In this document: in pieces, positions 1-64,000 of the stretch
Numbering within the stretch: the stretch's first letter is position 1
Layout: each line of letters opens with the position of its first letter
Virus record (IMG/VR): IMGVR_UViG_3300047476_001680
Coordinates: 24,751-88,750 of that record
DNA from: a virus
Length of the DNA stretch: 64,000 nucleotides
Strand: one strand, 5' to 3'
The notes under the pieces: model-generated
What the model saw: the letters and a program-made list of their open reading frames with translations, nothing else
The model's database searches: none
What the model was told of the DNA's origin: nothing
Made by a program: the position numbers and the translations under genes

Positions 1-1
1 A

Positions 2-718
2 GGTGATGAACGCAGACTTGCAGAGATCACCCACGGTACTAGGGATGGCACAGTGACTATCTGGACTCCCAATGCCCTGGCACCTTACTGGCGGCCGAAA
101 GCCAAATACGAAGGCGACCTAGGCCGTGTATACGGTGTGCAATGGCGCCACTGGCGTAAGCTTAAACCCAGAGAGGCTGATGGAACATTTAAAGATGGTT
201 TTGGTACTTCATATCGTAGAATAGGTAATAATGTAGAAGTAGTTGAGGTAGATCAACTTAAGAATCTAATCGAGGGCATCAAAACAGATCCATACGGCAG
301 GCGACATATATTAACAGCCTGGAACCCCGGGGAGCTAGACTCAATGGCACTGCCTCCCTGTCATTGCTTTGCACAGTTTTATGTAGAAGATGGCAAACTA
401 AGTTGCCAGATGTATCAGCGTAGCTGCGATATGTTTCTGGGAGTGCCTTTCAACATTGCAAGTTACTCATTACTCACGCATATGATTGCACAGGTTTGTG
501 GTTTGGGAGTGGGCGAGTTTGTTCACGTTCTCGGAGACGCACATATATACAGTAATCATCTCGAGCAGGTAAAGGAACAACTGGAACGTGAGTCTCTGCC
601 TGCCCCAGTTCTTAGACTTAATCCCGAGATAAAAGATATCACCAAATTCACTATGGATGATATCTATCTAGGCAATTACAAATCGCACACCCCACTCAAG
701 GCACCAATGGCAGTATGA
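2..718 (+). CDS. thyA: Thymidylate synthase (5'-truncated by the window edge)
   Basis: The frame is open from base 2 ([12 protein letters not shown]...). Motifs are [15 protein letters not shown], catalytic PPCH, YQRSCD, GVPFN (dUMP-specific Asn) and GDAHIY. Confidence 0.97.
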
Positions 719-987
719 CAAACAGTTCATCTTCATCTAATAGAGTCAAGGTAGTATTTGCTACTCTTAGACTGGCTGATGTTGAAGACCCGGAAATATA
801 CGCGGCAGGTCCTTTGATGGATTGGCAAAAAACAGAAATGGGACAATGGTGTATGGAGAATTCTCTAGATCAACCCCATTATACTATAATACAGGACTAT
901 GCTACCTGGGGGTATACTATCAAGGTATCGGGAATACTAATGGAAAAAGACTTCACTTATTTTTCCCTGAAATGGGGGCAACAATGA
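715..987 (+). CDS. Hypothetical protein, 90 aa
   Basis: ATGA overlaps with both neighbours and the composition is protein-like. Confidence 0.75.
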
Positions 988-1952
988 AATTTATTGTAAC
1001 TGGTGGTGCTGGTTTTATAGGTCATAATGTTGTTCGTCAACTTGAGGATCAAGGTCATAATTGTTTTATTGTTGACAATGTCACTGACTATGGTTTTTTA
1101 AACAATCAAGAACTTGAGTATCTTTATCGAGCAAGATCTAATAGAACTCGAGCTGGCGCTCATCACATTGATATAAGAGATTATAAATCACTTAGAGGAT
1201 TTTTTAGTACTTTCGCTGTTGATTGCCACGCTGTAATACATCTAGCTAGTTTTCCAAGACAAAAAGTTGTTGGAAAAAATCCTATCTGGGGTAGTGAAGT
1301 GATGAGTACTGCACTTATTAATTTGCTGGAATTAACCAAGAGTTACCGTATACCTAAATTTGTTTATATAAGCTCTAGTATGGTTTATGGAGACTTCAAG
1401 GACGATGTGAAAGAGGATGCTATATGTCGCCCACAGGGACAGTATGGTATTATGAAACTTATGGGCGAGCATCTTGTACGTGACTATACAAGACAAGGAC
1501 ATTTTGATCACGTTATCATTAGGCCTAGTGCAGTCTACGGAGAATATGACGTGGAGGATCGTGTGGTAAGTAAGTTTATGTTAAGTGCTCTACGTGGAGA
1601 GACTTTAAAAGTTAATGGGGCTGGTGAAACTCTTGACTTTACCTACGTGGAAGATGCTGCCAGTGGCATCGTGGCGGCTGCCACTAAACAAGCTGCCAAT
1701 AATAAAACATATAACATCACAAAGAGTCACAGTTATAGTCTACTGGACGCGGCACGTATTGCTGTCGAGATCGCTGGTCGTGGTGAAATAGAGGTGCGTG
1801 ACAGAGATCTAGACTTTCCCAGTCGCGGTGCCTTAAACATTGACGCAGCACGTAGAGATCTTGGCTTTGACCCCAAGGTTGATGTGCGTGAGGGGTTTCA
1901 ACGATATGCTGATTGGTTTAGGAGTAGTCCATATTGGAAAAACCTGATCTAA
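984..1952 (+). CDS. NAD-dependent NDP-sugar epimerase/dehydratase (extended SDR)
   Basis: Motifs are TGGAGFIG, HLAS, SSSMVYG, YGIMK (YxxxK) and DFTYVED. The true start is ATG 984, overlapping the upstream stop, rather than 822. Confidence 0.93.
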   Translation: MKFIVTGGAGFIGHNVVRQLEDQGHNCFIVDNVTDYGFLNNQELEYLYRARSNRTRAGAHHIDIRDYKSLRGFFSTFAVDCHAVIHLASFPRQKVVGKNPIWGSEVMSTALINLLELTKSYRIPKFVYISSSMVYGDFKDDVKEDAICRPQGQYGIMKLMGEHLVRDYTRQGHFDHVIIRPSAVYGEYDVEDRVVSKFMLSALRGETLKVNGAGETLDFTYVEDAASGIVAAATKQAANNKTYNITKSHSYSLLDAARIAVEIAGRGEIEVRDRDLDFPSRGALNIDAARRDLGFDPKVDVREGFQRYADWFRSSPYWKNLI

Positions 1953-3082
1953 TTAAGTTTATTGATCTAAAAAGGCAATATCAGGGAATTCGCGAACAAG
2001 TTTTAGATGCAGTGGACTCTGTGTTGTCCACTGGGCAGGTTCTAGATGGTGCTAATATAGAACACCTAGAAGGCGCTATAGCGAGAATGACCAATCGCCG
2101 TTATGCGGTGGCTGTAAATTCGGGAACGCAGGCACTCATCTTTGCCGTCAGAGCTCTTGAAGAAACAAATAAAACAGGTAATGTCAGAAACAAAATATTG
2201 ATACCTTGTATAAGTTTTGTAGCAACGTTAAACTCTGTTCTAGAGACTCATAATAATCCAGTTTTTTGTGATGTAGACTATCAGGGTCTCCTGGATATTA
2301 CTACATTAACCAAGCCCTTTGATCGATCATCAGACAGGCGCCCTTTTGATATTGTAATGTATGTTAATATTTTTGGTAACACCATTGACTACGACAAGTT
2401 CTACACTGCGGTTAAGTTTTTTGGTGACCAAGACATACCCATCATTGAAGATGCTGCACAGAGTTTAGGTGCAAAATACAAAGGTATACCCAGTGGCAAA
2501 CTGGGTGATATTAGCATACTAAGTTTTGACCCTACCAAAAATTTGCCTAACTATGGTTCGGGCGGTATGATACTCACCGACGATGCAGCAGAGTATGCTT
2601 TGCTACGAGATCTAAGAGATAACGGCAAATACGATAACTATTCTAGAACTGGAATCAATAGCAAGATGAGTGAGCTAGATGCAGCCGTGATGCTAGTAAA
2701 GCTAGAGCATTTCCCCAAGTGGCAGAAAAGACGCACTGATATAGCTAATTACTATACACAAGAGCTACAAGACTATGTACAAGTGCCCAAGATCACGCAG
2801 GATTGTGAGCCAGCCTGGCACAAGTATGTTATAAGATATGCTGACCGCAGTATTCTCAAAGCTCACTTAATGCGTGAAAATATTGAAACAAAAATACACT
2901 ACGACACGCCACTTTTTGACCTACCGCTGGGATTTAGTTACGCTGATTTTAAATCAACTATGTATACCAATGCTATGATGTTTAGTCGTAGCTGCCTCAG
3001 CTTACCCATATATCCCGAGCTAAGTGACCTAGAAGTAGAGCGAATAGTTAACAGTGTCAAAAGTGGTGCCGCAAGGACCTAG
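1934..3082 (+). CDS. DegT/DnrJ/EryC1/StrS-family PLP-dependent sugar aminotransferase
   Basis: Motifs are NSGTQAL, IEDAAQSLG, SFDPTKNL (PLP lysine), GGMILT and LSLPIYP. TTG start with AGGAG upstream. Confidence 0.93.
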   Translation: MEKPDLIKFIDLKRQYQGIREQVLDAVDSVLSTGQVLDGANIEHLEGAIARMTNRRYAVAVNSGTQALIFAVRALEETNKTGNVRNKILIPCISFVATLNSVLETHNNPVFCDVDYQGLLDITTLTKPFDRSSDRRPFDIVMYVNIFGNTIDYDKFYTAVKFFGDQDIPIIEDAAQSLGAKYKGIPSGKLGDISILSFDPTKNLPNYGSGGMILTDDAAEYALLRDLRDNGKYDNYSRTGINSKMSELDAAVMLVKLEHFPKWQKRRTDIANYYTQELQDYVQVPKITQDCEPAWHKYVIRYADRSILKAHLMRENIETKIHYDTPLFDLPLGFSYADFKSTMYTNAMMFSRSCLSLPIYPELSDLEVERIVNSVKSGAART

Positions 3083-5441
3083 CGTAGTCTGCTAGCCAGG
3101 CCCAGTCAAAACTTAATTTAATCTTGTCGTAATCACCAGCCACTTGCTCGTAGTAATCAAGAGCATCCTGTGCCCCCTGAAGGCACCAGTCGGCATTCTC
3201 TCCCTCAGCCCTCGTAGTCCAGACTTTTAGTCTGTGACTAGTCTCTATGGTTTCAGTCTGACTATTAAAGTGTTTGAGCTTTAGTACTTCACGAAATGCT
3301 GTACGCCAGGTCATCCAGGGATTTTGATTGAAATGTGCCACACCGGAAAGCACAGGCACACTCTCGTGAGCTTGGCTTAGAGTAAAATCTATGCCGGGTT
3401 GGTTATTCTCTAGTACTAACTTTTTATTATAGGCGATAAGACCCTGATGACCATACTCCAGTCCATTAAGAATATTCTTACTGTTAAAAATATAATGTTT
3501 AGGCTGCTGGAAATAATCTGGTTGCCAATAAAAATTAAAATCTGGAGTTATCTCTAGTTTAGCAAACACTGCAAAGAACCAGGGAGTATGGCTTAACTCC
3601 GCGGCTGCTTGATAGGCGGCTGTCCTGCCATTGACATTTTGTACTCTACGCACCTTTTTACTGGCAATGTTCGCAAGATGATTGTACCAATGCTCAGCAT
3701 CAGGTTCCCCGTTACTGATATAGATTATATCCAGAGGTTGATCAATACTTAGTTTATTTTTTGTTTTGTTGATATAGGGATAATCGTAGATCTGTGTGTT
3801 GATGTGACCCTTGGCGTCACGTGGCACATAGCAAACACTGTTACTGGGACAGAAGCTGACTAACTCTCTGTCTTTATGTGACCATAGACAGACATTGTCC
3901 ATTATATGTGTATGTGATCGGTTGGTAAACAGTGCGTAGGGAGTTTTAAACTGATGCTTGCTTATTTCTTCAGTGAGATTGTCTGAATCATACTTAACAA
4001 TATCCTGAGGAAAACGTAATACTATTTGATCTTCACAGTAGTTTATGATATTAAACCAATCCAGCAGTTCAAGATCATACATCTGTTGTTTAAAGCTGGG
4101 CACGTGAATATAAAATGTATCACCACGTTTCAACACACCCGTGGGGAAACAATGTATCATTTCTCTCTGACTGCCGTCAGGATGCCAGGTAAAATCAAAT
4201 TTACTGTAATCACAAATGCTGCTAACGATCCAGACGAACTCAGTGTCAGCCAGGCTCATTATGCGCTTAAAAACATTGAGATGGTTGTCCACGTACCTGG
4301 TGCTTTTGATATCCGGAAAACGTTCTTTTAATTCTTCCAGTTGTCGCTTGCTTTCTGGATTTAGGAAATCCATATAGAATATCTGCGTGGCATTGGTGCG
4401 TATTTTCTGGCCGGCCACATATTTGATGCCGGCGGTGCCATTGTATATGGGCCCGCCTTCTCTCTGCCACTGAGTGGGGAATCTGTATTCGTAATCTGGC
4501 TCAAATCTAGAAGGGTGCCAACTAAAATCAAAGCCTGTAGTATCTATGCCAGCGGGCACTGTCCACCGTGACATATCAGGCAATGCTGTGGCAGTGGGAG
4601 TATATACAATTTTAACTCCAGCAGTTCCACGATAGATTGGCCCACCAGAACTTTGCCATTGGGTACCAAAATGATATTCGTAGTCTAGGTCCCTAAAGTC
4701 AGGATGCCAACTAAAATCAAAGCTTGCTTGGTCAATATTGTCGGGCACTGACCACCGGGACATATCAGGAAGTGCTCGGGCTGTTTGTGCCGTTTCTAGT
4801 TTTATGCCAGCTACTCCCTGGTATATTGGTCCACCCGTTTTTTGCCACTGGGTACCAAAATGGTATTCATAGGCAGGTTCCCTTATATCAGGATGCCAAC
4901 TAAAGTCAAAATTGCTAGTATCTATGTTAGCTGGTATTTTCCACCGAGATAAGTCAGCAAGAGCGTGTGCACGTTGCTCGCTGGCTAACTTTGTACCCTT
5001 GGTGCCTGGGTATATTGGTCCACCAGTGTCTTGCCATTGCGTGCCAAAATAATGCTCGTAATCACCATCAGTAAAGTCTGGGTGCCAGCTAAAATCAAAT
5101 TTTTCTTCGTCTATATGTACAGGTATACGCCATACAGACTTTACACTTTGTCTAATTACTCGTTGATCGCTTCTAAAATTATACTGTAATTGAGCAGCGG
5201 AACCTTTTCTAGCAAAATAAGTTCCACCATTGCGCTGATGCTGCGAAGGAAAAACGTGCACGTGGTCTCGTTCCCAGGGTGGTGGTTGCCAGAAAAAATT
5301 GAAACCAGTGTAATCATTATGGCCATCAAGGAACCAGAAGAATTCAGTTCGCGACAGTTCAGCAGCTTCAGCTAAACTGTTAGCAGAACGCTCAAAGGCG
5401 AATAATCCTGTGGGTTGGTTTTTATAGAAAACGTCAAACAT
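3057..5441 (-). CDS. Multidomain glycosyltransferase-like protein with four 63-aa tandem repeats
   Basis: The C-terminal domain (LDIIYISNGEP...RVQNVNG...AAAELSHTPWFFAV...WRTAFRE) is clearly paralogous to 19643-20605. Degenerate copies occur at the N-terminus and in the middle. Confidence 0.7.
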   Translation of the reverse strand: MFDVFYKNQPTGLFAFERSANSLAEAAELSRTEFFWFLDGHNDYTGFNFFWQPPPWERDHVHVFPSQHQRNGGTYFARKGSAAQLQYNFRSDQRVIRQSVKSVWRIPVHIDEEKFDFSWHPDFTDGDYEHYFGTQWQDTGGPIYPGTKGTKLASEQRAHALADLSRWKIPANIDTSNFDFSWHPDIREPAYEYHFGTQWQKTGGPIYQGVAGIKLETAQTARALPDMSRWSVPDNIDQASFDFSWHPDFRDLDYEYHFGTQWQSSGGPIYRGTAGVKIVYTPTATALPDMSRWTVPAGIDTTGFDFSWHPSRFEPDYEYRFPTQWQREGGPIYNGTAGIKYVAGQKIRTNATQIFYMDFLNPESKRQLEELKERFPDIKSTRYVDNHLNVFKRIMSLADTEFVWIVSSICDYSKFDFTWHPDGSQREMIHCFPTGVLKRGDTFYIHVPSFKQQMYDLELLDWFNIINYCEDQIVLRFPQDIVKYDSDNLTEEISKHQFKTPYALFTNRSHTHIMDNVCLWSHKDRELVSFCPSNSVCYVPRDAKGHINTQIYDYPYINKTKNKLSIDQPLDIIYISNGEPDAEHWYNHLANIASKKVRRVQNVNGRTAAYQAAAELSHTPWFFAVFAKLEITPDFNFYWQPDYFQQPKHYIFNSKNILNGLEYGHQGLIAYNKKLVLENNQPGIDFTLSQAHESVPVLSGVAHFNQNPWMTWRTAFREVLKLKHFNSQTETIETSHRLKVWTTRAEGENADWCLQGAQDALDYYEQVAGDYDKIKLSFDWAWLADYARSLRHHF
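4377..5132 (-). repeat. Four coding tandem repeats of 189 bp (63 aa)
   Basis: Unit WxxPxxIDxxxFDFSWHPxxxxxxYExxFxTQWQxxGGPIYxGxxGxK. The first Trp codons start at 5132, 4943, 4754 and 4565. Confidence 0.95.
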
Positions 5442-5949
5442 CTAAAATCTGTTCTACTTGAATACCTGAAGCTTTGAGAAACTTGATGCCAGCATCATCA
5501 CGATAGTTGGCACCGTAGAAAACTCTCTTAATACCTGATTGATAAATTAGTTTTGCACAGTCAATGCAGGGGCTATGGGTAACAAAAATATCAGCACCAT
5601 CCCCACTTTCACTGGACTTGGCTAATTTAGAGATAGCATTGGACTCGGCGTGCAGTACTTCGGGTCTAGTCACTAACTTGTATCTACCCACTGATACATT
5701 TTCAGTATATTCTTCCAAGGGCCATAGTTCCTCAACCTCTGGCAGACTTAACCACCCGCCCGCATCCTGCGGCATCCATTCACGTGTTTCACAATTATTG
5801 TCCCAGCCAGCCGGCATACCATTGTACCCAATAGAGATAATTCTATCGTCTTTGACCACAATGGCGCCCACTTGGAGACGTTTGGCGTAACTAAGTCCAG
5901 CAAATGTCTTGGCTGTGGACATATAAGCCCGCTTAAATTTTTCTTTCAT
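5434..5949 (-). CDS. dCMP deaminase
   Basis: Motifs are VGAIVVKD, IGYNG, HAESNA and SPCIDC (zinc ligands). Confidence 0.95.
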   Translation of the reverse strand: MKEKFKRAYMSTAKTFAGLSYAKRLQVGAIVVKDDRIISIGYNGMPAGWDNNCETREWMPQDAGGWLSLPEVEELWPLEEYTENVSVGRYKLVTRPEVLHAESNAISKLAKSSESGDGADIFVTHSPCIDCAKLIYQSGIKRVFYGANYRDDAGIKFLKASGIQVEQILDV

Positions 5950-7058
5950 TATTCACACATTTCTAAAAAAGGGTAAACTAGGTCGTTCACTAGTCTATAT
6001 TCTACTACGTCTGCATTAAAAAATAAATGATAATTATGTTCAATTTTACCTTCAGTGATTCTATCATATAAAAATTTTGATGATTTTTTGTTCGAATACA
6101 CATTGCCTTGCAATTTTTTCACATTTTCAACAATCTGGTCTAATCGCACATACGCATCATCTGTCTCATCATAGCTTTCATCAAATAGGTTATCATAAGT
6201 TTCAAATCCCAAACTCTTTAAATGTTTCACAATGCCCGGCTGGCCGTGTATTATAAAAGGATGCCCGTACATTATGGGTTTATAAGTTTTTTCTGTTATA
6301 AACAGTGGAGAATCAAAATTATTTTTATTATGGAGAAAAGGCTGCCTTATTACACAGGTTTCCGATACCAAGCTAAAATATGTATCATTGTACCAATCTG
6401 GATTAAAATACCTGTCGTTAATTATTCCCAGGTTTTCATATTCCCATAAATTATATTGATTTTCAAAATTGATATTTCTAGGAAGGTATATATTTTCCTT
6501 CATACAACTATACAATACGTCAGGCAATAACGGTTCCATTTTCTTCAAGAGTTCTTCTCTATGATTTCTTAATCTACCGATGGGCATTAATGCCAGTTTA
6601 TTTCTATTTGCTTCGCGAGGATAGGAGAACTTGTGAAAGATTAGTTTCTTGTCACCCCTGAAACTTTCCCAGCCATTCAAATGTCTAAATACTTCGTTGA
6701 ACCAAAACCAATTAGTTACATTGAATATTTCAAATTGATTATAAATTTCCGGATGGTGTTCGGGATAATATTCTGTAAAATGCCATATAATAACCTTAAA
6801 CCCGTCATTTCGAAGTGACGCATAAAGTGGTAAATTATTTAAAAATTGTTCTTGATTATAAATGTCACAAATTACAAAGATATGTTGAGTTTTATCATAG
6901 GATTTTGTTTCATCATATATTTCTATATTAAAAAAATTTTCAAAAAAAGGCCGCATATTCAAGCCGAAATATGCTGTAGATGATTTTTCATAAAAATCTT
7001 TTCGACGGAACCAATATTTTTCAGTTGCCCAATCCAATAAAACAATAGTTTTCTTCAT
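5949..7058 (-). CDS. Putative glycosyltransferase (GT10-like C-terminal motif)
   Basis: FSLVSET...FITEKTYKPI...PFI...LKSLGFETY...FDESYD resembles the TEK motif of fucosyltransferase-like proteins. The gene is very AT-rich. Confidence 0.6.
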   Translation of the reverse strand: MKKTIVLLDWATEKYWFRRKDFYEKSSTAYFGLNMRPFFENFFNIEIYDETKSYDKTQHIFVICDIYNQEQFLNNLPLYASLRNDGFKVIIWHFTEYYPEHHPEIYNQFEIFNVTNWFWFNEVFRHLNGWESFRGDKKLIFHKFSYPREANRNKLALMPIGRLRNHREELLKKMEPLLPDVLYSCMKENIYLPRNINFENQYNLWEYENLGIINDRYFNPDWYNDTYFSLVSETCVIRQPFLHNKNNFDSPLFITEKTYKPIMYGHPFIIHGQPGIVKHLKSLGFETYDNLFDESYDETDDAYVRLDQIVENVKKLQGNVYSNKKSSKFLYDRITEGKIEHNYHLFFNADVVEYRLVNDLVYPFLEMCE

Positions 7059-7282
7059 TATTTTTTATTTCTATTGGCCACTGCGTCCTTGAGCATAGCC
7101 TTAACCATTAATATGACTCTATTTTTTTCTTTCTCGGCTAACAATTTTACTAGCACTTGTTTATCTTCGTAACTTTTAGCATTGTCCAAAAACTCGGGAG
7201 GAACAGTTAGCTTGGGTTTTTTGGGTTTAAATTTTTTAAAATCATTTGCGTCGTCATCGTTCATTTTATTATTATTCTCCAC
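7058..7282 (-). CDS. Hypothetical basic protein, 74 aa
   Basis: ORF in the operon with GGAG near the start. Confidence 0.65.
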   Translation of the reverse strand: MENNNKMNDDDANDFKKFKPKKPKLTVPPEFLDNAKSYEDKQVLVKLLAEKEKNRVILMVKAMLKDAVANRNKK

Positions 7283-7295
7283 GATATTTTTATTT

Positions 7296-8774
7296 TTAAC
7301 TACACACTTTTACACCATACATTTTTTCGAACCTGTCTGCATCCAGGCGATCATTGACTATCGGCTCGCCACGTACATTCAAGCTAGTATTTAACAGCAT
7401 AGGACAGTCTGTGATCTCGTACCAACGTTCCAGTAAAGATCTGATGCCTGAATTGGAATCTTTACCGACTGTCTGCACTCTACTAGTACCGTCCACGTGT
7501 ACTATGGCAGGAAAGAGATCAGGTTGTTTACATTTTGCCACCACTTGCATATAGGGGCTTGATTTCCACCCACGCGGCATTTCAAAATAATTGTCCACAA
7601 GTTCCTCTAGAATTACTGGGGCGAAAGGTCTGAATTTTTGTCTACGCTTTATTTCGTTAACTCGATCCTTGATATCGGTACCTCTTGGATCTGCTAATAA
7701 ACTTCTATTGCCCAATGCCCTGGGTCCAAATTCTGCGCGACCGCTAGCAACGCCCACAATGCCATCAACCAGTAAACTATCAAGAAGGTCATCAACAGGG
7801 TATGGACCAGGTATATTATTCCCAATATAAGCGTTAGTCCAATTAAGCTGACTCCCATAAGCGAGGGCCGCAGCACCAAGGCTACTACCAGCATCGCCGG
7901 GATTAGGCATAATCCAAATATTCTCAAAGTATTCTCCTAAATTTCTATTGGCTAGACAGTTCAACGCCACCCCGCCACTGTAAACTAAATTATTACTATT
8001 GTTTAGATTTCGAGCTCTTGAAAAAACTTTTTTCAGAATTCTTTCTGTCACTTTTTGTGCACAAGCGGCTATTTCTTCTTTTTCAAAAAAAGCTAGTTCA
8101 TTTTCAGAGATTCCCAAATGTAAATTTAGTTTAAAAGAAGACTCGGCAATATCGTCAATGTATTTGCGTTCTAAAATACTATAATGGTAAGGACGAGCAT
8201 AGGCGCTCATCCCCATCAATATATATTCTTCTTCGTTGGGTTTTAGCCCCACTCTTTTGGTCATTGCACTATAAAATAAACCAATACTATGTGGATACTT
8301 TTTTGACCAAAGCTTTTCATATCGGGCACGGCCGCCTACGAGTGAAGCATTCCAGATTGATATAGTATCAAACTCCCCAATGGCATCAATGACCACAACA
8401 GTGGCGCGGTCGAATCCACTGGTTTGGAATCCCGCAGCGGCGTGACTGAGATGATGTCCGTAGGTTTTTATTTTAAAATTATTTAAATTGATGGGGAGTT
8501 GTTGCTGTAGTATTTGTCTAGTAGTAAACTTGTCCAGTTCTAGACCTTGTCCACTATATAAGCGACGTAATTGTTTAAGCCAAGGTCGTTCAAAATAAGC
8601 TAGGGTATTGATGGGAAATGCAAAAGCATCACTTATTAAAGACTTATGTAAGTTGGGGTCGTTTTTTATTTTGCTGTAACGTTCACTGTGCCCAGCAAAC
8701 AGTATGTCCCCTTGTGGACTAACGACACTAAGAGCAGCATCGTGATCACCCGCCGATATACCTAATATGTTCAT
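7296..8774 (-). CDS. Carbamoyltransferase (NodU/CmcH/TobZ family)
   Basis: Motifs are ILGIS..HD, HHLSHAA, DAIGE, GGVALNC, GDAGSSLGAA, EFGPRALGNRS, RPFAP, HVDGTSRVQTV and LNTSLN. The likely start is MNILG at 8774. Confidence 0.96.
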   Translation of the reverse strand: MNILGISAGDHDAALSVVSPQGDILFAGHSERYSKIKNDPNLHKSLISDAFAFPINTLAYFERPWLKQLRRLYSGQGLELDKFTTRQILQQQLPINLNNFKIKTYGHHLSHAAAGFQTSGFDRATVVVIDAIGEFDTISIWNASLVGGRARYEKLWSKKYPHSIGLFYSAMTKRVGLKPNEEEYILMGMSAYARPYHYSILERKYIDDIAESSFKLNLHLGISENELAFFEKEEIAACAQKVTERILKKVFSRARNLNNSNNLVYSGGVALNCLANRNLGEYFENIWIMPNPGDAGSSLGAAALAYGSQLNWTNAYIGNNIPGPYPVDDLLDSLLVDGIVGVASGRAEFGPRALGNRSLLADPRGTDIKDRVNEIKRRQKFRPFAPVILEELVDNYFEMPRGWKSSPYMQVVAKCKQPDLFPAIVHVDGTSRVQTVGKDSNSGIRSLLERWYEITDCPMLLNTSLNVRGEPIVNDRLDADRFEKMYGVKVCS

Positions 8775-9390
8775 AAACTTTATTAGCAATTAATTTATGC
8801 CCTTCGGGATTGGGATGACCCCGAGGCATTTTGGATAATTTGTTAGTCCACTCATCGGTACTATCAAACATTGTTTTATCTACAAACATATCCATATCAA
8901 TATTTTTTACAAGATCTTGATGTAAATGATTAAATTTCATATGCAATTTATTTGCATTATGACTGATAAACATCACGCAGGGTATTTGTTTTAACTTACA
9001 CATACCTTGTATTAAAATTATCTGTCTCAGCCAATTGGTATAATAGTACTCAGGCTGATCGTGCAATACAGTATACTTAATTAAATCTACTCTGTGCTGT
9101 AAATTGTGATCATTGACCCAGGGACTAATCCGTCCTCCCCAAACATCATATATTCCGTAGTTATCAGCTAATTCCATTCTTCCGGGATTGGTCCAGGAAA
9201 TTACTAATAATTTGCAATCAGACAAAACTACATCTAGGGCTCTTTTTACTATCCTGGTATTTCCGCAAGCTTCTTTACCAAGATTCGTGACTTCTCGTCC
9301 CAATAAATTTTGCAATACACTGGGCCAGGCGTCTGCCCTATCTGCCAGTTCAGCACCGTACGTAAAGCTACAACCCACTGCATATATCAT
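8746..9390 (-). CDS. SGNH/GDSL-fold hydrolase or acyltransferase-like protein
   Basis: Block I GCSFTYG, then NLG..ACGN, and C-terminal GHPNPEGH. Confidence 0.75.
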   Translation of the reverse strand: MIYAVGCSFTYGAELADRADAWPSVLQNLLGREVTNLGKEACGNTRIVKRALDVVLSDCKLLVISWTNPGRMELADNYGIYDVWGGRISPWVNDHNLQHRVDLIKYTVLHDQPEYYYTNWLRQIILIQGMCKLKQIPCVMFISHNANKLHMKFNHLHQDLVKNIDMDMFVDKTMFDSTDEWTNKLSKMPRGHPNPEGHKLIANKVYEHIRYIGG

Positions 9391-9393
9391 AAT

Positions 9394-9492
9394 TTAATAG
9401 ATAAAAGGGTCGCGCTTTCGTAGTTCTTTGAGTTTTCGTCTATACTTAATTTCTAGTTTAATTCTATTATATAAGTTTACTAACCATTTCAT
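9394..9492 (-). CDS. Small basic peptide, 32 aa (MKWLVNLYNRIKLEIKYRRKLKELRKRDPFIY); not in the ORF track
   Basis: ATG at 9492 and TAA at 9394-9396. It fills the gap between two operon genes almost exactly. Confidence 0.75.
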   Translation of the reverse strand: MKWLVNLYNRIKLEIKYRRKLKELRKRDPFIY

Positions 9493-9494
9493 TT

Positions 9495-10601
9495 TTATGT
9501 CCCCACTGAGTATTTACTACTGAAGTCGTAGCCGGGTTTCATCATTTCTATTTGCTGCATTTCATAATCTGAATCTGACCAGCAGTAATCATATTCTTGT
9601 CGCACGCCATCAACTTCAATTGCCTGAATGTTTAGATGATTTCCCAATATTTTCCATATTTGCTGTGCATCAGTGGTACCAAAGCTTCCCATCAAATCCA
9701 CTTGACCAATGGGTAAATACCCTAAACTTAATTTTGGATCATTAAGGGCTCTACCATTGCGGGTCAACCACTCCTTGAATTTATCCTGCTGTTCAGTATG
9801 CCAGTAGGCTGGTCCACCATAGACCACATCATTGCCCCATTCTACGTCGAACTCGCCACTGTAGAATTTTAGCTCAGTTATCGCCTCACAGACGGTGTCA
9901 GTTAAATCAGGAGCACCCTCATCTCTAAAAACTTCAAACAATGTTTTTCCAATCTGTGTCCAGTGCATATACACCCCACCTAGCACTCTATCGTAACCAT
10001 TGATGGAAAATAACTCCCTGTGCTCATCAGTTAATAGATATCTTGGCGCTTGTAGAAAGGTAGTTATCTGGCTGGGTCTAATCCAGAAAGGAACAGTTTG
10101 TAATTTTCTCTGACTTAAAACATAGCTTTCTAATTCGTGACAGATATTATTAAGTTGCCTTATGGCATACTTGGTCTCGTAGTTTGCCTTCTTATAATAA
10201 TCACTTAACTCCCAAACAGTACCTTGTAACACTTCAAAGTGATTGTGAAGCAAGTTAAAGACTTCGTGATTGGGACCTAGATCCTGATCATCGGTCCAGA
10301 GATCTTTTGTGTACTTTTCTGAAATTGTATAGGAATCTTTAAAAAAATTATTGATAGTATCAATGTGTTTGTTTAAATTCTCGGTAAGATATCCCAGATT
10401 CCTAGCAGTATAAGGGAATCCCATAAAGCAATAATTTTTTTCTAGGTGCTTATTATTATGTAATAGTTCTTTAAGTGCAAAGAGCCAATCCCGTGCAAGA
10501 ACGTTGTCTGCAGGAATTATATTGTATTCTATAGTGTCTTTTTTATTCCAGGGATTGGATAATATTACTTTAACTAATTGTTTTGTACCAGTCATAGACA
10601 T
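9495..10601 (-). CDS. Hypothetical protein of the modification cluster, 368 aa
   Basis: Long ORF coupled to its neighbours, with LHNHFE and NNICHELE motifs. No family recognised. Confidence 0.75.
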   Translation of the reverse strand: MSMTGTKQLVKVILSNPWNKKDTIEYNIIPADNVLARDWLFALKELLHNNKHLEKNYCFMGFPYTARNLGYLTENLNKHIDTINNFFKDSYTISEKYTKDLWTDDQDLGPNHEVFNLLHNHFEVLQGTVWELSDYYKKANYETKYAIRQLNNICHELESYVLSQRKLQTVPFWIRPSQITTFLQAPRYLLTDEHRELFSINGYDRVLGGVYMHWTQIGKTLFEVFRDEGAPDLTDTVCEAITELKFYSGEFDVEWGNDVVYGGPAYWHTEQQDKFKEWLTRNGRALNDPKLSLGYLPIGQVDLMGSFGTTDAQQIWKILGNHLNIQAIEVDGVRQEYDYCWSDSDYEMQQIEMMKPGYDFSSKYSVGT

Positions 10602-11862
10602 CTTTTCTTGTTGATAATATTTCTTCCAGGCAAGTACTAGCCTTGCGTCTTGATTCCATTTTTAATATTTGGTTTTTACCAGATGCTAGGTGCTTGATAT
10701 AATCGTCACCATACTGTTCCTGATAGGTAGGTCTGTTTTTAAGTTGTACCAGTATATCTTTTAGTGACCCTGAAACTTGTGGTACAAGTTCATCTACCCA
10801 GGGGTCTAAAATTTCCCTGGGCAGAGCCAAGGGCGATAAGATTATATCTGGACTAAAACTAAAAATGACCTTGGATAGCACATCTACCCCTAGCGTTTGC
10901 GCGAGCTGCTGTATTTTGACAACTTCAAACATTCCGGGCAGAGTGAGCGTAAAGTCAATTCTGAGCTGACGTGAGTGAGTTCTGATCTCAAGTCCTTGAC
11001 GGAAGTTCTCAAGCCACTGGTCGTAGTCAAGACCTGTTCTAATGTATTCTCCAATTGCTCCTGTACCGTCGAGGCTCGCACATATCTGCCAATCACGAAG
11101 CCCAGTAAGAATGTCACGGTAAAGATTAATACCGCGATAATTAATTCTAGATAAATTTGTGTTGTATCTTGCATAAACACGATGGCCGTCTCCTAATTCT
11201 ATTATTCTTGCCATATAACGCCAATGTTGTTCATACATTAGTGGCTCACCACCCACCCAGTAGACCTCTTCCACTCGGTGCTCTTCTACAGCTCTTCTGA
11301 ATTCTTCTTCGATTTGTGTGTCCTGAAAACTTTCTATTTTAACTCTGTTTTCAGATTTCATCCAATTGTTTTTCGGATTGGACCAGTCAATATCATTAAA
11401 CTGTCGGCGTTCTGATTCCCAACTACTACTTAGCATATCGCCACACATACGACACTTAAAATTACATAGGTTACTGAACCTATAATCCCAACTAACAGGC
11501 TGCATAGTGGTGTAACCAGTGTTGTCTGTTTTAGCCATTGCCTCCGAATACTTATGCCCAAACAGTTGATTAAAATAACTACGGTAAACGTCGGTGTTAA
11601 GAAGTTTGTGGTTGCAGACTTCGCACTCAGGCAATTCTTGTCCTGACATCATACGACGTCTCACAGACTTCATATGTTCACTGTTCCAGTGTTCTTCTAG
11701 TGTTAGTGGACGATATTCTCCCGTGCCCGCATCAGTATCAATGTATTGTTGAAAGTTTTGCGCAGGTTCACGGCTAGCACAGCACATTCTTCGTTCAGTC
11801 TGCGGGCTTAGGTAGGTATGTACCCAGGGGGCCATACATAAAGTTTTGGGTTTATCTGACAT
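10570..11862 (-). CDS. Radical SAM protein with N-terminal twitch-like Fe-S module (subfamily A)
   Basis: N-terminal CMAPW...MCC...CEVC, radical SAM motif CNFKCRMC, and GGEP. Confidence 0.92.
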   Translation of the reverse strand: MSDKPKTLCMAPWVHTYLSPQTERRMCCASREPAQNFQQYIDTDAGTGEYRPLTLEEHWNSEHMKSVRRRMMSGQELPECEVCNHKLLNTDVYRSYFNQLFGHKYSEAMAKTDNTGYTTMQPVSWDYRFSNLCNFKCRMCGDMLSSSWESERRQFNDIDWSNPKNNWMKSENRVKIESFQDTQIEEEFRRAVEEHRVEEVYWVGGEPLMYEQHWRYMARIIELGDGHRVYARYNTNLSRINYRGINLYRDILTGLRDWQICASLDGTGAIGEYIRTGLDYDQWLENFRQGLEIRTHSRQLRIDFTLTLPGMFEVVKIQQLAQTLGVDVLSKVIFSFSPDIILSPLALPREILDPWVDELVPQVSGSLKDILVQLKNRPTYQEQYGDDYIKHLASGKNQILKMESRRKASTCLEEILSTRKDVYDWYKTIS

Positions 11863-12973
11863 AAGGGGTTAATTCAGGAAATACAGTTAACAAGTCTGTG
11901 CCACGATGTTGATCGTGGCGTTTGAAGAAACCTAAACTTTCCGCGAAACCACTTTCGTCTAGGTTAGTTGCATAACCCGTAGCGGCCTCAATTGACATTT
12001 TAGTAGTATTATTAACTGATAAGTTTTGTAGCATTTCGTATTTTTTATGCAAATGGTCACTTAACCCCAGTGGTAACCTCTGCGGATTCATAATTTCAGG
12101 ATCATCCACGGAGCATAGATACAGATTTTCTATATCATTCTGTAGTGCCCAGGTGATTAAATCAGGATATCTTAATAGGGATAGATTACTAAACGCAGTC
12201 CTAATATTAAATTGTTGATCGCAGTTTTTTAAGATATCAATACCCGTTAATATCTGTTCCCAACGAGAAGGGTAGCGTAAATAATCGTTGACTTCGTTGA
12301 CACCATCTATGCTAACATCTATATCAAAATCTTTAAAGTTTTCTTGTATCCGTGTCACTCGATCTGCTTTAATATTAGTGGCATTTGTAGTGAAATATAA
12401 TTTTATTTTTTTAGAAAGACCACGTTGAATTAATTCTTCTATAAATTGAAACGTTACTTTATCATAAAACGGCTCTCCACCCAGCAAACTAACTGTGGAA
12501 AAATTATACTGCTCAATAATCTCTAAAATTTTATCTCTTTTATCTTGAGATATATCAATGAGCCCAATGTCTTGGTTTTTGTTTAATACTTTTATTTCTA
12601 TTAGTTCTTTTATTCTGGGAAAGCTACTGTAACTACAGGGCAGACATTTTAAATTACAAGCATTGCTAGTAGAGATTAGAATTGTGCCATCATCAAAATC
12701 TCCCACTTCATAGTTTTTATCTTTTATGTTTTTACTAAATCTTAAACTGCTACCATATTTTTCTTCATTAGTTTTGCAGACTCTGCACTGATAGGGCAAT
12801 TCTCCATCTTCCAGGTGAGCTCTTTGTAGTTCCAAAATTTCAGGATGTGTGAAATAATTATATATATTAATGTCAGAGGAAGACGGCAAATAGGGAGGGC
12901 AGGGTTTAGATCTACCATACTCATCTATTATCATACCTTCATAAGGATTTACACAAAGTGGTTTCTTATTCAT
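11852..12973 (-). CDS. Radical SAM protein with N-terminal twitch-like module (subfamily A, divergent)
   Basis: CVNPY...PCPP...CRVC, then CNLKCLPC, GGEP, TTN and SIDG. Confidence 0.9.
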   Translation of the reverse strand: MNKKPLCVNPYEGMIIDEYGRSKPCPPYLPSSSDINIYNYFTHPEILELQRAHLEDGELPYQCRVCKTNEEKYGSSLRFSKNIKDKNYEVGDFDDGTILISTSNACNLKCLPCSYSSFPRIKELIEIKVLNKNQDIGLIDISQDKRDKILEIIEQYNFSTVSLLGGEPFYDKVTFQFIEELIQRGLSKKIKLYFTTNATNIKADRVTRIQENFKDFDIDVSIDGVNEVNDYLRYPSRWEQILTGIDILKNCDQQFNIRTAFSNLSLLRYPDLITWALQNDIENLYLCSVDDPEIMNPQRLPLGLSDHLHKKYEMLQNLSVNNTTKMSIEAATGYATNLDESGFAESLGFFKRHDQHRGTDLLTVFPELTPYVR

Positions 12974-14180
12974 ATCCCATTGCCTTTGCTATTTCATAGT
13001 GTGTGTCTTTGAAGTTTTGATTTCTATATTGATCTGTTTGCTTCATACGACGCAAAAATTCTCTGCCATCACTACCTGACCCGTTCTCTATAAAGCGTAT
13101 GACATTTTCTATTTCTCTTTGATAAAACTTACTAGACCAGAAAGTTGTTTTTAACTTGTTTAGGACTAACTCTTGAGCAGTGGGGGTCATTTGTTGTATA
13201 CTCATATGATCTGGACTATGTAACATATTAAAATAAACATTATCAAAACCCTTTTTGTCAGCCCAGTCCAGTAATTCATCTAGGTAATAGACATTTTGTA
13301 TGTTAACTGTAAAGCACAGCTGAGTGGTCAAATGAACACCGTCGTGTTGCTTGTAAGAACTGATAGCCATAATGTTATCATTCACCTCCTGCCATTTAGC
13401 ACCGTAACGCTCATATTCGAATCGTTTGCCGACATTGTCAATGCTAAATGCAATATCCACACGACCAAAATGTTGCCAGACCCAGGAATCCAAATTAGGG
13501 TCAACTGTACCATTGGTGTTATAATGAATATCAATATTTTTACTATAGCCCTGATCCACGGCAAACTTTAATAGATCAAAATGTTCTTGAATTAGGAAGG
13601 GCTCACCACCAGTGAATTCCATATACTTTATGTTAGGCAATAACTCTTTAAGATTATTCCAAAAATTTGTATCCTTGTCCCTGGGCCAGGCGCCCTGTTT
13701 GAGCCATTGGTAGGCTACGTGCTTCTCCTTGGGTACATTGGGTGTATATTTTAATTCTTCATCAGCCCACTTACTGCTGCTCCAGCTTCCGCAGATTCTG
13801 CATTTTAGGTTACAGATATTACCCAACTTTAAGTCAACAAACCATAATTGATCTGGTACTAAGTTTTCCCAATCAACATTTTTGTAAAGCTCTTTCAGTC
13901 GTATTCTGCTATTAATTCTTTTGCTAGTCCTACCCGCGGCCTCTTCCTCCCAGCATAACTGGCAAGTACTGGGCTTTTCTCCCTGTAGCATTTGTTTTCT
14001 CAAGCCTTGCATATATGAACTCTTATATGCAGTCACTAAATCAGAAGTGCGCAAATTTATTTTTTGTCCATTATCATCCGTAATTTCTTCCCGGGCCAGA
14101 CAACAAGGCCTCACTGTGCCCATAGGACTAGTCTCTATACTGACCCAGGGCAACATACAAATTGTTTCAGGTAGTTTCAT
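12966..14180 (-). CDS. Radical SAM protein with N-terminal twitch-like module (subfamily A)
   Basis: CMLPW...PCC...CQLC, then CNLKCRIC, TGGEP and YNTNG. Confidence 0.92.
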   Translation of the reverse strand: MKLPETICMLPWVSIETSPMGTVRPCCLAREEITDDNGQKINLRTSDLVTAYKSSYMQGLRKQMLQGEKPSTCQLCWEEEAAGRTSKRINSRIRLKELYKNVDWENLVPDQLWFVDLKLGNICNLKCRICGSWSSSKWADEELKYTPNVPKEKHVAYQWLKQGAWPRDKDTNFWNNLKELLPNIKYMEFTGGEPFLIQEHFDLLKFAVDQGYSKNIDIHYNTNGTVDPNLDSWVWQHFGRVDIAFSIDNVGKRFEYERYGAKWQEVNDNIMAISSYKQHDGVHLTTQLCFTVNIQNVYYLDELLDWADKKGFDNVYFNMLHSPDHMSIQQMTPTAQELVLNKLKTTFWSSKFYQREIENVIRFIENGSGSDGREFLRRMKQTDQYRNQNFKDTHYEIAKAMGYE

Positions 14181-15531
14181 ATTTTTTTAACTCTTGTAAT
14201 TCAGGAAAAACTTCAAAAAAGTTTTCACCACGTGTGGTATCCAATAATTTTACTTCATTTAGGAATCTAGGAAGTAAATGCTCGGCATTGTTTCCGTTGA
14301 TAAAGTTTAAAAGTCCACGATATCCAGAAGTAGCACGTTTCAATGGGTCTATGGGCTCAAGCCAGGCCAAATGTTCGTTATATTTTTGAGTCAATTGAAC
14401 TTTGATATCCGCTGGCAATATGTCTGCACGGTACCAATCAGGACCCTGGCAGACGTTTATGTTAAAATCTTTGGCATTGATTAGTCCCAGATCAGTCCAT
14501 TCTCTATGAAAGTCAGGAACGTGAAAGGCATTCATAGAACTCACAGTGGCCGCAATATAAAAATCCACGTGCGGTACCTCTTGTATCATTCTCTGTCTAT
14601 TATCCACAGTTTGATGCCATTTGGTACCTTTGCGCATAAGCTCTGCCCTTGCGCCGCTGGCATCTAGGCTAGCACCCACACTGACGTTTTTAAAATGTTT
14701 CCAAAATTCAAATACGTGCTTGTCCTTGAAGGCTAACTCACTAAAGTTAGTATTGTACTGTATTCTAATATCTGTTTTTCCGTGCTCCAATAACTTCTCC
14801 AGCATAAAATAATGCTCTTTCATTATCAGTGGTTCACCTCCAGCAAAATACACTTGTTCAAGATAGGGAATATGCGGCAACATTTGATCTAACATCGACT
14901 GTTCATCACCAGCAGCATATTCTATCCGCATCATTTCTCTACCCAATACATCTGGTTTTTTACCGTACTGTTTGACGTGTTCGTTATACCAGTTACTGCT
15001 AAAGATTGGCCCACAGGTTCTGCAACTAAAATTGCATAGATTACTAAATCGTACGTCCCAGTATCTAATCTTGAAATCTTGAACTGTGCCGTCGAGAGCT
15101 GTCTTTTCTACATCGTCAATATGGTGCCCATAGTTTCTATTACTGTCATATCTCATACTGAACAGTCCATTTTTTTCCTGTTCATAACATTTTTTGCACT
15201 GAACGCTGGGTTTTCCCTCCAGCATATTTTTTCGCATTTTGCGTAGAGGTCGCTGATTCCAGACTTCCTGCATAGAATTTTTTCTAAGATCTCCTATAGG
15301 ATGCCAGTAATCAGCAAGGCAGCAGGGGTAGGCGCGACCGTCAGGAAAGGCGTGCATATGAACCCAGGGTAACATACAAAAAGTGTCGCTTTCGGTCAGC
15401 AAATGTTTTTGCTTATCAGTGAGCTTTTCTTCGCTTACAAAGAAAGGTTTGCGATCGTTATACTTGTAACCTTTATTATAAAAACCCTTTACTCCTTGAT
15501 CTTCCTTATCCATTATATGCCCCTGTACCAT
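14167..15531 (-). CDS. Radical SAM protein with N-terminal twitch-like module (subfamily A)
   Basis: CMLPW...PCC...CKKC, then CNFSCRTC, AGGEP and YNTN. Confidence 0.92.
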   Translation of the reverse strand: MVQGHIMDKEDQGVKGFYNKGYKYNDRKPFFVSEEKLTDKQKHLLTESDTFCMLPWVHMHAFPDGRAYPCCLADYWHPIGDLRKNSMQEVWNQRPLRKMRKNMLEGKPSVQCKKCYEQEKNGLFSMRYDSNRNYGHHIDDVEKTALDGTVQDFKIRYWDVRFSNLCNFSCRTCGPIFSSNWYNEHVKQYGKKPDVLGREMMRIEYAAGDEQSMLDQMLPHIPYLEQVYFAGGEPLIMKEHYFMLEKLLEHGKTDIRIQYNTNFSELAFKDKHVFEFWKHFKNVSVGASLDASGARAELMRKGTKWHQTVDNRQRMIQEVPHVDFYIAATVSSMNAFHVPDFHREWTDLGLINAKDFNINVCQGPDWYRADILPADIKVQLTQKYNEHLAWLEPIDPLKRATSGYRGLLNFINGNNAEHLLPRFLNEVKLLDTTRGENFFEVFPELQELKKYETT

Positions 15532-16919
15532 TCTGCCAAGTCGGGAAACGTTTTTTCAAAATCTCTACCCCTTCTTTTATCAAACTGCACAAAGAAATTT
15601 TTAAAATCTTGCGCAAGATCTGATTTAATATATGTGACGTTTTGTTTGTCGTAATCTTGTTCTTCAAAAGTAATACCCTTGTGTGGAACTTCCACAGTCT
15701 TTAAGTATTCTGCCAAACGTTTTATTTGTACAATATCATCAGCATTAAAGTATTTTGAATTATCTGGATTGTCTATAAATTCCATTATATCATCACTGTA
15801 CTTTACTCTTTTTTCCATTGGTAAAATAAAAATATTTTGAAAAGCTGGGAATCTCACAAAATTAATATATGAACTTAATTTTCTTTTACTGCGTGTTTCT
15901 TGTCTAAAATTTTTGGACCATATTAAGTATTCTAAATATCCATCTATGCTCACAGCACTTATTGTGCTTTGTAGATGAATTTTATCCACTACTTTTTCTT
16001 TTATAAGTCTACGTAGATTTTTTTCAAATTGCACACTGTCTAGACCATCTCTCACATACTCTGCTTTGGTGCCAATATTTTCTATACTCACCAACATAAA
16101 TATTTCTTTTAATCTTGGTTTAGTTCGTTTTAAATGATCTATTAACTTATCCATAACATCGTCATCGTAGGATAAATTTGTAATAATACCTATTTTTTCT
16201 AAACTAGTATTTTCTTGTTCTGCACACCAATCCAGGAATCGCCATAGATAACCACCCATCGTGGGCTCGCCGCCAGTGAACAATATAAGTTTGAGGTGTT
16301 TATGGAGTTCCGTTTCCCACCACTTAAAGAAAGCTTCTATATAGGGATTATTTTCACGATCATTGTAGTCATACTTTACAGTATGATCCTGTGCACTGGC
16401 ATATTGATCGCTACCATTGGTAGTTAAATTAGTATATGGGCCGTTATTTCTCACATCCTTGGCCCAACTGCTGCTGATATAGGGACTACAATAGGTGCAG
16501 GCCAGCTGACAGGTTCTATCGAAGGCTATTTCTAGTTCTCGTAATTGTACGTCTGAATCAGGGTCAGCATCAAAAGCTAATTTTAACTCCTCGGGACTGT
16601 AGTTCATACTATATCGCATCCTATCGGATATAGCTTCTGGATTTGCTTCTTCAATGACCCAACAAAACTGACAATTGATGGGCTTCTCACCGCGAAGCAT
16701 CTGCGCTCTTTCAACCTTTTTTAATTTGGTATTATGAATAGCTGAGGGATTGGTTTTAATTTCTTCAGGGTCAATACTGTGTCCTGGATTGTGAAAGCAG
16801 CTCTGTGTGCCTCCCATCCAGAGTTGTATGGTAGCATAATACCACTTGTGCCCACAAAAGCTAGCTGACTTGGTGTCCAGATGTTTCTTTTTAAAAAATT
16901 TTATTTTCTGTTCATTCAT
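15513..16919 (-). CDS. Radical SAM protein with N-terminal twitch-like module (subfamily B)
   Basis: CGHKW...SCFH...CQFCW, then CQLACTYC and TGGEP. Confidence 0.92.
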   Translation of the reverse strand: MNEQKIKFFKKKHLDTKSASFCGHKWYYATIQLWMGGTQSCFHNPGHSIDPEEIKTNPSAIHNTKLKKVERAQMLRGEKPINCQFCWVIEEANPEAISDRMRYSMNYSPEELKLAFDADPDSDVQLRELEIAFDRTCQLACTYCSPYISSSWAKDVRNNGPYTNLTTNGSDQYASAQDHTVKYDYNDRENNPYIEAFFKWWETELHKHLKLILFTGGEPTMGGYLWRFLDWCAEQENTSLEKIGIITNLSYDDDVMDKLIDHLKRTKPRLKEIFMLVSIENIGTKAEYVRDGLDSVQFEKNLRRLIKEKVVDKIHLQSTISAVSIDGYLEYLIWSKNFRQETRSKRKLSSYINFVRFPAFQNIFILPMEKRVKYSDDIMEFIDNPDNSKYFNADDIVQIKRLAEYLKTVEVPHKGITFEEQDYDKQNVTYIKSDLAQDFKNFFVQFDKRRGRDFEKTFPDLAEWYRGI

Positions 16920-18271
16920 AGAGTGTTATACCATTCCACCAAGGAGGGGAAACTAACCGCAAAGTCTTTTCCTCTACGTTGATCATACTGGCTATAAAAG
17001 TTTTTAAAGTCCATACGCAATTTTGAAAGTTCAAATGCTTCACTATGTGGAGTTTCCACTCGATCAAGATAATTTATCAATCTTTTCACGTGGGCGATTT
17101 CGTGCTCGTGCAGTCCTACGTGATTTTGCCAGATATCCAACCAATGCTGGAGCCTGCCTTTATATTTTGACTTGATGTCATCAGGCAATACTAGGGCACT
17201 CTGGAAGCTGGGAAACCTTAGTATATTTAAGGTAAAGTTTATACTGTCTTTACCAAAGTTACTTTTAAATTCCAACAATTTAGTTAAAAAATCTGGCAAT
17301 GAATCCAGGCACAATGCATTGATAGTGCACATAACGTGCACCCCCTTGATTGTTTTATTGCGCACAAGTAATTCTAGATTTTTAAGCCATTGGTTGTAGT
17401 CCAACCCATCTCTAATGTACTCCGCTTGTGGGCCCACACTTTCATTGCTGGTGTAAATTTCTAAATGTGGTATTCCCTCGACCTTGTCTAAAAATTCTTT
17501 CAGTCTTCCTTCATCGAATCCCAGATTGCTGTTTATGGCCAGCTTGGTTGAGCTCTTGTTGTCGTTACTAGTATACCAGTCTAATAGTTTCCAGGTGTAA
17601 CCAGACATAAGAGGCTCACCGCCGGTAATTCTTAACTCCTTTAGGCTCTTGTGTAAATCTGATTCCCACCAGTTAAAAAACGCAGTAATATAAGGGTTTT
17701 CTTCGCCGAACTTATAAAGTTGACTACTATCGTGAGTATGAGTAAAGTGGTTCCTACCATCACTAACCAAATTGACATAGGGTCCATTATTTTTAATGTC
17801 TCTAACCCAGGTGCTACTAAAGGCAGGATTACAATAAGAACAAGCAAATTGACAAGTGCGGTCAAAAGATATTTCAAGAGTCTGTAGGTTAACGTCACTA
17901 TCCGACGGTAAATTAAATGCATATTCGAGATCCTTATCATCGTAAATAACTGTTTTGTAAACACGATCACTGACATTATTAACATCAGCGTCTTCAATCT
18001 TCCAGCAATACTCGCAGCCACGAGGTCTTTCTCCCTGTTGCATCTGTTTACGTTCTGCTTTTTTATGACTAGTATTATGCAGAGCACGTGGATTACTCAT
18101 TACTTCTTGTTCAGACACGTGATGTGGTAAAGGATGATGGCAGCTAGTAGTCTGGCCACTGCCCAACCAAATGGTGGCATTATACCACTTGGCCGCGCAC
18201 CAACTTTCACTCTTGATATCTATTACACGCTTTTTATAGTCTAAATAGGTTTCGTTATTTTGTTTTGGCAT
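16916..18271 (-). CDS. Radical SAM protein with N-terminal twitch-like module (subfamily B)
   Basis: CAAKW...SCHHP...CEYCW, then CQFACSYC and TGGEP. Confidence 0.92.
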   Translation of the reverse strand: MPKQNNETYLDYKKRVIDIKSESWCAAKWYNATIWLGSGQTTSCHHPLPHHVSEQEVMSNPRALHNTSHKKAERKQMQQGERPRGCEYCWKIEDADVNNVSDRVYKTVIYDDKDLEYAFNLPSDSDVNLQTLEISFDRTCQFACSYCNPAFSSTWVRDIKNNGPYVNLVSDGRNHFTHTHDSSQLYKFGEENPYITAFFNWWESDLHKSLKELRITGGEPLMSGYTWKLLDWYTSNDNKSSTKLAINSNLGFDEGRLKEFLDKVEGIPHLEIYTSNESVGPQAEYIRDGLDYNQWLKNLELLVRNKTIKGVHVMCTINALCLDSLPDFLTKLLEFKSNFGKDSINFTLNILRFPSFQSALVLPDDIKSKYKGRLQHWLDIWQNHVGLHEHEIAHVKRLINYLDRVETPHSEAFELSKLRMDFKNFYSQYDQRRGKDFAVSFPSLVEWYNTL

Positions 18272-19649
18272 AATATTCGCATTGGCGCCAAAATTCAGAC
18301 ATTTCTGGAAATGATTTTAGAAAGTCTGTCCCCCGGCGGCGATCGTGTTCGTTAAAAAACTTATAAAAGTCAGCTTGTTGCATTGTAACATAATCTGGAT
18401 CAAGATTGCGACCTTCATTCATCCAATCTATCACACGCTGTAATCTCTGTAACTCATAATCTTTGAATCCTTTAAATGGCCTAGTTGGATCTTCCAGATT
18501 CTTCATTATGAACACCCAGCTTTCCTCTAGAAGATCAGAATACACTTCTGGTAAAATTTGTAGACTCTGATGTGTGGGCTGCCTAAGTATGGGCGTATCA
18601 AACCAAACTCTCTGATAGGTTTTGCTATATATCTCTCTAAGTCCCATAATGGCATTAAACAACTCACGGACACCAGTTACATTTAGAGCATTCATTGTGA
18701 TAATAAATGTAAGGCTGCTTCTATTGGGAACTTCATTTAAAAATCTATTTACATTATCCCAGAGCCTGTTAAAATCCAACCCATTTCTACCATATTCAGC
18801 TTTTCCCCCCACACAGTCCAAACTCACATACTGCATAAAGTGCTGTAGGTGTTTGGGTTCGTTGGTAGTTAATCTCTTTACATAGTCCAGATATTTTTCA
18901 AACAACTCTGGTTCTACACTGAAGTTACTGGTCACATCAAGATGTAGATCAGGACTGGGATTTTCCAGAACGTAATCAAATACTCTATAGGTATTGCGAT
19001 CCATCAAGGGCTCGCCACCAGTCATCCTAAAGTGTTTTAGTTTCGGGTAGAGTTCAGGCCACCAGGACCAAAAGGCATCAACATATGGATTATCTTCACG
19101 AGCGGGGATAGGTTTTCTCCGACCCAGGAAGTAACTAGGCTCGTTATGAAGATTACTAGTGGGATATGCTCCGTGCCTAGCAATTTCGTCAGCCCAACTG
19201 CTACTAAACTGAGGGCTACAATAACTACACTTAAGGTTACAAGCGTGATTAAAATTGACTTCCACATAACTTGGTATTTCATTTTCTTCTCCGGTACTAT
19301 TTACAATACGATCAAAATGTTCCGCGGCCCAGGGTTCGCCGCTGCGATAGTGCCTGTCACTTAAATTACCTAGGTCTTCTTGTGTCCAGCAATAGCTGCA
19401 CTCTTGTGGGCGTTCGTTGCGTAGCATAATTCGACGCTGTTCTTTTTTGTGCGGTGTATTATGTAATGCACTGGGATTGTCTTTTAGCAAGGATGCGTCT
19501 ATTTCGTGTAGCGGGGGATGATAACAACTATTTGTTAATCCTGTGGGCAAGTGAAGACTAACCTGTTGCCATTTAGCTAGGCACAAACCTTCCCCCAGTT
19601 TGGATTTCATTTGTTCTGCTGCTGAAAGAAAATCGCTTGACATTACCAA
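18255..19649 (-). CDS. Radical SAM protein with N-terminal twitch-like module (subfamily B)
   Basis: CLAKW...SCYHP...CSYCW, then CNLKCSYC and TGGEP. Confidence 0.92.
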   Translation of the reverse strand: MVMSSDFLSAAEQMKSKLGEGLCLAKWQQVSLHLPTGLTNSCYHPPLHEIDASLLKDNPSALHNTPHKKEQRRIMLRNERPQECSYCWTQEDLGNLSDRHYRSGEPWAAEHFDRIVNSTGEENEIPSYVEVNFNHACNLKCSYCSPQFSSSWADEIARHGAYPTSNLHNEPSYFLGRRKPIPAREDNPYVDAFWSWWPELYPKLKHFRMTGGEPLMDRNTYRVFDYVLENPSPDLHLDVTSNFSVEPELFEKYLDYVKRLTTNEPKHLQHFMQYVSLDCVGGKAEYGRNGLDFNRLWDNVNRFLNEVPNRSSLTFIITMNALNVTGVRELFNAIMGLREIYSKTYQRVWFDTPILRQPTHQSLQILPEVYSDLLEESWVFIMKNLEDPTRPFKGFKDYELQRLQRVIDWMNEGRNLDPDYVTMQQADFYKFFNEHDRRRGTDFLKSFPEMSEFWRQCEYYAKTK

Positions 19650-20605
19650 CCCTCAATTCTACGGATGACGTCTAGTTCAGTCATCATTACTTCAGTGTTT
19701 CTCTGCCCAGTACTATAATGATGCTTGAAAAATTTACTTTGTTCAGGAGACAAAGTTGTTATAGGTAACCCCAGTCGATTTTTTAGAGAATCTTCAATGT
19801 TTTGACAGCCCACTAGTGGATCTTCCTTGCCAAAACTATCCCAGAGTTTTTCTAACATATCAAAATCTTGAACGTGATGGTGATCCCATTTTTCCAGCAT
19901 AATCATATATGTGCCCAGTCTGGCTCCATACATTGCCCAGTAACCATTTTCTACATCTGCTCCCACACTCTGCCAGATGCATAGATGATCGTAATTACGA
20001 TTGTTAACCTTTTGTTCGAACTCTTGTAGTGTCGGTTTGTGTCCGCGATCTAGACACATCTTCACTCCTTCACGAAACCCAGCACGCCAGGCCTGTTTGG
20101 CACTGCCGTTGGGATAGGTGGTACTATAACAATTATGCATCGCAAAATATTTTGGATCAAAACAAAACTCCACCGATGTTTCTTCTCTGCCGTCGGAGTT
20201 TTCGTGAGTACGCATATTGTTGACAAATTCGCGGCTCCAGACACTGAGACCACCATTACCATACCTTAAACCATTGATGACATTTCTGGCTTTCCAACGG
20301 AAGGCTGCACCCTGGTATTCTGGTTTTAATGTCAACTGTAGGTTAAAAAATTCTGGATCAGGTAGGTTATCACCATCAATTAATACAAACCATTCAGTGT
20401 CACTGGTGTTGGCTGCGGCCTTGTGAGCAGCATCAGACCCCTTGATGCCATCAACCCTCTTGGCCCAGGGAATCATATTTTGTATCTTAACCCAAAAGTC
20501 TTCCTTTTTGGGTTCATCATAGGTTAAGAAAATTACATCTAGGTCAGCAATATCAAGTGTGTCGATGTGTGTAGTCATAATAGTCAATGTGTTCAAAATC
20601 TTCAA
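19643..20605 (-). CDS. Glycosyltransferase-like protein (GT-A fold, DxD motif)
   Basis: LDVIFLTYDEP...AHKAAANTSDTEWFVLIDGDN...YGNGG...WRAGFRE. The real start is probably somewhat downstream of the ORF-track start. Confidence 0.7.
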   Translation of the reverse strand: MKILNTLTIMTTHIDTLDIADLDVIFLTYDEPKKEDFWVKIQNMIPWAKRVDGIKGSDAAHKAAANTSDTEWFVLIDGDNLPDPEFFNLQLTLKPEYQGAAFRWKARNVINGLRYGNGGLSVWSREFVNNMRTHENSDGREETSVEFCFDPKYFAMHNCYSTTYPNGSAKQAWRAGFREGVKMCLDRGHKPTLQEFEQKVNNRNYDHLCIWQSVGADVENGYWAMYGARLGTYMIMLEKWDHHHVQDFDMLEKLWDSFGKEDPLVGCQNIEDSLKNRLGLPITTLSPEQSKFFKHHYSTGQRNTEVMMTELDVIRRIEGW

Positions 20606-20933
20606 GGTCGTTTTTTTCTAGTACCAGGGCTGCGTGTCCTGGCACTGTGGGAATACCGGTACTACTTTTTTTAAGTTTTCTTTTTAGCTCAACACTGTGC
20701 ACAATGAGTTCAGCTACTCTATCCTTAATGTGATACTGGTGATAATTATGATATATTTCTTGTTCAACAACTATATAAGGTAATTCTGTCCCAGGATGGT
20801 TTATCATACTGCACATTTTGATATCACCATTTTCATTATAGTACCATCGATATTCAGGAATCTCAGGTCTATAATCCAGGTGCTCCTGGTAGGCTGCCAT
20901 CAAGGCTTTAAATAATTCCTGCTCTGCGTTCAT
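20553..20933 (-). CDS. Hypothetical protein, 126 aa
   Basis: ORF overlapping both operon neighbours. Confidence 0.7.
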   Translation of the reverse strand: MNAEQELFKALMAAYQEHLDYRPEIPEYRWYYNENGDIKMCSMINHPGTELPYIVVEQEIYHNYHQYHIKDRVAELIVHSVELKRKLKKSSTGIPTVPGHAALVLEKNDLEDFEHIDYYDYTHRHT

Positions 20934-21765
20934 AGTATTCGATTAATTCCTGTGTGGCATACTCTTTTTCGTAATAGTGAACTGGCCAATATTGATTTAC
21001 ACCATTAATACGTATCATATCCCCGTCACGTTCACTCATAACTGCATCATACCAGGGTATGCCCACATTGTAGCCATTTATTTCTGGTTTCATATGTGCA
21101 AACTTTATAAAATCCAAACTGGGCAGTGTGACATTTTCCACCCCAATCATCTGTGCTGTCACCGCATATAATACATCAGTACTAGGCACATCTTCGCGAC
21201 AATTCTTTAACACTTTATTTTTTAATTCGTCCCAGTGTTCTCGAATTTGATTGGCTGTTCTAAAAAAATTAGCGCCAGTATGAGAAAATCTGAAATACAT
21301 CAGCCCAGTGTATACATCAGGTAATGAATTACTGTCAAAAAATCTTCTGTATTCTCTACTAGTTGCTGGAATTCCCAGACTGGTTAGACAACCCAGAGGC
21401 ATTAATACATCGCGAAGTCTAAAACTTGGTAACCAATGATCTATGCTGCTAGTAAAAAGAAGATCACTTTCTAACTTGATAGTTTCTTTAAAAGGCGTTA
21501 GGCTAAATGTCTGGCACTCGTTGGCCAGTCTCCATTTAGAGTCGTCAGAATTATAATTATTTTCGATCTCAATGACGTAATCAAAAACTCTCCGATGCCG
21601 GTCAGTCAGTAACTCTGCTGTTTTTTTATCAACCACCACCGCATATTTGTTTTGCTTTTGTGTGCATTTAACATTAAGAGCCTGCAGATAAGCTAGACTC
21701 AAATAGTCTACCTCTGATGTATTTTCGGCTATGGTTAAAAAACCCAGTTGTTCTTTATGCTGCAT
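20908..21765 (-). CDS. Glycosyltransferase-like protein (GT8-like), paralogue of 21755-22567
   Basis: FDYVI...LTPFKETIKLESDLL...YTGLMYF, with an ExD variant of DxD. Confidence 0.65.
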   Translation of the reverse strand: MQHKEQLGFLTIAENTSEVDYLSLAYLQALNVKCTQKQNKYAVVVDKKTAELLTDRHRRVFDYVIEIENNYNSDDSKWRLANECQTFSLTPFKETIKLESDLLFTSSIDHWLPSFRLRDVLMPLGCLTSLGIPATSREYRRFFDSNSLPDVYTGLMYFRFSHTGANFFRTANQIREHWDELKNKVLKNCREDVPSTDVLYAVTAQMIGVENVTLPSLDFIKFAHMKPEINGYNVGIPWYDAVMSERDGDMIRINGVNQYWPVHYYEKEYATQELIEYYERRAGII

Positions 21766-22567
21766 TACTAATATATTGTTCTAAAAAATTATTAAAATTG
21801 TCTGATAACAAATACATCTTGTCCATAACGTGTATGTCCTGTATGGGAGATATCAATGCTCTGTCCCTTGTTCGTATTACTATTGAGTTATTGAGACTTT
21901 CCATTGCCTTGATTTCATTATCAAAAGTAAACATCGACCAGGGTATTCGTTTATTTTTCTCTAGTTTATACCCGTTGATAACTAGATCCGCGATGGCGAA
22001 GGCGTAATCATTTCTATAACTCTGATTAAAAATATTAAACATTGCACAGTAGTAACTATATCTATTTTCTATCCTCCTTACCAAATCAAATAAACTTTGG
22101 CTTACTGGTGTTCTATTAAAAACAATCACGGTGGCCCAGATATAGTTTATACTGCCGCGAGCCATTGGTTGTGTCAGTGTTTCGTACCCATTGTAACTAT
22201 CTCCCATAATTTTATAGTCGAAATCAGCATCCATCAATTTGGCAAGATTATCTGTGAGAGGCAAATAATCAGCGTCAATTAAAATAGTGGTGTCGTAAGG
22301 ACTGAGCTCGTAGGCACTGTATCTGCTTTTATTCCTCCAAGCCCAGGCCTGGTTATTATAATATTTGGTATTAGAATTATCTAGTGCATCAATGTTTATA
22401 ATCTTATCAAATAATGAATTTTGGTAATCTTGAGAATCAGTGATCAGAGTTACAGGAAGTGCTAGTGTATGCTGCACTAGTTGTGCACATCTCGATGCTA
22501 TTTTTAGGTAATCTATTTGCTCAGTATTACTGGCAAACATAACCACTCCTTTAGACTTTTCTGACAC
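21755..22567 (-). CDS. Glycosyltransferase-like protein (GT8-like)
   Basis: FDKII...YELSPYDTTILIDADYL...WATVIVF...RNDYAFAIA. Confidence 0.7.
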   Translation of the reverse strand: MSEKSKGVVMFASNTEQIDYLKIASRCAQLVQHTLALPVTLITDSQDYQNSLFDKIINIDALDNSNTKYYNNQAWAWRNKSRYSAYELSPYDTTILIDADYLPLTDNLAKLMDADFDYKIMGDSYNGYETLTQPMARGSINYIWATVIVFNRTPVSQSLFDLVRRIENRYSYYCAMFNIFNQSYRNDYAFAIADLVINGYKLEKNKRIPWSMFTFDNEIKAMESLNNSIVIRTRDRALISPIQDIHVMDKMYLLSDNFNNFLEQYISNAA

Positions 22568-22865
22568 GAGTTATTTCCTGATATTGCTGATGCCAAGCGT
22601 TCATTTGTACTTGATAGTGTTGCCGGGCTAGGTCGTAGAATTCAGTTCGATTTACCTTTACTGGATTTTCATAAACGTCTGCCAGAAATAATTCCTCATC
22701 AGGCCAGGTTGCCACAAAGGATAATAATTCGGGAGTTGCCAAGAACATCCCGCCATTATAAGTAAAATGCAGATTGGTTTTTATTGCTTCCCTGATTAAC
22801 TTTTTGTTTATCTGGATATCAGTTGCTTGTCGCACTGATTCCGCTAGCTGACTTATTGAATTCAT
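22551..22865 (-). CDS. Hypothetical protein, first gene of the modification operon
   Basis: ORF directly downstream of the sigma70 promoter and overlapping the next gene. Confidence 0.75.
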   Translation of the reverse strand: MNSISQLAESVRQATDIQINKKLIREAIKTNLHFTYNGGMFLATPELLSFVATWPDEELFLADVYENPVKVNRTEFYDLARQHYQVQMNAWHQQYQEITRVRKV

Positions 22866-22877
22866 AATTTAAATGTG

Positions 22878-22909
22878 ATAAAGGCCTACAGTAGTATACT
22901 ATAGGCCTT
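22878..22909 (-). terminator. 13-bp hairpin, probable terminator of the tail-fibre transcript
   Basis: AAGGCCTATAGTA-TAC-TACTGTAGGCCTT on the minus strand, with one G-U pair that works only on this strand. The U tail is weak. Confidence 0.5.
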
Positions 22910-22921
22910 GAGCAGTGTCAA
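22893..22921 (-). promoter_or_regulatory. Sigma70-type promoter TTGACA-N17-TATACT driving the modification operon
   Basis: The -35 box is at 22921-22916 and the -10 box at 22898-22893, with a 17-nt spacer. Confidence 0.8.
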
Positions 22922-22941
22922 TATTTTATTGGTAATTGCTT

Positions 22942-23892
22942 TTAGGTAATTGTTATAGTACCCCAAGTGTTTGCCAAGAAAGTTGTTTCTGGTGGTACGA
23001 TATCGATTCTAGTAGTAATGGTACCAGAAATATCATCGCTAGTAGTGTCTGCACCAGATTCAGCAGACTGGAATCCTTGGTTGATTGTGTAGGTAAAAGT
23101 TAACACATTACCCACATCCAGGTAGGTGGCGTCCTGTTGGCCATTGGTTCTTAGTCTTAGGGTAACGTTACTATCAGTATATTGAGCTGTAGTGGCTGTT
23201 GCCTGGAATAAAGTAACGTTAGATGAGGTCAATTGCCAGTAGCCCACGTTAGTTGTGTCAGTGACTGAACCGCCACCAGTGCCTGATCTTGCAGAAGCAT
23301 TGCCACCGCGAATAGTCTTGGCAGTCATCATTGGCTGGAAAGCCACGAATGTCGCGCCCCTTGAGGTGGAGTCAGTTCTAGTAATTGCAGGCACATTGAA
23401 AACAATGGCGCCACCAGCATTAAAGAAGAATCTGGCTGCATCTGGACTGGCAAAGCTTACTGTCCTGGTAACGTTTACAGTGTACAGTGCAGAAGAAGTT
23501 GTAGAATAAGAAGCGTTGGCATTGGTGCCAGTAATAGTTGTACCCACTGCGCTGTAGTTATTACGATTGGTATAAGCTGTGGTTAAGTTACCAGTGACCT
23601 GACTGTAAAAAGTAATAGTGTCACCAGCAACAGGCAAAGTGGTAATAATGTTTGCACCAGAATCTTGATGTCGACGCATTTGGTTTAAATCATTAAAAAA
23701 CTCTGACCATTGAGTAGCAGTAACAGTGTTGCCCACTGTTACGTTTGCAGGCACTACTTGTCCATAGCCGCTGTCACCTTTTCCTCTACCCCAGACAGTG
23801 GCAAGTTCTCCGGATATTTTGGCGCCGGCATTACTTCCTATAAAACTATTATAGTCAGATGCTTGAATTAAACCAGTTTGTGCGTAAGTCAT
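22942..23892 (-). CDS. Virion structural protein (Thr/Ser/Gly-rich, tail associated)
   Basis: GYGQ...VTATQW N-terminal motif, FFFNAGG, beta-rich composition and position in the tail block. Confidence 0.7.
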   Translation of the reverse strand: MTYAQTGLIQASDYNSFIGSNAGAKISGELATVWGRGKGDSGYGQVVPANVTVGNTVTATQWSEFFNDLNQMRRHQDSGANIITTLPVAGDTITFYSQVTGNLTTAYTNRNNYSAVGTTITGTNANASYSTTSSALYTVNVTRTVSFASPDAARFFFNAGGAIVFNVPAITRTDSTSRGATFVAFQPMMTAKTIRGGNASARSGTGGGSVTDTTNVGYWQLTSSNVTLFQATATTAQYTDSNVTLRLRTNGQQDATYLDVGNVLTFTYTINQGFQSAESGADTTSDDISGTITTRIDIVPPETTFLANTWGTITIT

Positions 23893-23914
23893 ATCTTATT
23901 CCTAAAATTTCTAT

Positions 23915-25414
23915 TTAAATATTTATTCTAACGATAGCCAGCACTGTATTTTCTCCCTCGTCTTTTTTATCTTCAAGAGATCTACCTATAACGTTAAATG
24001 GGGTAACTTCCTCAGATTTGGCGGCACGGGCCAGACCGTTTCCTGCAGATACCAAGCGATCTCCTTTGGAGACAGCGCCAATGGCTCTTACTGGGACGCG
24101 ACCTGATAGTACTACCGCAGGATGTGATTTTTCGTCACCAACTTCTGAGTTCATTAAGTATGCGGGAGCAGTACTGATTACTCCAAGAACATCTTGACTC
24201 AGTTCTTGTGTTTCCAGAGTGACTTCATAGAAACCACCCACACGCACTAATGTGCCAGGTTGGTAAACATTATCTGCTGCAAATCTTTCGGCCAAGTCAG
24301 CGTATTCGGCTGAACTAGCTCTACCTTGGAGAGTGACTGCTGTAATAGTGTTAGCAAATACATTACTAAAGTATCTAGTACTACTACCTATTGTACCACT
24401 TATATTAGATGCAGGTATTACATTACTGGTGTTTATAGTTACATTACCAACAACTACACTGGAAGTTGCGGCATAGGTGGCTGCTTGCACCTGTGTATTA
24501 GAGTAAATTCTCAGTGCTTCTACACTGCTACCAGAATTGACGACGTTTACTGCAATGTCACCGCTGTTAACGGTGTTTTGTAACCTTACTAAACTGGTTG
24601 ATCCGCCCACAATTCGGAACTGGCTGGCATTACCAAAACTTACACCAGCCTCATTGGTAGAAGAAAACTGTATGGCGCCGCTCAAGACTTGGCCATTGCC
24701 TGTTGTGGTGACATAGGCGTTGGCATCAATATTACCTAGTTTATCTGAATTAGTGGCAGTTCCGACTAGTTTAACGTTGGCACTGCTAAATGTGAAACCT
24801 GTATATAAGTTGGCATTAGAACCAAAAGATGTCGTAATGTCCGTGGTTAATGTGCTGGCATCTGACCCCATTGTGAAATCACTGCCGCTCAGGACTGCCA
24901 CAACATTGCCATCAATATAGAATGCTGTGACAGTTTTACTTGCCCCCACACTACTATCAACTGTACCAGTTACCGTGCCACTGGTGCCGGCATTACTACT
25001 AAATGTGCTTTCACCAACTTTGACCCAGGCGTTGCCATTGTAAATTTTTAGTGCTTTGTTAGCTGGATCTGTGGTCTTGTCAAACCAAAGGTCGCCTTCT
25101 TTGACAGTGGCTGAAGCTGCTACTACATTACTGATAGTCAGCTTGGCCAGACTGTTAAATCGAGTGCCATCATATACTTTAAGTGACAAGTTGGCTTTAT
25201 CGTACCATAACTGACCGGTTAAAATATTTGTGGGATTGGGCTGCGTATCGCTGGCAAAATTTTCAGTAATTCTTAGAAAATTTTGATTCAGGGCTGGGCC
25301 GTAATCTGCTGAGTTTTTACCAATGAACTGAACTACATAGTCAGTGGTAGGAGTAACTAGACCTGCACTAATTGACAGTGGGGTGCCGTCTTGTTTATTA
25401 ATTGTATATGCCAT
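23915..25414 (-). CDS. Tail fibre with C-terminal autocleaving chaperone domain (Peptidase G2-like)
   Basis: N-terminal GKN..YG..LNQNF...ENFA...GQLWYD. C-terminal YADLAE...GVISTAPAYLMN...GRVPV...KGDRLV. Confidence 0.8.
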   Translation of the reverse strand: MAYTINKQDGTPLSISAGLVTPTTDYVVQFIGKNSADYGPALNQNFLRITENFASDTQPNPTNILTGQLWYDKANLSLKVYDGTRFNSLAKLTISNVVAASATVKEGDLWFDKTTDPANKALKIYNGNAWVKVGESTFSSNAGTSGTVTGTVDSSVGASKTVTAFYIDGNVVAVLSGSDFTMGSDASTLTTDITTSFGSNANLYTGFTFSSANVKLVGTATNSDKLGNIDANAYVTTTGNGQVLSGAIQFSSTNEAGVSFGNASQFRIVGGSTSLVRLQNTVNSGDIAVNVVNSGSSVEALRIYSNTQVQAATYAATSSVVVGNVTINTSNVIPASNISGTIGSSTRYFSNVFANTITAVTLQGRASSAEYADLAERFAADNVYQPGTLVRVGGFYEVTLETQELSQDVLGVISTAPAYLMNSEVGDEKSHPAVVLSGRVPVRAIGAVSKGDRLVSAGNGLARAAKSEEVTPFNVIGRSLEDKKDEGENTVLAIVRINI

Positions 25415-25436
25415 TGTTCTAATCCAATAATAAGTG

Positions 25437-25444
25437 TATTTATC
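25437..25444 (-). promoter_or_regulatory. Late promoter GATAAATA upstream of the 499-aa fibre
   Basis: Octamer in an intergenic gap. Confidence 0.7.
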
Positions 25445-25452
25445 CCTAGTCG

Positions 25453-26088
25453 TTAAGCATTGCTTGTGAGGTTAGTCAAACTTTGAATTCTTATAGTATA
25501 ATCAATTTGAATTAACCTGTTCAGCGCCTTCTGAACTGGATGAAATATAACGTGTGTGAGTAATCTTCCTGTTTTTTGCACAGAGCTTTCAGTATAGGGA
25601 TCATTTGACACTATACCAAGCTCGTCAAATACGAAGTCGCCGCTTAGAGTAGCACTATTGTCAAAAGCAGCTTGTCCAGCAGGCTCTGAGTAATCCAAGA
25701 GGCAGCTGATAAAAATATCCGTGTAGACTGTGCCGTCGGTGTGGCGCACCTCTACGAAATTTTTGGCTGTATCTGTATTAAGTGGGCTGTTATTGTCCAC
25801 TACTTTAAAATAGGTTTGGTTGTAGAGATCAGCGTTTCTTCCGTCGCTGGTATTTGTTTTAGTTGGCAAATACGTCACTATACCCGTGCTGTCAATGGCT
25901 GTGGCGCCGTTGCCAAAGGCCATAAGGTAAATAGTACCCAACCCTTTGTTGGCGAAGCTCTTGGCCAGGGCTTCACTCATATTTTCAAAATGAATAGCAT
26001 TGGACTTGTCAACAAATACTTCCGCAGTGACAGGGTCAAATATTTTAATATGCCCCATCATCATAGTATTATTTTTATCAAACATCAC
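25453..26088 (-). CDS. Baseplate/tail-associated structural protein
   Basis: MAFGNG, FDELG and LLTHVIFHPVQK motifs, in the tail block. Confidence 0.7.
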   Translation of the reverse strand: MMFDKNNTMMMGHIKIFDPVTAEVFVDKSNAIHFENMSEALAKSFANKGLGTIYLMAFGNGATAIDSTGIVTYLPTKTNTSDGRNADLYNQTYFKVVDNNSPLNTDTAKNFVEVRHTDGTVYTDIFISCLLDYSEPAGQAAFDNSATLSGDFVFDELGIVSNDPYTESSVQKTGRLLTHVIFHPVQKALNRLIQIDYTIRIQSLTNLTSNA

Positions 26089-26235
26089 TTAGTTTCCAGT
26101 TTCAACAATGGTTTGCCCCGATTCGGGGTCAGTTATCTTTAGAAATCCACGAACATAGATGCCGCTAAGGTCATCTGGTTTTGTCTCGGGTGTGGGTTTT
26201 TCCTGATCTCTTTCAGTATTTTCATTATTTATCAT
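26089..26235 (-). CDS. Small protein, 48 aa (MINNENTERDQEKPTPETKPDDLSGIYVRGFLKITDPESGQTIVETGN); not in the ORF track
   Basis: Its ATG overlaps the upstream TGA (ATGA) and its TAA abuts the next start. The C-terminus resembles the N-terminus of the next gene. Confidence 0.7.
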   Translation of the reverse strand: MINNENTERDQEKPTPETKPDDLSGIYVRGFLKITDPESGQTIVETGN

Positions 26236-27824
26236 AATATCATAGCCCAGATTTTATGTAATCCCTGCTGGTCACTGTTCTCTAAACTCTTGGCAAACAC
26301 TGCATTGGAGTCATAACTTTCAGTTAGATTACGAACAGATACAGCGTACCCAGCTACGTCACTGGTTACAAGTAGATCACCTTTCTGCACTGGTCCTTTG
26401 ACATTGACTGGGATTTTCCCACGTAGTGCAAGCGGTAGACCTTGTTCGTCACCATTCATCAGATATGCGGGATTAGTAGATATAGCGCCAGCCACACGGG
26501 TGTCTGCGTTGATCGTTGTCACTGTAATTTCTGCACTACCTCCAAAAATTACCACAGTGCCAGCGTCATATTGTGAGTCAGGTACATATATCTCTGCTAA
26601 GTCAGCGTACTGTGCACTGGTGGCCTTGGCGTGCAAAGTATTAAATCTATTATCAATCTGCCCAATGTTGCCAATGTTACTAGTGCCTGTTTTAACAATC
26701 TGACTGACTGTTAAACTTGTGGCGAACTCGCCAGTGGGGGCCACTACACTTGTATTTGCATTTAAATTAGCAGCAGTGATATTTCCATTTGCAGACAAAA
26801 TACCAGCACGTACATTACTGGAAATTACTGTGCCTATTAGGTTACCAGCTGTCACATTAGTAGCTATGACAAACCTTGTATTAATAGTTGAAATGTGAGC
26901 ATTGCTGAACCAATTAGCTGTGTTGCCTATGTTGGCCACATTCGCCGCAGTGGGCACAATAGCGTTGGCTGTAAGTGCAAATAAATCAATATACCCGTTT
27001 CCTGCAAATATATTATTGTATCTATTAGTTGTATTACCCAAGGTCCCAGATAGGTTTGATATGGGCGACACTTCTGCCAGTGTAGTTACATTACCAGTCA
27101 AGGTACTTGTTGTGTTAACAATGAGTTTATCAGCGGTTATGTAATTGCTTATGGTTGCCACAGGTGTGGTCAAAGTTGTATTTGACAGTATGCTGGTTGC
27201 TGTTAACACGTTTCCATTGATATCGCCCTGTGCTGTCAAAATTCCCTGCAGATGTATGTTGCCAGCCACGCCCACGCCGCCTGCCACCCTTAGGGCACCA
27301 GTAGTACTAGATATAGAGTTAGTAGCATTACCGACCACAACCTCACCAGTGGAAAAAGTACCCAAAATACTGTTAGCACTAATTACACCATTTGCATTAC
27401 TTGCTCCTGAACCGAACCAAGTTAAGTAATTTGTGTCTGGCTGTAAAACCAGTGCAGCAACATCAGGGGCAGCGTTGGCCACATAATAAAGTCTTACACC
27501 CACGCTTTTATTATTTGCTGTGATTACATTGGGCAGGGTAAGATTAGCATCTGTTTGCACTTCGATCAAGTTGCTAGCTGAGGATACTGATGTCAGTGTT
27601 ACAGTAGTTTGATTGGGGGCAAAAAGTGTTCCATTTACAGTAACATTACCAGAGTATGTAATATCCCCAGTGGTTATGAAGCTTTTTAAGTTGGTCAAAC
27701 TTACCTGATAGGTCATTAGGTTACCAGTGGTAAGATTCGACGCTACCACTGGAAGACTGCCTCCCGTGGACACCAAGGTTGCAACTGATACGTCATCATT
27801 GAGTTGACTAATTTTTACTGACAT
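26232..27824 (-). CDS. Tail fibre (Asn/Thr-rich beta repeats) with C-terminal autocleaving chaperone domain
   Basis: MSVKISQL N-terminus and TGALRVAGGVGVAGNI repeat. C-terminal YADLAE...AISTNPAYLMN...GKIPV...KGDLLV. Confidence 0.8.
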   Translation of the reverse strand: MSVKISQLNDDVSVATLVSTGGSLPVVASNLTTGNLMTYQVSLTNLKSFITTGDITYSGNVTVNGTLFAPNQTTVTLTSVSSASNLIEVQTDANLTLPNVITANNKSVGVRLYYVANAAPDVAALVLQPDTNYLTWFGSGASNANGVISANSILGTFSTGEVVVGNATNSISSTTGALRVAGGVGVAGNIHLQGILTAQGDINGNVLTATSILSNTTLTTPVATISNYITADKLIVNTTSTLTGNVTTLAEVSPISNLSGTLGNTTNRYNNIFAGNGYIDLFALTANAIVPTAANVANIGNTANWFSNAHISTINTRFVIATNVTAGNLIGTVISSNVRAGILSANGNITAANLNANTSVVAPTGEFATSLTVSQIVKTGTSNIGNIGQIDNRFNTLHAKATSAQYADLAEIYVPDSQYDAGTVVIFGGSAEITVTTINADTRVAGAISTNPAYLMNGDEQGLPLALRGKIPVNVKGPVQKGDLLVTSDVAGYAVSVRNLTESYDSNAVFAKSLENSDQQGLHKIWAMIL

Positions 27825-27845
27825 TTTTTATTCCAATCGTTTCTA

Positions 27846-27853
27846 TATTTATT
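27846..27853 (-). promoter_or_regulatory. Late promoter AATAAATA upstream of the 530-aa fibre
   Basis: Octamer in an intergenic gap. Confidence 0.65.
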
Positions 27854-27874
27854 TGTATCTATAAACTGCATATA

Positions 27875-30800
27875 TTAACTGGTTAAACCCTTGATGAATC
27901 TAATATATGGGGTATTACTATTAAATATTCCCGTATTAGACGCTGGTGCGTTGGCCAAAGTCTCAACTGTGATATTTTCCAAACTAGCTTCAGTAATTAC
28001 CACCACATTGGATTCAGTTAAAATAGGACTATCAGCGTATCCTTGTTCGTTGAATACTCCAGTACGGACAGCATTATTAACTGAGGTAAACGTATAGGTA
28101 ATCGGAGGACCAAAATTAGCCCCTTCAAATCGTTTCCCAAACTCAACACCAGCTACATTTACTCTCGTAAAAGCAATATTGTCTCTGTCAGCCTTGTCTA
28201 CACCTTGAACTACATCAACATTGGCACCCATATCATAGACAACTGTGCCGGCACTGTGTGAGGCCATACCAGTACCAAGAGTGCCGCGACGAATGTTACT
28301 TAGTGTATGTGTAGCAGTGTCCACATTCCAGAAAGTAATGCGTTCACCATTTATGTAAATTACCCCGGGTATTCTGCTTGTGGGTGTGTTAACTGGCAAT
28401 GACAACACTGCGCTGTTTGCAACCACAATGGTGTTGGAGTTTGCAGTAATATCTGAAGCCAATGTGGTTCTGTCTAGCACATAGTCTGCTCTGTAATATC
28501 TATAAATGTCCTCACCGTCCTGAATCTCAGTGAATCTAGGAAGGTTTTTATAGGACTGTATAGACTTATGAATTCTATAGCTAAACACATTGTTAGTTGT
28601 CTCCCAGTAGGGACGAGACAGTCTTGGATATATGATCGCTGGTCTTAAGTTACCACCAGTGACTGTGATCACAGGGTTATCCAGATATCGTAGACCTGGC
28701 TGACTGATGGATATTCCCACGATTGATCCCAGATTGTCCAAGATAATACCGTCTGTGGTTATTGTAGCAGTCACCAAAGCATTTCCAGAAGTTACAGTGA
28801 CATTTACCGAAGAAATACCATCCTTGGTATAACCAAGACCGCCGTCTTCAATGAATACCCCATCAAGAGTCATACCAATGGAATTATACCAGTTAGTGTA
28901 CTCAGACGACAACGGGTCAACGTTCGCAGTTGTGATAGTCATTACCACGGAATCAAACATCCTACCGGGAACTAGTTCTTCTGGTGAATGGCTGTTGTAA
29001 GGATCTACGTAGTCCCCACCATCTATTTCTATAACACTGGCGTTACTTGAAAAACTAGTATCAAATGCGGTGTTGGCCAGTGGTGGCCCACCATCAATGA
29101 TTCTATCCAGCAAGTCTTCATCAAATACAAAGACGCCATCTTCATTTCTAGCCTGAGCATCAAAGTTATCTTCGTCAAACTCATTAGAGCTGACATCGAA
29201 TCCACCGGACTCTGAAAAATATGGACTATCTAGCAACACTCTAGGATAATCTATTCCTGACTGCAATAATGCTAGATTTTTTCCAGGTCTTCCAATGTCA
29301 GGATTGTAGTAGGCAGTGATTCTGTCGTTAGCGTTGTCAAAATCCCCGCCGCTTAATTCAACAAGATTTTCTGAGCTAAACAGACTGGTACTCGTAAATC
29401 CAGTGCTCACACGGTAGGCAACATTATTAAATGTCACAATGTCATTCTCACTGAATACAGTATTTGCTGACCAGGTCAACACATTGCTAGAGTAAGTTAT
29501 TCTATCGTAGACTAAAGTAGTTTTAATCTTTCTCACTGTTTTATTATCTAAAACAGGATAAAGTCTAGCAGCGTTACCACCAAAACTTAAAGTGATATTT
29601 GGGGTAGTATAATAACCGCTACCAGGATATGTAACTATCACGCTGGTCACACTGCCATTGGCAACCAGTGCTCGAGCTCTTGCGTCGTCATTGGTCATAC
29701 TACCTGAGAAGGTAATAGTGGGCGGGTCAGCATAACCAGAACCACCATCAACCACCCTCACTTCACTCACATAGTAATCGTGATTGTTTTTCCAGTAAGA
29801 GTTAACGCTGGTATTCAGAGCATCAAGGTCCTGTGGATATACTGAACCACCAGTGGCGAAGGACGTGGGGCTTCGGAATAATCCCAATTCACCATCATAG
29901 TAGGGCACAACATCAAAGTCTGACACATTTAAATTATTGTTTTCTGTTTTTTCGTAGTTAAAAACATATTCTCTAATAGTTGACCTATAGGGCTTAACTT
30001 CTTCAACATATTGTTTATAGTTGTCTTGATTATTTCTACGATACAGTGGAAGTTCTTCAAGGTTAGCAACTTTATGAATAATATTAATAAAGCTAGTTTT
30101 AAATGCCCAGTCCACCAGCTTCTGTTCATTGAATATGTAGTGAACAAATACAAAGAATAACTCAGTGAATTTCTGGCTTAGTTCATTGATAAAGATGTTA
30201 TTTCTTAAAGCTTCTACAATAGTTCTCATTTCCACAGTGGGAGTTCTGTCGAATGTCGAACTTTCAAAACTTCCAGTATCAAAACTATACCCGTATTTTT
30301 CGTAATCGTAAAGATTATCCTTGAATTGGATAGTTCCTGACTGTATACCAATAATACGTAAATCTTGATCGGTCACTAGTAAAAGAATCCATTTATTTTG
30401 ACCGTTATTTTTAATTTTTATTATGTCACCAGTGGTCAATCTACTGGTTATATCGTTTAAGTTGATGGTAGCTTCAATGGTAAAGTTCGGAACTGTCAGT
30501 GCACTATAACCAACTGCGTACCAGTCAGTGTACTCCCAATAATCTGCAACATCATAACTCTGAATGCGCAGTAGTCTCCAACCATCAGTTCTTAGATTTT
30601 CGTACAGAGCCCAGTGATTGCCCACTGTGGAATCGTTAACTACGAGGACACGATAGCCCAAGGGTGTTGTCAGAGGATTTACAAATCCAAATTCTAGATT
30701 GTTTTCACAGCGCAGATCGTACTCACCAAGAGTAATGTCAGGAAGTGGTTCGCCACCACTGATGGACTCCAGATCAAAACCGCGAGTAACCACGGTCTGC

Positions 30801-33800
30801 TTGAGTACTTCATTGACGTAGTCAACCATATTAGCAATAGCTTGCTCACGCTTGACGAACATAGTTTGTCTTGGTCTGTTGCTGATACCGTATTTTAACT
30901 GAACTGGCAGAGCAGCATCGGGAACAATATTATCGTAGACATCAACCCCACTAAGACTATCAAGTAATTTATTATAGATTACTTGTGGTATGTTGGCAGG
31001 TTTGTCGCCCGTGGGTGACAACAATGAAAACTCACGATGAATAATATCTTGATTAATTTTGCTAGCATAATCAATATGAAGAATAATTTTGTCTGAAATT
31101 ACATCTTCAAATATATTAAATAACGCCACTGCGTCATTACGCAGAGCGGCCAGGTACTTGATACCACTTCCCTTGGGGTTTCTAATATAATCAGTGACAG
31201 TCAAGCAAGATAATTTTCTTGAAGCAATCTGTGGCACGGAAATTTTATTTTTGACCCAGAAATAGTATTTTACCACTGCTAGGTTGGTCACTGTGTCAAT
31301 GTAGTTAACAGATACATAGGTATCAGTGTACTTGACCTCACCATCACCGTTTAATGTAGCATACTGACTGGGAGGATAATCGCTTTCTACCCACTCATAG
31401 ACGTCTATGCTACTACCTTCAAATTGTGCTCCCCAGTTATCTGTTCTGTATTTTATGGATCCTTGTTCATAATCTACATATCTTACAGTGCCTAGGTCCC
31501 ACCATAGCTGCCCCACTTGTTCTCGGCCCCACTGGAAATTCTGACTCAGTGTAATGTCAGATCTCACAGAGTTATTATAGACTGCTGGATCATAATCAGT
31601 TTTATAGGTGAGTTCTTGTTCGGCTTGGCCAAGTATTTTGCCCTTGATTGGGTCTATGTAGTCTAGGTAGTACACAACTTGGTTAGTATCTTTGTTATAA
31701 AGATAAGCTTTTACTATGCTGTTGATATCAACTCTGCCCTGTTTGCTTTCAACTTGATCCCAACCCTTGCTGCCAGTGTTGTTTTTAAAATAGAACACGC
31801 TACCGTGGTATTCTTGGGGATTTACTGTAGAGGTAAACGAGCTACTGTCTTGTGTGGCCCCAACGAATAGACTATCACCACGAACTGCCACAGCACTTCC
31901 AAATTTAATGTCAGTACTAAAGTCTACATTTATATCAGTGGGTATTAATTGCTGTGTTAGACTAAATTTACCTGGATATTCTATACTCTGTCTGCTGTCA
32001 GACAAATATTGCATTAACCATACTGCACCACTGTCAAAATTATCATTGAACGTAGTGCTACCATCGTCAAAAGTAGTAGCTTGATCTAACTTATCCAAGG
32101 TAGAATCTGTGAAGTATTTTGTAGCTGGAGTAGTTTCAGCCAGCGCAGGATATACATCAAAAGTAGTTTCTTTATAGGTCTTGGCCTCGGGACTACCCAC
32201 TACTAACCCATCACTTGTGTCAGTGATAGCTATAGTATATCCGAATCTATCGTAAGATGTTGCTGTGGGATTTTCTATAATTTCCACGTCCTTGAATATG
32301 TCCAGACCTAGATAGGTTATAGGACTGGTGCCACTATGTGTGCTTGGCAGGACTCTCAGTCTATCAGCAACGATGACTGCGTCACTGTTAATTTTTAGGT
32401 ATCCGTTGTAATTAGACGCAGTGATACCCGGAATGCGTGTATTGTTTATGTCGTTGACAATATTGTTTAGAGTTGTACCTGTGAACTCCACCACAACGTC
32501 ATTGATTCTAATAGTGTCCCCAATGACAGCGGTTGGGTTAACCACAGTGCCAACGATGGTACCATAGACTCTAGATTGGTTTAGTAGTCTATAAACTCTT
32601 CCCACTTCAAACTTATTGTCACTGCTAAAATAAGGCACACCAACATAGACGCTGCAATTATAAGGGCAAATATCCACACTATAACCATATTGGTCATCTG
32701 TGGCAACATTGTCAGTTCCTTTCTTGGTACCTATTAATTCAAAGTTGTTTGATTCAACTTCAATGGTACTACCATTTGCTGGCTCAGTGATAAATGACAC
32801 TGTATTACCTGACACTGTATAGTCAACATTAATTGTTTGTAGTTGTCCAGTTACATAAACCTTGTTTTTGTTGTCCAAGCTATGCAGGGAAACCACGGTG
32901 AAGCTGACATTACTGGTGGTTTTATAAAAACGTTCCACACTTCTATCTAGTATACTAATACTCCCTGAGCGTGATATACCATCAACATCATCAGCAGGAG
33001 CACCAGCCACAAGTTGTCGGCCATCAGTACTGGTAGCCACAGACCAACCAAAATTACTATTGGCGTTTCCAGACACATTAGCATAATATTCATAACCTGA
33101 TTTCTGTGTTACGGTTAGATTACCATAGTTGCCAGCAGTATTAATATTAAATGTGAATGACAATACGTTTCCAGCTAGAGTATAGTCACGATAAGGAGTA
33201 TAAATGAACTCCCTATCTTGAACTACCAGGAAGTCTTGACCGGCTGGTGTAAACGGTAGAGTGAAACTATTACTGCTAACAGCAACTTGCGCTGAAGTAT
33301 AGCTTGTTGACTCGTCGTCTACGTCCCTGAATTGATAGATATAGACTTTATCTTCTCCAGGTGCACCTACATACAGCCAATTATCGTCATCACTAATAGT
33401 GATACTATGACCAAACATAGATGTTGTGTTTACTGGAGAAGCAATTATACTACGCTGTGCCAGTGCACCACGTTCGTCCTGATCAAATACAACCACTGCC
33501 CCACGATTATTTTTAGTGTACGGAGCACTGGCAATAACGATCGCATCACCATTGGCCACGTCGTGACCCAGCCCCACTAGATCCTTGGCATTGCTGGTTA
33601 TTGAACCAGTTTCTATATATTGATCATATTTGTTTCTGGCAAAGTTAACCACGTTGCCGGTTACACTATTTGTTCCAGGACGGCCAGCGGTCAAGTACTT
33701 ACCAGTACTAGATAAACTCAAAGAACTACCTAGATAACCCTGGTTACTAAGCACACTTTGTTTTAAGTTGTTTTCCAGTACCCAGGGCTCAGATTTTTCA

Positions 33801-36800
33801 TAGATAGACCATTCATCAGCTTGGTTACCATTCTCTATGTAAATCTTGGTACTAGGAGTCCATTGCAATTTTCTACTAGGAACTTCGCTTAGATATCTAA
33901 ACTTGATGCTTGAAAGTTTTAGTATTTTAACAAAATCTACCTCTGCACCGATAAATCCAGTGAGGTCAAAATCACCAGTATATTCAATTACAAAATTTGT
34001 ATCATCAGTTACAGATTTAATTTCATACAATCCAGAAAAATTATCTATTCCATTTAAAATAATGATATTTTCTTTGGCAAAATTATGCTTGTCAGAAGTG
34101 GTCACTGTAAGTTGCCCGCCAAGACTATTAGTAATGTTGACAGTAAACACCTCTGTGTTGGTAACTTCGTAAATATCCCAAACTTGTTTATAATTTTTTG
34201 CACACCACAATGTTTTGCCAACATCCAGAATGTCCAATTGCTCTTGGGTCAGCAATGTACTACCAAGATCAAAAACCTTTACATCTATCTCATCTATCTT
34301 GGCGAAACCCACAGATTGAATATCTTCGTCGTAGTCGCTAGATTCGTTTCGATCCAGGAATATAGGGAATTCAAGAGTATGTGTTGATGTTTTATAAACA
34401 CTGTTTTTGTTTGTGTACGTTTCTGAATACAGAGCACTGCCATTAGCACCAATTACCAAACTCGCTGGGTTATTTTTTAAATACTGTTCCTGTAGCTGTA
34501 TTTCAATATATCTATTAGTATCCAGACTTCCATATTCGCCTACTTTGAAAGCCCAGTCTTCGTGAAGTGTTATATTGCTGGTGTTGTCTTCAAAACTCAG
34601 CTGTTTTAATGCGTCAATGGCTCGCTTGGTACCTTTTTCTCGTATAAAGCCTTGATAGAACTTTACCTGTGATGTATCATTGATACCCAGATTATCCAGA
34701 TAACTTCTATTTCTATATCCTATTAGGCCCAGGCTGTACTGATCAAAAATATTGTCATCAGTGACAGTGTCTATATCATAGTAATTTTCAGCGAGCCCTG
34801 CCATTGTACCAAAACTGTTTAATAAACCAGTCTTGATTCTTGACTTGTCCACTGGCAACCATTCTGTAAACTTAAATTCATCGTTGGCCACAATGTTATC
34901 TTTGGCAGCATAATAAAAGTTTTTATACTCTACGAGATCTCCACGACGATAGTCGGTACCCGAAGTCCAGCCGGGCACAGTCTCTCGGTTATATACAAAA
35001 CCTGGAATTTCAAAAGAACCAGTCCAATCCTGAGTTTTACTGCCCACTAGTTTAACTCTGAACTGGCGCTGGCCCGTGGCTGGGTCGTAGATAACATCGT
35101 TAAATTGTGATTTATTATTGAACACCATCGCGTGTTCATATTGCACAGTGTTTAACTTTGCCAGAGCAATCATTGACTGGTTGTTATCTAAAATAATATT
35201 ACAGTTATTACCCACGCGAGAAATACTGTAAGCATCATAATTCAGTGTCTTGAAATTCTGATCGACGACCCTACTGTTCCAGGGATCATTAGAAATTTTG
35301 TCGACCACTGTGGCTGAATTTTCGAACTCAAGTGTATTAGCCACTGGGCTTAGAACTAAAATGCTACCCACGGACCAGCCCTGTTGAATCCAAAATAAAA
35401 ATTCTTCTATACTCAGTGCCCAGTCACCCACTTTACCCAGATCTTCTCGGAACTTGGTAAATTTAAATCCTTGACTCACTAGTCCCCGTTCGTATCCAGC
35501 TATAAAATCACAGACATCCTGAGCTGTCTTAAATTCTGTGCCATAGGGCACATCTTGAATTGTATTCTGAAATATAGTTGGATAGGTAACTGTTTCCTTT
35601 AATACTCTTATTGGGTAACTATTGGCTGATGGTGCAGGAACTGCCACTGTAAAATATGGCTGGGAAACATCATAACCCCTCAGACTCCATCCGCTGGTAG
35701 TTTTTTCCACTATTATTGCACTATATGTTGGTGTAAGTATTGGTTGAGATTTATTTACAAAAAGCTTGTAATCATCATCAGGAATAACAACACCTTGATT
35801 TAAACTGTTGGGACTGTATTGTTCGGCTATGACTTTGATTCGACTCTTGTCACTGAAGCCTGCCATACGATAACTGAGTTGTATGGAGTAATTTTCTATA
35901 AATGATTTCAGCGGAGTTTTATCCACTACTCCCAGGCCAGTCTGTCTTTCTGCCAGCCAGTTTATGTAGCCAGCACCTCGAGTTATTGTGCCAGCGGAAT
36001 CGATATACCCGTTGATCTTGATATCATTTTGTGTTATACAACGATTGGTACCTTCTACCACATACTGATTTAATACTTCGTCGTACCTATATATGTCAGT
36101 GGCCACACCCAGACTGAAATATTCTGCTGGGTTGATGACTGCAGATAAAATCTGGCAGGCGAAAGGATAATTTACACTCTTGCGCCAGGCTGTTTCTATT
36201 CTTCCCCACTCACCAGAAACCCAGGGTTTGTCAAAGTCTTGTTCATTGTAGCTATTGGTCAACAAACCCAATGGTGGTAATAAATTCCCTTGGTTGTCCA
36301 CGGGAATGATATTGGATAATCCTGGACGGACAAAACGTGCATCATATTGCACTGTGATGCCATCACGTATAGCACCTGCCTCGAGATCTTCCCAGAGTAG
36401 TGTGTTATCACTAGTGTAGGGTGCAGGCCCGTATTGGTCTTGCCACCATAATGGTTCTTCACTAAATCCCAGCATTTCCCAGGGACGAAGATTGGGCGCT
36501 TCAGTGTCATAAAAATACTGGAAGCACGCTCTCCAACTTCCAGGCAGTGCCTGGTTATCCAAAACATCACCAGCCCCACCATAGTTATAGGTGTAGGGAT
36601 TGTCTACGTCATAGGTGTCATTGCTAGTAAAGTTTAATCCTAGTGCCCCGGCCCAGTTCAAGAAATTTTTACTTAATGCAAATTCGATTTGCTCCAGTGT
36701 ATAGTCTCTATTAAGTTCTTTTCTAAATCTACCAGGCTTGGTTGCAAACATATCTACACTTGTTGAAGTGTAACTTACTTTGATATTATTGTAGATTCGT

Positions 36801-39800
36801 CTCTCTAACTCTAGAACTAAGTCGTCTCTAAAATCATTGAATGCTGGCGTCACTGACCCGTCGTGACCACGTATCATTTTTACAGTACCGCTTAGGTAGC
36901 TGGTGTCATCAAAAATCTCAGGCGTGAACTTGGGCCACAGGCCCAATTTAGTTGGTGTTTCTGGAATATAACAGCCGTCGGTGTTGGTATATTCAAAAAT
37001 AGTAATTCTGTCGCCCACTGTGAGTTCAAAATTATCCAGGAACCTAAATGCTGGTGATGATTCGAGAAACTCGTAATCTCGTCCTAGTAGTATCTGTGTT
37101 TTATTGTAATAAATTATAACTGCTTTATTAGATAATACTGTGGGATTGAAAATTTCCGATAGCAAATAACTACGTCTTGCAGTATCTAGCACGTAATAGG
37201 TTATAATATTTTTGTCACTGCCATAGGGAACCATATCGCTGGCAAACCAGGGAAAGCTATTGTCCTTGACTGAGTTAATCTGTGATAATATTTTGTCCAC
37301 TGCCACAATAGGGCTTTCTAGATCTAGATATGGCTCTGTGATGGCCATACTTAAAAACTTGTGTCTAAATCTAGAATATTCTTTTTCTGCGTATCTCACA
37401 CTGTCCACGAAGTTATACTTTTCACTGCTCAAGAACAGTGCAGGTAAACTCACTGGATTGGCGTGTTGTAGGATGGTGCCCACACCAGTGTTAAAATCAA
37501 TGTCTCTACTATTGTTAACTCCCGGGAACTCACCAGTTAAATCCACCGTACTCTGAGCTAGATTGGTTGCGTGACCACGCATCTGACCCAGGGTGATTTC
37601 ATTGACAATAAAATTCTGAGCATTGTAGTTTAAGTTTTCTGGAATGATGTAAAATCCCAGCTGGCTCTGTGACTTACTATAGAAATTAATATCAATTCTA
37701 TCCCCCTGCTTGATGAGTTCCGAGTCAATAGTAATGTCGTGTTTGTTTCCAATTAAGTCAGTCACAGTGTAATAATCTGCTGTGATCTCTTTGAAGTTTA
37801 CCAATACACGTAGATTTTTTCTAGTTATGCTGTCTTCCATTAATACATCCACACGGAAGACATTGTCTGTACCATCGTAGATATAGGGAATACTCTGGAA
37901 TTGTGAAGTGGGCTCGTTTACTTTTCTCCAGGGTATTAGTTTTCTAAGTTCACCAGTGCTAAACTCTTGTAGAGTACCCAGTCCAATTTTTTGTGTATAA
38001 GTAACTCCATCAATTACATAGTTAAATGTTTCATTTTCAAAGGTATTTTCAAATACGATGTCGCCAGATGTAATTAGATTTTTATAAGACAGTGGGAACC
38101 CCAGCACACTGTCGTTGGCGCCTGCACCAATTTTATAGCTAAAAATTGTGGAGCCATTAAATGCAGTAGCAGAATTGTTTATGGGGTAATAGTCAAGATC
38201 CCCGAAACTGATGCCGTTGGCATCATAAACGTCAAACCTAGGTGCCTGATTCACATTGAGTTTTTGTTGCCCCTCATTCCAGTCCACACCATCCCACCAG
38301 AAATACTTTCCATTGTTACTAGACTGTGTGGCCCGGACACTGCTAAAAGGCACCACTACATCAGTCTCTTCAATTAAATTAATGACAGGCGCAGGATTAA
38401 ATGTATTGATGTCAGTGTCAATGAATGCTACTCGGTAGACTTTTTTTCTAGCTTCGGGATCAAGTTCACGTGTAAAAATAACACGCATACCATCTTCAAA
38501 TTTAGTACCAGCGTTATCGTAGGCCACAGGCTGGCCTTGTATAGCCACAAAAGGGCGTTCGTGAATTTGATCCACGATGTCCACGGGCTGAAGCCCAATG
38601 TAGCCTGAATTAAACAATTTAATATCTGGGATAAACTCGATGATGGGGCGACGTGCCTTGATGGCCTGGGTTAATTCCACATTGGTATTATTGTATCTGG
38701 CAGTGTCAAATAAAACTTGTTGGTGGAACCAACGGTTGTTTTTGCTCCAGGGATTAAAGTCTGTGCTGCTTCTGTTAATTGTAATATAATCAGGTACAGT
38801 AATATCCACTGGATCACTATCGTAGACTATCAAACTATCCACAGCAGTCAGTCTGATACCTTTGCCCACCCCGTCCACATAGAACTCTCGTTCAGAATAG
38901 GTGCTGGACTGTGCGCTGGCATCAAATCTGACTTTTAATCCATTGGTGAATTTTACACCGTTGGGACTGGTGTAATACGTTCTTGACAAAATATCATTTT
39001 CAACGTTGATGATATTGTTTTCAACATCGATGATTCTAATATAACCCCAAGCCCCCTCACGTGATCCGTTTTGATAATATAATCTGTCAAGATTGGCAGT
39101 GATGATGGGCACACTTTCTAGTGTTTGTGTAGTAGTCTTGTACCAACTAGTTGATCTTAAAGTTTGTCCACCGGTGACAGTTATCTTGTTTAGACTAGCG
39201 ATGTCAGCATAGTAACTTAACTTAAATCTATATTGCCCGTCACCAATGTCTTCTAGATTCATTCTCCAGATGTCGTATCTATTTGCCAGTGTGACAGCAT
39301 AGTCATTAGTGACTACATCAAGAGTTAAAGGTAAATCATCAGAGGGCTCGTCAAATCCTAGACTGTCGAAAGTAGTACCGACTTCATCGAAAATTCCCGA
39401 GGGAATCCAGTCATTGACATTGTTATAAACTTGACCGAAAACTAAAAGATTATTATCTAACTGTTCAAACTTTTGCACACCATCAATGCCGCCAAATAAT
39501 TCAACTACATTATCTAGGGTTTGATTATAGACTTGTGTAAACTTTAATGGGGTAGCATATAATGTTAGATCGTCGGGAATATCTACCTCGGGTAAGTTTA
39601 GATAGAAATCCTGATCGTTTTTAAGAGGAACGTTAAATGTAATGGTACCCTGCGATTCACCATTGTTAGTAACTCCCAATATACTTCTAGTTGAAATAGT
39701 GGGATCAGTGACTTTAAAACCTGTGGTGCCCTGCTCAGTCTGGATCCAGAACCCTTCAGAATTCTGATTGACTTCAAAAGTATAGGTACCACCACGAGCC

Positions 39801-40342
39801 AGCGTGATGTCAGGGTTTACCTGTGTCTCGTCTGACCCAAACAGATAATAGTTCAGCGTGGAATTTAAATTGGGTGTGAAGGTTTTTTCTAGATCTACTT
39901 CGTTGGCAAAAACGTCCACTGCGTCAGGACCATTGGGGACCCAGTAGTACTCATTGAAGTTGACGAAAGCATCTAGATTTATCTTGGGGTCGTAACTATA
40001 AGATTCTCCAGAAAATAATTTATTTGGGTCTTGTGCACTGCCACCGTAATACTGTATTTTTTGCAGTAGTTCTGGGTATGTTACGTGGAAGTCTACTTGT
40101 TGTGTTTCTGGGTCAACGACTACTACACTTGGCTCAAGTTGATAGTCAGCTCTATCAATACTAGGCTCAATTAGATATTCATTTATATTTTTAAATCCCG
40201 GACTGCTCTTACGTCCCACGTACCCATTGATAGGGGTAAGATTGGCGTTGGTGGTCAGCTGATCCAGTGTGGCATTTAAAAATTTCTTGTTTGTTTCAGT
40301 CTGGAAGACTGATGGCAAAAGATCTAATGTTCTAGTTATCAT
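27875..40342 (-). CDS. Giant baseplate wedge / adsorption protein, 4155 aa (gp7-like position)
   Basis: Follows gp6. Contains propeller-like repeats (FGHSITIS, FGWSVATS, YGYSVDI, FGYTIAI), DGGSGY..PP repeats and a C-terminal INGERI...IRRGTLGT motif. Confidence 0.75.
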   Translation of the reverse strand: MITRTLDLLPSVFQTETNKKFLNATLDQLTTNANLTPINGYVGRKSSPGFKNINEYLIEPSIDRADYQLEPSVVVVDPETQQVDFHVTYPELLQKIQYYGGSAQDPNKLFSGESYSYDPKINLDAFVNFNEYYWVPNGPDAVDVFANEVDLEKTFTPNLNSTLNYYLFGSDETQVNPDITLARGGTYTFEVNQNSEGFWIQTEQGTTGFKVTDPTISTRSILGVTNNGESQGTITFNVPLKNDQDFYLNLPEVDIPDDLTLYATPLKFTQVYNQTLDNVVELFGGIDGVQKFEQLDNNLLVFGQVYNNVNDWIPSGIFDEVGTTFDSLGFDEPSDDLPLTLDVVTNDYAVTLANRYDIWRMNLEDIGDGQYRFKLSYYADIASLNKITVTGGQTLRSTSWYKTTTQTLESVPIITANLDRLYYQNGSREGAWGYIRIIDVENNIINVENDILSRTYYTSPNGVKFTNGLKVRFDASAQSSTYSEREFYVDGVGKGIRLTAVDSLIVYDSDPVDITVPDYITINRSSTDFNPWSKNNRWFHQQVLFDTARYNNTNVELTQAIKARRPIIEFIPDIKLFNSGYIGLQPVDIVDQIHERPFVAIQGQPVAYDNAGTKFEDGMRVIFTRELDPEARKKVYRVAFIDTDINTFNPAPVINLIEETDVVVPFSSVRATQSSNNGKYFWWDGVDWNEGQQKLNVNQAPRFDVYDANGISFGDLDYYPINNSATAFNGSTIFSYKIGAGANDSVLGFPLSYKNLITSGDIVFENTFENETFNYVIDGVTYTQKIGLGTLQEFSTGELRKLIPWRKVNEPTSQFQSIPYIYDGTDNVFRVDVLMEDSITRKNLRVLVNFKEITADYYTVTDLIGNKHDITIDSELIKQGDRIDINFYSKSQSQLGFYIIPENLNYNAQNFIVNEITLGQMRGHATNLAQSTVDLTGEFPGVNNSRDIDFNTGVGTILQHANPVSLPALFLSSEKYNFVDSVRYAEKEYSRFRHKFLSMAITEPYLDLESPIVAVDKILSQINSVKDNSFPWFASDMVPYGSDKNIITYYVLDTARRSYLLSEIFNPTVLSNKAVIIYYNKTQILLGRDYEFLESSPAFRFLDNFELTVGDRITIFEYTNTDGCYIPETPTKLGLWPKFTPEIFDDTSYLSGTVKMIRGHDGSVTPAFNDFRDDLVLELERRIYNNIKVSYTSTSVDMFATKPGRFRKELNRDYTLEQIEFALSKNFLNWAGALGLNFTSNDTYDVDNPYTYNYGGAGDVLDNQALPGSWRACFQYFYDTEAPNLRPWEMLGFSEEPLWWQDQYGPAPYTSDNTLLWEDLEAGAIRDGITVQYDARFVRPGLSNIIPVDNQGNLLPPLGLLTNSYNEQDFDKPWVSGEWGRIETAWRKSVNYPFACQILSAVINPAEYFSLGVATDIYRYDEVLNQYVVEGTNRCITQNDIKINGYIDSAGTITRGAGYINWLAERQTGLGVVDKTPLKSFIENYSIQLSYRMAGFSDKSRIKVIAEQYSPNSLNQGVVIPDDDYKLFVNKSQPILTPTYSAIIVEKTTSGWSLRGYDVSQPYFTVAVPAPSANSYPIRVLKETVTYPTIFQNTIQDVPYGTEFKTAQDVCDFIAGYERGLVSQGFKFTKFREDLGKVGDWALSIEEFLFWIQQGWSVGSILVLSPVANTLEFENSATVVDKISNDPWNSRVVDQNFKTLNYDAYSISRVGNNCNIILDNNQSMIALAKLNTVQYEHAMVFNNKSQFNDVIYDPATGQRQFRVKLVGSKTQDWTGSFEIPGFVYNRETVPGWTSGTDYRRGDLVEYKNFYYAAKDNIVANDEFKFTEWLPVDKSRIKTGLLNSFGTMAGLAENYYDIDTVTDDNIFDQYSLGLIGYRNRSYLDNLGINDTSQVKFYQGFIREKGTKRAIDALKQLSFEDNTSNITLHEDWAFKVGEYGSLDTNRYIEIQLQEQYLKNNPASLVIGANGSALYSETYTNKNSVYKTSTHTLEFPIFLDRNESSDYDEDIQSVGFAKIDEIDVKVFDLGSTLLTQEQLDILDVGKTLWCAKNYKQVWDIYEVTNTEVFTVNITNSLGGQLTVTTSDKHNFAKENIIILNGIDNFSGLYEIKSVTDDTNFVIEYTGDFDLTGFIGAEVDFVKILKLSSIKFRYLSEVPSRKLQWTPSTKIYIENGNQADEWSIYEKSEPWVLENNLKQSVLSNQGYLGSSLSLSSTGKYLTAGRPGTNSVTGNVVNFARNKYDQYIETGSITSNAKDLVGLGHDVANGDAIVIASAPYTKNNRGAVVVFDQDERGALAQRSIIASPVNTTSMFGHSITISDDDNWLYVGAPGEDKVYIYQFRDVDDESTSYTSAQVAVSSNSFTLPFTPAGQDFLVVQDREFIYTPYRDYTLAGNVLSFTFNINTAGNYGNLTVTQKSGYEYYANVSGNANSNFGWSVATSTDGRQLVAGAPADDVDGISRSGSISILDRSVERFYKTTSNVSFTVVSLHSLDNKNKVYVTGQLQTINVDYTVSGNTVSFITEPANGSTIEVESNNFELIGTKKGTDNVATDDQYGYSVDICPYNCSVYVGVPYFSSDNKFEVGRVYRLLNQSRVYGTIVGTVVNPTAVIGDTIRINDVVVEFTGTTLNNIVNDINNTRIPGITASNYNGYLKINSDAVIVADRLRVLPSTHSGTSPITYLGLDIFKDVEIIENPTATSYDRFGYTIAITDTSDGLVVGSPEAKTYKETTFDVYPALAETTPATKYFTDSTLDKLDQATTFDDGSTTFNDNFDSGAVWLMQYLSDSRQSIEYPGKFSLTQQLIPTDINVDFSTDIKFGSAVAVRGDSLFVGATQDSSSFTSTVNPQEYHGSVFYFKNNTGSKGWDQVESKQGRVDINSIVKAYLYNKDTNQVVYYLDYIDPIKGKILGQAEQELTYKTDYDPAVYNNSVRSDITLSQNFQWGREQVGQLWWDLGTVRYVDYEQGSIKYRTDNWGAQFEGSSIDVYEWVESDYPPSQYATLNGDGEVKYTDTYVSVNYIDTVTNLAVVKYYFWVKNKISVPQIASRKLSCLTVTDYIRNPKGSGIKYLAALRNDAVALFNIFEDVISDKIILHIDYASKINQDIIHREFSLLSPTGDKPANIPQVIYNKLLDSLSGVDVYDNIVPDAALPVQLKYGISNRPRQTMFVKREQAIANMVDYVNEVLKQTVVTRGFDLESISGGEPLPDITLGEYDLRCENNLEFGFVNPLTTPLGYRVLVVNDSTVGNHWALYENLRTDGWRLLRIQSYDVADYWEYTDWYAVGYSALTVPNFTIEATINLNDITSRLTTGDIIKIKNNGQNKWILLLVTDQDLRIIGIQSGTIQFKDNLYDYEKYGYSFDTGSFESSTFDRTPTVEMRTIVEALRNNIFINELSQKFTELFFVFVHYIFNEQKLVDWAFKTSFINIIHKVANLEELPLYRRNNQDNYKQYVEEVKPYRSTIREYVFNYEKTENNNLNVSDFDVVPYYDGELGLFRSPTSFATGGSVYPQDLDALNTSVNSYWKNNHDYYVSEVRVVDGGSGYADPPTITFSGSMTNDDARARALVANGSVTSVIVTYPGSGYYTTPNITLSFGGNAARLYPVLDNKTVRKIKTTLVYDRITYSSNVLTWSANTVFSENDIVTFNNVAYRVSTGFTSTSLFSSENLVELSGGDFDNANDRITAYYNPDIGRPGKNLALLQSGIDYPRVLLDSPYFSESGGFDVSSNEFDEDNFDAQARNEDGVFVFDEDLLDRIIDGGPPLANTAFDTSFSSNASVIEIDGGDYVDPYNSHSPEELVPGRMFDSVVMTITTANVDPLSSEYTNWYNSIGMTLDGVFIEDGGLGYTKDGISSVNVTVTSGNALVTATITTDGIILDNLGSIVGISISQPGLRYLDNPVITVTGGNLRPAIIYPRLSRPYWETTNNVFSYRIHKSIQSYKNLPRFTEIQDGEDIYRYYRADYVLDRTTLASDITANSNTIVVANSAVLSLPVNTPTSRIPGVIYINGERITFWNVDTATHTLSNIRRGTLGTGMASHSAGTVVYDMGANVDVVQGVDKADRDNIAFTRVNVAGVEFGKRFEGANFGPPITYTFTSVNNAVRTGVFNEQGYADSPILTESNVVVITEASLENITVETLANAPASNTGIFNSNTPYIRFIKGLTS

Positions 40343-40348
40343 TTTTTA

Positions 40349-43300
40349 CTAAGTTATTATTGTATTTAATGTACTTGAAGAAGTGCCCAGTTTAGTAGAT
40401 GTAATGCCGCTGATAATTTCTATATTGTCAATGGTGGCAACACTGATCAAGATCTCATTGGCCTCACTGCTTATCTGTTGAAGACTTCCATATATCTGAT
40501 CACTGGACTTGGGCACAATAATAATGCTACTAACATTGGGTGCCATAGATTGCTGTATGTAGGTGGCCAACTCAGTGAAATAAAAAGTATCACCAAAGTC
40601 CCAGTTACCCGAAGCAAAAAAGTTATTAATATACTTTAATACCTGTGTGCGTATCTCACTGTCACTTAAATTAATTCCAGTATTTTTAACTACCTTGAAT
40701 GTTGCTTGAAGTTCTGAACTAGCCCTGGGGCCGAACAGTGGCTTAAATTTCGCGCTGTTAAAAATCAAGGCGTCACTCACACTCTTATAATCTTCTAGAG
40801 TGCTAAATTGAAGCTTGAGCTCTTCGCTAGTTGGTCTACTAGGTTCTTGTATTAGATTATTACTGACATTAGTAGCCCAGACTCTATAGTCTGTTTCGTA
40901 CCCCTTGGTCAGTATGTAAAGATCGATGAGATTACTTGGGCTTGGGTCTATTCTACGACTGTTAAGTGCGTTGTGCCTGTACTGGAAATATAGGTCCCGT
41001 CGACCTGAGTAAAATTTGTATTGATAAAAATTGTTTTCGTCCAGTGTTACATCCAGTAATTCCCTTATTCCACTGCTATTAAGTGTAATTTGGTAAAACT
41101 TCCTGCCGGTGACATCCTCAGTGCTTGTGGTGAAAAATAACTGACCCACTACATATAAATTGATATCGGGTAAAATATCACTGCTTATGGCATAATCGGT
41201 GTTTACCTCTCCAGGATCAAGAGCAAGATAGTTAATAAAAGAAATATCACTAGTATCTCGTTCAAAAAATACTAGATCGTCCCCAACCACCATATCAAAA
41301 ATATCAGGATCGTCTGGCACCCCATCATCGTTTTTATCACTGTAGCTCACATAGACTTTACTGTTATTGACAAACCCGTCGCTGTCAATTACTTGACCAC
41401 GAACCCACCAATTAACATCGTGGTTCAACAAGGCAGTGCCCTGGGGATTCTTGTTAACCTGTAAAACTTTCACAGTGTCATTGACAGTGCGCCCGGTTAT
41501 TGGATCAAATATTTTAGTGGTTTCGTCATAATAAAACTTGGTGGCACGTAGACTGTCAAACCTATATCTCAGACCCCGAATTTCCACAGTATAAACTGTG
41601 CTTGTCAGTGTAAAGTTCAAAAGCCAGCTATTATCTTCCCCCAGGCCCTCACGTGTCTGTGAGAATATATAGTTACCTTGTGAGTCCACATCAGTGTTAA
41701 GATAGGATTTGGGTATAATTTTCCAAGCACCTTCAGTCTGATCAAAACGCAGGCCAAACTCACTGTAGTTGCTGATTTCTCTGATTAGGCTTTGGGTAAA
41801 CTCAGTGCTAAAAGTATTGTTATAGGCAGGAATCACTGTCTGTGCTATGGCGTCAGTGGGTATTATTTCACTGACGCTGATTGGGCCCAGACCTGTGTTT
41901 AATATTCCCTGCTCACCATTTCCTATTACATTGGTCACTGTGGCATAAATTGTGTCCTTGCCACCGTCAGGTATAATGCCTGAACTAGGTAACGGCATTA
42001 TTTTGTTTTGTGCGTTAAAATAATTTCCCGTGCCAGGAGAAAAAATCACTATGCAATTAACACCGATGTACTTGTTGCTACCTGTGACCAGTGATCCAAT
42101 TTGTTGTGGTAATCCCGCAGAATTTTTAAAATAACCAGTGCCACTACTACTGCCCACAGTAACCTGTTCCCAATATAAGTTATCTAAAGTAAACCTATTA
42201 AAATACTTGTAATAAAAATGCAGTAGTTCCTTGGCCTTGATCTTGGGTAGGATTTGATTTTGAATTACTTTATTAATATCTACTGTGGTACTGAAACTAA
42301 AAGTAATACTGTTGTCAATGACATCCTCTTTGATTAAGATACCATCTTCGTTAAAAATATTGGTAGAACTGTATCTGCCAGTGGTGTCCGCTGTGTCAAG
42401 AAATCGACTAGTGCCGCTACTGGTTCTGTTGACTGCTTTAATTTTACTAATACTGCTAAAATTAGCATAGGGGAATGTGTTATAGTCTTCCGCAGTGACC
42501 ATACGGTTCTGCGTATAGTATTGTTGCGGTGCGCGAGCTCTAATTTCATCAGTGGTTTCCGCTGCCAGGGCGTTGGCCACCGTGTACTTTAAACTAGCAG
42601 TGATGGTCAGTGTCTCTGGTCTACCAGTGGCACTGACGTAGGGAATGTTTAGACTGATGTTTTGCATTTCGCTGGGCACAATTTTGTAAGTAGTTCCCGA
42701 ACTCTGTCTATAAAATGCAGTAAAATTTCCCTGTGGTATACTGGCAAAGGTTCCATCACCGAAAATTAAATCAATCTGGTCACTTGTCTTGGTAGTGACC
42801 TGATAGCTCTTTTTAGCGGCATTACTGTTATAGATAATATTAGGTGCTTGTACTGCCAGGACCTGATTCCACTCATTGGTAAGCACATTGTTGGCATTAC
42901 GTTCAAACAACCAGACGTCATCATTATTGATGTTGTCAGCATTAATATTGATAACATTATTGGGTATGCTTTCTATAATAGAAAAATTAGTGCTATTTAG
43001 AACACCCTGTTTAAAATATAAGAAAAACCCGGTATTATTACTGGCGTTGCCTTGTCCGTCATTGCGATAAAGAATATTAAAAACTTGTCCTAGACGTGGG
43101 CTAACCTCATAGATATAGGATTTGTTTACGCTGGTGGCGCTGACAAATTCAAAAGGCAGTGGAGTTCCTTCAATTTCGCTGTCAAAAGCAAATACTGGTA
43201 GAATATCGCTGGGAGTATTAATATTGTACTCGCTGTTCACAATACCACCAATGGTTTGTGTATTACTGGGGCGGCCTACCTTTTGACCCGAAATAAGTGC

Positions 43301-43786
43301 TGCATTCACGACGATAATAAATTGCTCGTACCAGTTAACATTAGTATTGTCATTCCAGAATATACTTAGATTAGTTAGGTCGTTGCCCTCGTTGTCTCTC
43401 AGAGGCTCGGTAGTACGAATACTTTCAAATTTTAAAAATCCCTGTGCTGCTTTGTTGCGCTTGGGTGCGTAGCTAATTAACTTAGCTAGTTTTAGGACAC
43501 TTTCGCGACGTTCGGCAGTGTCAATGAAGTTTTCTCTGGCATTGAGATCAGTCCTAAACGCAAGACTCTGACCGAGGTAGGCTATCATATCAATCAGCGC
43601 AATAAACTCGCTGCTCTCAATGAAGTCATTGAAGTCCTCGGGGTAGTAAAGTTGCAGATATTCTATCATTGATTTTCTAAGAGTTTGATAGTCATAACTC
43701 TGAAAATCAGCATTTCTAAAACTTTCGTAGACTCTAGTCCAATCTTGATTCACTAGTAGACTGTTTTGTCTTGTAGTATTTGCCAT
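40349..43786 (-). CDS. gp6: Baseplate wedge protein gp6
   Basis: DFNDFIESS, FIDTAERRESVLKLAKLISY and ETTDEIRARAP...QNRMVTAEDY. Confidence 0.88.
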   Translation of the reverse strand: MANTTRQNSLLVNQDWTRVYESFRNADFQSYDYQTLRKSMIEYLQLYYPEDFNDFIESSEFIALIDMIAYLGQSLAFRTDLNARENFIDTAERRESVLKLAKLISYAPKRNKAAQGFLKFESIRTTEPLRDNEGNDLTNLSIFWNDNTNVNWYEQFIIVVNAALISGQKVGRPSNTQTIGGIVNSEYNINTPSDILPVFAFDSEIEGTPLPFEFVSATSVNKSYIYEVSPRLGQVFNILYRNDGQGNASNNTGFFLYFKQGVLNSTNFSIIESIPNNVININADNINNDDVWLFERNANNVLTNEWNQVLAVQAPNIIYNSNAAKKSYQVTTKTSDQIDLIFGDGTFASIPQGNFTAFYRQSSGTTYKIVPSEMQNISLNIPYVSATGRPETLTITASLKYTVANALAAETTDEIRARAPQQYYTQNRMVTAEDYNTFPYANFSSISKIKAVNRTSSGTSRFLDTADTTGRYSSTNIFNEDGILIKEDVIDNSITFSFSTTVDINKVIQNQILPKIKAKELLHFYYKYFNRFTLDNLYWEQVTVGSSSGTGYFKNSAGLPQQIGSLVTGSNKYIGVNCIVIFSPGTGNYFNAQNKIMPLPSSGIIPDGGKDTIYATVTNVIGNGEQGILNTGLGPISVSEIIPTDAIAQTVIPAYNNTFSTEFTQSLIREISNYSEFGLRFDQTEGAWKIIPKSYLNTDVDSQGNYIFSQTREGLGEDNSWLLNFTLTSTVYTVEIRGLRYRFDSLRATKFYYDETTKIFDPITGRTVNDTVKVLQVNKNPQGTALLNHDVNWWVRGQVIDSDGFVNNSKVYVSYSDKNDDGVPDDPDIFDMVVGDDLVFFERDTSDISFINYLALDPGEVNTDYAISSDILPDINLYVVGQLFFTTSTEDVTGRKFYQITLNSSGIRELLDVTLDENNFYQYKFYSGRRDLYFQYRHNALNSRRIDPSPSNLIDLYILTKGYETDYRVWATNVSNNLIQEPSRPTSEELKLQFSTLEDYKSVSDALIFNSAKFKPLFGPRASSELQATFKVVKNTGINLSDSEIRTQVLKYINNFFASGNWDFGDTFYFTELATYIQQSMAPNVSSIIIVPKSSDQIYGSLQQISSEANEILISVATIDNIEIISGITSTKLGTSSSTLNTIIT

Positions 43787-43807
43787 ATGAAAAATCCAGT
43801 TATTTTA

Positions 43808-43815
43808 TATTTATC
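43808..43815 (-). promoter_or_regulatory. Late promoter GATAAATA upstream of gp6
   Basis: Octamer in an intergenic gap. Confidence 0.7.
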
Positions 43816-43835
43816 AGCCTAGAACACCCCAGGTT

Positions 43836-44207
43836 TTAGACAGAAGTAATGTTGTTGGTGCGGTTAAAATTGACCTTGAGTGTGTCTCTCTCATTGGTTC
43901 TAATATGAATTAAGTTTATTTCTATCTGGAACCCTTGTTCTGATTGTATTACGCTGACATTCTCGGCTGCTATTCTTGGATCGCTACCAATAATTCTATT
44001 GATATCGTTTATGATTTTGTTTTTAGTATCAGCATCAAAAGGTTCAAAGACCATATCGTGAATAATAGTGCCGTATTCGGGGTTCATTAGCTTTTCGCCC
44101 TTCCTAATATTAAAACTGTTATAAAGGTCTTGTTTCGCTAGTTCAAAATCAGTGACTCGAAATCTCTTTACACGATTAACTGTACTAAAACCCCTGTATT
44201 GTGCCAT
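43836..44207 (-). CDS. gp25: Baseplate wedge / sheath initiator gp25
   Basis: KGEKLMNPEYGT...FEP...DPRI motif of the GPW/gp25 family. Confidence 0.9.
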   Translation of the reverse strand: MAQYRGFSTVNRVKRFRVTDFELAKQDLYNSFNIRKGEKLMNPEYGTIIHDMVFEPFDADTKNKIINDINRIIGSDPRIAAENVSVIQSEQGFQIEINLIHIRTNERDTLKVNFNRTNNITSV

Positions 44208-44208
44208 T

Positions 44209-46482
44209 TTATGCTCCTAGTTTATTTTTACTTTCTGATGCTGCTGCCAGCTTGGGGGCACCGGCCTGCACAGCGTAGACACCGTTGGCATAATAATTGC
44301 CCACGCCAGTACCGTAAGCATCTGATGCATTGGATTTACCAGCATAAAACTTACTTGCATTTCCAGTGCCACCTAGATGCGAAGCTGATAGTAGTCCAGC
44401 CACTTCTTCCTTGGGAGTACTGTCTGTGATCACGCCCGTGCTCTTTAATCTTGTATAATTTGTCTGAGTATACTTGTACATAACATCTTCTTGAAGTTGC
44501 TTGTTATTAAGAAACTCGTCTCTACTGGCTGGCTTGCCTGGGCCACCCACCCAGACGCTGGGGTCTTTGAGTTGTGCTTCTGTAGTGCCGCGTTTAACAA
44601 GCCCTTGGTCTGCCAGAGCTGCTGCACCCATCTGATATTTGCCCACATACCCCAGTGAGTTGACAGTGTCATATTTTCCAGCACTTTCAGTGTATCCAGT
44701 CTGCCCGAAAAGTGCTTTGACTTCCGATTGCTCTAGATTGCCTATGCCACCCTTGGGCTCGGGCTGTCTGCGCAGGAAAGCTTCAGGTGCTTGTTTTTTA
44801 GGGTTAGAATACTTGGAAACATCAGGTTTCCCAGCACCGCTGCCAGTGCCACTACCGCCTCCTGAAACAGTGCCACCGGTACTACCTGAGCTAGACGATG
44901 TGCTAGAGTTAGTATTACTTGATGACGATGAACCTGCCTTTTTAGCATCTTGTTGATTTTGATAAACTTCCTGCGGATTAGTACTACTTGATGTGGAGTT
45001 ACCCGCGGCGGCTGCAGACTGTGATTGCGATTTATTGATACTTTCTAATTCTTGCAGAGTTTTTCTAGTGTAGGGTTCGTGAGTGGCAATATGTGTGTTA
45101 ATAGATTTAACTTTGCCAGGTACCTGATCCCAGGTATTATTAATGTATTCTGTTTCTGTAAGACTATTCTGCGGCAGTTTGTCTACCAGGGGAGCACTAG
45201 CATTGCCCCCACTGTTTATATTGACTGGGCCACCTAGTATGTTCATTGCACCACTGGAACTTATTACTCCCTTGCCACTGTTCATAATTAAACTGGAAGT
45301 ATTTGTGGTAATATAATCTTTGCCGTAGAGGTTAATACTATCGTCGCCTCTAATTTTAACGCTGGCAGTACTTTCTATATGCACACCATTCTTGCCGTAC
45401 ATACGTATGTAATCTGCGTTTATGTTTAAACTGTTGTCACTGTGAATTTGTATGGGCCCGTGACTACGCATATTGATACCCATAGCACTATAAACTATGA
45501 CTTCACCACCGGGACTTAGTTCCACCCAGCTATCACCACGTGCATTACTGATGTAGATAAATTCCTGATCTTCTTCATCGTACATCACTATTTGATGCCC
45601 TGCTGCACTGCGCCAGCGGGTCAGTTTACTTTTACCGAAGAGATCACCGTCATCCATCACAAAACTATGACCACCCTGGCGATTTTTAACATTAAAATCT
45701 TCGATGTTAAAATCGCCCTGTTCAATTTTAGTCCTCAACTGTTCATCGTTGGCTGGATCTGGTGTGGGTCTACCTGGAGTACTGACACCGAACACACCGT
45801 TAACGATATCTCTATTAGGTGTTGAGTTTAGTGGACCTCTTAAGGGGTCTCTGTCCAGGCCCTGATTTATGTACTGATCAGCCAAAAAGGGATTTATTGG
45901 TTTTTTATTTTTGAACCATCCAGGCGAAAATGCAGTGTTTTTGCTGTCGTTATATTCCCCTGTGGGATAATAACCCGCGGGCTTGACACGAGATTTCAAA
46001 TCGTCAGGTATGCTGTCAGCATCAATATTGGCCAGAGGTTCAGCTGCGTTGGCTGGTATCATACTCTTGCCCAGGAAATCACTCACACAGGCGAACCAAA
46101 AACCCTCGGAATTTTTCCCATTGGGGAAGCAACATAACACCTTGTTGCCAATGTCAGGCGGTGTCATAAACATACCATAACTTTGTCTGGTATTAGTATA
46201 GGTGTTTTTTCCTGATAATATGTCAGTGCCAGTGGTATGCCCCAGGAAGGGACTGGCATAGCGTACTGGGAACCAACCCTGCCTGTTGTTGGGGGCGTGA
46301 TTGCCCAGTCCATCAATATAGACAAAAAGAGACCCATTTCTACTAAAAGTGTCTATGTCCTTGACTATACCCACATAAATGTTACCCAGATTGGCGGGAT
46401 TAGTAACTGATTTGATACTATCTAGACTGGGTTTTGTACTGGTTACTTTGTTATTTGCCATATTAAATTGTAAATGATGCAC
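44209..46482 (-). CDS. Baseplate hub/tail spike, gp5-like, with a C-terminal lysozyme-like domain
   Basis: OB-fold-like N-terminus (PPDIGNKV), GHSFVMDD/GHQIVMYD beta repeats, Ser/Gly linker, then ESAGKY...YVGKYQMG. Confidence 0.75.
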   Translation of the reverse strand: MHHLQFNMANNKVTSTKPSLDSIKSVTNPANLGNIYVGIVKDIDTFSRNGSLFVYIDGLGNHAPNNRQGWFPVRYASPFLGHTTGTDILSGKNTYTNTRQSYGMFMTPPDIGNKVLCCFPNGKNSEGFWFACVSDFLGKSMIPANAAEPLANIDADSIPDDLKSRVKPAGYYPTGEYNDSKNTAFSPGWFKNKKPINPFLADQYINQGLDRDPLRGPLNSTPNRDIVNGVFGVSTPGRPTPDPANDEQLRTKIEQGDFNIEDFNVKNRQGGHSFVMDDGDLFGKSKLTRWRSAAGHQIVMYDEEDQEFIYISNARGDSWVELSPGGEVIVYSAMGINMRSHGPIQIHSDNSLNINADYIRMYGKNGVHIESTASVKIRGDDSINLYGKDYITTNTSSLIMNSGKGVISSSGAMNILGGPVNINSGGNASAPLVDKLPQNSLTETEYINNTWDQVPGKVKSINTHIATHEPYTRKTLQELESINKSQSQSAAAAGNSTSSSTNPQEVYQNQQDAKKAGSSSSSNTNSSTSSSSGSTGGTVSGGGSGTGSGAGKPDVSKYSNPKKQAPEAFLRRQPEPKGGIGNLEQSEVKALFGQTGYTESAGKYDTVNSLGYVGKYQMGAAALADQGLVKRGTTEAQLKDPSVWVGGPGKPASRDEFLNNKQLQEDVMYKYTQTNYTRLKSTGVITDSTPKEEVAGLLSASHLGGTGNASKFYAGKSNASDAYGTGVGNYYANGVYAVQAGAPKLAAASESKNKLGA

Positions 46483-48586
46483 CTACACGAGATTTTACAT
46501 CGGGTAAAATATTTGTTTCCTGTCCTGTGGGGGCTCTTTGTAGAGCCAGAGCCTCGGCTTCTTGTATGGGCAGTCTCACTAGGTTCAGTGTTTGCTCAAA
46601 CTTGCCACCAGCAAAAACATTTTCTATGTCCACAATGCTGTACTTGCCCGAGAACGGAACATAGCTATACGGACCCTTGGTGGGGTCAGCCAAGCCAGTC
46701 TGTTCATTATAATCAGTGGGTGACAAAAAAGTTAGGTGCACGTAGAGCTCGTGCCCGTCCATTGAAAGACTGTTGTTGCTTATGGGGTCGGTCTGATATA
46801 TACCCACGTTGTTAAAAATATTATCCTGTTTGATGAATGTAGGATCTCCCACTATTCTCAAACGAACTTTAATCATATCTCCACGACTGTCCATTTCGCG
46901 AGCTTTGTGCGCATCTGCTGCGGCTGCACTTTTATTATCTGCACCAGGACTATTAACGTCCCCCTGCACATATCGCACAGGAACTATTTGATTAAAGCTG
47001 CTGGGATTGGTTGATTCTCCAGACTTAGTGACCTTGGTGGCGTTGGTGTCCACCATATTTTCCACAGCTAGTCCACGTTCTTTGTTGTCGGCGCCAGCAG
47101 TGTAATTGGTATTAACTATGATGGTAGATTCGTTGAAGTAAAGCATATTAAAATCCAGAGAAAATTCTAATATGTCATTGTTTTTTCCAGTGTAGATATA
47201 CTGATAGTCTTTGACCACGCCCGGTATCTGACCGGCTAGGTCGCTGGCTGGGTGTGAGTTATGCAACAGCCATTTTTTAACGTGATATTCTATTTCGTAA
47301 ATGTAGGAATTAATTTTAGTGTCAAAGTTTTTAATTTTGACGATGGGTATTATCTTAAAACCCTTGAAGCTATTGCTAGAGATAGGGTTTGTTTTATCCT
47401 TGTCTGATTTAAGATCCTTGATCTGTGCCTGGTAGGGCACCACTTGCTTGCGATAGTATTCACTGTTAATAACTAATTCTTCTATCACGTCGTCTATTCT
47501 AGTACGACTGGGTATCTTGAATTCATTTCCCGAAAAACTCAATGAAGTAAATTCTTTACCCACCGAGCTCTGTATACTGGCCTTTTTACTATCTCGAGTA
47601 TTGTTGACCACAGGCTGGGTATTTTTATTGTTCTGGTAGGCATCGGACTCACCTATTTCCTTGTCCATAATGACCCTGTATTCGTGAGCGTACTCCATTT
47701 TACCCTGCGCTACTTGATCTGTGTAAAACTTGTTGACCGCATCCACAAATCCCGACCCCTGAAAGTTTTTACCTGGTTGTGCGGGTTGAATTTCTGGTGC
47801 ATCTGATTGCCCTGGTAATGAAAAGGACTTGACACCCACCCCCAGAAAATCAATGACTTTTTCCCCTTTGATGCTAAAAGAGGTGGGCGCCTGTGCCATC
47901 ACTTCGGTCATTGCGGTTTGATTGAAGGGTACAGCTTCTACGGCATACTCAGTGCCGCGGGCTGATATCCTGGTTTTCATTGTCACAATGCTGATGGGCA
48001 GATATTTGGAAGTGTTGGGAATTATTCCAGGCTTGGGTGGATCGCTGGAGTAAAAATCTATCTGTAACATATAGGGAGCACGTGACCAGTCTCGTATACC
48101 TTTTTCTTTACACATTGCCACCATACGATTAAGCAGCGTGAAGCCCACTGGCTCCACAATAGTAAAACTTAAATTAACTAGGTTGCTGTTTTTGTTCTGA
48201 AAGGTCTTGCCCACCACAGTGCGAATTTTAAGGTTGTCCCAATAAAAATCTTCAGTGAAATAGGGATTGCGTTTAAAGTCTTCGCCGTGGCGACCGGCGC
48301 CTGCGATGAGAACATTTTTTGGTGTATATTTTCCCTTGCTGACCACATCATTATAATCTGAAGTTTCCAGCAGAGCCAGGCTGAGTATGTAGGTATAGCT
48401 GGCATAGTTATGCAGAGGATTTACTATGACTTTTTGTTTGATCTCATACTCACGGTCAGCCACCACTTCCACTGGCGGCAGTGATTTTTCTTCCTCGGTT
48501 TGTCCGCCATAGACTTCGACTTTGAGTGGCGGGCCTTGTTCAGTGGAAGGGCCTGATTTGGTCTCTGGTGGTGGTTCTACAACCAT
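46463..48586 (-). CDS. Baseplate hub protein (putative gp27-like)
   Basis: NPLHNYASYTY, IVGDP and FSGKYSIVDIENVF..GKFEQTL. Lies between the gp53 and gp5-like genes. Confidence 0.6.
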   Translation of the reverse strand: MVVEPPPETKSGPSTEQGPPLKVEVYGGQTEEEKSLPPVEVVADREYEIKQKVIVNPLHNYASYTYILSLALLETSDYNDVVSKGKYTPKNVLIAGAGRHGEDFKRNPYFTEDFYWDNLKIRTVVGKTFQNKNSNLVNLSFTIVEPVGFTLLNRMVAMCKEKGIRDWSRAPYMLQIDFYSSDPPKPGIIPNTSKYLPISIVTMKTRISARGTEYAVEAVPFNQTAMTEVMAQAPTSFSIKGEKVIDFLGVGVKSFSLPGQSDAPEIQPAQPGKNFQGSGFVDAVNKFYTDQVAQGKMEYAHEYRVIMDKEIGESDAYQNNKNTQPVVNNTRDSKKASIQSSVGKEFTSLSFSGNEFKIPSRTRIDDVIEELVINSEYYRKQVVPYQAQIKDLKSDKDKTNPISSNSFKGFKIIPIVKIKNFDTKINSYIYEIEYHVKKWLLHNSHPASDLAGQIPGVVKDYQYIYTGKNNDILEFSLDFNMLYFNESTIIVNTNYTAGADNKERGLAVENMVDTNATKVTKSGESTNPSSFNQIVPVRYVQGDVNSPGADNKSAAAADAHKAREMDSRGDMIKVRLRIVGDPTFIKQDNIFNNVGIYQTDPISNNSLSMDGHELYVHLTFLSPTDYNEQTGLADPTKGPYSYVPFSGKYSIVDIENVFAGGKFEQTLNLVRLPIQEAEALALQRAPTGQETNILPDVKSRVGASFTI

Positions 48587-48589
48587 AGG

Positions 48590-48895
48590 TTATCCTAGAA
48601 TAGAAGTAAGATTTGACTGCTTGGGTATATAAATTTTGATACCAGGTATCATATCAAACACTGGGTCTTTGAGCACATTGGGATTTCGCATTGCGAAAAC
48701 CCACCACAAATTTACATCCTCGTAGAGGTCATAGGCTAGTAAATCTGGTCGCCATTTATAAGCAGCTGGTAGTTCATAGAGAACATCACTGGCCAACTTG
48801 GGTATCACTGGCAGATCCAATACACTGAGATATTTTCCTGTGCTGCCCACTGCAAAATAATAGGGACTGTTTTTACTGTAATTAACGCTGGCCAT
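48590..48895 (-). CDS. gp53: Baseplate wedge gp53 (LysM-like)
   Basis: RPDLLAYDLY...LWWVFAMRN...GIKIYIP. Confidence 0.82.
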   Translation of the reverse strand: MASVNYSKNSPYYFAVGSTGKYLSVLDLPVIPKLASDVLYELPAAYKWRPDLLAYDLYEDVNLWWVFAMRNPNVLKDPVFDMIPGIKIYIPKQSNLTSILG

Positions 48896-49770
48896 TAGAT
48901 AAATCCTCCGCGATCGCTGTTGGGCCCTTGAGTTAGATCACCCTTGGCGTACTTGTCTAGACTAAAGTTTTCATAGATATTTCTTCTACTGTAGACTGGC
49001 TGTAGTGTTACACTTATAGAACTCATTGTGGGCAATCTCACTGTGGCCTTGTCTATGGTAGTAATGGGTTCCGTGGGACCGCCGCTCCAGTCGTACTTGG
49101 GTTGAGTGGTGGTACTCCTGGTCATTGGCACATTAATATAGTCTACATCCTGTGGCATAGTGTGACTGAAGGTTGTCAGCACACAAGGCACATTGGGCAA
49201 ATAGGGTGCGCCGTAGCCATTTAAAAATACCAGTGGAGGGGGAGTGCCTGCTATGCTATCTGCACCGAAAAACATCTTGGTACAACTCCTAAAAAAATGC
49301 ACAGCAGCCATAAGGTAGCGTCCCTCGGCCATATTTTGTACTGTAAAGTCGCCCGAAATAGTTATGGGACTAATTTCGCTACTCTGATAGTAAACTATAG
49401 GGTAATTACTGTGTGTAAGGCTTTCCACTCCATACTTTGCACTGTGGCTCATAGTAAACTGAGGGGTATAGGGAAATATTACCCCGTTGGTCTCTTGAAG
49501 TGGTGACATAAATATACTATCACTATACTTGAAATACGAAGAGCTTGCTGGAGCGAGACTAATTCTTACACGCCAATCATTATCTGCACTCAAGGTTTGC
49601 TTGGAACCGCTATTCATATCAATGTTTAATACTTGGCCTTTGATATTGTCCAAAGCTTGCTTGCCGCCTTTTTGTATTGCTGAACCCAATCGCCCAGCAC
49701 CTTCTTTAAAGTTATTGGCTAGACTAGTCGCTCCGTTACTTACGGATTGTTTTATTTTTTCAAAAGACAT
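48895..49770 (-). CDS. Tail tube initiator / baseplate-tube junction (gp48/gp54-like)
   Basis: FPYTP, GTPPPLVFLNGYG...NVPCVL motifs and position. Confidence 0.6.
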   Translation of the reverse strand: MSFEKIKQSVSNGATSLANNFKEGAGRLGSAIQKGGKQALDNIKGQVLNIDMNSGSKQTLSADNDWRVRISLAPASSSYFKYSDSIFMSPLQETNGVIFPYTPQFTMSHSAKYGVESLTHSNYPIVYYQSSEISPITISGDFTVQNMAEGRYLMAAVHFFRSCTKMFFGADSIAGTPPPLVFLNGYGAPYLPNVPCVLTTFSHTMPQDVDYINVPMTRSTTTQPKYDWSGGPTEPITTIDKATVRLPTMSSISVTLQPVYSRRNIYENFSLDKYAKGDLTQGPNSDRGGFI

Positions 49771-49793
49771 TTCAGTGTTTACCCAGTGTAGGG

Positions 49794-49801
49794 TATTTAT
49801 C
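49794..49801 (-). promoter_or_regulatory. Late promoter GATAAATA heading the baseplate operon
   Basis: The same octamer recurs before several structural genes. Confidence 0.7.
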
Positions 49802-49857
49802 AGTAAAATAAACTGCTGTTATTTTAACAAAAATATGGTAAAAAGTTGAAAAAGGTA

Positions 49858-49886
49858 TTGACAATTTGTTTATTTTTTACTAATAT
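49858..49886 (+). promoter_or_regulatory. Sigma70-type promoter TTGACA-N17-TAATAT upstream of gp55
   Basis: Perfect -35 box at 49858-49863, 17-nt spacer, and a 4/6 -10 box at 49881-49886. Confidence 0.7.
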
Positions 49887-49904
49887 TAGCTAAAGGACCA
49901 AAAA

Positions 49905-50789
49905 ATGAAATTTAACTATCTTAACAACAAAGACATACTCAAGGAAATACATAAAAGTAAAAATACTTACTGCGTTTATAAAGACCCCGAGGCCGCTGAT
50001 TACGACATAATTGTGCCCGATCTCTCCAAGATTAATAAAAAGAATATTCTGCAAGCTAGAAAGAATCGAGCGGAAAGACTGGCCAAGTTAGCCCACGACG
50101 AAGCTGTGGCTAGTACTGGTCAAAAGCAAAAGATGGAAAACTTTGAAATAAAGTACACCAAGATACCACAGACTGATGTGGTATTTAGAGTGATGACTTG
50201 GGAGCATATTCCACTGGATGACGCCAAGACACAACGTGCCCGTGACGCCGCTCGTGAGCTTTTTGAAGACGAGGAAGAAGAGGCCTATACTGAATACGAT
50301 GAAGATGACCCCAAGCACAATAAGTACGTCAAAGTCAATTTTCCACCGTTCCAACATTTTAGAGTAGACGAAGAAGGAGTTCCGATCCTAGTAGGCAAAA
50401 GCCACTGGCAGGGTGGGCTCAAGCGTGGTAAGTTTTGTCGAGACCACGGACAGATGACCAATAAATTGGCTCATATGTTTATTAAATTATGTGAGCGTTA
50501 TGCTACCCGTAGTAACTGGCGAGGTTACACATACAATGATGAAATGCGCAGCCAGGCATTATTACAGTTATCACAGATTGGTCTACAATTTGACGAAAGC
50601 AAGTCACAAAATCCATTTGCCTACTACACCGCAGCCATCACCAATAGTTTTACCCGTGTGCTTAATATCGAAAAACGAAATCAAAATATTCGCGACGATA
50701 TTCTAGAAATGAATGGATTGAATCCCAGTTACACACGCCAGGGGGCAGGAAGTTGGACCGGCGGAGACGGTGGCTACTATGATGAATAA
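49905..50789 (+). CDS. gp55: Late-transcription sigma factor gp55
   Basis: YLNNKD N-terminus, NWRGYTYNDEM and FDESKSQNPFAYYT. Precedes gp47/gp46 as in T4-like phages. Confidence 0.88.
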   Translation: MKFNYLNNKDILKEIHKSKNTYCVYKDPEAADYDIIVPDLSKINKKNILQARKNRAERLAKLAHDEAVASTGQKQKMENFEIKYTKIPQTDVVFRVMTWEHIPLDDAKTQRARDAARELFEDEEEEAYTEYDEDDPKHNKYVKVNFPPFQHFRVDEEGVPILVGKSHWQGGLKRGKFCRDHGQMTNKLAHMFIKLCERYATRSNWRGYTYNDEMRSQALLQLSQIGLQFDESKSQNPFAYYTAAITNSFTRVLNIEKRNQNIRDDILEMNGLNPSYTRQGAGSWTGGDGGYYDE

Positions 50790-50818
50790 TATCTGAATAG
50801 ATTGATAACCAAAGTCCA

Positions 50819-50847
50819 TTGAAATCTAGCTGCTGACCGTGTATACT
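50819..50847 (+). promoter_or_regulatory. Sigma70-type promoter TTGAAA-N17-TATACT, likely giving a leaderless gp47 mRNA
   Basis: The -35 box is at 50819-50824 and the -10 box at 50842-50847. The ATG is at 50854. Confidence 0.65.
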
Positions 50848-50853
50848 TAATGA

Positions 50854-51876
50854 ATGTCTAATTTATTCAAACGAGCAGCCATCTGTACAGATATACATTT
50901 TGGCCTAAAATCTAACAGCACCCAGCATAACGAGGACTGTCTAGATTTCATCAAATGGTTCACCGCCAAGGCTAAGGAAGAAGGGTGTGAAACAGCGTTT
51001 TTTCTTGGAGACTGGCATAACAATCGCGCCAGTCTTAACATTGTCACACTCAACTATAGCTTAAGGGCACTGGAACATTTAAATGATAACTTTGATGTTG
51101 TATATTTTATACCTGGGAATCACGATCTTTATTATCGCGACAAGCGTGATGTTCAGTCAGTTGAATGGGCTCGGCACCTCCCCAATGTCAAAATTTGCAA
51201 CGATTGGTTTCAAAGTGGGGATGTCGTTATCGCTCCTTGGCTTGTCGGGAATGATCATAAGCGTATTCCAAAGCTAAAAGGCAAATATATGTTTGGGCAT
51301 TTTGAACTGCCGCATTTTTATATGAATGCGATGGTGCAGATGCCGGACCACGGAGAAGTCAAATCAGAACTATTTCGTGGCTTTGACCAAGTGTACACTG
51401 GGCACTTCCATAAACGCCAGACTCGAGGCAATATCACTTATATTGGTAACTGTTTCCCGCATAACTATGCCGATGCCGGCGATGATGAACGTGGTATGTT
51501 AATACTAGACTGGGATGGCACTGAACAATACTTTGCCTGGCCAGGACAACCCAAGTACAGAGTTTATGACCTAGGGGAGCTCTTGGAAGAAGCCGAGGCA
51601 GTGCAGAAGCTACTGGAAAATATGCACGTAAGAGTCAATTTAGACATTGACATCAGCTACGAAGAGGCTAGCTTTTTGCGTGATACATTTTTGAGCCAGT
51701 ATAAACTTCGTGAAATTAGCCTGCTGCCCAAGAAGAACACCGACCTAGAAAAATACGAAATACAGGGCAATGTAAAATTTGAAAGCGTGGATCAGATCGT
51801 GATCAATCAGCTTACCAACATCGTCGATGGTCAGTTTGACAAAAAGCTCTTGCTGGACATCTACAGGAACCTATAA
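50854..51876 (+). CDS. gp47: Recombination endonuclease subunit gp47 (Mre11/SbcD-like)
   Basis: Metallophosphoesterase motifs DIHFG, LGDW, GNHD, GHFE and GHFH. Confidence 0.93.
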   Translation: MSNLFKRAAICTDIHFGLKSNSTQHNEDCLDFIKWFTAKAKEEGCETAFFLGDWHNNRASLNIVTLNYSLRALEHLNDNFDVVYFIPGNHDLYYRDKRDVQSVEWARHLPNVKICNDWFQSGDVVIAPWLVGNDHKRIPKLKGKYMFGHFELPHFYMNAMVQMPDHGEVKSELFRGFDQVYTGHFHKRQTRGNITYIGNCFPHNYADAGDDERGMLILDWDGTEQYFAWPGQPKYRVYDLGELLEEAEAVQKLLENMHVRVNLDIDISYEEASFLRDTFLSQYKLREISLLPKKNTDLEKYEIQGNVKFESVDQIVINQLTNIVDGQFDKKLLLDIYRNL

Positions 51877-51881
51877 TCGCT

Positions 51882-53654
51882 ATGTTCAAAATTAAGTCGT
51901 TAACACTAAAAAACTTTATGAGTGTGGGTAATGCCACACAGGCAGTTAATTTTGATCGTGAAGATCTGACCCTGGTGCTGGGCGAAAACGTAGACCTGGG
52001 CGGGGATGATGCTGGTGCTAGAAATGGCACTGGTAAAACTACCATCATTAATGCCCTGAGCTATGCGCTCTACGGTGAAGCACTGACCAAGATTAAAAAA
52101 GATAACTTGATCAATCGCACCAATGCCAAAAATATGTTAGTGACCATTGACTTTGAGTGTAATGGTCAGGAATACAGAATTGAACGAGGCCGTAAACCCA
52201 ATGTAATGAAGTTTTTTATTGGCGGCGATGAACAAGAACAAAAAGAAGATGAGAGTCAGGGAGACAGTCGTGAAACACAAGCGGCCATCGAGCACTTACT
52301 CAATATGAGCCCGGATATGTTCAGGCACATTGTTGCCCTGAATACCTACACTGAGCCCTTCCTAAGCCTCAGGGCTAATGATCAGAGAACTATTATCGAA
52401 CAATTACTGGGTATTACTATGCTCAGTGAAAAAGCCGAGTCACTCAAGGAGCAGCAAAAGCTGACCAAGGAAGCCATACAGGAAGAGGACTTTAGGATCA
52501 AGGCCACTCTGGATGCCAACAAACGCATACAGGAACAGATTGCCAACACTGAACGCAGACAAAAACTCTGGCGCCAGAAACACGACGAGGATTTAGCCGC
52601 CATACAGGCCGCTTACGATGAACTTGCCAAGTTGGACATTGAGCAAGAGTTACTGGCACACCAGGCTTTGACCAATTATAAGGAACAGATTAGAACTTTG
52701 CAGGAAAGTCAACGCTGGATCAAGAGCATAGACTCTGAAAACGCCAAGTTGAACAAGACCGTGGAGACTTTAAAAAAAGAACTAGCCGCCCTGGACAATC
52801 ACGAATGTTACGCCTGTGGGCAGGCATTACACGACAGTAAACAAGACGAGATTCGTGCTGCTAAAACCAAACAGATGCAGGAGACTGCGCTGCAAATTCT
52901 TTCCAACGAAACACAACGTGGCGAGCATCAGGCTGTGGTGGAATCTTTAAAGTCGCTGGGTGCTGAACCCGTGACTTTTTATGCTACCGAAGGCGACGCT
53001 TTTGAACACCGTAGCAGTATGGCGGCACTGCTCACTCAGTTGTCTGCAAAGCAGGCCGAGCACGACCCCTACCAGGATGCCATCACAGAAATGCGTGAGC
53101 AGGCCCTGCAGGAAGTAAGCTACGATCTAGTTAACGAACTGACCAGTCTTCGAGACCACCAGGAGTTTTTGTTAAAACTACTGAGTAACAAGGACAGTTT
53201 CATTCGCAAGCGTATTATTGATCAGAACTTAAACTACCTAAATGCCCGACTGGGTCACTACTTGGATAAAATTGGCCTACCGCACACAGTTAAATTTAAC
53301 AATGACCTCACAGTGAGTATTGAAGAGCTGGGCCGTGAACTAGACTTTGATAATTTAAGTCGCGGTGAACGCAACAGATTAATTTTAAGTCTGAGCTGGG
53401 CTTTTCGTGATGTCTGGGAGAGTTTATATCAGAGTGTTAATTTATTGTTTATTGATGAGCTAATTGACAGTGGACTGGATAGTTCGGGTGTGGAAAATAG
53501 TCTTGCATTGCTGAAAAAAATGAGCCGAGAAGGCAACAAGAGTGTCTGGTTAGTGTCTCATAAAGACGAACTGATTGGACGAGTGGGCAATATTATGCGA
53601 GTGGTCAAAGAAAACGGATATACAATTTACAATACTGATGTTGACCTCGCCTAA
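51882..53654 (+). CDS. gp46: Recombination ATPase subunit gp46 (Rad50/SbcC-like)
   Basis: KNFMSVG, Walker A NGTGKTT, zinc hook CYAC, signature LSRGE, Walker B LFIDE and VSH. Confidence 0.95.
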   Translation: MFKIKSLTLKNFMSVGNATQAVNFDREDLTLVLGENVDLGGDDAGARNGTGKTTIINALSYALYGEALTKIKKDNLINRTNAKNMLVTIDFECNGQEYRIERGRKPNVMKFFIGGDEQEQKEDESQGDSRETQAAIEHLLNMSPDMFRHIVALNTYTEPFLSLRANDQRTIIEQLLGITMLSEKAESLKEQQKLTKEAIQEEDFRIKATLDANKRIQEQIANTERRQKLWRQKHDEDLAAIQAAYDELAKLDIEQELLAHQALTNYKEQIRTLQESQRWIKSIDSENAKLNKTVETLKKELAALDNHECYACGQALHDSKQDEIRAAKTKQMQETALQILSNETQRGEHQAVVESLKSLGAEPVTFYATEGDAFEHRSSMAALLTQLSAKQAEHDPYQDAITEMREQALQEVSYDLVNELTSLRDHQEFLLKLLSNKDSFIRKRIIDQNLNYLNARLGHYLDKIGLPHTVKFNNDLTVSIEELGRELDFDNLSRGERNRLILSLSWAFRDVWESLYQSVNLLFIDELIDSGLDSSGVENSLALLKKMSREGNKSVWLVSHKDELIGRVGNIMRVVKENGYTIYNTDVDLA

Positions 53655-54501
53655 AATTTTACATTTAGAACCCACTGATGTGTGTAATCTAGAATGTCCG
53701 CTATGTGCTCGTGTAGTTGACACTGAATTCAACTCCGCACACCAAAATCATCTTAATGTCAATCAAATAAAAGCATTGTTTAGCGTGGACGAGATTAAAT
53801 GTTTAGACAAGATGTTTATGTGTGGTAATTATGGTGACCCAGCGGCAGGAAAATTCACACTAGAATTATACAGATATTTTCGTGAGGTCAACACCAATAT
53901 TATTCTAGGTATGAACACTAGCGGAAGTTTGCGCAATGTCGAGTGGTGGATTGAACTAGCGCATATTTTAAATAAATCAAAAGATTATGTAGTGTTTAGC
54001 ATTGACGGACTTGAAGATACTAACCACATTTATAGAGTCAATAGTATCTGGGATAAAATTATCACTAATGCCACTGCATTTATTCGTGCTGGTGGACAGG
54101 CGCACTGGGATATGTTAGTATATAGACATAATGAACATCAAGTTGAAGCTGCTATACAGCTGGCCCGACAGATAGGATTTAAATGGTTTAGAACTAAAGT
54201 AAGCAAACGCCCCCTAGTTAACGGACTCGAGACCCCCGTGCACTGGGTTAAGCCATCAATTACTCTTGGCACTATTGATTGTATTGCACTGCGTGAACAA
54301 AGTCTTTATGTAGATGCTACTGGTAGAATAAGCCCCTGTTGTTGGCTGGGTGCTAGAAAAAGTAATTTTATTGCCGATTTTGATCAAGTCAAGGCATCTT
54401 GGCTGTCAGACAAACCTGAACCAACTTGTTTAATGACTTGCGGCACTAGATCTAATATATCAAATTTTGAAAATCAATGGACTAGCGAGGTGGAATTATG
54501 A
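53638..54501 (+). CDS. Radical SAM protein with C-terminal twitch/SPASM-like module
   Basis: CNLECPLC, GNYGDP, FSIDG, and C-terminal C...SPCCW...CLMTC. The likely start is ATG 53638. Confidence 0.9.
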   Translation: MLTSPKILHLEPTDVCNLECPLCARVVDTEFNSAHQNHLNVNQIKALFSVDEIKCLDKMFMCGNYGDPAAGKFTLELYRYFREVNTNIILGMNTSGSLRNVEWWIELAHILNKSKDYVVFSIDGLEDTNHIYRVNSIWDKIITNATAFIRAGGQAHWDMLVYRHNEHQVEAAIQLARQIGFKWFRTKVSKRPLVNGLETPVHWVKPSITLGTIDCIALREQSLYVDATGRISPCCWLGARKSNFIADFDQVKASWLSDKPEPTCLMTCGTRSNISNFENQWTSEVEL

Positions 54502-55511
54502 AACTAGCTACCTGGCATTGGCATATAGAAATTTCCAGTAAATGTACACTACGGTGCCCACGTTGTGCTAGATCTGAAGTTCCTGACTCATTGGTGAATA
54601 CTGAGTTAAGTTTAGATTTTTTTAAAAACACATTTACCCCTAAATTCATAAAAGACAATTTAGAAAAAATTACATTCTGTGGGGATGATGGAGATCCAAT
54701 CTACGCTCACGATTTAATACCTGTAATAGAATATATCAAAAGTGTTAAGCCGGTTAAATTTGTTATCATCACTAACGGTAGTTATAAAAAAGCTAGTTGG
54801 TGGAAACAGCTTGGCCAAATACTTGACGAAAATGATCACGTACATTGGAGTCTAGACGGATGGGATCAAGACAGTAACGAAAAGTACAGGGTTAATTGCA
54901 ACTGGGCGAGTATCATTGAAGGTATAAGAGAGTTTCGAGCATCGAGCTCGGCTTATATGACCTGGGCTTGTATAGCATTTAAGTTTAATCAAGATCACAT
55001 AGAGTCAATGAAGTTAATGGCACGTGATCTTGGCTTTGATCAGTTCCAGTTGACTCTTAGCACGAAATTTAATAAAGTATATCCTGTATATCCTGCAGGA
55101 GATACTTTACAACCACGTGGTGATTTGATTAGCGACAACTATAGATTTCAACGACAATTTGAATATATTAGTGGTCGTAGACCAAGCAACGTTGGTGTAA
55201 ATACAAATCTTGGCCTTTATAATTCGGCTCAAACATATAACGATGTCAAACCGCTATGTAGCATAGGAAATAAAGGATTGTATTTAAACAGCCAAGGGCG
55301 ATTATTTCCTTGCTGCTGGGTCGCCAATAGATATAATCACAACAATGAATGGGCTAAATTAAGCGAACGTTTTGATTTAAATATTCGTTCGATAGATTCA
55401 GTGTTATCTGACCCGTTTTGGTCTGGTGATTTTGAAAATTTTCACTGGACTGAATGCAACACTAAATGTAATATACAAGTAGTAGATGAACAGTATTCTA
55501 CCGAATGGTAA
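54498..55511 (+). CDS. Radical SAM protein with C-terminal twitch/SPASM-like module
   Basis: CTLRCPRC, GDDGDP, TNGS, SLDG, and C-terminal C...FPCCW...CNTKC. Confidence 0.9.
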   Translation: MKLATWHWHIEISSKCTLRCPRCARSEVPDSLVNTELSLDFFKNTFTPKFIKDNLEKITFCGDDGDPIYAHDLIPVIEYIKSVKPVKFVIITNGSYKKASWWKQLGQILDENDHVHWSLDGWDQDSNEKYRVNCNWASIIEGIREFRASSSAYMTWACIAFKFNQDHIESMKLMARDLGFDQFQLTLSTKFNKVYPVYPAGDTLQPRGDLISDNYRFQRQFEYISGRRPSNVGVNTNLGLYNSAQTYNDVKPLCSIGNKGLYLNSQGRLFPCCWVANRYNHNNEWAKLSERFDLNIRSIDSVLSDPFWSGDFENFHWTECNTKCNIQVVDEQYSTEW

Positions 55512-55534
55512 TACTACTATAATAAGAAAATCAA

Positions 55535-56095
55535 ATGCCAAGTCCACAAAAAGCCAAGGGTTCAAGCTGGGAGCGAGATGTCGCAAAATATCTTAGCGAC
55601 CTTTACGGGGAAACATTTATACGTGCCCCAGGATCTGGCGCTTATGTGGGCGGATCTAACGCAAAACGCAAGGAAGTGCTACACGAAGGGCAGATTAGAA
55701 GCTTTAAAGGTGATATTGTGCCCGGGCAGAGCTTCCCACGTTTAAATGCTGAATGCAAAAGTTATAGCGATCTAGCGTTTCATCAACTTTTCACCGGCAG
55801 CGTTAAACAATTAGATAGCTGGATCACACAGTGTTTGGATGCTGGTGACGCCGGTGATGCTAATATCATTTTTATGAAGTTCAATCGAAAAGGTAAATTT
55901 ATATTATTACAAATTAAGCCATCTGACACCACGTCAACTAAAAACCACGAAAATATCTCTGACACCACGTCAAATCTTGTTTTAAAAAATCACTTTATAT
56001 ACAACACAGAAAGCCAGGGGACCTGGGTTTTAATGTCCCTGGAAAGTTTTTTTGATTTAAATGCCGCAGAGTTTAAACAACTCTGCGCTGCGTAA
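55535..56095 (+). CDS. Holliday junction resolvase (Hjc-type PD-(D/E)xK nuclease)
   Basis: KGSSWERDVA, RAPGSGA, GDIV and NAECK. Confidence 0.8.
   Translation: MPSPQKAKGSSWERDVAKYLSDLYGETFIRAPGSGAYVGGSNAKRKEVLHEGQIRSFKGDIVPGQSFPRLNAECKSYSDLAFHQLFTGSVKQLDSWITQCLDAGDAGDANIIFMKFNRKGKFILLQIKPSDTTSTKNHENISDTTSNLVLKNHFIYNTESQGTWVLMSLESFFDLNAAEFKQLCAA
55922..55973. repeat. Perfect 16-bp direct repeat TCTGACACCACGTCAA, two copies with 36-bp period
   Basis: Copies at 55922-55937 and 55958-55973. Each has an internal TGAC-N5-GTCA dyad. Confidence 0.9.
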
Positions 56096-56100
56096 TACAG

Positions 56101-56380
56101 TAGTAATGTCAAGGCCCTGTTGGTAGGAGTTGTCCTATCCCCATTGAGCCAGCCGAGGTAGAGCTCGTTGCCGGCGGATTCTTGGGTGCCAGTAAAGTAA
56201 GTGCCGCTCTAGAGCATAAATGATTCAGGCCCTGTGAAAAAGATACAACCTGAACTTCTTGACTTGCAGTATGGTTGTGAGTTAGGAGGTACCGTTGATA
56301 ATGCAAAGGCGAGAGTAGTGGGGGTACCGGTCAACCGCCTCCCAGTGTGTATACACTAGCTCTTCCAACCATAGGCTGTG
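56101..56380 (+). ncRNA. Candidate large structured non-coding RNA (family not recognised)
   Basis: Dense stacked helices containing G-U pairs valid only on the + strand, plus long-range pairing of 56270-56277 with 56366-56373. No credible ORF. Confidence 0.55.
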
Positions 56381-56383
56381 TCC

Positions 56384-56557
56384 GGACTCGTCGGAAGACC
56401 ACGCCAATTTGCCCGTATCGGGCAAATTGTGGCTGAAGGATCTGTCGGAATACCTGAGATGATATAATAGACAAGATGATATATTCTAAATCACTCTGAT
56501 GGAATTAAAAGAAGTTATCGAGCGATAGCGAAGATAACAGACTTGCGTAGCAAGTCT
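56384..56557. other. Palindrome flanked by direct repeats, AT-rich tract and GNA-loop hairpins (origin-like element or 3' domain of the ncRNA)
   Basis: 11-bp perfect hairpin at 56405-56429, direct repeats at 56384-56400 and 56438-56454, two copies of AGATGATATA, and hairpins at 56514-56538 and 56539-56557. Confidence 0.5.
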
Positions 56558-56565
56558 TAGAAGCA

Positions 56566-56787
56566 TTAATAGATAGGTTGTCCAACTTTCTTACTAGCTT
56601 CTAGATTTTCGGATATAAGCTTACCTATGAGTTCACGATCCAGAGGGCTTAATTGATAAGCTTCGGTGTAGGTCACACTGCCTCTCATCCACCAACATAT
56701 TCTCACTATTTCTTCCTTAAGGGCTTTTGCTTGGCGTTCTAGGCTATCAGTGAAGTCCTTGATATCCTCGGCCTGAGTTAACTGCAA
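56566..56787 (-). CDS. gp51-like / tail assembly chaperone C-terminal extension (probably reached by -1 frameshift)
   Basis: Only a TTG start. The frame stays open upstream through the T TTT TTC heptamer of the preceding gene. Contains WWMRGSVTYTEAYQLSPLDRELI. Confidence 0.7.
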   Translation of the reverse strand: MQLTQAEDIKDFTDSLERQAKALKEEIVRICWWMRGSVTYTEAYQLSPLDRELIGKLISENLEASKKVGQPIY

Positions 56788-56792
56788 AAGCC

Positions 56793-57662
56793 TTAACCGA
56801 AAAAAGTGCTATAATCAAACTCAATGGGGGTATCGTAATTGTGACCGCACTCCATACACTGAATTTTCTGATCAGGTGTCTTGCCCTGTTTGGCTAGTTC
56901 TCCCACTAGTTCCTGTACTTCCCTCACAGTGTTCATATCAGCGTTTCTATAGAAGTCCATTATCATTCTGGGATCATCAACTTCCGTTCCGTCGGGCGTG
57001 GTGATGGAATGTGTGCTGCCAGCCAGTACGCTGAGATTCAGATCCACTAATTTTTTTAGATGTTCTTCAGCAATTTTCTTTTTTTGATCATCGTTGAGTG
57101 TGTCATCTTGAAATGCCTGAGCCACTCTCGCTTCACTGAAGTTAGCTAGATTTAATTCGCTCAGACTCTGATAATTTTGTGGTTTAAACAGAAACGTCAA
57201 ATCCCCAATCTGATAGCTCTGGTTGTAGTCTGGTGCCCGGACGCTGTTAATCACACCATAGAGGGGTATGTCATAATTACTTTCTGTCTTGCAGTTGGGG
57301 CAAATTGTGCTGACCTCCATATTTTCACCGTAGCTGGCGATTCTGATGCCCATCAGCACAGTGTCCACATCAACGTTGGGCATCTTCCAGGCATCCTTAA
57401 TACAAGGGCAGCAACTTTCTATGACTTCTACTACAGCGGCACCAGTGAGCAAGGCGTCGGGCATCTTGAGGGTGATTTCGTTCTGCACAGTCATCGGAAA
57501 AATAGGAATTTGCCCATCGGGCGGTATTTCCAAGCTACCCTCAGGCCAATGTTCACCGCCGCTGGGCAATCTTAAATAGACCGCTGCCTGTCTAAAATGA
57601 CTCTTGAGAGGATTGTCCATAACATTGTTTTTAACACCAACCGGGGTTCGAGAATTTGCCAT
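56793..57662 (-). CDS. gp26: Baseplate hub assembly chaperone, gp26-like
   Basis: LRLPSGG, PMT..EI, DVDTVLMGIRIASYGE, CPNC and CMEC zinc pairs, and a C-terminal FF. Confidence 0.8.
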   Translation of the reverse strand: MANSRTPVGVKNNVMDNPLKSHFRQAAVYLRLPSGGEHWPEGSLEIPPDGQIPIFPMTVQNEITLKMPDALLTGAAVVEVIESCCPCIKDAWKMPNVDVDTVLMGIRIASYGENMEVSTICPNCKTESNYDIPLYGVINSVRAPDYNQSYQIGDLTFLFKPQNYQSLSELNLANFSEARVAQAFQDDTLNDDQKKKIAEEHLKKLVDLNLSVLAGSTHSITTPDGTEVDDPRMIMDFYRNADMNTVREVQELVGELAKQGKTPDQKIQCMECGHNYDTPIEFDYSTFFG

Positions 57663-57672
57663 ATTTTGATCC

Positions 57673-57680
57673 AATAAATA
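57673..57680 (+). promoter_or_regulatory. Late promoter AATAAATA upstream of tape measure
   Basis: ATAAATA core in the divergent intergenic region. Confidence 0.6.
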
Positions 57681-57717
57681 AATGAGGAGTATTGTTGAAT
57701 ATCATTTCACTCACTTA

Positions 57718-57725
57718 TATTTAAC
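57718..57725 (-). promoter_or_regulatory. Late promoter GTTAAATA upstream of gp26
   Basis: TAAATA core on the minus strand. Confidence 0.5.
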
Positions 57726-57734
57726 TGTTAAACT

Positions 57735-60086
57735 ATGGATGAAAACGAAAAATGGCGTGAAGCCATAGAAAAAATGGCAGAGAAGCTGGGTGTTTCTGCG
57801 GACGAAGTGGACAAACTGTTCAAGAACCTCAAGGGTCTTAACACCACTATGGCCAAGAGTGCCAAGAAAGAAGACGTAGAAAAATGGTTTAAAAACTTCA
57901 AAGAGGGTCTGGAATCCGGGGAGATGGGGCTGGATGAGGCGTACAGTGCACTAGGCAGACAAGCCAAGGCCATCAAGGAAAACACTGGTCTCACTGACGC
58001 CCAGAAAAAATCCTACATACAGAATATTGTCACACAACAACGTGCCATACAGACACAACAGAGATTGAATGTCACCGGTGAGGCACTGGGTGCATCGTTA
58101 TTGAGTCTGGGTAAACTCTATGTGGACCTCTATTTTATGCAGGCCGAGGCAGTGCTAGATCAGATAGCCACCATTCAGGGCGGTGCCAGCGGCATCAAAA
58201 TTGCGGTCAGTGGTATGAATCGCCAGCTGAGGATAGCAGCTGAAGAAGCAGCAGGACTGGCTAACGTGTTTGGTGGTATGATGAAGACACTAGCCTTCCT
58301 GCCTGGACTAGGCACAGCACTAAGAATTGCAGCACTGGCTATAGGTGGCATAGCAGAATTTTTTGGAATGGTCCAGAAAAAAAATGCTGAACTTCAAGCC
58401 AAGGCCAATGAAGTTATGGCCGAGGGTGCACAGCAACTCTTGGACGGTTATAAAAATATTACCAAATCTGGTGCTAACTTTGCCAGCGGTATTGACGAAC
58501 TAGCAACACAATCGCACCGTGCCGGTCTCACTGTCAAACAGATGAGCGAGGTAGTACAGCAAAATCAAACACTACTGGCCAAGTCAGGTCTGGGTATCAC
58601 TGGCGGCATAAAGAAAATGGCAGATGTTGGTCAGGCAATGACCAAACAACAGCAGGAAAGCCTGCGCAGGTTGGGATTTAACACAGAAGAAATTTACGGC
58701 ATATCTGCGCAGGTCATTGCTGATGCTGGGCGTCTGGGCAAGCAGCTGGATGCCAAGGAAGTGGCGTCACTCACACAAAAGTATGCTCGTGATTTAAAAA
58801 TTATTGCCGACATCACTGGCGAAGATGCCAGAAAGAAAATGGATGAGCAGCGCAAGCAGATGGAAAATTTAGCTTTCCAGGACGAACTACTGCGCACTGC
58901 TAGAACGCTGGGATTAAATGCCAAGGAGACCACAGAGTTCACGGAAAATATGACAGCCAGCCTGTCCAAGAAAGGTCCCTTATTTTCCAGTGCAATGAAT
59001 AGTTTCTTTGCCAATGGTGCCGTGGTGGGTGATGCTGCTGTGGCGCTGAGTCAGAAGAGTGCCGAGTATCAGCGTATGTTCTACGAAGCCGGTGATCTCT
59101 ATAAGAAAGGCAACATAGCACAGGCTGATGCTCTCTACGAACAGATGGCCAAACAGGATCAGGCAATCACAGAACAACAGAGTGCAATGAGTCGTGCTGG
59201 TAATTTATTTGGTGAATTTTCCGGCGCCAACACACTATTGATGCAGGAAAGACAGTTCCAACTAGGGCTTGCGGGGATAGAAAGTAAACAAATAGAAGCG
59301 AACATAGACAAAGCAGAAAAAGGCGCCGGAAAACTTAATGCACAAATAGCTGCCATAGAAACTGCGGCACAGGGGTTAAGAGTTCAATTAGAAACGGGTA
59401 TCGTGGCACAGATGCCCAAGTTTGTGGATAAATTAAATGAAGAATTAAAAAGACAAATATCGGCATTGCAGCATTATACTGGCGCTTTAGAAACTGGGGG
59501 TGGACTTACTCCTAGTACTTTCTTTAAATTCCTTCAAGATGGTTTTGATAGATTGTTTGGATATCTACGAGAAAAACTTGACAAATTATTCCCAAGTATG
59601 TCTATGCCTGGGGGCGGTGCTGTGGGCCCTGCTGCCAATGTCACCAATGTTGAGTCTGGGTCAGCTGTTAACGCCAATGCTGCATTAGCTTCAGCTATAA
59701 TGAAACTCAGTGAGTCCATTGATAAAACCGCCTACGATCGCAAAATTAAAATGGACGACGAATTACTGGACAAGTTTGGTGACAAGTATAATGTGGGTTT
59801 CTTTGAAAAATGGTACGCCAGAGATACTGCTGTCAAGAGAATTAGACGGGGCGAGGGACTTCCTGAAAAAGCAGCTGGCGGTGTAGTCAATGAGCCTAGC
59901 ATTGCTGGCGAGGCAGGACCAGAAGCCGTGGTACCATTACCTAATGGTGGAAAAATACCAGTTAAACTGGACCTCAGTGATATGACCAGTCTACTAGAAA
60001 AACAAACCAGACAAAATGACGAAATTCTAAGATATCTCCGCGACAGCGTGGATGTACAAGAGAGAATTTATAGTGTACAGAGCTAA
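57735..60086 (+). CDS. Tape measure-like protein
   Basis: Long Ala/Gln/Lys-rich helical sequence with a hydrophobic segment and C-terminal AAGGVV..P.IAGEAGPEAVVPL. Adjacent to the chaperone. Confidence 0.75.
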   Translation: MDENEKWREAIEKMAEKLGVSADEVDKLFKNLKGLNTTMAKSAKKEDVEKWFKNFKEGLESGEMGLDEAYSALGRQAKAIKENTGLTDAQKKSYIQNIVTQQRAIQTQQRLNVTGEALGASLLSLGKLYVDLYFMQAEAVLDQIATIQGGASGIKIAVSGMNRQLRIAAEEAAGLANVFGGMMKTLAFLPGLGTALRIAALAIGGIAEFFGMVQKKNAELQAKANEVMAEGAQQLLDGYKNITKSGANFASGIDELATQSHRAGLTVKQMSEVVQQNQTLLAKSGLGITGGIKKMADVGQAMTKQQQESLRRLGFNTEEIYGISAQVIADAGRLGKQLDAKEVASLTQKYARDLKIIADITGEDARKKMDEQRKQMENLAFQDELLRTARTLGLNAKETTEFTENMTASLSKKGPLFSSAMNSFFANGAVVGDAAVALSQKSAEYQRMFYEAGDLYKKGNIAQADALYEQMAKQDQAITEQQSAMSRAGNLFGEFSGANTLLMQERQFQLGLAGIESKQIEANIDKAEKGAGKLNAQIAAIETAAQGLRVQLETGIVAQMPKFVDKLNEELKRQISALQHYTGALETGGGLTPSTFFKFLQDGFDRLFGYLREKLDKLFPSMSMPGGGAVGPAANVTNVESGSAVNANAALASAIMKLSESIDKTAYDRKIKMDDELLDKFGDKYNVGFFEKWYARDTAVKRIRRGEGLPEKAAGGVVNEPSIAGEAGPEAVVPLPNGGKIPVKLDLSDMTSLLEKQTRQNDEILRYLRDSVDVQERIYSVQS

Positions 60087-60091
60087 CGTTC

Positions 60092-60099
60092 GCTAAATA
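60092..60099 (+). promoter_or_regulatory. Late promoter GCTAAATA upstream of portal
   Basis: TAAATA core in a short intergenic gap. Confidence 0.6.
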
Positions 60100-60119
60100 T
60101 ACTACAAAGAGACTGAGCG

Positions 60120-61826
60120 ATGTCCTGGAAAAAATATTTTAGATCTTCCCCTGTTAATTCATCTGGTAGTGTGAGTCCTATATCAGGACCCACACAGAAT
60201 GTATCCTATCGTAACTATCAGAGTCAGTTGCCCGAGGTTTATATTGGGCATCCTAATCGTGTGGAAAGATACAATCAGTACGAAAATATGGATATGGACC
60301 CAGAGATCAACGCTGCTCTGGACATTCTAGCTGAGTTTAGCACACAGAGTTCCAAGGACAATCGTACTCCATTCAAGATAGAATGGCTGGATAACCCCAC
60401 AGATAACGAAATAAAAATTGTCAAGGATCAGCTACATAAGTGGGTTAAACTAAATGATCTGCAGGAACGTGCCTATAAAATATTCAGAAATACATTAAAG
60501 TACGGTGATCAAATCTTTATCCGTGACCCAGAAACATTTAAGTTGTTCTGGGTTGAGATGAGCAAGGTGGTCAAAGTCATTGTCAATGAGAGTGAAGGCA
60601 AAAAGCCCGAGCAGTACGTTATCAAAGACATCGCGCCAAATTTTGAAAACCTAACAGCCACCACTATCGCCGCCACAGACATCAGTGTCAATCACCCGCA
60701 AGTGGGTGGCAGTTCAGGCAGTTATATACAAACACAAGCGCCACACACTGGTGGCACTAGATTCAGCCGTGCAGCCAATGAGGCTGCTGTAAATGCCGAG
60801 CACATAATACACCTTAGCTTGACTGAGGGTCTTGATGCTACTTGGCCCTTTGGTGTAAGCGTGTTGGAAAATGTTTTCAAAGTATTCAAACAAAAAGAAT
60901 TACTTGAAGATGCTATTATTATCTACCGTGTACAACGTGCACCAGAACGTCGTGTCTTTAAGATCGATGTGGGTAATATGCCCAGCCATATGGCTATGGC
61001 CTTTGTGGATCGTGTGAAAAACGAAGTACATCAGCGCCGTATTCCCACACAGACCGGTGGCGGTCAAAATATGATGGATGCTACATATAATCCATTAAGC
61101 ACCAACGAAGACTTTTTCTTCCCACAGACTGCTGATGGCCGTGGGTCCAGCGTAGAAACACTGCCCGGCGGCAGTAACCTAGGTGAAATTACTGACTTAC
61201 ATTACTTTACCAATAAACTATTCCGCGGTCTACGTATTCCAGCTAGCTATTTGCCCACTGGCCTAGATGACGGAACTAGCCAACAAAATACATTCAGTGA
61301 CGGTCGAGTGGGCACTGCCCTGATTCAGGAACTACGCTTCAACCAATACTGCCAGAGACTGCAAAGAAGTATCATCAAGAATCTTGATCAGGAGTTTAAA
61401 ATATTCCTGCGCTGGCGCGGTATTAGTATAGACAGCGCATTGTTTAGTCTAGAGTTCAACGAGCCTCAGAACTTCGCCAGCTACAGACAAACTGAAGTAG
61501 ACACCGCACGTATTAACACTTTTACTCAATTGGAAGCTTTCCCTTATCTAAGCAAACGCTTCTTGATGACCAGATTCCTGGGATTGACCGAAGAAGAGAT
61601 TGCAGAAAACGAAAGAATGTTCAAAGAAGAACAAGGTGATATAGATAGTGCACCCGCTGAACCAGCTGGCTTGAGAAGTGTGGGTATCAGTCCCGGCGGT
61701 ATTAGTGGTGACCTAGACAGTATCGATGCTGCACAAGCTGGGGCCGCAGCCGAGCCCGGCGTTGCTCCAGAAGCAGAAGCTGGTGCTGGGCCAGCTGGAG
61801 GTGCTGCTCCCCCGCCAGCAATATAA
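60120..61826 (+). CDS. gp20: Portal vertex protein gp20
   Basis: LLEDAIIIYRVQRAPERRVFKIDVGNMP, EDFFFP...GRGSSVETLPGG.NLGEI.D and LRIPASYL. Confidence 0.95.
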   Translation: MSWKKYFRSSPVNSSGSVSPISGPTQNVSYRNYQSQLPEVYIGHPNRVERYNQYENMDMDPEINAALDILAEFSTQSSKDNRTPFKIEWLDNPTDNEIKIVKDQLHKWVKLNDLQERAYKIFRNTLKYGDQIFIRDPETFKLFWVEMSKVVKVIVNESEGKKPEQYVIKDIAPNFENLTATTIAATDISVNHPQVGGSSGSYIQTQAPHTGGTRFSRAANEAAVNAEHIIHLSLTEGLDATWPFGVSVLENVFKVFKQKELLEDAIIIYRVQRAPERRVFKIDVGNMPSHMAMAFVDRVKNEVHQRRIPTQTGGGQNMMDATYNPLSTNEDFFFPQTADGRGSSVETLPGGSNLGEITDLHYFTNKLFRGLRIPASYLPTGLDDGTSQQNTFSDGRVGTALIQELRFNQYCQRLQRSIIKNLDQEFKIFLRWRGISIDSALFSLEFNEPQNFASYRQTEVDTARINTFTQLEAFPYLSKRFLMTRFLGLTEEEIAENERMFKEEQGDIDSAPAEPAGLRSVGISPGGISGDLDSIDAAQAGAAAEPGVAPEAEAGAGPAGGAAPPPAI

Positions 61827-61829
61827 ATA
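61822..61829 (+). promoter_or_regulatory. T4-type late promoter TATAAATA
   Basis: Exact T4 late consensus 5 nt before an ATG. Confidence 0.75.
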
Positions 61830-61834
61830 CCATT

Positions 61835-62074
61835 ATGTATATCACTGAATTGTACAACACTGAGCCTAGTTCATATCGTCAAGAAAAAGACGATAATACT
61901 AGCCATCGCATAGAAGATAACAGAAAACGTCAGAGTAAAATTACTTTGAAGAAGCTGCATAATCTTCGTATGATGAACGATGGACGTAAACTTGAGCACG
62001 AAGAAAAGCTCAAAAGTCTTTCCAGTCAATATAAACCACAGGCTTCAGCTGAAGCAGGTGGCCTTTCCATATAA
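61835..62074 (+). CDS. Small head-region protein, 79 aa
   Basis: Follows a TATAAATA late promoter, between portal and protease. Confidence 0.7.
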   Translation: MYITELYNTEPSSYRQEKDDNTSHRIEDNRKRQSKITLKKLHNLRMMNDGRKLEHEEKLKSLSSQYKPQASAEAGGLSI

Positions 62075-62110
62075 TTTTACAATAAATTTTTAATTTTTAT
62101 TGTAAAATTA
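62072..62110. repeat. 15-bp perfect AT-rich inverted repeat
   Basis: TAATTTTACAATAAA-N9-TTTATTGTAAAATTA. Confidence 0.8.
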
Positions 62111-62150
62111 GCCAAAAAACAGCCTAATCTAGTACTTTTTTCCTTGGTTC

Positions 62151-62158
62151 AGTAAATA
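62151..62158 (+). promoter_or_regulatory. Late promoter AGTAAATA upstream of the core protein gene
   Basis: TAAATA core in an intergenic gap. Confidence 0.55.
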
Positions 62159-62200
62159 CACTACTGTTATTGCTTTTTTACCAACAAGGAGACCTAGGTA

Positions 62201-63100
62201 ATGAAAACCAAATACGAACAACTCATTGAGTTCATCATCAATGAGGATGAAGACAAAGCCCGTGCATTATTCCACGAGATCGTTGTAGAAAAGAGTAGAG
62301 AAATCTACGAAAGTCTAATTGACGAAGAAGACCTGGAAGAAGCAATGGGTGGTGATGACGTTGAAGAAATGGTAGACGAAATCACTGATGAAGAAGACGA
62401 GATGCACGAGGAAGAAGAAGTTGATGCTGACGAAGCAGGCGACGATGATTCCGAAGAGTCAGCAATGGATATGGATATGGATGCCGGCGATGACGACGCA
62501 TCTGATGATGGTGACGCAGCCACCAAGTCAGACATTATGGACATCAAGGACGAGCTAGAAGCCATTGCTGATAAATTTGATCAGCTAATGGGTATGGACA
62601 GCGACGAGGAAGATATGTCCGCTGATATGGGCGACGATATGGCTGGTGACGATATGGGTATGGATATGGGCGACGAAGGATCTGAAGAGATGCCTGAAGA
62701 AAGCCTGTATATGGAAGGCAAAGGCGAGCGTCGTTTGACTGAAGCTGAATGGCTCCGTGAATATATGGAAAAAGTTGGTCACGACTGGGAAAGCACCACC
62801 GCGGGCAACGAAGGCCACGAAGTTGGCGCTGGTAAGTCCGCCAAGGTTAACACCAAGAGCACCGTTGCTGGCAAGAACGATATGGGCGGCAAGGCTCCCA
62901 AAATGGGCAGTCACACCGAACCAGGCGGCGACAGCACACCCAGTGCAGATCCTAAAGGTTTACTAACCAAGGGTGGTGATATGAAAACCAAGGGTGAGTT
63001 CACTAATAAAGTTGGCGGAATGAAAAAGTCTACCAATCAGATGAAACCACAACACGGTGAAAACAAGCCAGCAGCTGGTGACAGCATTTTAGGTAAGTAA
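62201..63100 (+). CDS. Acidic prohead core / internal scaffold-like protein
   Basis: AGGAG RBS, Asp/Glu/Met-rich N-terminal part, basic Gly-rich C-terminal part, and L/I-x-E sites typical of gp21 substrates. Confidence 0.7.
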   Translation: MKTKYEQLIEFIINEDEDKARALFHEIVVEKSREIYESLIDEEDLEEAMGGDDVEEMVDEITDEEDEMHEEEEVDADEAGDDDSEESAMDMDMDAGDDDASDDGDAATKSDIMDIKDELEAIADKFDQLMGMDSDEEDMSADMGDDMAGDDMGMDMGDEGSEEMPEESLYMEGKGERRLTEAEWLREYMEKVGHDWESTTAGNEGHEVGAGKSAKVNTKSTVAGKNDMGGKAPKMGSHTEPGGDSTPSADPKGLLTKGGDMKTKGEFTNKVGGMKKSTNQMKPQHGENKPAAGDSILGK

Positions 63101-63103
63101 TTA

Positions 63104-63739
63104 ATGAGCATATTAAGAGAACATCTTACATTCGACTCTGCCAAGATGGAAGTCCTGGCAGAGTCCAATGCTGACGGTAAAGAAAAGAGTCTCTATATGC
63201 AGGGTATTTTTATTCAGGGAGGCGTCAAAAATGCCAACCAGAGAGTTTACCCAGTGCTTGAAATCGGCAAAGCTGTTGACAATATTAACAACACTATTCG
63301 TGATGGTTATAGCGTTCTAGGCGAACTAGACCACCCCGAAGATTTAAAAATTAACCTGGATCGTGTTTGTCATATGATAACAAATATGTGGATGGACGGT
63401 CCCAATGGTTATGGTAAATTGAAAATATTACCAACTCCTATGGGTCAACTAGTGAAAACTATGCTTGAGTCTGGAGTAAAACTCGGTGTATCGAGCAGAG
63501 GTAGCGGTAACGTTAACGAAAGTTCGGGACACGTCAGTGACTTTGATATCGTCACTGTTGACATTGTAGCCCAGCCTAGTGCTCCCAATGCATATCCCAA
63601 GGCAGTCTATGAAGGCCTAATGAATATGCGTCACGGTCACAAGGTACTCGAGATAGCTAAAGATGCTGGGGCAAATCAAAAAGTACAGAAGTATTTGCGT
63701 GAGGAAGTAACACGCCTCATCAAAGACTTAAAAATTTAA
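63104..63739 (+). CDS. gp21: Prohead protease gp21
   Basis: GIFIQ, NANQRVYP, LGELDHP, ILPTPMG, GVSSRGSG and DIVAQPSAPNA. Confidence 0.95.
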   Translation: MSILREHLTFDSAKMEVLAESNADGKEKSLYMQGIFIQGGVKNANQRVYPVLEIGKAVDNINNTIRDGYSVLGELDHPEDLKINLDRVCHMITNMWMDGPNGYGKLKILPTPMGQLVKTMLESGVKLGVSSRGSGNVNESSGHVSDFDIVTVDIVAQPSAPNAYPKAVYEGLMNMRHGHKVLEIAKDAGANQKVQKYLREEVTRLIKDLKI

Positions 63740-63753
63740 GGAGAAGGATCCAT

Positions 63754-64000
63754 ATGTTTGATACACTCAAGCCATTGATCGACAGCGGGATCATTAACGA
63801 AGACACCAAGCAAGCCATCAGCGAAGCTTGGGAAGCCAAGTTAAATGAAGCTCGCGAGGAGATTCGTGCCGAGATGCGCCACGAGTTCGCCGGTCGATAT
63901 GAACACGATAAAGGTGTAATGGTTGAAGCAATGGACCGTATGATCAGCGAAACTCTTAGCCAAGAGATTCGTGAGTTCGCAGAAGACAAAGAACGTCTAG
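63754..64000 (+). CDS. gp22: Prohead scaffold gp22 (3'-truncated by the window edge)
   Basis: AAGGAG/AGGA RBS and MFDTLKPLIDSGIINEDTKQAISEAWEAKLNEARE..., a coiled coil directly after gp21. Confidence 0.8.
   Translation, partial: MFDTLKPLIDSGIINEDTKQAISEAWEAKLNEAREEIRAEMRHEFAGRYEHDKGVMVEAMDRMISETLSQEIREFAEDKERL

What the first reader, a model, noticed from the sequence alone, without database searches (positions are those of the whole stretch)
56065..56380. Candidate novel large structured ncRNA downstream of the Holliday junction resolvase
Seen: this is the only long non-coding gap (about 470 nt) in a tightly packed 64 kb, and it is GC-richer than its surroundings and almost fully pairable. 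Helices are CGCAGAGTT/AACTCTGCG (56065-56087, within the resolvase gene end), TAGGA/TCCTA (56124-56137), a bulged stem at 56140-56186, TTCAGG/CCTGAA (56224-56254), a long stem at 56255-56289 with many G-U pairs that work only on the + strand, GTTGA/TCAAC, AGAG-TAGTG/CACTA-CTCT and AGTGT/ACACT. The apex TATGGTTG (56270-56277) is perfectly complementary to CAACCATA (56366-56373), which suggests a pseudoknot or conformational switch. AGGCCCTGT and GGTACC each occur twice. I cannot match it to tRNA, tmRNA, RNase P or group I/II introns. Inference: a functional RNA, such as a ribozyme-like or scaffold RNA, or a folded primer RNA for R-loop replication initiation as in ColE1 RNA II or T4 origins (note the G-tract at 56320-56324).
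Basis: partly seen in the sequence, partly recalled or inferred. Interest (0 to 1): 0.88.

Follow-up and report, generated by a model that had tools for sequence, protein, structure and literature searches.

The report
Knotted twin-box RNA of lake phages
The gene-free gap holds a real gene for an intricately folded, roughly 340-base non-coding RNA that many uncultured freshwater T4-like phages share, which carries one 7-letter word twice and whose job is still unknown.

Summary
Window 56112-56451 (+ strand) encodes a conserved, multiply pseudoknotted non-coding RNA.

- **Spread:** I found it once per locus in 172 of 208 fetched loci, mostly IMG/VR T4-like phage contigs.
- **Structure:** on a structure-blind MAFFT alignment of 34 relatives, 58 of 77 proposed pairs show compensatory changes (0 of 500 shuffles as good).
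- **Core model:** a covariance model of the 228-nt core matched 99 of 100 loci full length, with 93.8% of cells paired.
- **Pseudoknot:** Cognate complementarity is 7.06 bp against 4.67±0.12 permuted.
- **Rfam:** no family matches the window. In sister versions the different 5' domain is the orphan motif Polynucleobacter-1 (RF01718).
- **Twin boxes:** two 7-nt words (56390-96 and 56444-50) are identical in 128 of 138 unique relatives, across at least 13 word types.

Function is unknown. I favour a two-state RNA whose 3' tail duplicates upstream strands. The primer or origin idea has no support, and expression could not be tested. This scan has already reported the same family on other DNA (44 notes, at least 41 genomes).

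The parts
56112..56451 (+). Whole structured RNA (minimum extent). The conserved block starts at AGGCCCUGU and ends with the second 7-nt box.
   Evidence: Conservation starts here against L001-L003, while the flanks diverge; five 1-nt indels exclude coding.
56122..56139 (+). Pa hairpin (GGUAGGA / UCCUAUC, loop GUUG).
   Evidence: All 7 pairs show changes on both sides in A4. Only 63% of cells pair there, because MAFFT mis-registers this variable hairpin.
56140..56186 (+). Pb (CCCA 56140-43 with UGGG 56183-86) enclosing the Pc hairpin (56148-56175). The junction strands are UUGAG (56144-48) and GGAUUC (56176-81).
   Evidence: Pb pairs in 99.3% of cells, with CCCA/UGGG changing to CACC/GGUG and CGCA/UGCG. 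Pc covaries.
56201..56217 (+). Pd hairpin (GUGC / GCAU) with a 9-nt loop.
   Evidence: 3 of 4 pairs show changes on both sides.
56224..56254 (+). Pe (UUCAGG / CCUGAA) with inner Pe2 (UGUG 56233-36 / UACA 56244-47).
   Evidence: Pe pairs in 90.8% of cells and Pe2 in 98.2% among 99 sequences; all 10 pairs have double changes.
56255..56289 (+). Pf long hairpin, rich in G-U pairs. The apex loop holds the 5' strand of pseudoknot PK1 (56270-56277).
   Evidence: Pf2 pairs in 93.7% of cells and all 7 pairs have double changes.
56294..56299 (+). Pg 5' strand (GUUGAU). It pairs with 56330-56335 (GUCAAC) and crosses Ph and Pi, forming a pseudoknot.
   Evidence: Pg was not part of the covariance model, yet it pairs in 93.0% of cells on A6, with 4 of 6 pairs showing double changes. 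On the MAFFT alignment it pairs in 99.5%.
56303..56308 (+). S1 (GCAAAG). It is a copy of part of the 3' strand of hairpin Pl, and so is complementary to Pl's 5' strand (56408-12).
   Evidence: Cognate S1:Pl-5' complementarity is 5.10 bp against 4.47±0.08 permuted, maximum 4.71 in 1000 permutations.
56312..56363 (+). Pi (AGAG 56312-15 with CUCU 56360-63), enclosing Ph (GGGGG 56320-24 with CCUCC 56338-42) and hairpin Pj (AGUGU 56344-48 / ACACU 56353-57).
   Evidence: Pi pairs in 97.5% of cells with all 4 pairs showing double changes. Ph pairs in 98.3%. Pj covaries.
56366..56373 (+). PK1 3' strand (CAACCAUA), pairing with the Pf apex at 56270-77.
   Evidence: Alignment-free test on 88 unique loop and strand pairs: 7.06 bp cognate against 4.67±0.12 permuted, maximum 5.07 in 1000. 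On A4, 5 of 6 pairs have double changes.
56386..56396 (+). Box R1: ACUC plus the 7-nt word GUCGGAA, in the loop of a hairpin closed by GUC 56380-82 / GAC 56397-99.
   Evidence: The word is identical in R1 and R2 in 128 of 138 unique family members, across at least 13 word types.
56405..56429 (+). Pl hairpin (CAAUUUGCCCG UAU CGGGCAAAUUG).
   Evidence: Pairs in 94.6% of cells, with 8 of 9 pairs showing double changes.
56436..56450 (+). 3' tail carrying box R2 (AUCU 56440-43 plus GUCGGAA 56444-50). In this phage, 56436-48 can pair with 56171-56183 over 13 bp.
   Evidence: The closing helix appears in the consensus fold of the window plus two close relatives. Family-wide support is weak.
56512..56557 (-). 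Two hairpins ahead of a T-rich tail on the - strand. This is a likely terminator of the gp26/orf73 operon and not part of the RNA.
   Evidence: Terminator-like site at 56557-56539; sequence.

Best explanation
Shown: 56112-56451 (+) is a gene for a conserved, roughly 340-nt non-coding RNA. It belongs to a family carried once per locus by uncultured T4-like phages; the runs that hold this stretch are labelled freshwater or lake water. The RNA sits at the end of a + strand gene block, directly after the stop codon of a small nuclease gene, and faces the 3' end of the baseplate-hub (gp26) operon. Its fold has about 16 helices around a compact knotted core: Pg crosses Ph and Pi, and the Pf apex loop pairs with a strand 90 nt downstream.

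Inferred mechanism, about 0.3 likely: the RNA is a two-state device. Its 3' tail (the Pl 3' strand, then UGGCUG, then box R2) repeats strands that occur earlier (S1, GGCUG, box R1). Each earlier strand and its later copy therefore compete for the same partner strand. That gives two mutually exclusive folds. One has R1 displayed in a hairpin loop and S1 pairing with Pl's 5' strand. The other has the full Pl hairpin, with R2 docked on the Pc/Pb junction at 56171-83. Keeping each pair of competitors identical keeps the two folds balanced. This would explain why the two 7-nt words change often but always together.

What flips the switch, and what it controls, is not known.
For: **RNA gene**
- The core is far better conserved than the flanking coding DNA, and it carries 1-nt indels.
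- nhmmer found it in 172 of 208 loci, one copy each.
- There is a single copy in the 88.7-kb record that holds the window.

**Fold**
- On MAFFT alignment A4, 86.9% of cells pair against 73.5% shuffled and 39-46% when partners are slid. 58 of 77 pairs have double changes, with 0 of 500 shuffles as good.
- Covariance model R1 matched 99 of 100 loci full length.
- On A6, 93.8% of cells pair against 67.4% shuffled, and 44 of 49 pairs have double changes.
- PK1 passes an alignment-free permutation test.

**Two states**
- The box words are identical in 128 of 138 unique sequences.
- S1 is complementary to Pl's 5' strand beyond permutation.
- The word changes are mostly A/G transitions at positions 1 and 5. 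Such changes alter helix strength without breaking pairs opposite U.
- In the sister group, 52 of 58 R1 helices and 41 of 51 R2 helices fall on the same UUGUUUG strand, which ends the RF01718 domain.
- In the window, R2 can form a 13-bp helix with 56171-83.
Against: - No experiment or read data show that the RNA is made. The one RNA run did not cover the gap.
- The cis partner for the boxes is weakly supported in the window's own group. Cognate pairing of word positions 1-5 averages 3.0 against 2.74 permuted (p 0.006). The deciding pair shows no covariation: C-G 13, C-A 10, U-A 7, U-G 4.
- In that group R1's CUC cannot pair with the AGA that R2's UCU uses.
- The sister-group class was defined by the presence of the UUGUUUG strand, so that count is partly circular. 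That helix is mostly A-U and G-U.
- For members with rare words (for example L058 and L131), the scans that looked for a complement found none: the 7-of-7 scan of each RNA and the longest-helix list for R2.
- A partner that tolerates wobble does not by itself force the two boxes to be identical. The balance argument is inference.
Confidence: 0.4

Rival explanations
1. Both boxes are read in trans by one nucleic-acid partner, a phage or host RNA or single-stranded DNA that carries the complement of the 7-nt word. Two copies of the partner bind, or one binds alternately. The knotted body is a scaffold. When the partner's sequence changes, both boxes must follow.
For: Concerted change of both boxes across at least 13 word types is what a single shared partner predicts. 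No convincing cis partner was found. Members with rare words showed no cis complement in the scans that looked for one.
Against: No candidate partner was found. The complement of the window's word occurs once in the 64-kb window, at about 24760, with no extended match. In 128 loci the complement shows no consistent position: the largest 100-nt bin, +200 to +299 nt from R1, holds 9 occurrences. Only about 25% of this genome is in hand, and hosts are unknown.
Confidence: 0.28
2. The boxes are twin binding or cleavage sites for one protein, for example a phage RNA-binding regulator in the manner of lambda nutL/nutR with N protein, or a host sequence-specific RNase for which the RNA is a decoy. 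The word co-evolves with that protein's specificity.
For: Twin sites that are identical within a phage but differ between phages are the known pattern for nut sites; this is recalled knowledge, not tested here. R1 is displayed in a hairpin loop and R2 lies in a single-stranded tail.
Against: The changes are dominated by A/G transitions at two positions. That looks like a pairing constraint more than a change of protein specificity. R1 and R2 sit in different structural settings. No candidate protein was identified.
Confidence: 0.12
3. The RNA is a ribozyme. Its nested double pseudoknot (Pg, Pi, Ph, Pj) is a catalytic core that cleaves or ligates, possibly at the boxes.
For: The strand order Pg5'-Pi5'-Ph5'-Pg3'-Ph3'-Pj-Pi3' is a nested double pseudoknot. 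I recall this topology from HDV-like ribozymes. The stretch GGUACCGGNCAACCGCC and the CCGUUG before it are almost invariant.
Against: No ribozyme family of Rfam matches, even at E up to 10. There is no P3-like hairpin. The first Pg pair is an invariant G-C, whereas I recall a G-U wobble as the usual pair at that place in HDV-like ribozymes. No internal guide complementary to the boxes was found.
Confidence: 0.1
4. The RNA is the partner or guide of the nuclease gene just upstream, which here is the PDDEXK 'resolvase'.
For: The RNA starts within about 17 nt of the nuclease stop codon, on the same strand. In 61 of 94 other loci the nearest upstream ORF is a SegE-type GIY-YIG nuclease. PDDEXK is upstream in 60 of 172 loci.
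Against: Two unrelated nuclease families occupy the spot. 28 of 94 loci have some other gene there. Only 3 of 86 pattern-fetched loci have PDDEXK upstream. 36 of the 80 PDDEXK loci show no RNA. The constant neighbour is the convergent orf73-gp26 pair, in 125 of 172 loci. SegE-type genes are free-standing homing endonucleases that settle beside conserved genes; that is recalled knowledge.
Confidence: 0.05
5. One reading: a folded primer RNA or a DNA-level origin (R-loop initiation).
For: Direct repeats flank a perfect hairpin, and an AT-rich tract follows.
Against: The repeats and the hairpin are R1, Pl and R2 of the RNA. They are conserved with RNA-type covariation, including G-U pairs, in 99 sequences. 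The G-tract is a paired helix strand. The AT-rich tract is not conserved, even in the closest relatives.
Confidence: 0.03

Closest known systems
Polynucleobacter-1 RNA motif (Rfam RF01718; Weinberg et al. 2010, PMC2864571)
   Same: Sister RNAs that share the window RNA's whole 228-nt core (R1 matches 99 of 100 loci) carry RF01718 as their 5' domain. In L153 the hit is at 3738-3874 with 115.6 bits, directly ahead of the core at 3895-4104. The paper's table row gives 'Burkholderiales, fresh water/estuary' and no established function. The runs that hold this window are labelled freshwater or lake water.
   Different: The window's own 5' domain (Pa, Pb, Pc, Pd) does not match RF01718 even at E up to 10. 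The catalogued motif is 141 nt and covers none of the knotted core, the twin boxes or PK1.
Large 'ornate' bacterial and phage RNAs: GOLLD, ROOL, HEARO, OLE
   Same: A large, multi-helix orphan RNA found in environmental and phage sequence.
   Different: No match to any of these Rfam families. At about 340 nt it is smaller. Whether it forms multimers was not tested.
T-box leader RNAs and other RNAs with alternative pairings
   Same: Competing helices built from duplicated strands. Each box shows a triplet followed by a purine and then A. The core holds GGUACCG; my recollection that the T-box sequence contains the same letters is not a tool result.
   Different: No Rfam T-box match. There is no downstream gene to regulate, because the next gene is convergent. 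No tRNA link was tested.
HDV-like self-cleaving ribozymes
   Same: Nested double-pseudoknot strand order in the core. The comparison is from memory.
   Different: No Rfam match. There is no P3 hairpin. Ph has 5 bp where P1.1 has 2. Activity is untested.

Membership tests
Rfam RF01718 Polynucleobacter-1 | Scores at or above the family's gathering cut-off (37 bits) against the covariance model. | tested here: not met
   The window had 0 hits at gathering. Region 55900-56800 at E up to 10 gave only two noise hits to other families. The sister locus L153 scores 115.6 bits.
Rfam RF01718 Polynucleobacter-1 | Homology of the remainder of the RNA with RF01718-bearing RNAs. | tested here: met
   Core model R1, built only from window-type sequences, matches L153 at 3895-4104 full length (110.6 bits), and 99 of 100 loci overall.
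Extended 'twin-box' phage RNA (working name from this scan's earlier notes; not a published family) | Full-length match to the 228-position core (Pe to R2). | tested here: met
   The window copy (L005 1624-1856, equal to window 56219-56451) scores 165 bits over model positions 1-228. It was among the 34 sequences the model was built from.
Extended 'twin-box' phage RNA | Two boxes carrying the same 7-nt word. | tested here: met
   GUCGGAA occurs at 56390-96 and at 56444-50. The words are identical in 128 of 138 unique members.
Extended 'twin-box' phage RNA | Pf-loop pseudoknot and the Pg/Ph/Pi knotted core. | tested here: met
tmRNA / tRNA | tRNA-like domain detectable by ARAGORN. | tested here: not met
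   0 genes in the 64-kb window.
RNase P RNA, group I/II introns, known ribozymes, T-box, GOLLD/ROOL/HEARO/OLE | Match to the Rfam covariance model. | tested here: not met
   None at gathering and none at E up to 10 on 55900-56800.
Nuclease-associated guide RNA (omega-RNA-like) | Obligate linkage to one nuclease family. | tested here: not met
   Upstream gene families vary: SegE-type 61, PDDEXK 5 and others 28 of 94 loci. PDDEXK is upstream in 3 of 86 pattern-fetched loci.
ColE1 RNA II-type primer / origin transcript | RNA-DNA hybrid processed at an origin of replication. | not testable with these tools
   No replication data are available. The G-run is a paired helix strand.

The most novel reading that the evidence does not exclude
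A new class of phage riboregulator: a knotted RNA machine with built-in competitor strands that toggles between two balanced folds. It displays the same 7-nt word twice to capture a host or phage nucleic acid, or catalyses a reaction at those words. It would be a conserved early function of a large clade of freshwater T4-like phages.
Probability: 0.25. Interest if true: 0.9.

Novelty: new variant of a known kind. Interest (0 to 1): 0.72.

Why it matters
Large RNAs with several covariation-supported pseudoknots are rare, and most known ones do fundamental jobs. This one is carried by well over a hundred uncultured phage contigs. Yet the name of its only catalogued relative occurs in just one paper of the searched library, as one table row for a 141-nt piece of a sister form.

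The twin words that change together are an unusual, sharply testable feature, because something must read both. Each would bear on how big lytic phages use RNA. The family would also be worth adding to Rfam as a full-length model. The SegE-type homing endonuclease parked beside the RNA in most relatives fits the RNA gene being a conserved sequence.

Tried and rejected
- **Coding reading.** A 77-aa ORF in the gap of L001-L003 is broken in the window by 1-nt indels. Rejected.
- **Known RNA families.** Rfam at gathering and at E up to 10, and ARAGORN, gave nothing for the window.
- **Cultured phages.** blastn of the window gap and of two other family members against 50,697 phage records gave no match. 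The nearest PDDEXK protein in that set is 46.7% identical, in Salicola phage SCTP-2. I did not inspect its flank.
- **Exact 21-mers in IMG/VR.** They found only the three contigs already in hand.
- **Expression.** The look-up of sequencing runs listed one RNA run (X20) with a 0.08 share of words. When laid, its contigs covered only 57333-57528 and 57736-57900, not the gap. This is no evidence for or against transcription.
- **Promoter.** No convincing + strand promoter lies ahead of the RNA. The scan found 2 promoter-like sites against 2.8 expected.
- **Cis partner for the whole 7-nt word.** A 7-of-7 complement scan found no consistent site. Mutual information of word positions with all HMM columns gave nothing above 0.4 apart from R1 and R2 themselves. 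The complement within each locus showed no consistent position.
- **R2 with the Pc/Pb junction.** Only weak support. Some junctions were mis-picked by my regular expression, including the window's own.
- **Other duplicated strands as alternative partners.** The 5' AGRCUCUGU copy against the Pe2 strand followed the Pe2 change in only 1 of 5 sequences (L015), by eye on A4. GGACUUGG, which occurs twice, showed no linked change. D1/D2 (UGAC) is mostly just conserved. I treat these as similarity without shown meaning.
- **mafft-qinsi.** Failed because a component is missing. I used L-INS-i and G-INS-i instead.
- **Bacterial and archaeal genomes.** The pattern scan gave 31 stretches. nhmmer at E up to 1e-3 kept 8: 5 clear ones on MAG contigs, and 3 weak partial ones (L212, L218, L227) that I did not count.
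- **Papers.** I saw the PMC2864571 table row only. PMC10690425, which lists candidate structured RNAs in phages, I saw only as a search listing and the start of its abstract. I did not read it, so the family may be among its unnamed candidates. 'Polynucleobacter-1' occurs in 1 paper of the searched library.
Full report
**What is in the window.** Positions 56096-56565 lie between two convergent genes. One is a 186-aa PDDEXK_15 nuclease (PHROG label 'RusA-like Holliday junction resolvase') at 55535-56095 on the + strand. The other is a 73-aa ORF of no known family at 56566-56787 on the - strand, which follows the T4-type baseplate hub gene gp26 at 56793-57674. The window is part of an 88,750-bp IMG/VR virus record estimated to be 25% complete, and the gap sequence occurs once in it. 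The gap is the only true long non-coding stretch in the window, and it is GC-richer: 0.522 against 0.41. No tRNA or tmRNA and no Rfam family matches. Folding energy alone is only mildly unusual, with z about -2 on both strands.

**Conservation.** Three IMG/VR contigs with 85-89% identical gp26 have the same gap. The block from 56112 to about 56455 is nearly identical between them and the window, while the end of the nuclease gene and the AT-rich tract after 56455 diverge. Five 1-nt indels rule out a coding reading.

To reach distant relatives I aligned 25 PDDEXK homologues and fetched 80 loci. Iterated nhmmer found the element in 172 of 208 loci held, once per locus. It was missing from 36 of the 80 PDDEXK loci. 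Of the 172 copies, 12 were cut by contig ends, and the rest collapse to 138 unique sequences.

Nothing similar exists in 50,697 deposited phage genomes. In 185,579 species genomes the pattern gave 31 stretches. nhmmer at E up to 1e-3 kept 8 of them: 5 clear hits on MAG contigs, and 3 weak partial ones that I did not count. The runs that hold the window DNA are labelled freshwater or lake water.

**Structure.** From a 19-sequence alignment I derived a fold by eye and tested it on a structure-blind MAFFT alignment of 34 window-type sequences (A4).
- 86.9% of cells pair, against 73.5% after shuffling and 39-46% when partners are slid by 1-3 columns.
- 58 of 77 pairs show changes on both sides.
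- None of 500 shuffles reaches any of the five measures.

I therefore modelled the 228-position core from Pe to the second box. It matched 99 of 100 loci over its full length, including the sister group. On that alignment 93.8% of cells pair and 44 of 49 pairs show double changes. That alignment is fitted to the model, so it leans towards the model's structure. Helix Pg was not in the model, however, and it still pairs in 93.0% of cells. G-U is the commonest pair type at eight positions, so the RNA is read from the + strand.

**Pseudoknots.** The two strands change together in many lineages, for example CUUGUAU/AUACAAG, UUUGCAC/GUGCAAA and CUAAUCA/UGAUUAG. An alignment-free test on 88 unique loop and strand pairs gives 7.06 bp for cognate pairs, against 4.67±0.12 for permuted pairs, with a maximum of 5.07 in 1000 permutations.

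A second knot sits in the core. Pg (56294-99 with 56330-35) crosses both Ph (56320-24 with 56338-42) and Pi (56312-15 with 56360-63).

A third, competing interaction also exists. S1 (56303-08) is a copy of part of the 3' strand of hairpin Pl, and is therefore complementary to Pl's 5' strand. This holds beyond permutation: 5.10 against 4.47±0.08 bp. S1:Pl-5' and the Pl hairpin cannot both form at once.

**Twin boxes.** After ACUC in a hairpin loop (R1, 56386-96), and again after AUCU in the 3' tail (R2, 56440-50), stands the same 7-nt word, GUCGGAA in this phage. Among the 138 unique sequences:
- the two words are identical in 128;
- they differ at one position in 3;
- they differ more, or could not be placed, in 7.

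At least 13 different words occur, with AGAUGAU the commonest. Close relatives differ by matched A/G changes in both boxes. I could not find a convincing reader of the word. There is no full complement in cis, none at a consistent place in the loci, and only one chance-like complement in the window.

Two partial leads remain. In this phage R2 can pair over 13 bp with 56171-83, but across the window's group this extension is weakly supported. In the sister group both boxes can pair, largely through A-U and G-U pairs, with one UUGUUUG strand at the end of the RF01718 domain. That group was defined by the presence of the strand, so the count is partly circular.

**Relation to known families.** Rfam at gathering threshold on 12 family loci hit RF01718 (Polynucleobacter-1) only in L153. 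There it covers 3738-3874, directly ahead of the shared core. The sister group therefore has the catalogued 141-nt orphan motif as its 5' domain. The window's 5' domain (Pa-Pd) is different and unmatched. That name occurs in one paper of the searched library, where I saw one table row.

**Neighbours.** The constant neighbour is the convergent orf73-gp26 pair, present in 125 of 172 loci and on the opposite strand in 123. The upstream gene is on the RNA's strand in 90 of 94 loci, but it varies. A SegE-type GIY-YIG endonuclease (PF19835, 110.9 bits for the L090 example) is there in 61, PDDEXK in 5, and other genes in 28. I read the nuclease as a neighbour, probably a homing endonuclease parked beside a conserved gene, and not as a partner.

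**Expression.** Not tested. The single RNA run did not cover the gap. No separate promoter is evident, and the conserved block starts about 17 nt after the nuclease stop codon. Co-transcription with the upstream gene is therefore the simplest guess.

**Earlier notes of this scan.** The same family was reported before on other DNA, in 44 notes from at least 41 genomes. My own calls reproduce those points independently. A note on this window read 56384-56557 as an origin-like DNA module. The repeats and the hairpin it describes are R1, Pl and R2 of the RNA.

**Verdict.** Its function is unknown. My preferred mechanism, a balanced two-state fold driven by duplicated competitor strands, is inference at about 0.3. 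A shared trans partner is nearly as likely.

Noticed in passing
window 56065-56087: A hairpin inside the last codons of the PDDEXK gene (GCAGAGUU/AACUCUGC). In L001-L003 it is kept through changes on both sides (GCACAAU/AUUGUGC) that also change the protein (E to Q, Q to T). It could be a processing or stability element ahead of the RNA.
   Followed up: partly
window 56457-56466 and 56474-56483: Two copies of AGATGATATA lie just after the RNA. AGAUGAU is the commonest box word in other family members, although this phage's own boxes read GUCGGAA. The copies are absent from the closest relatives.
   Followed up: no
window 56205-56213 (Pd loop): The Pd loop and its closing bases form a 10-nt palindrome, GCUCUAGAGC (56206-56215). 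Most relatives have CUUAAG at the same place. A palindromic loop could let two RNA molecules kiss.
   Followed up: no
window 53575-55511: Two adjacent radical-SAM genes (308 and 337 aa) lie upstream of the nuclease. Both resemble PHROG 21308.
   Followed up: no
L153 14865-14940: A match to the Rfam 'freshwater-2' motif (RF02980, 56.2 bits) elsewhere on a related phage contig.
   Followed up: no
L090 8834-11121: In a typical relative the RNA follows a SegE-type GIY-YIG gene, which in turn follows a 589-aa SMC/Rad50-like gene with AAA_23 and SMC_N domains. I recall T4 gp46 as a protein of this kind; no call compared them.
   Followed up: partly
L215 498-792, L220 4090-4377, L213, L229, L230: Five contigs filed under bacterial MAGs carry the RNA: Haliscomenobacter (two contigs), Flavobacteriales, a 'Bifidobacterium' bin and a proteobacterial bin. 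They are probably phage contigs binned with bacteria.
   Followed up: no
window 56512-56557: Two back-to-back hairpins sit between the RNA and orf73. They are terminator-like on the - strand, and the second could also stop + strand transcripts.
   Followed up: partly
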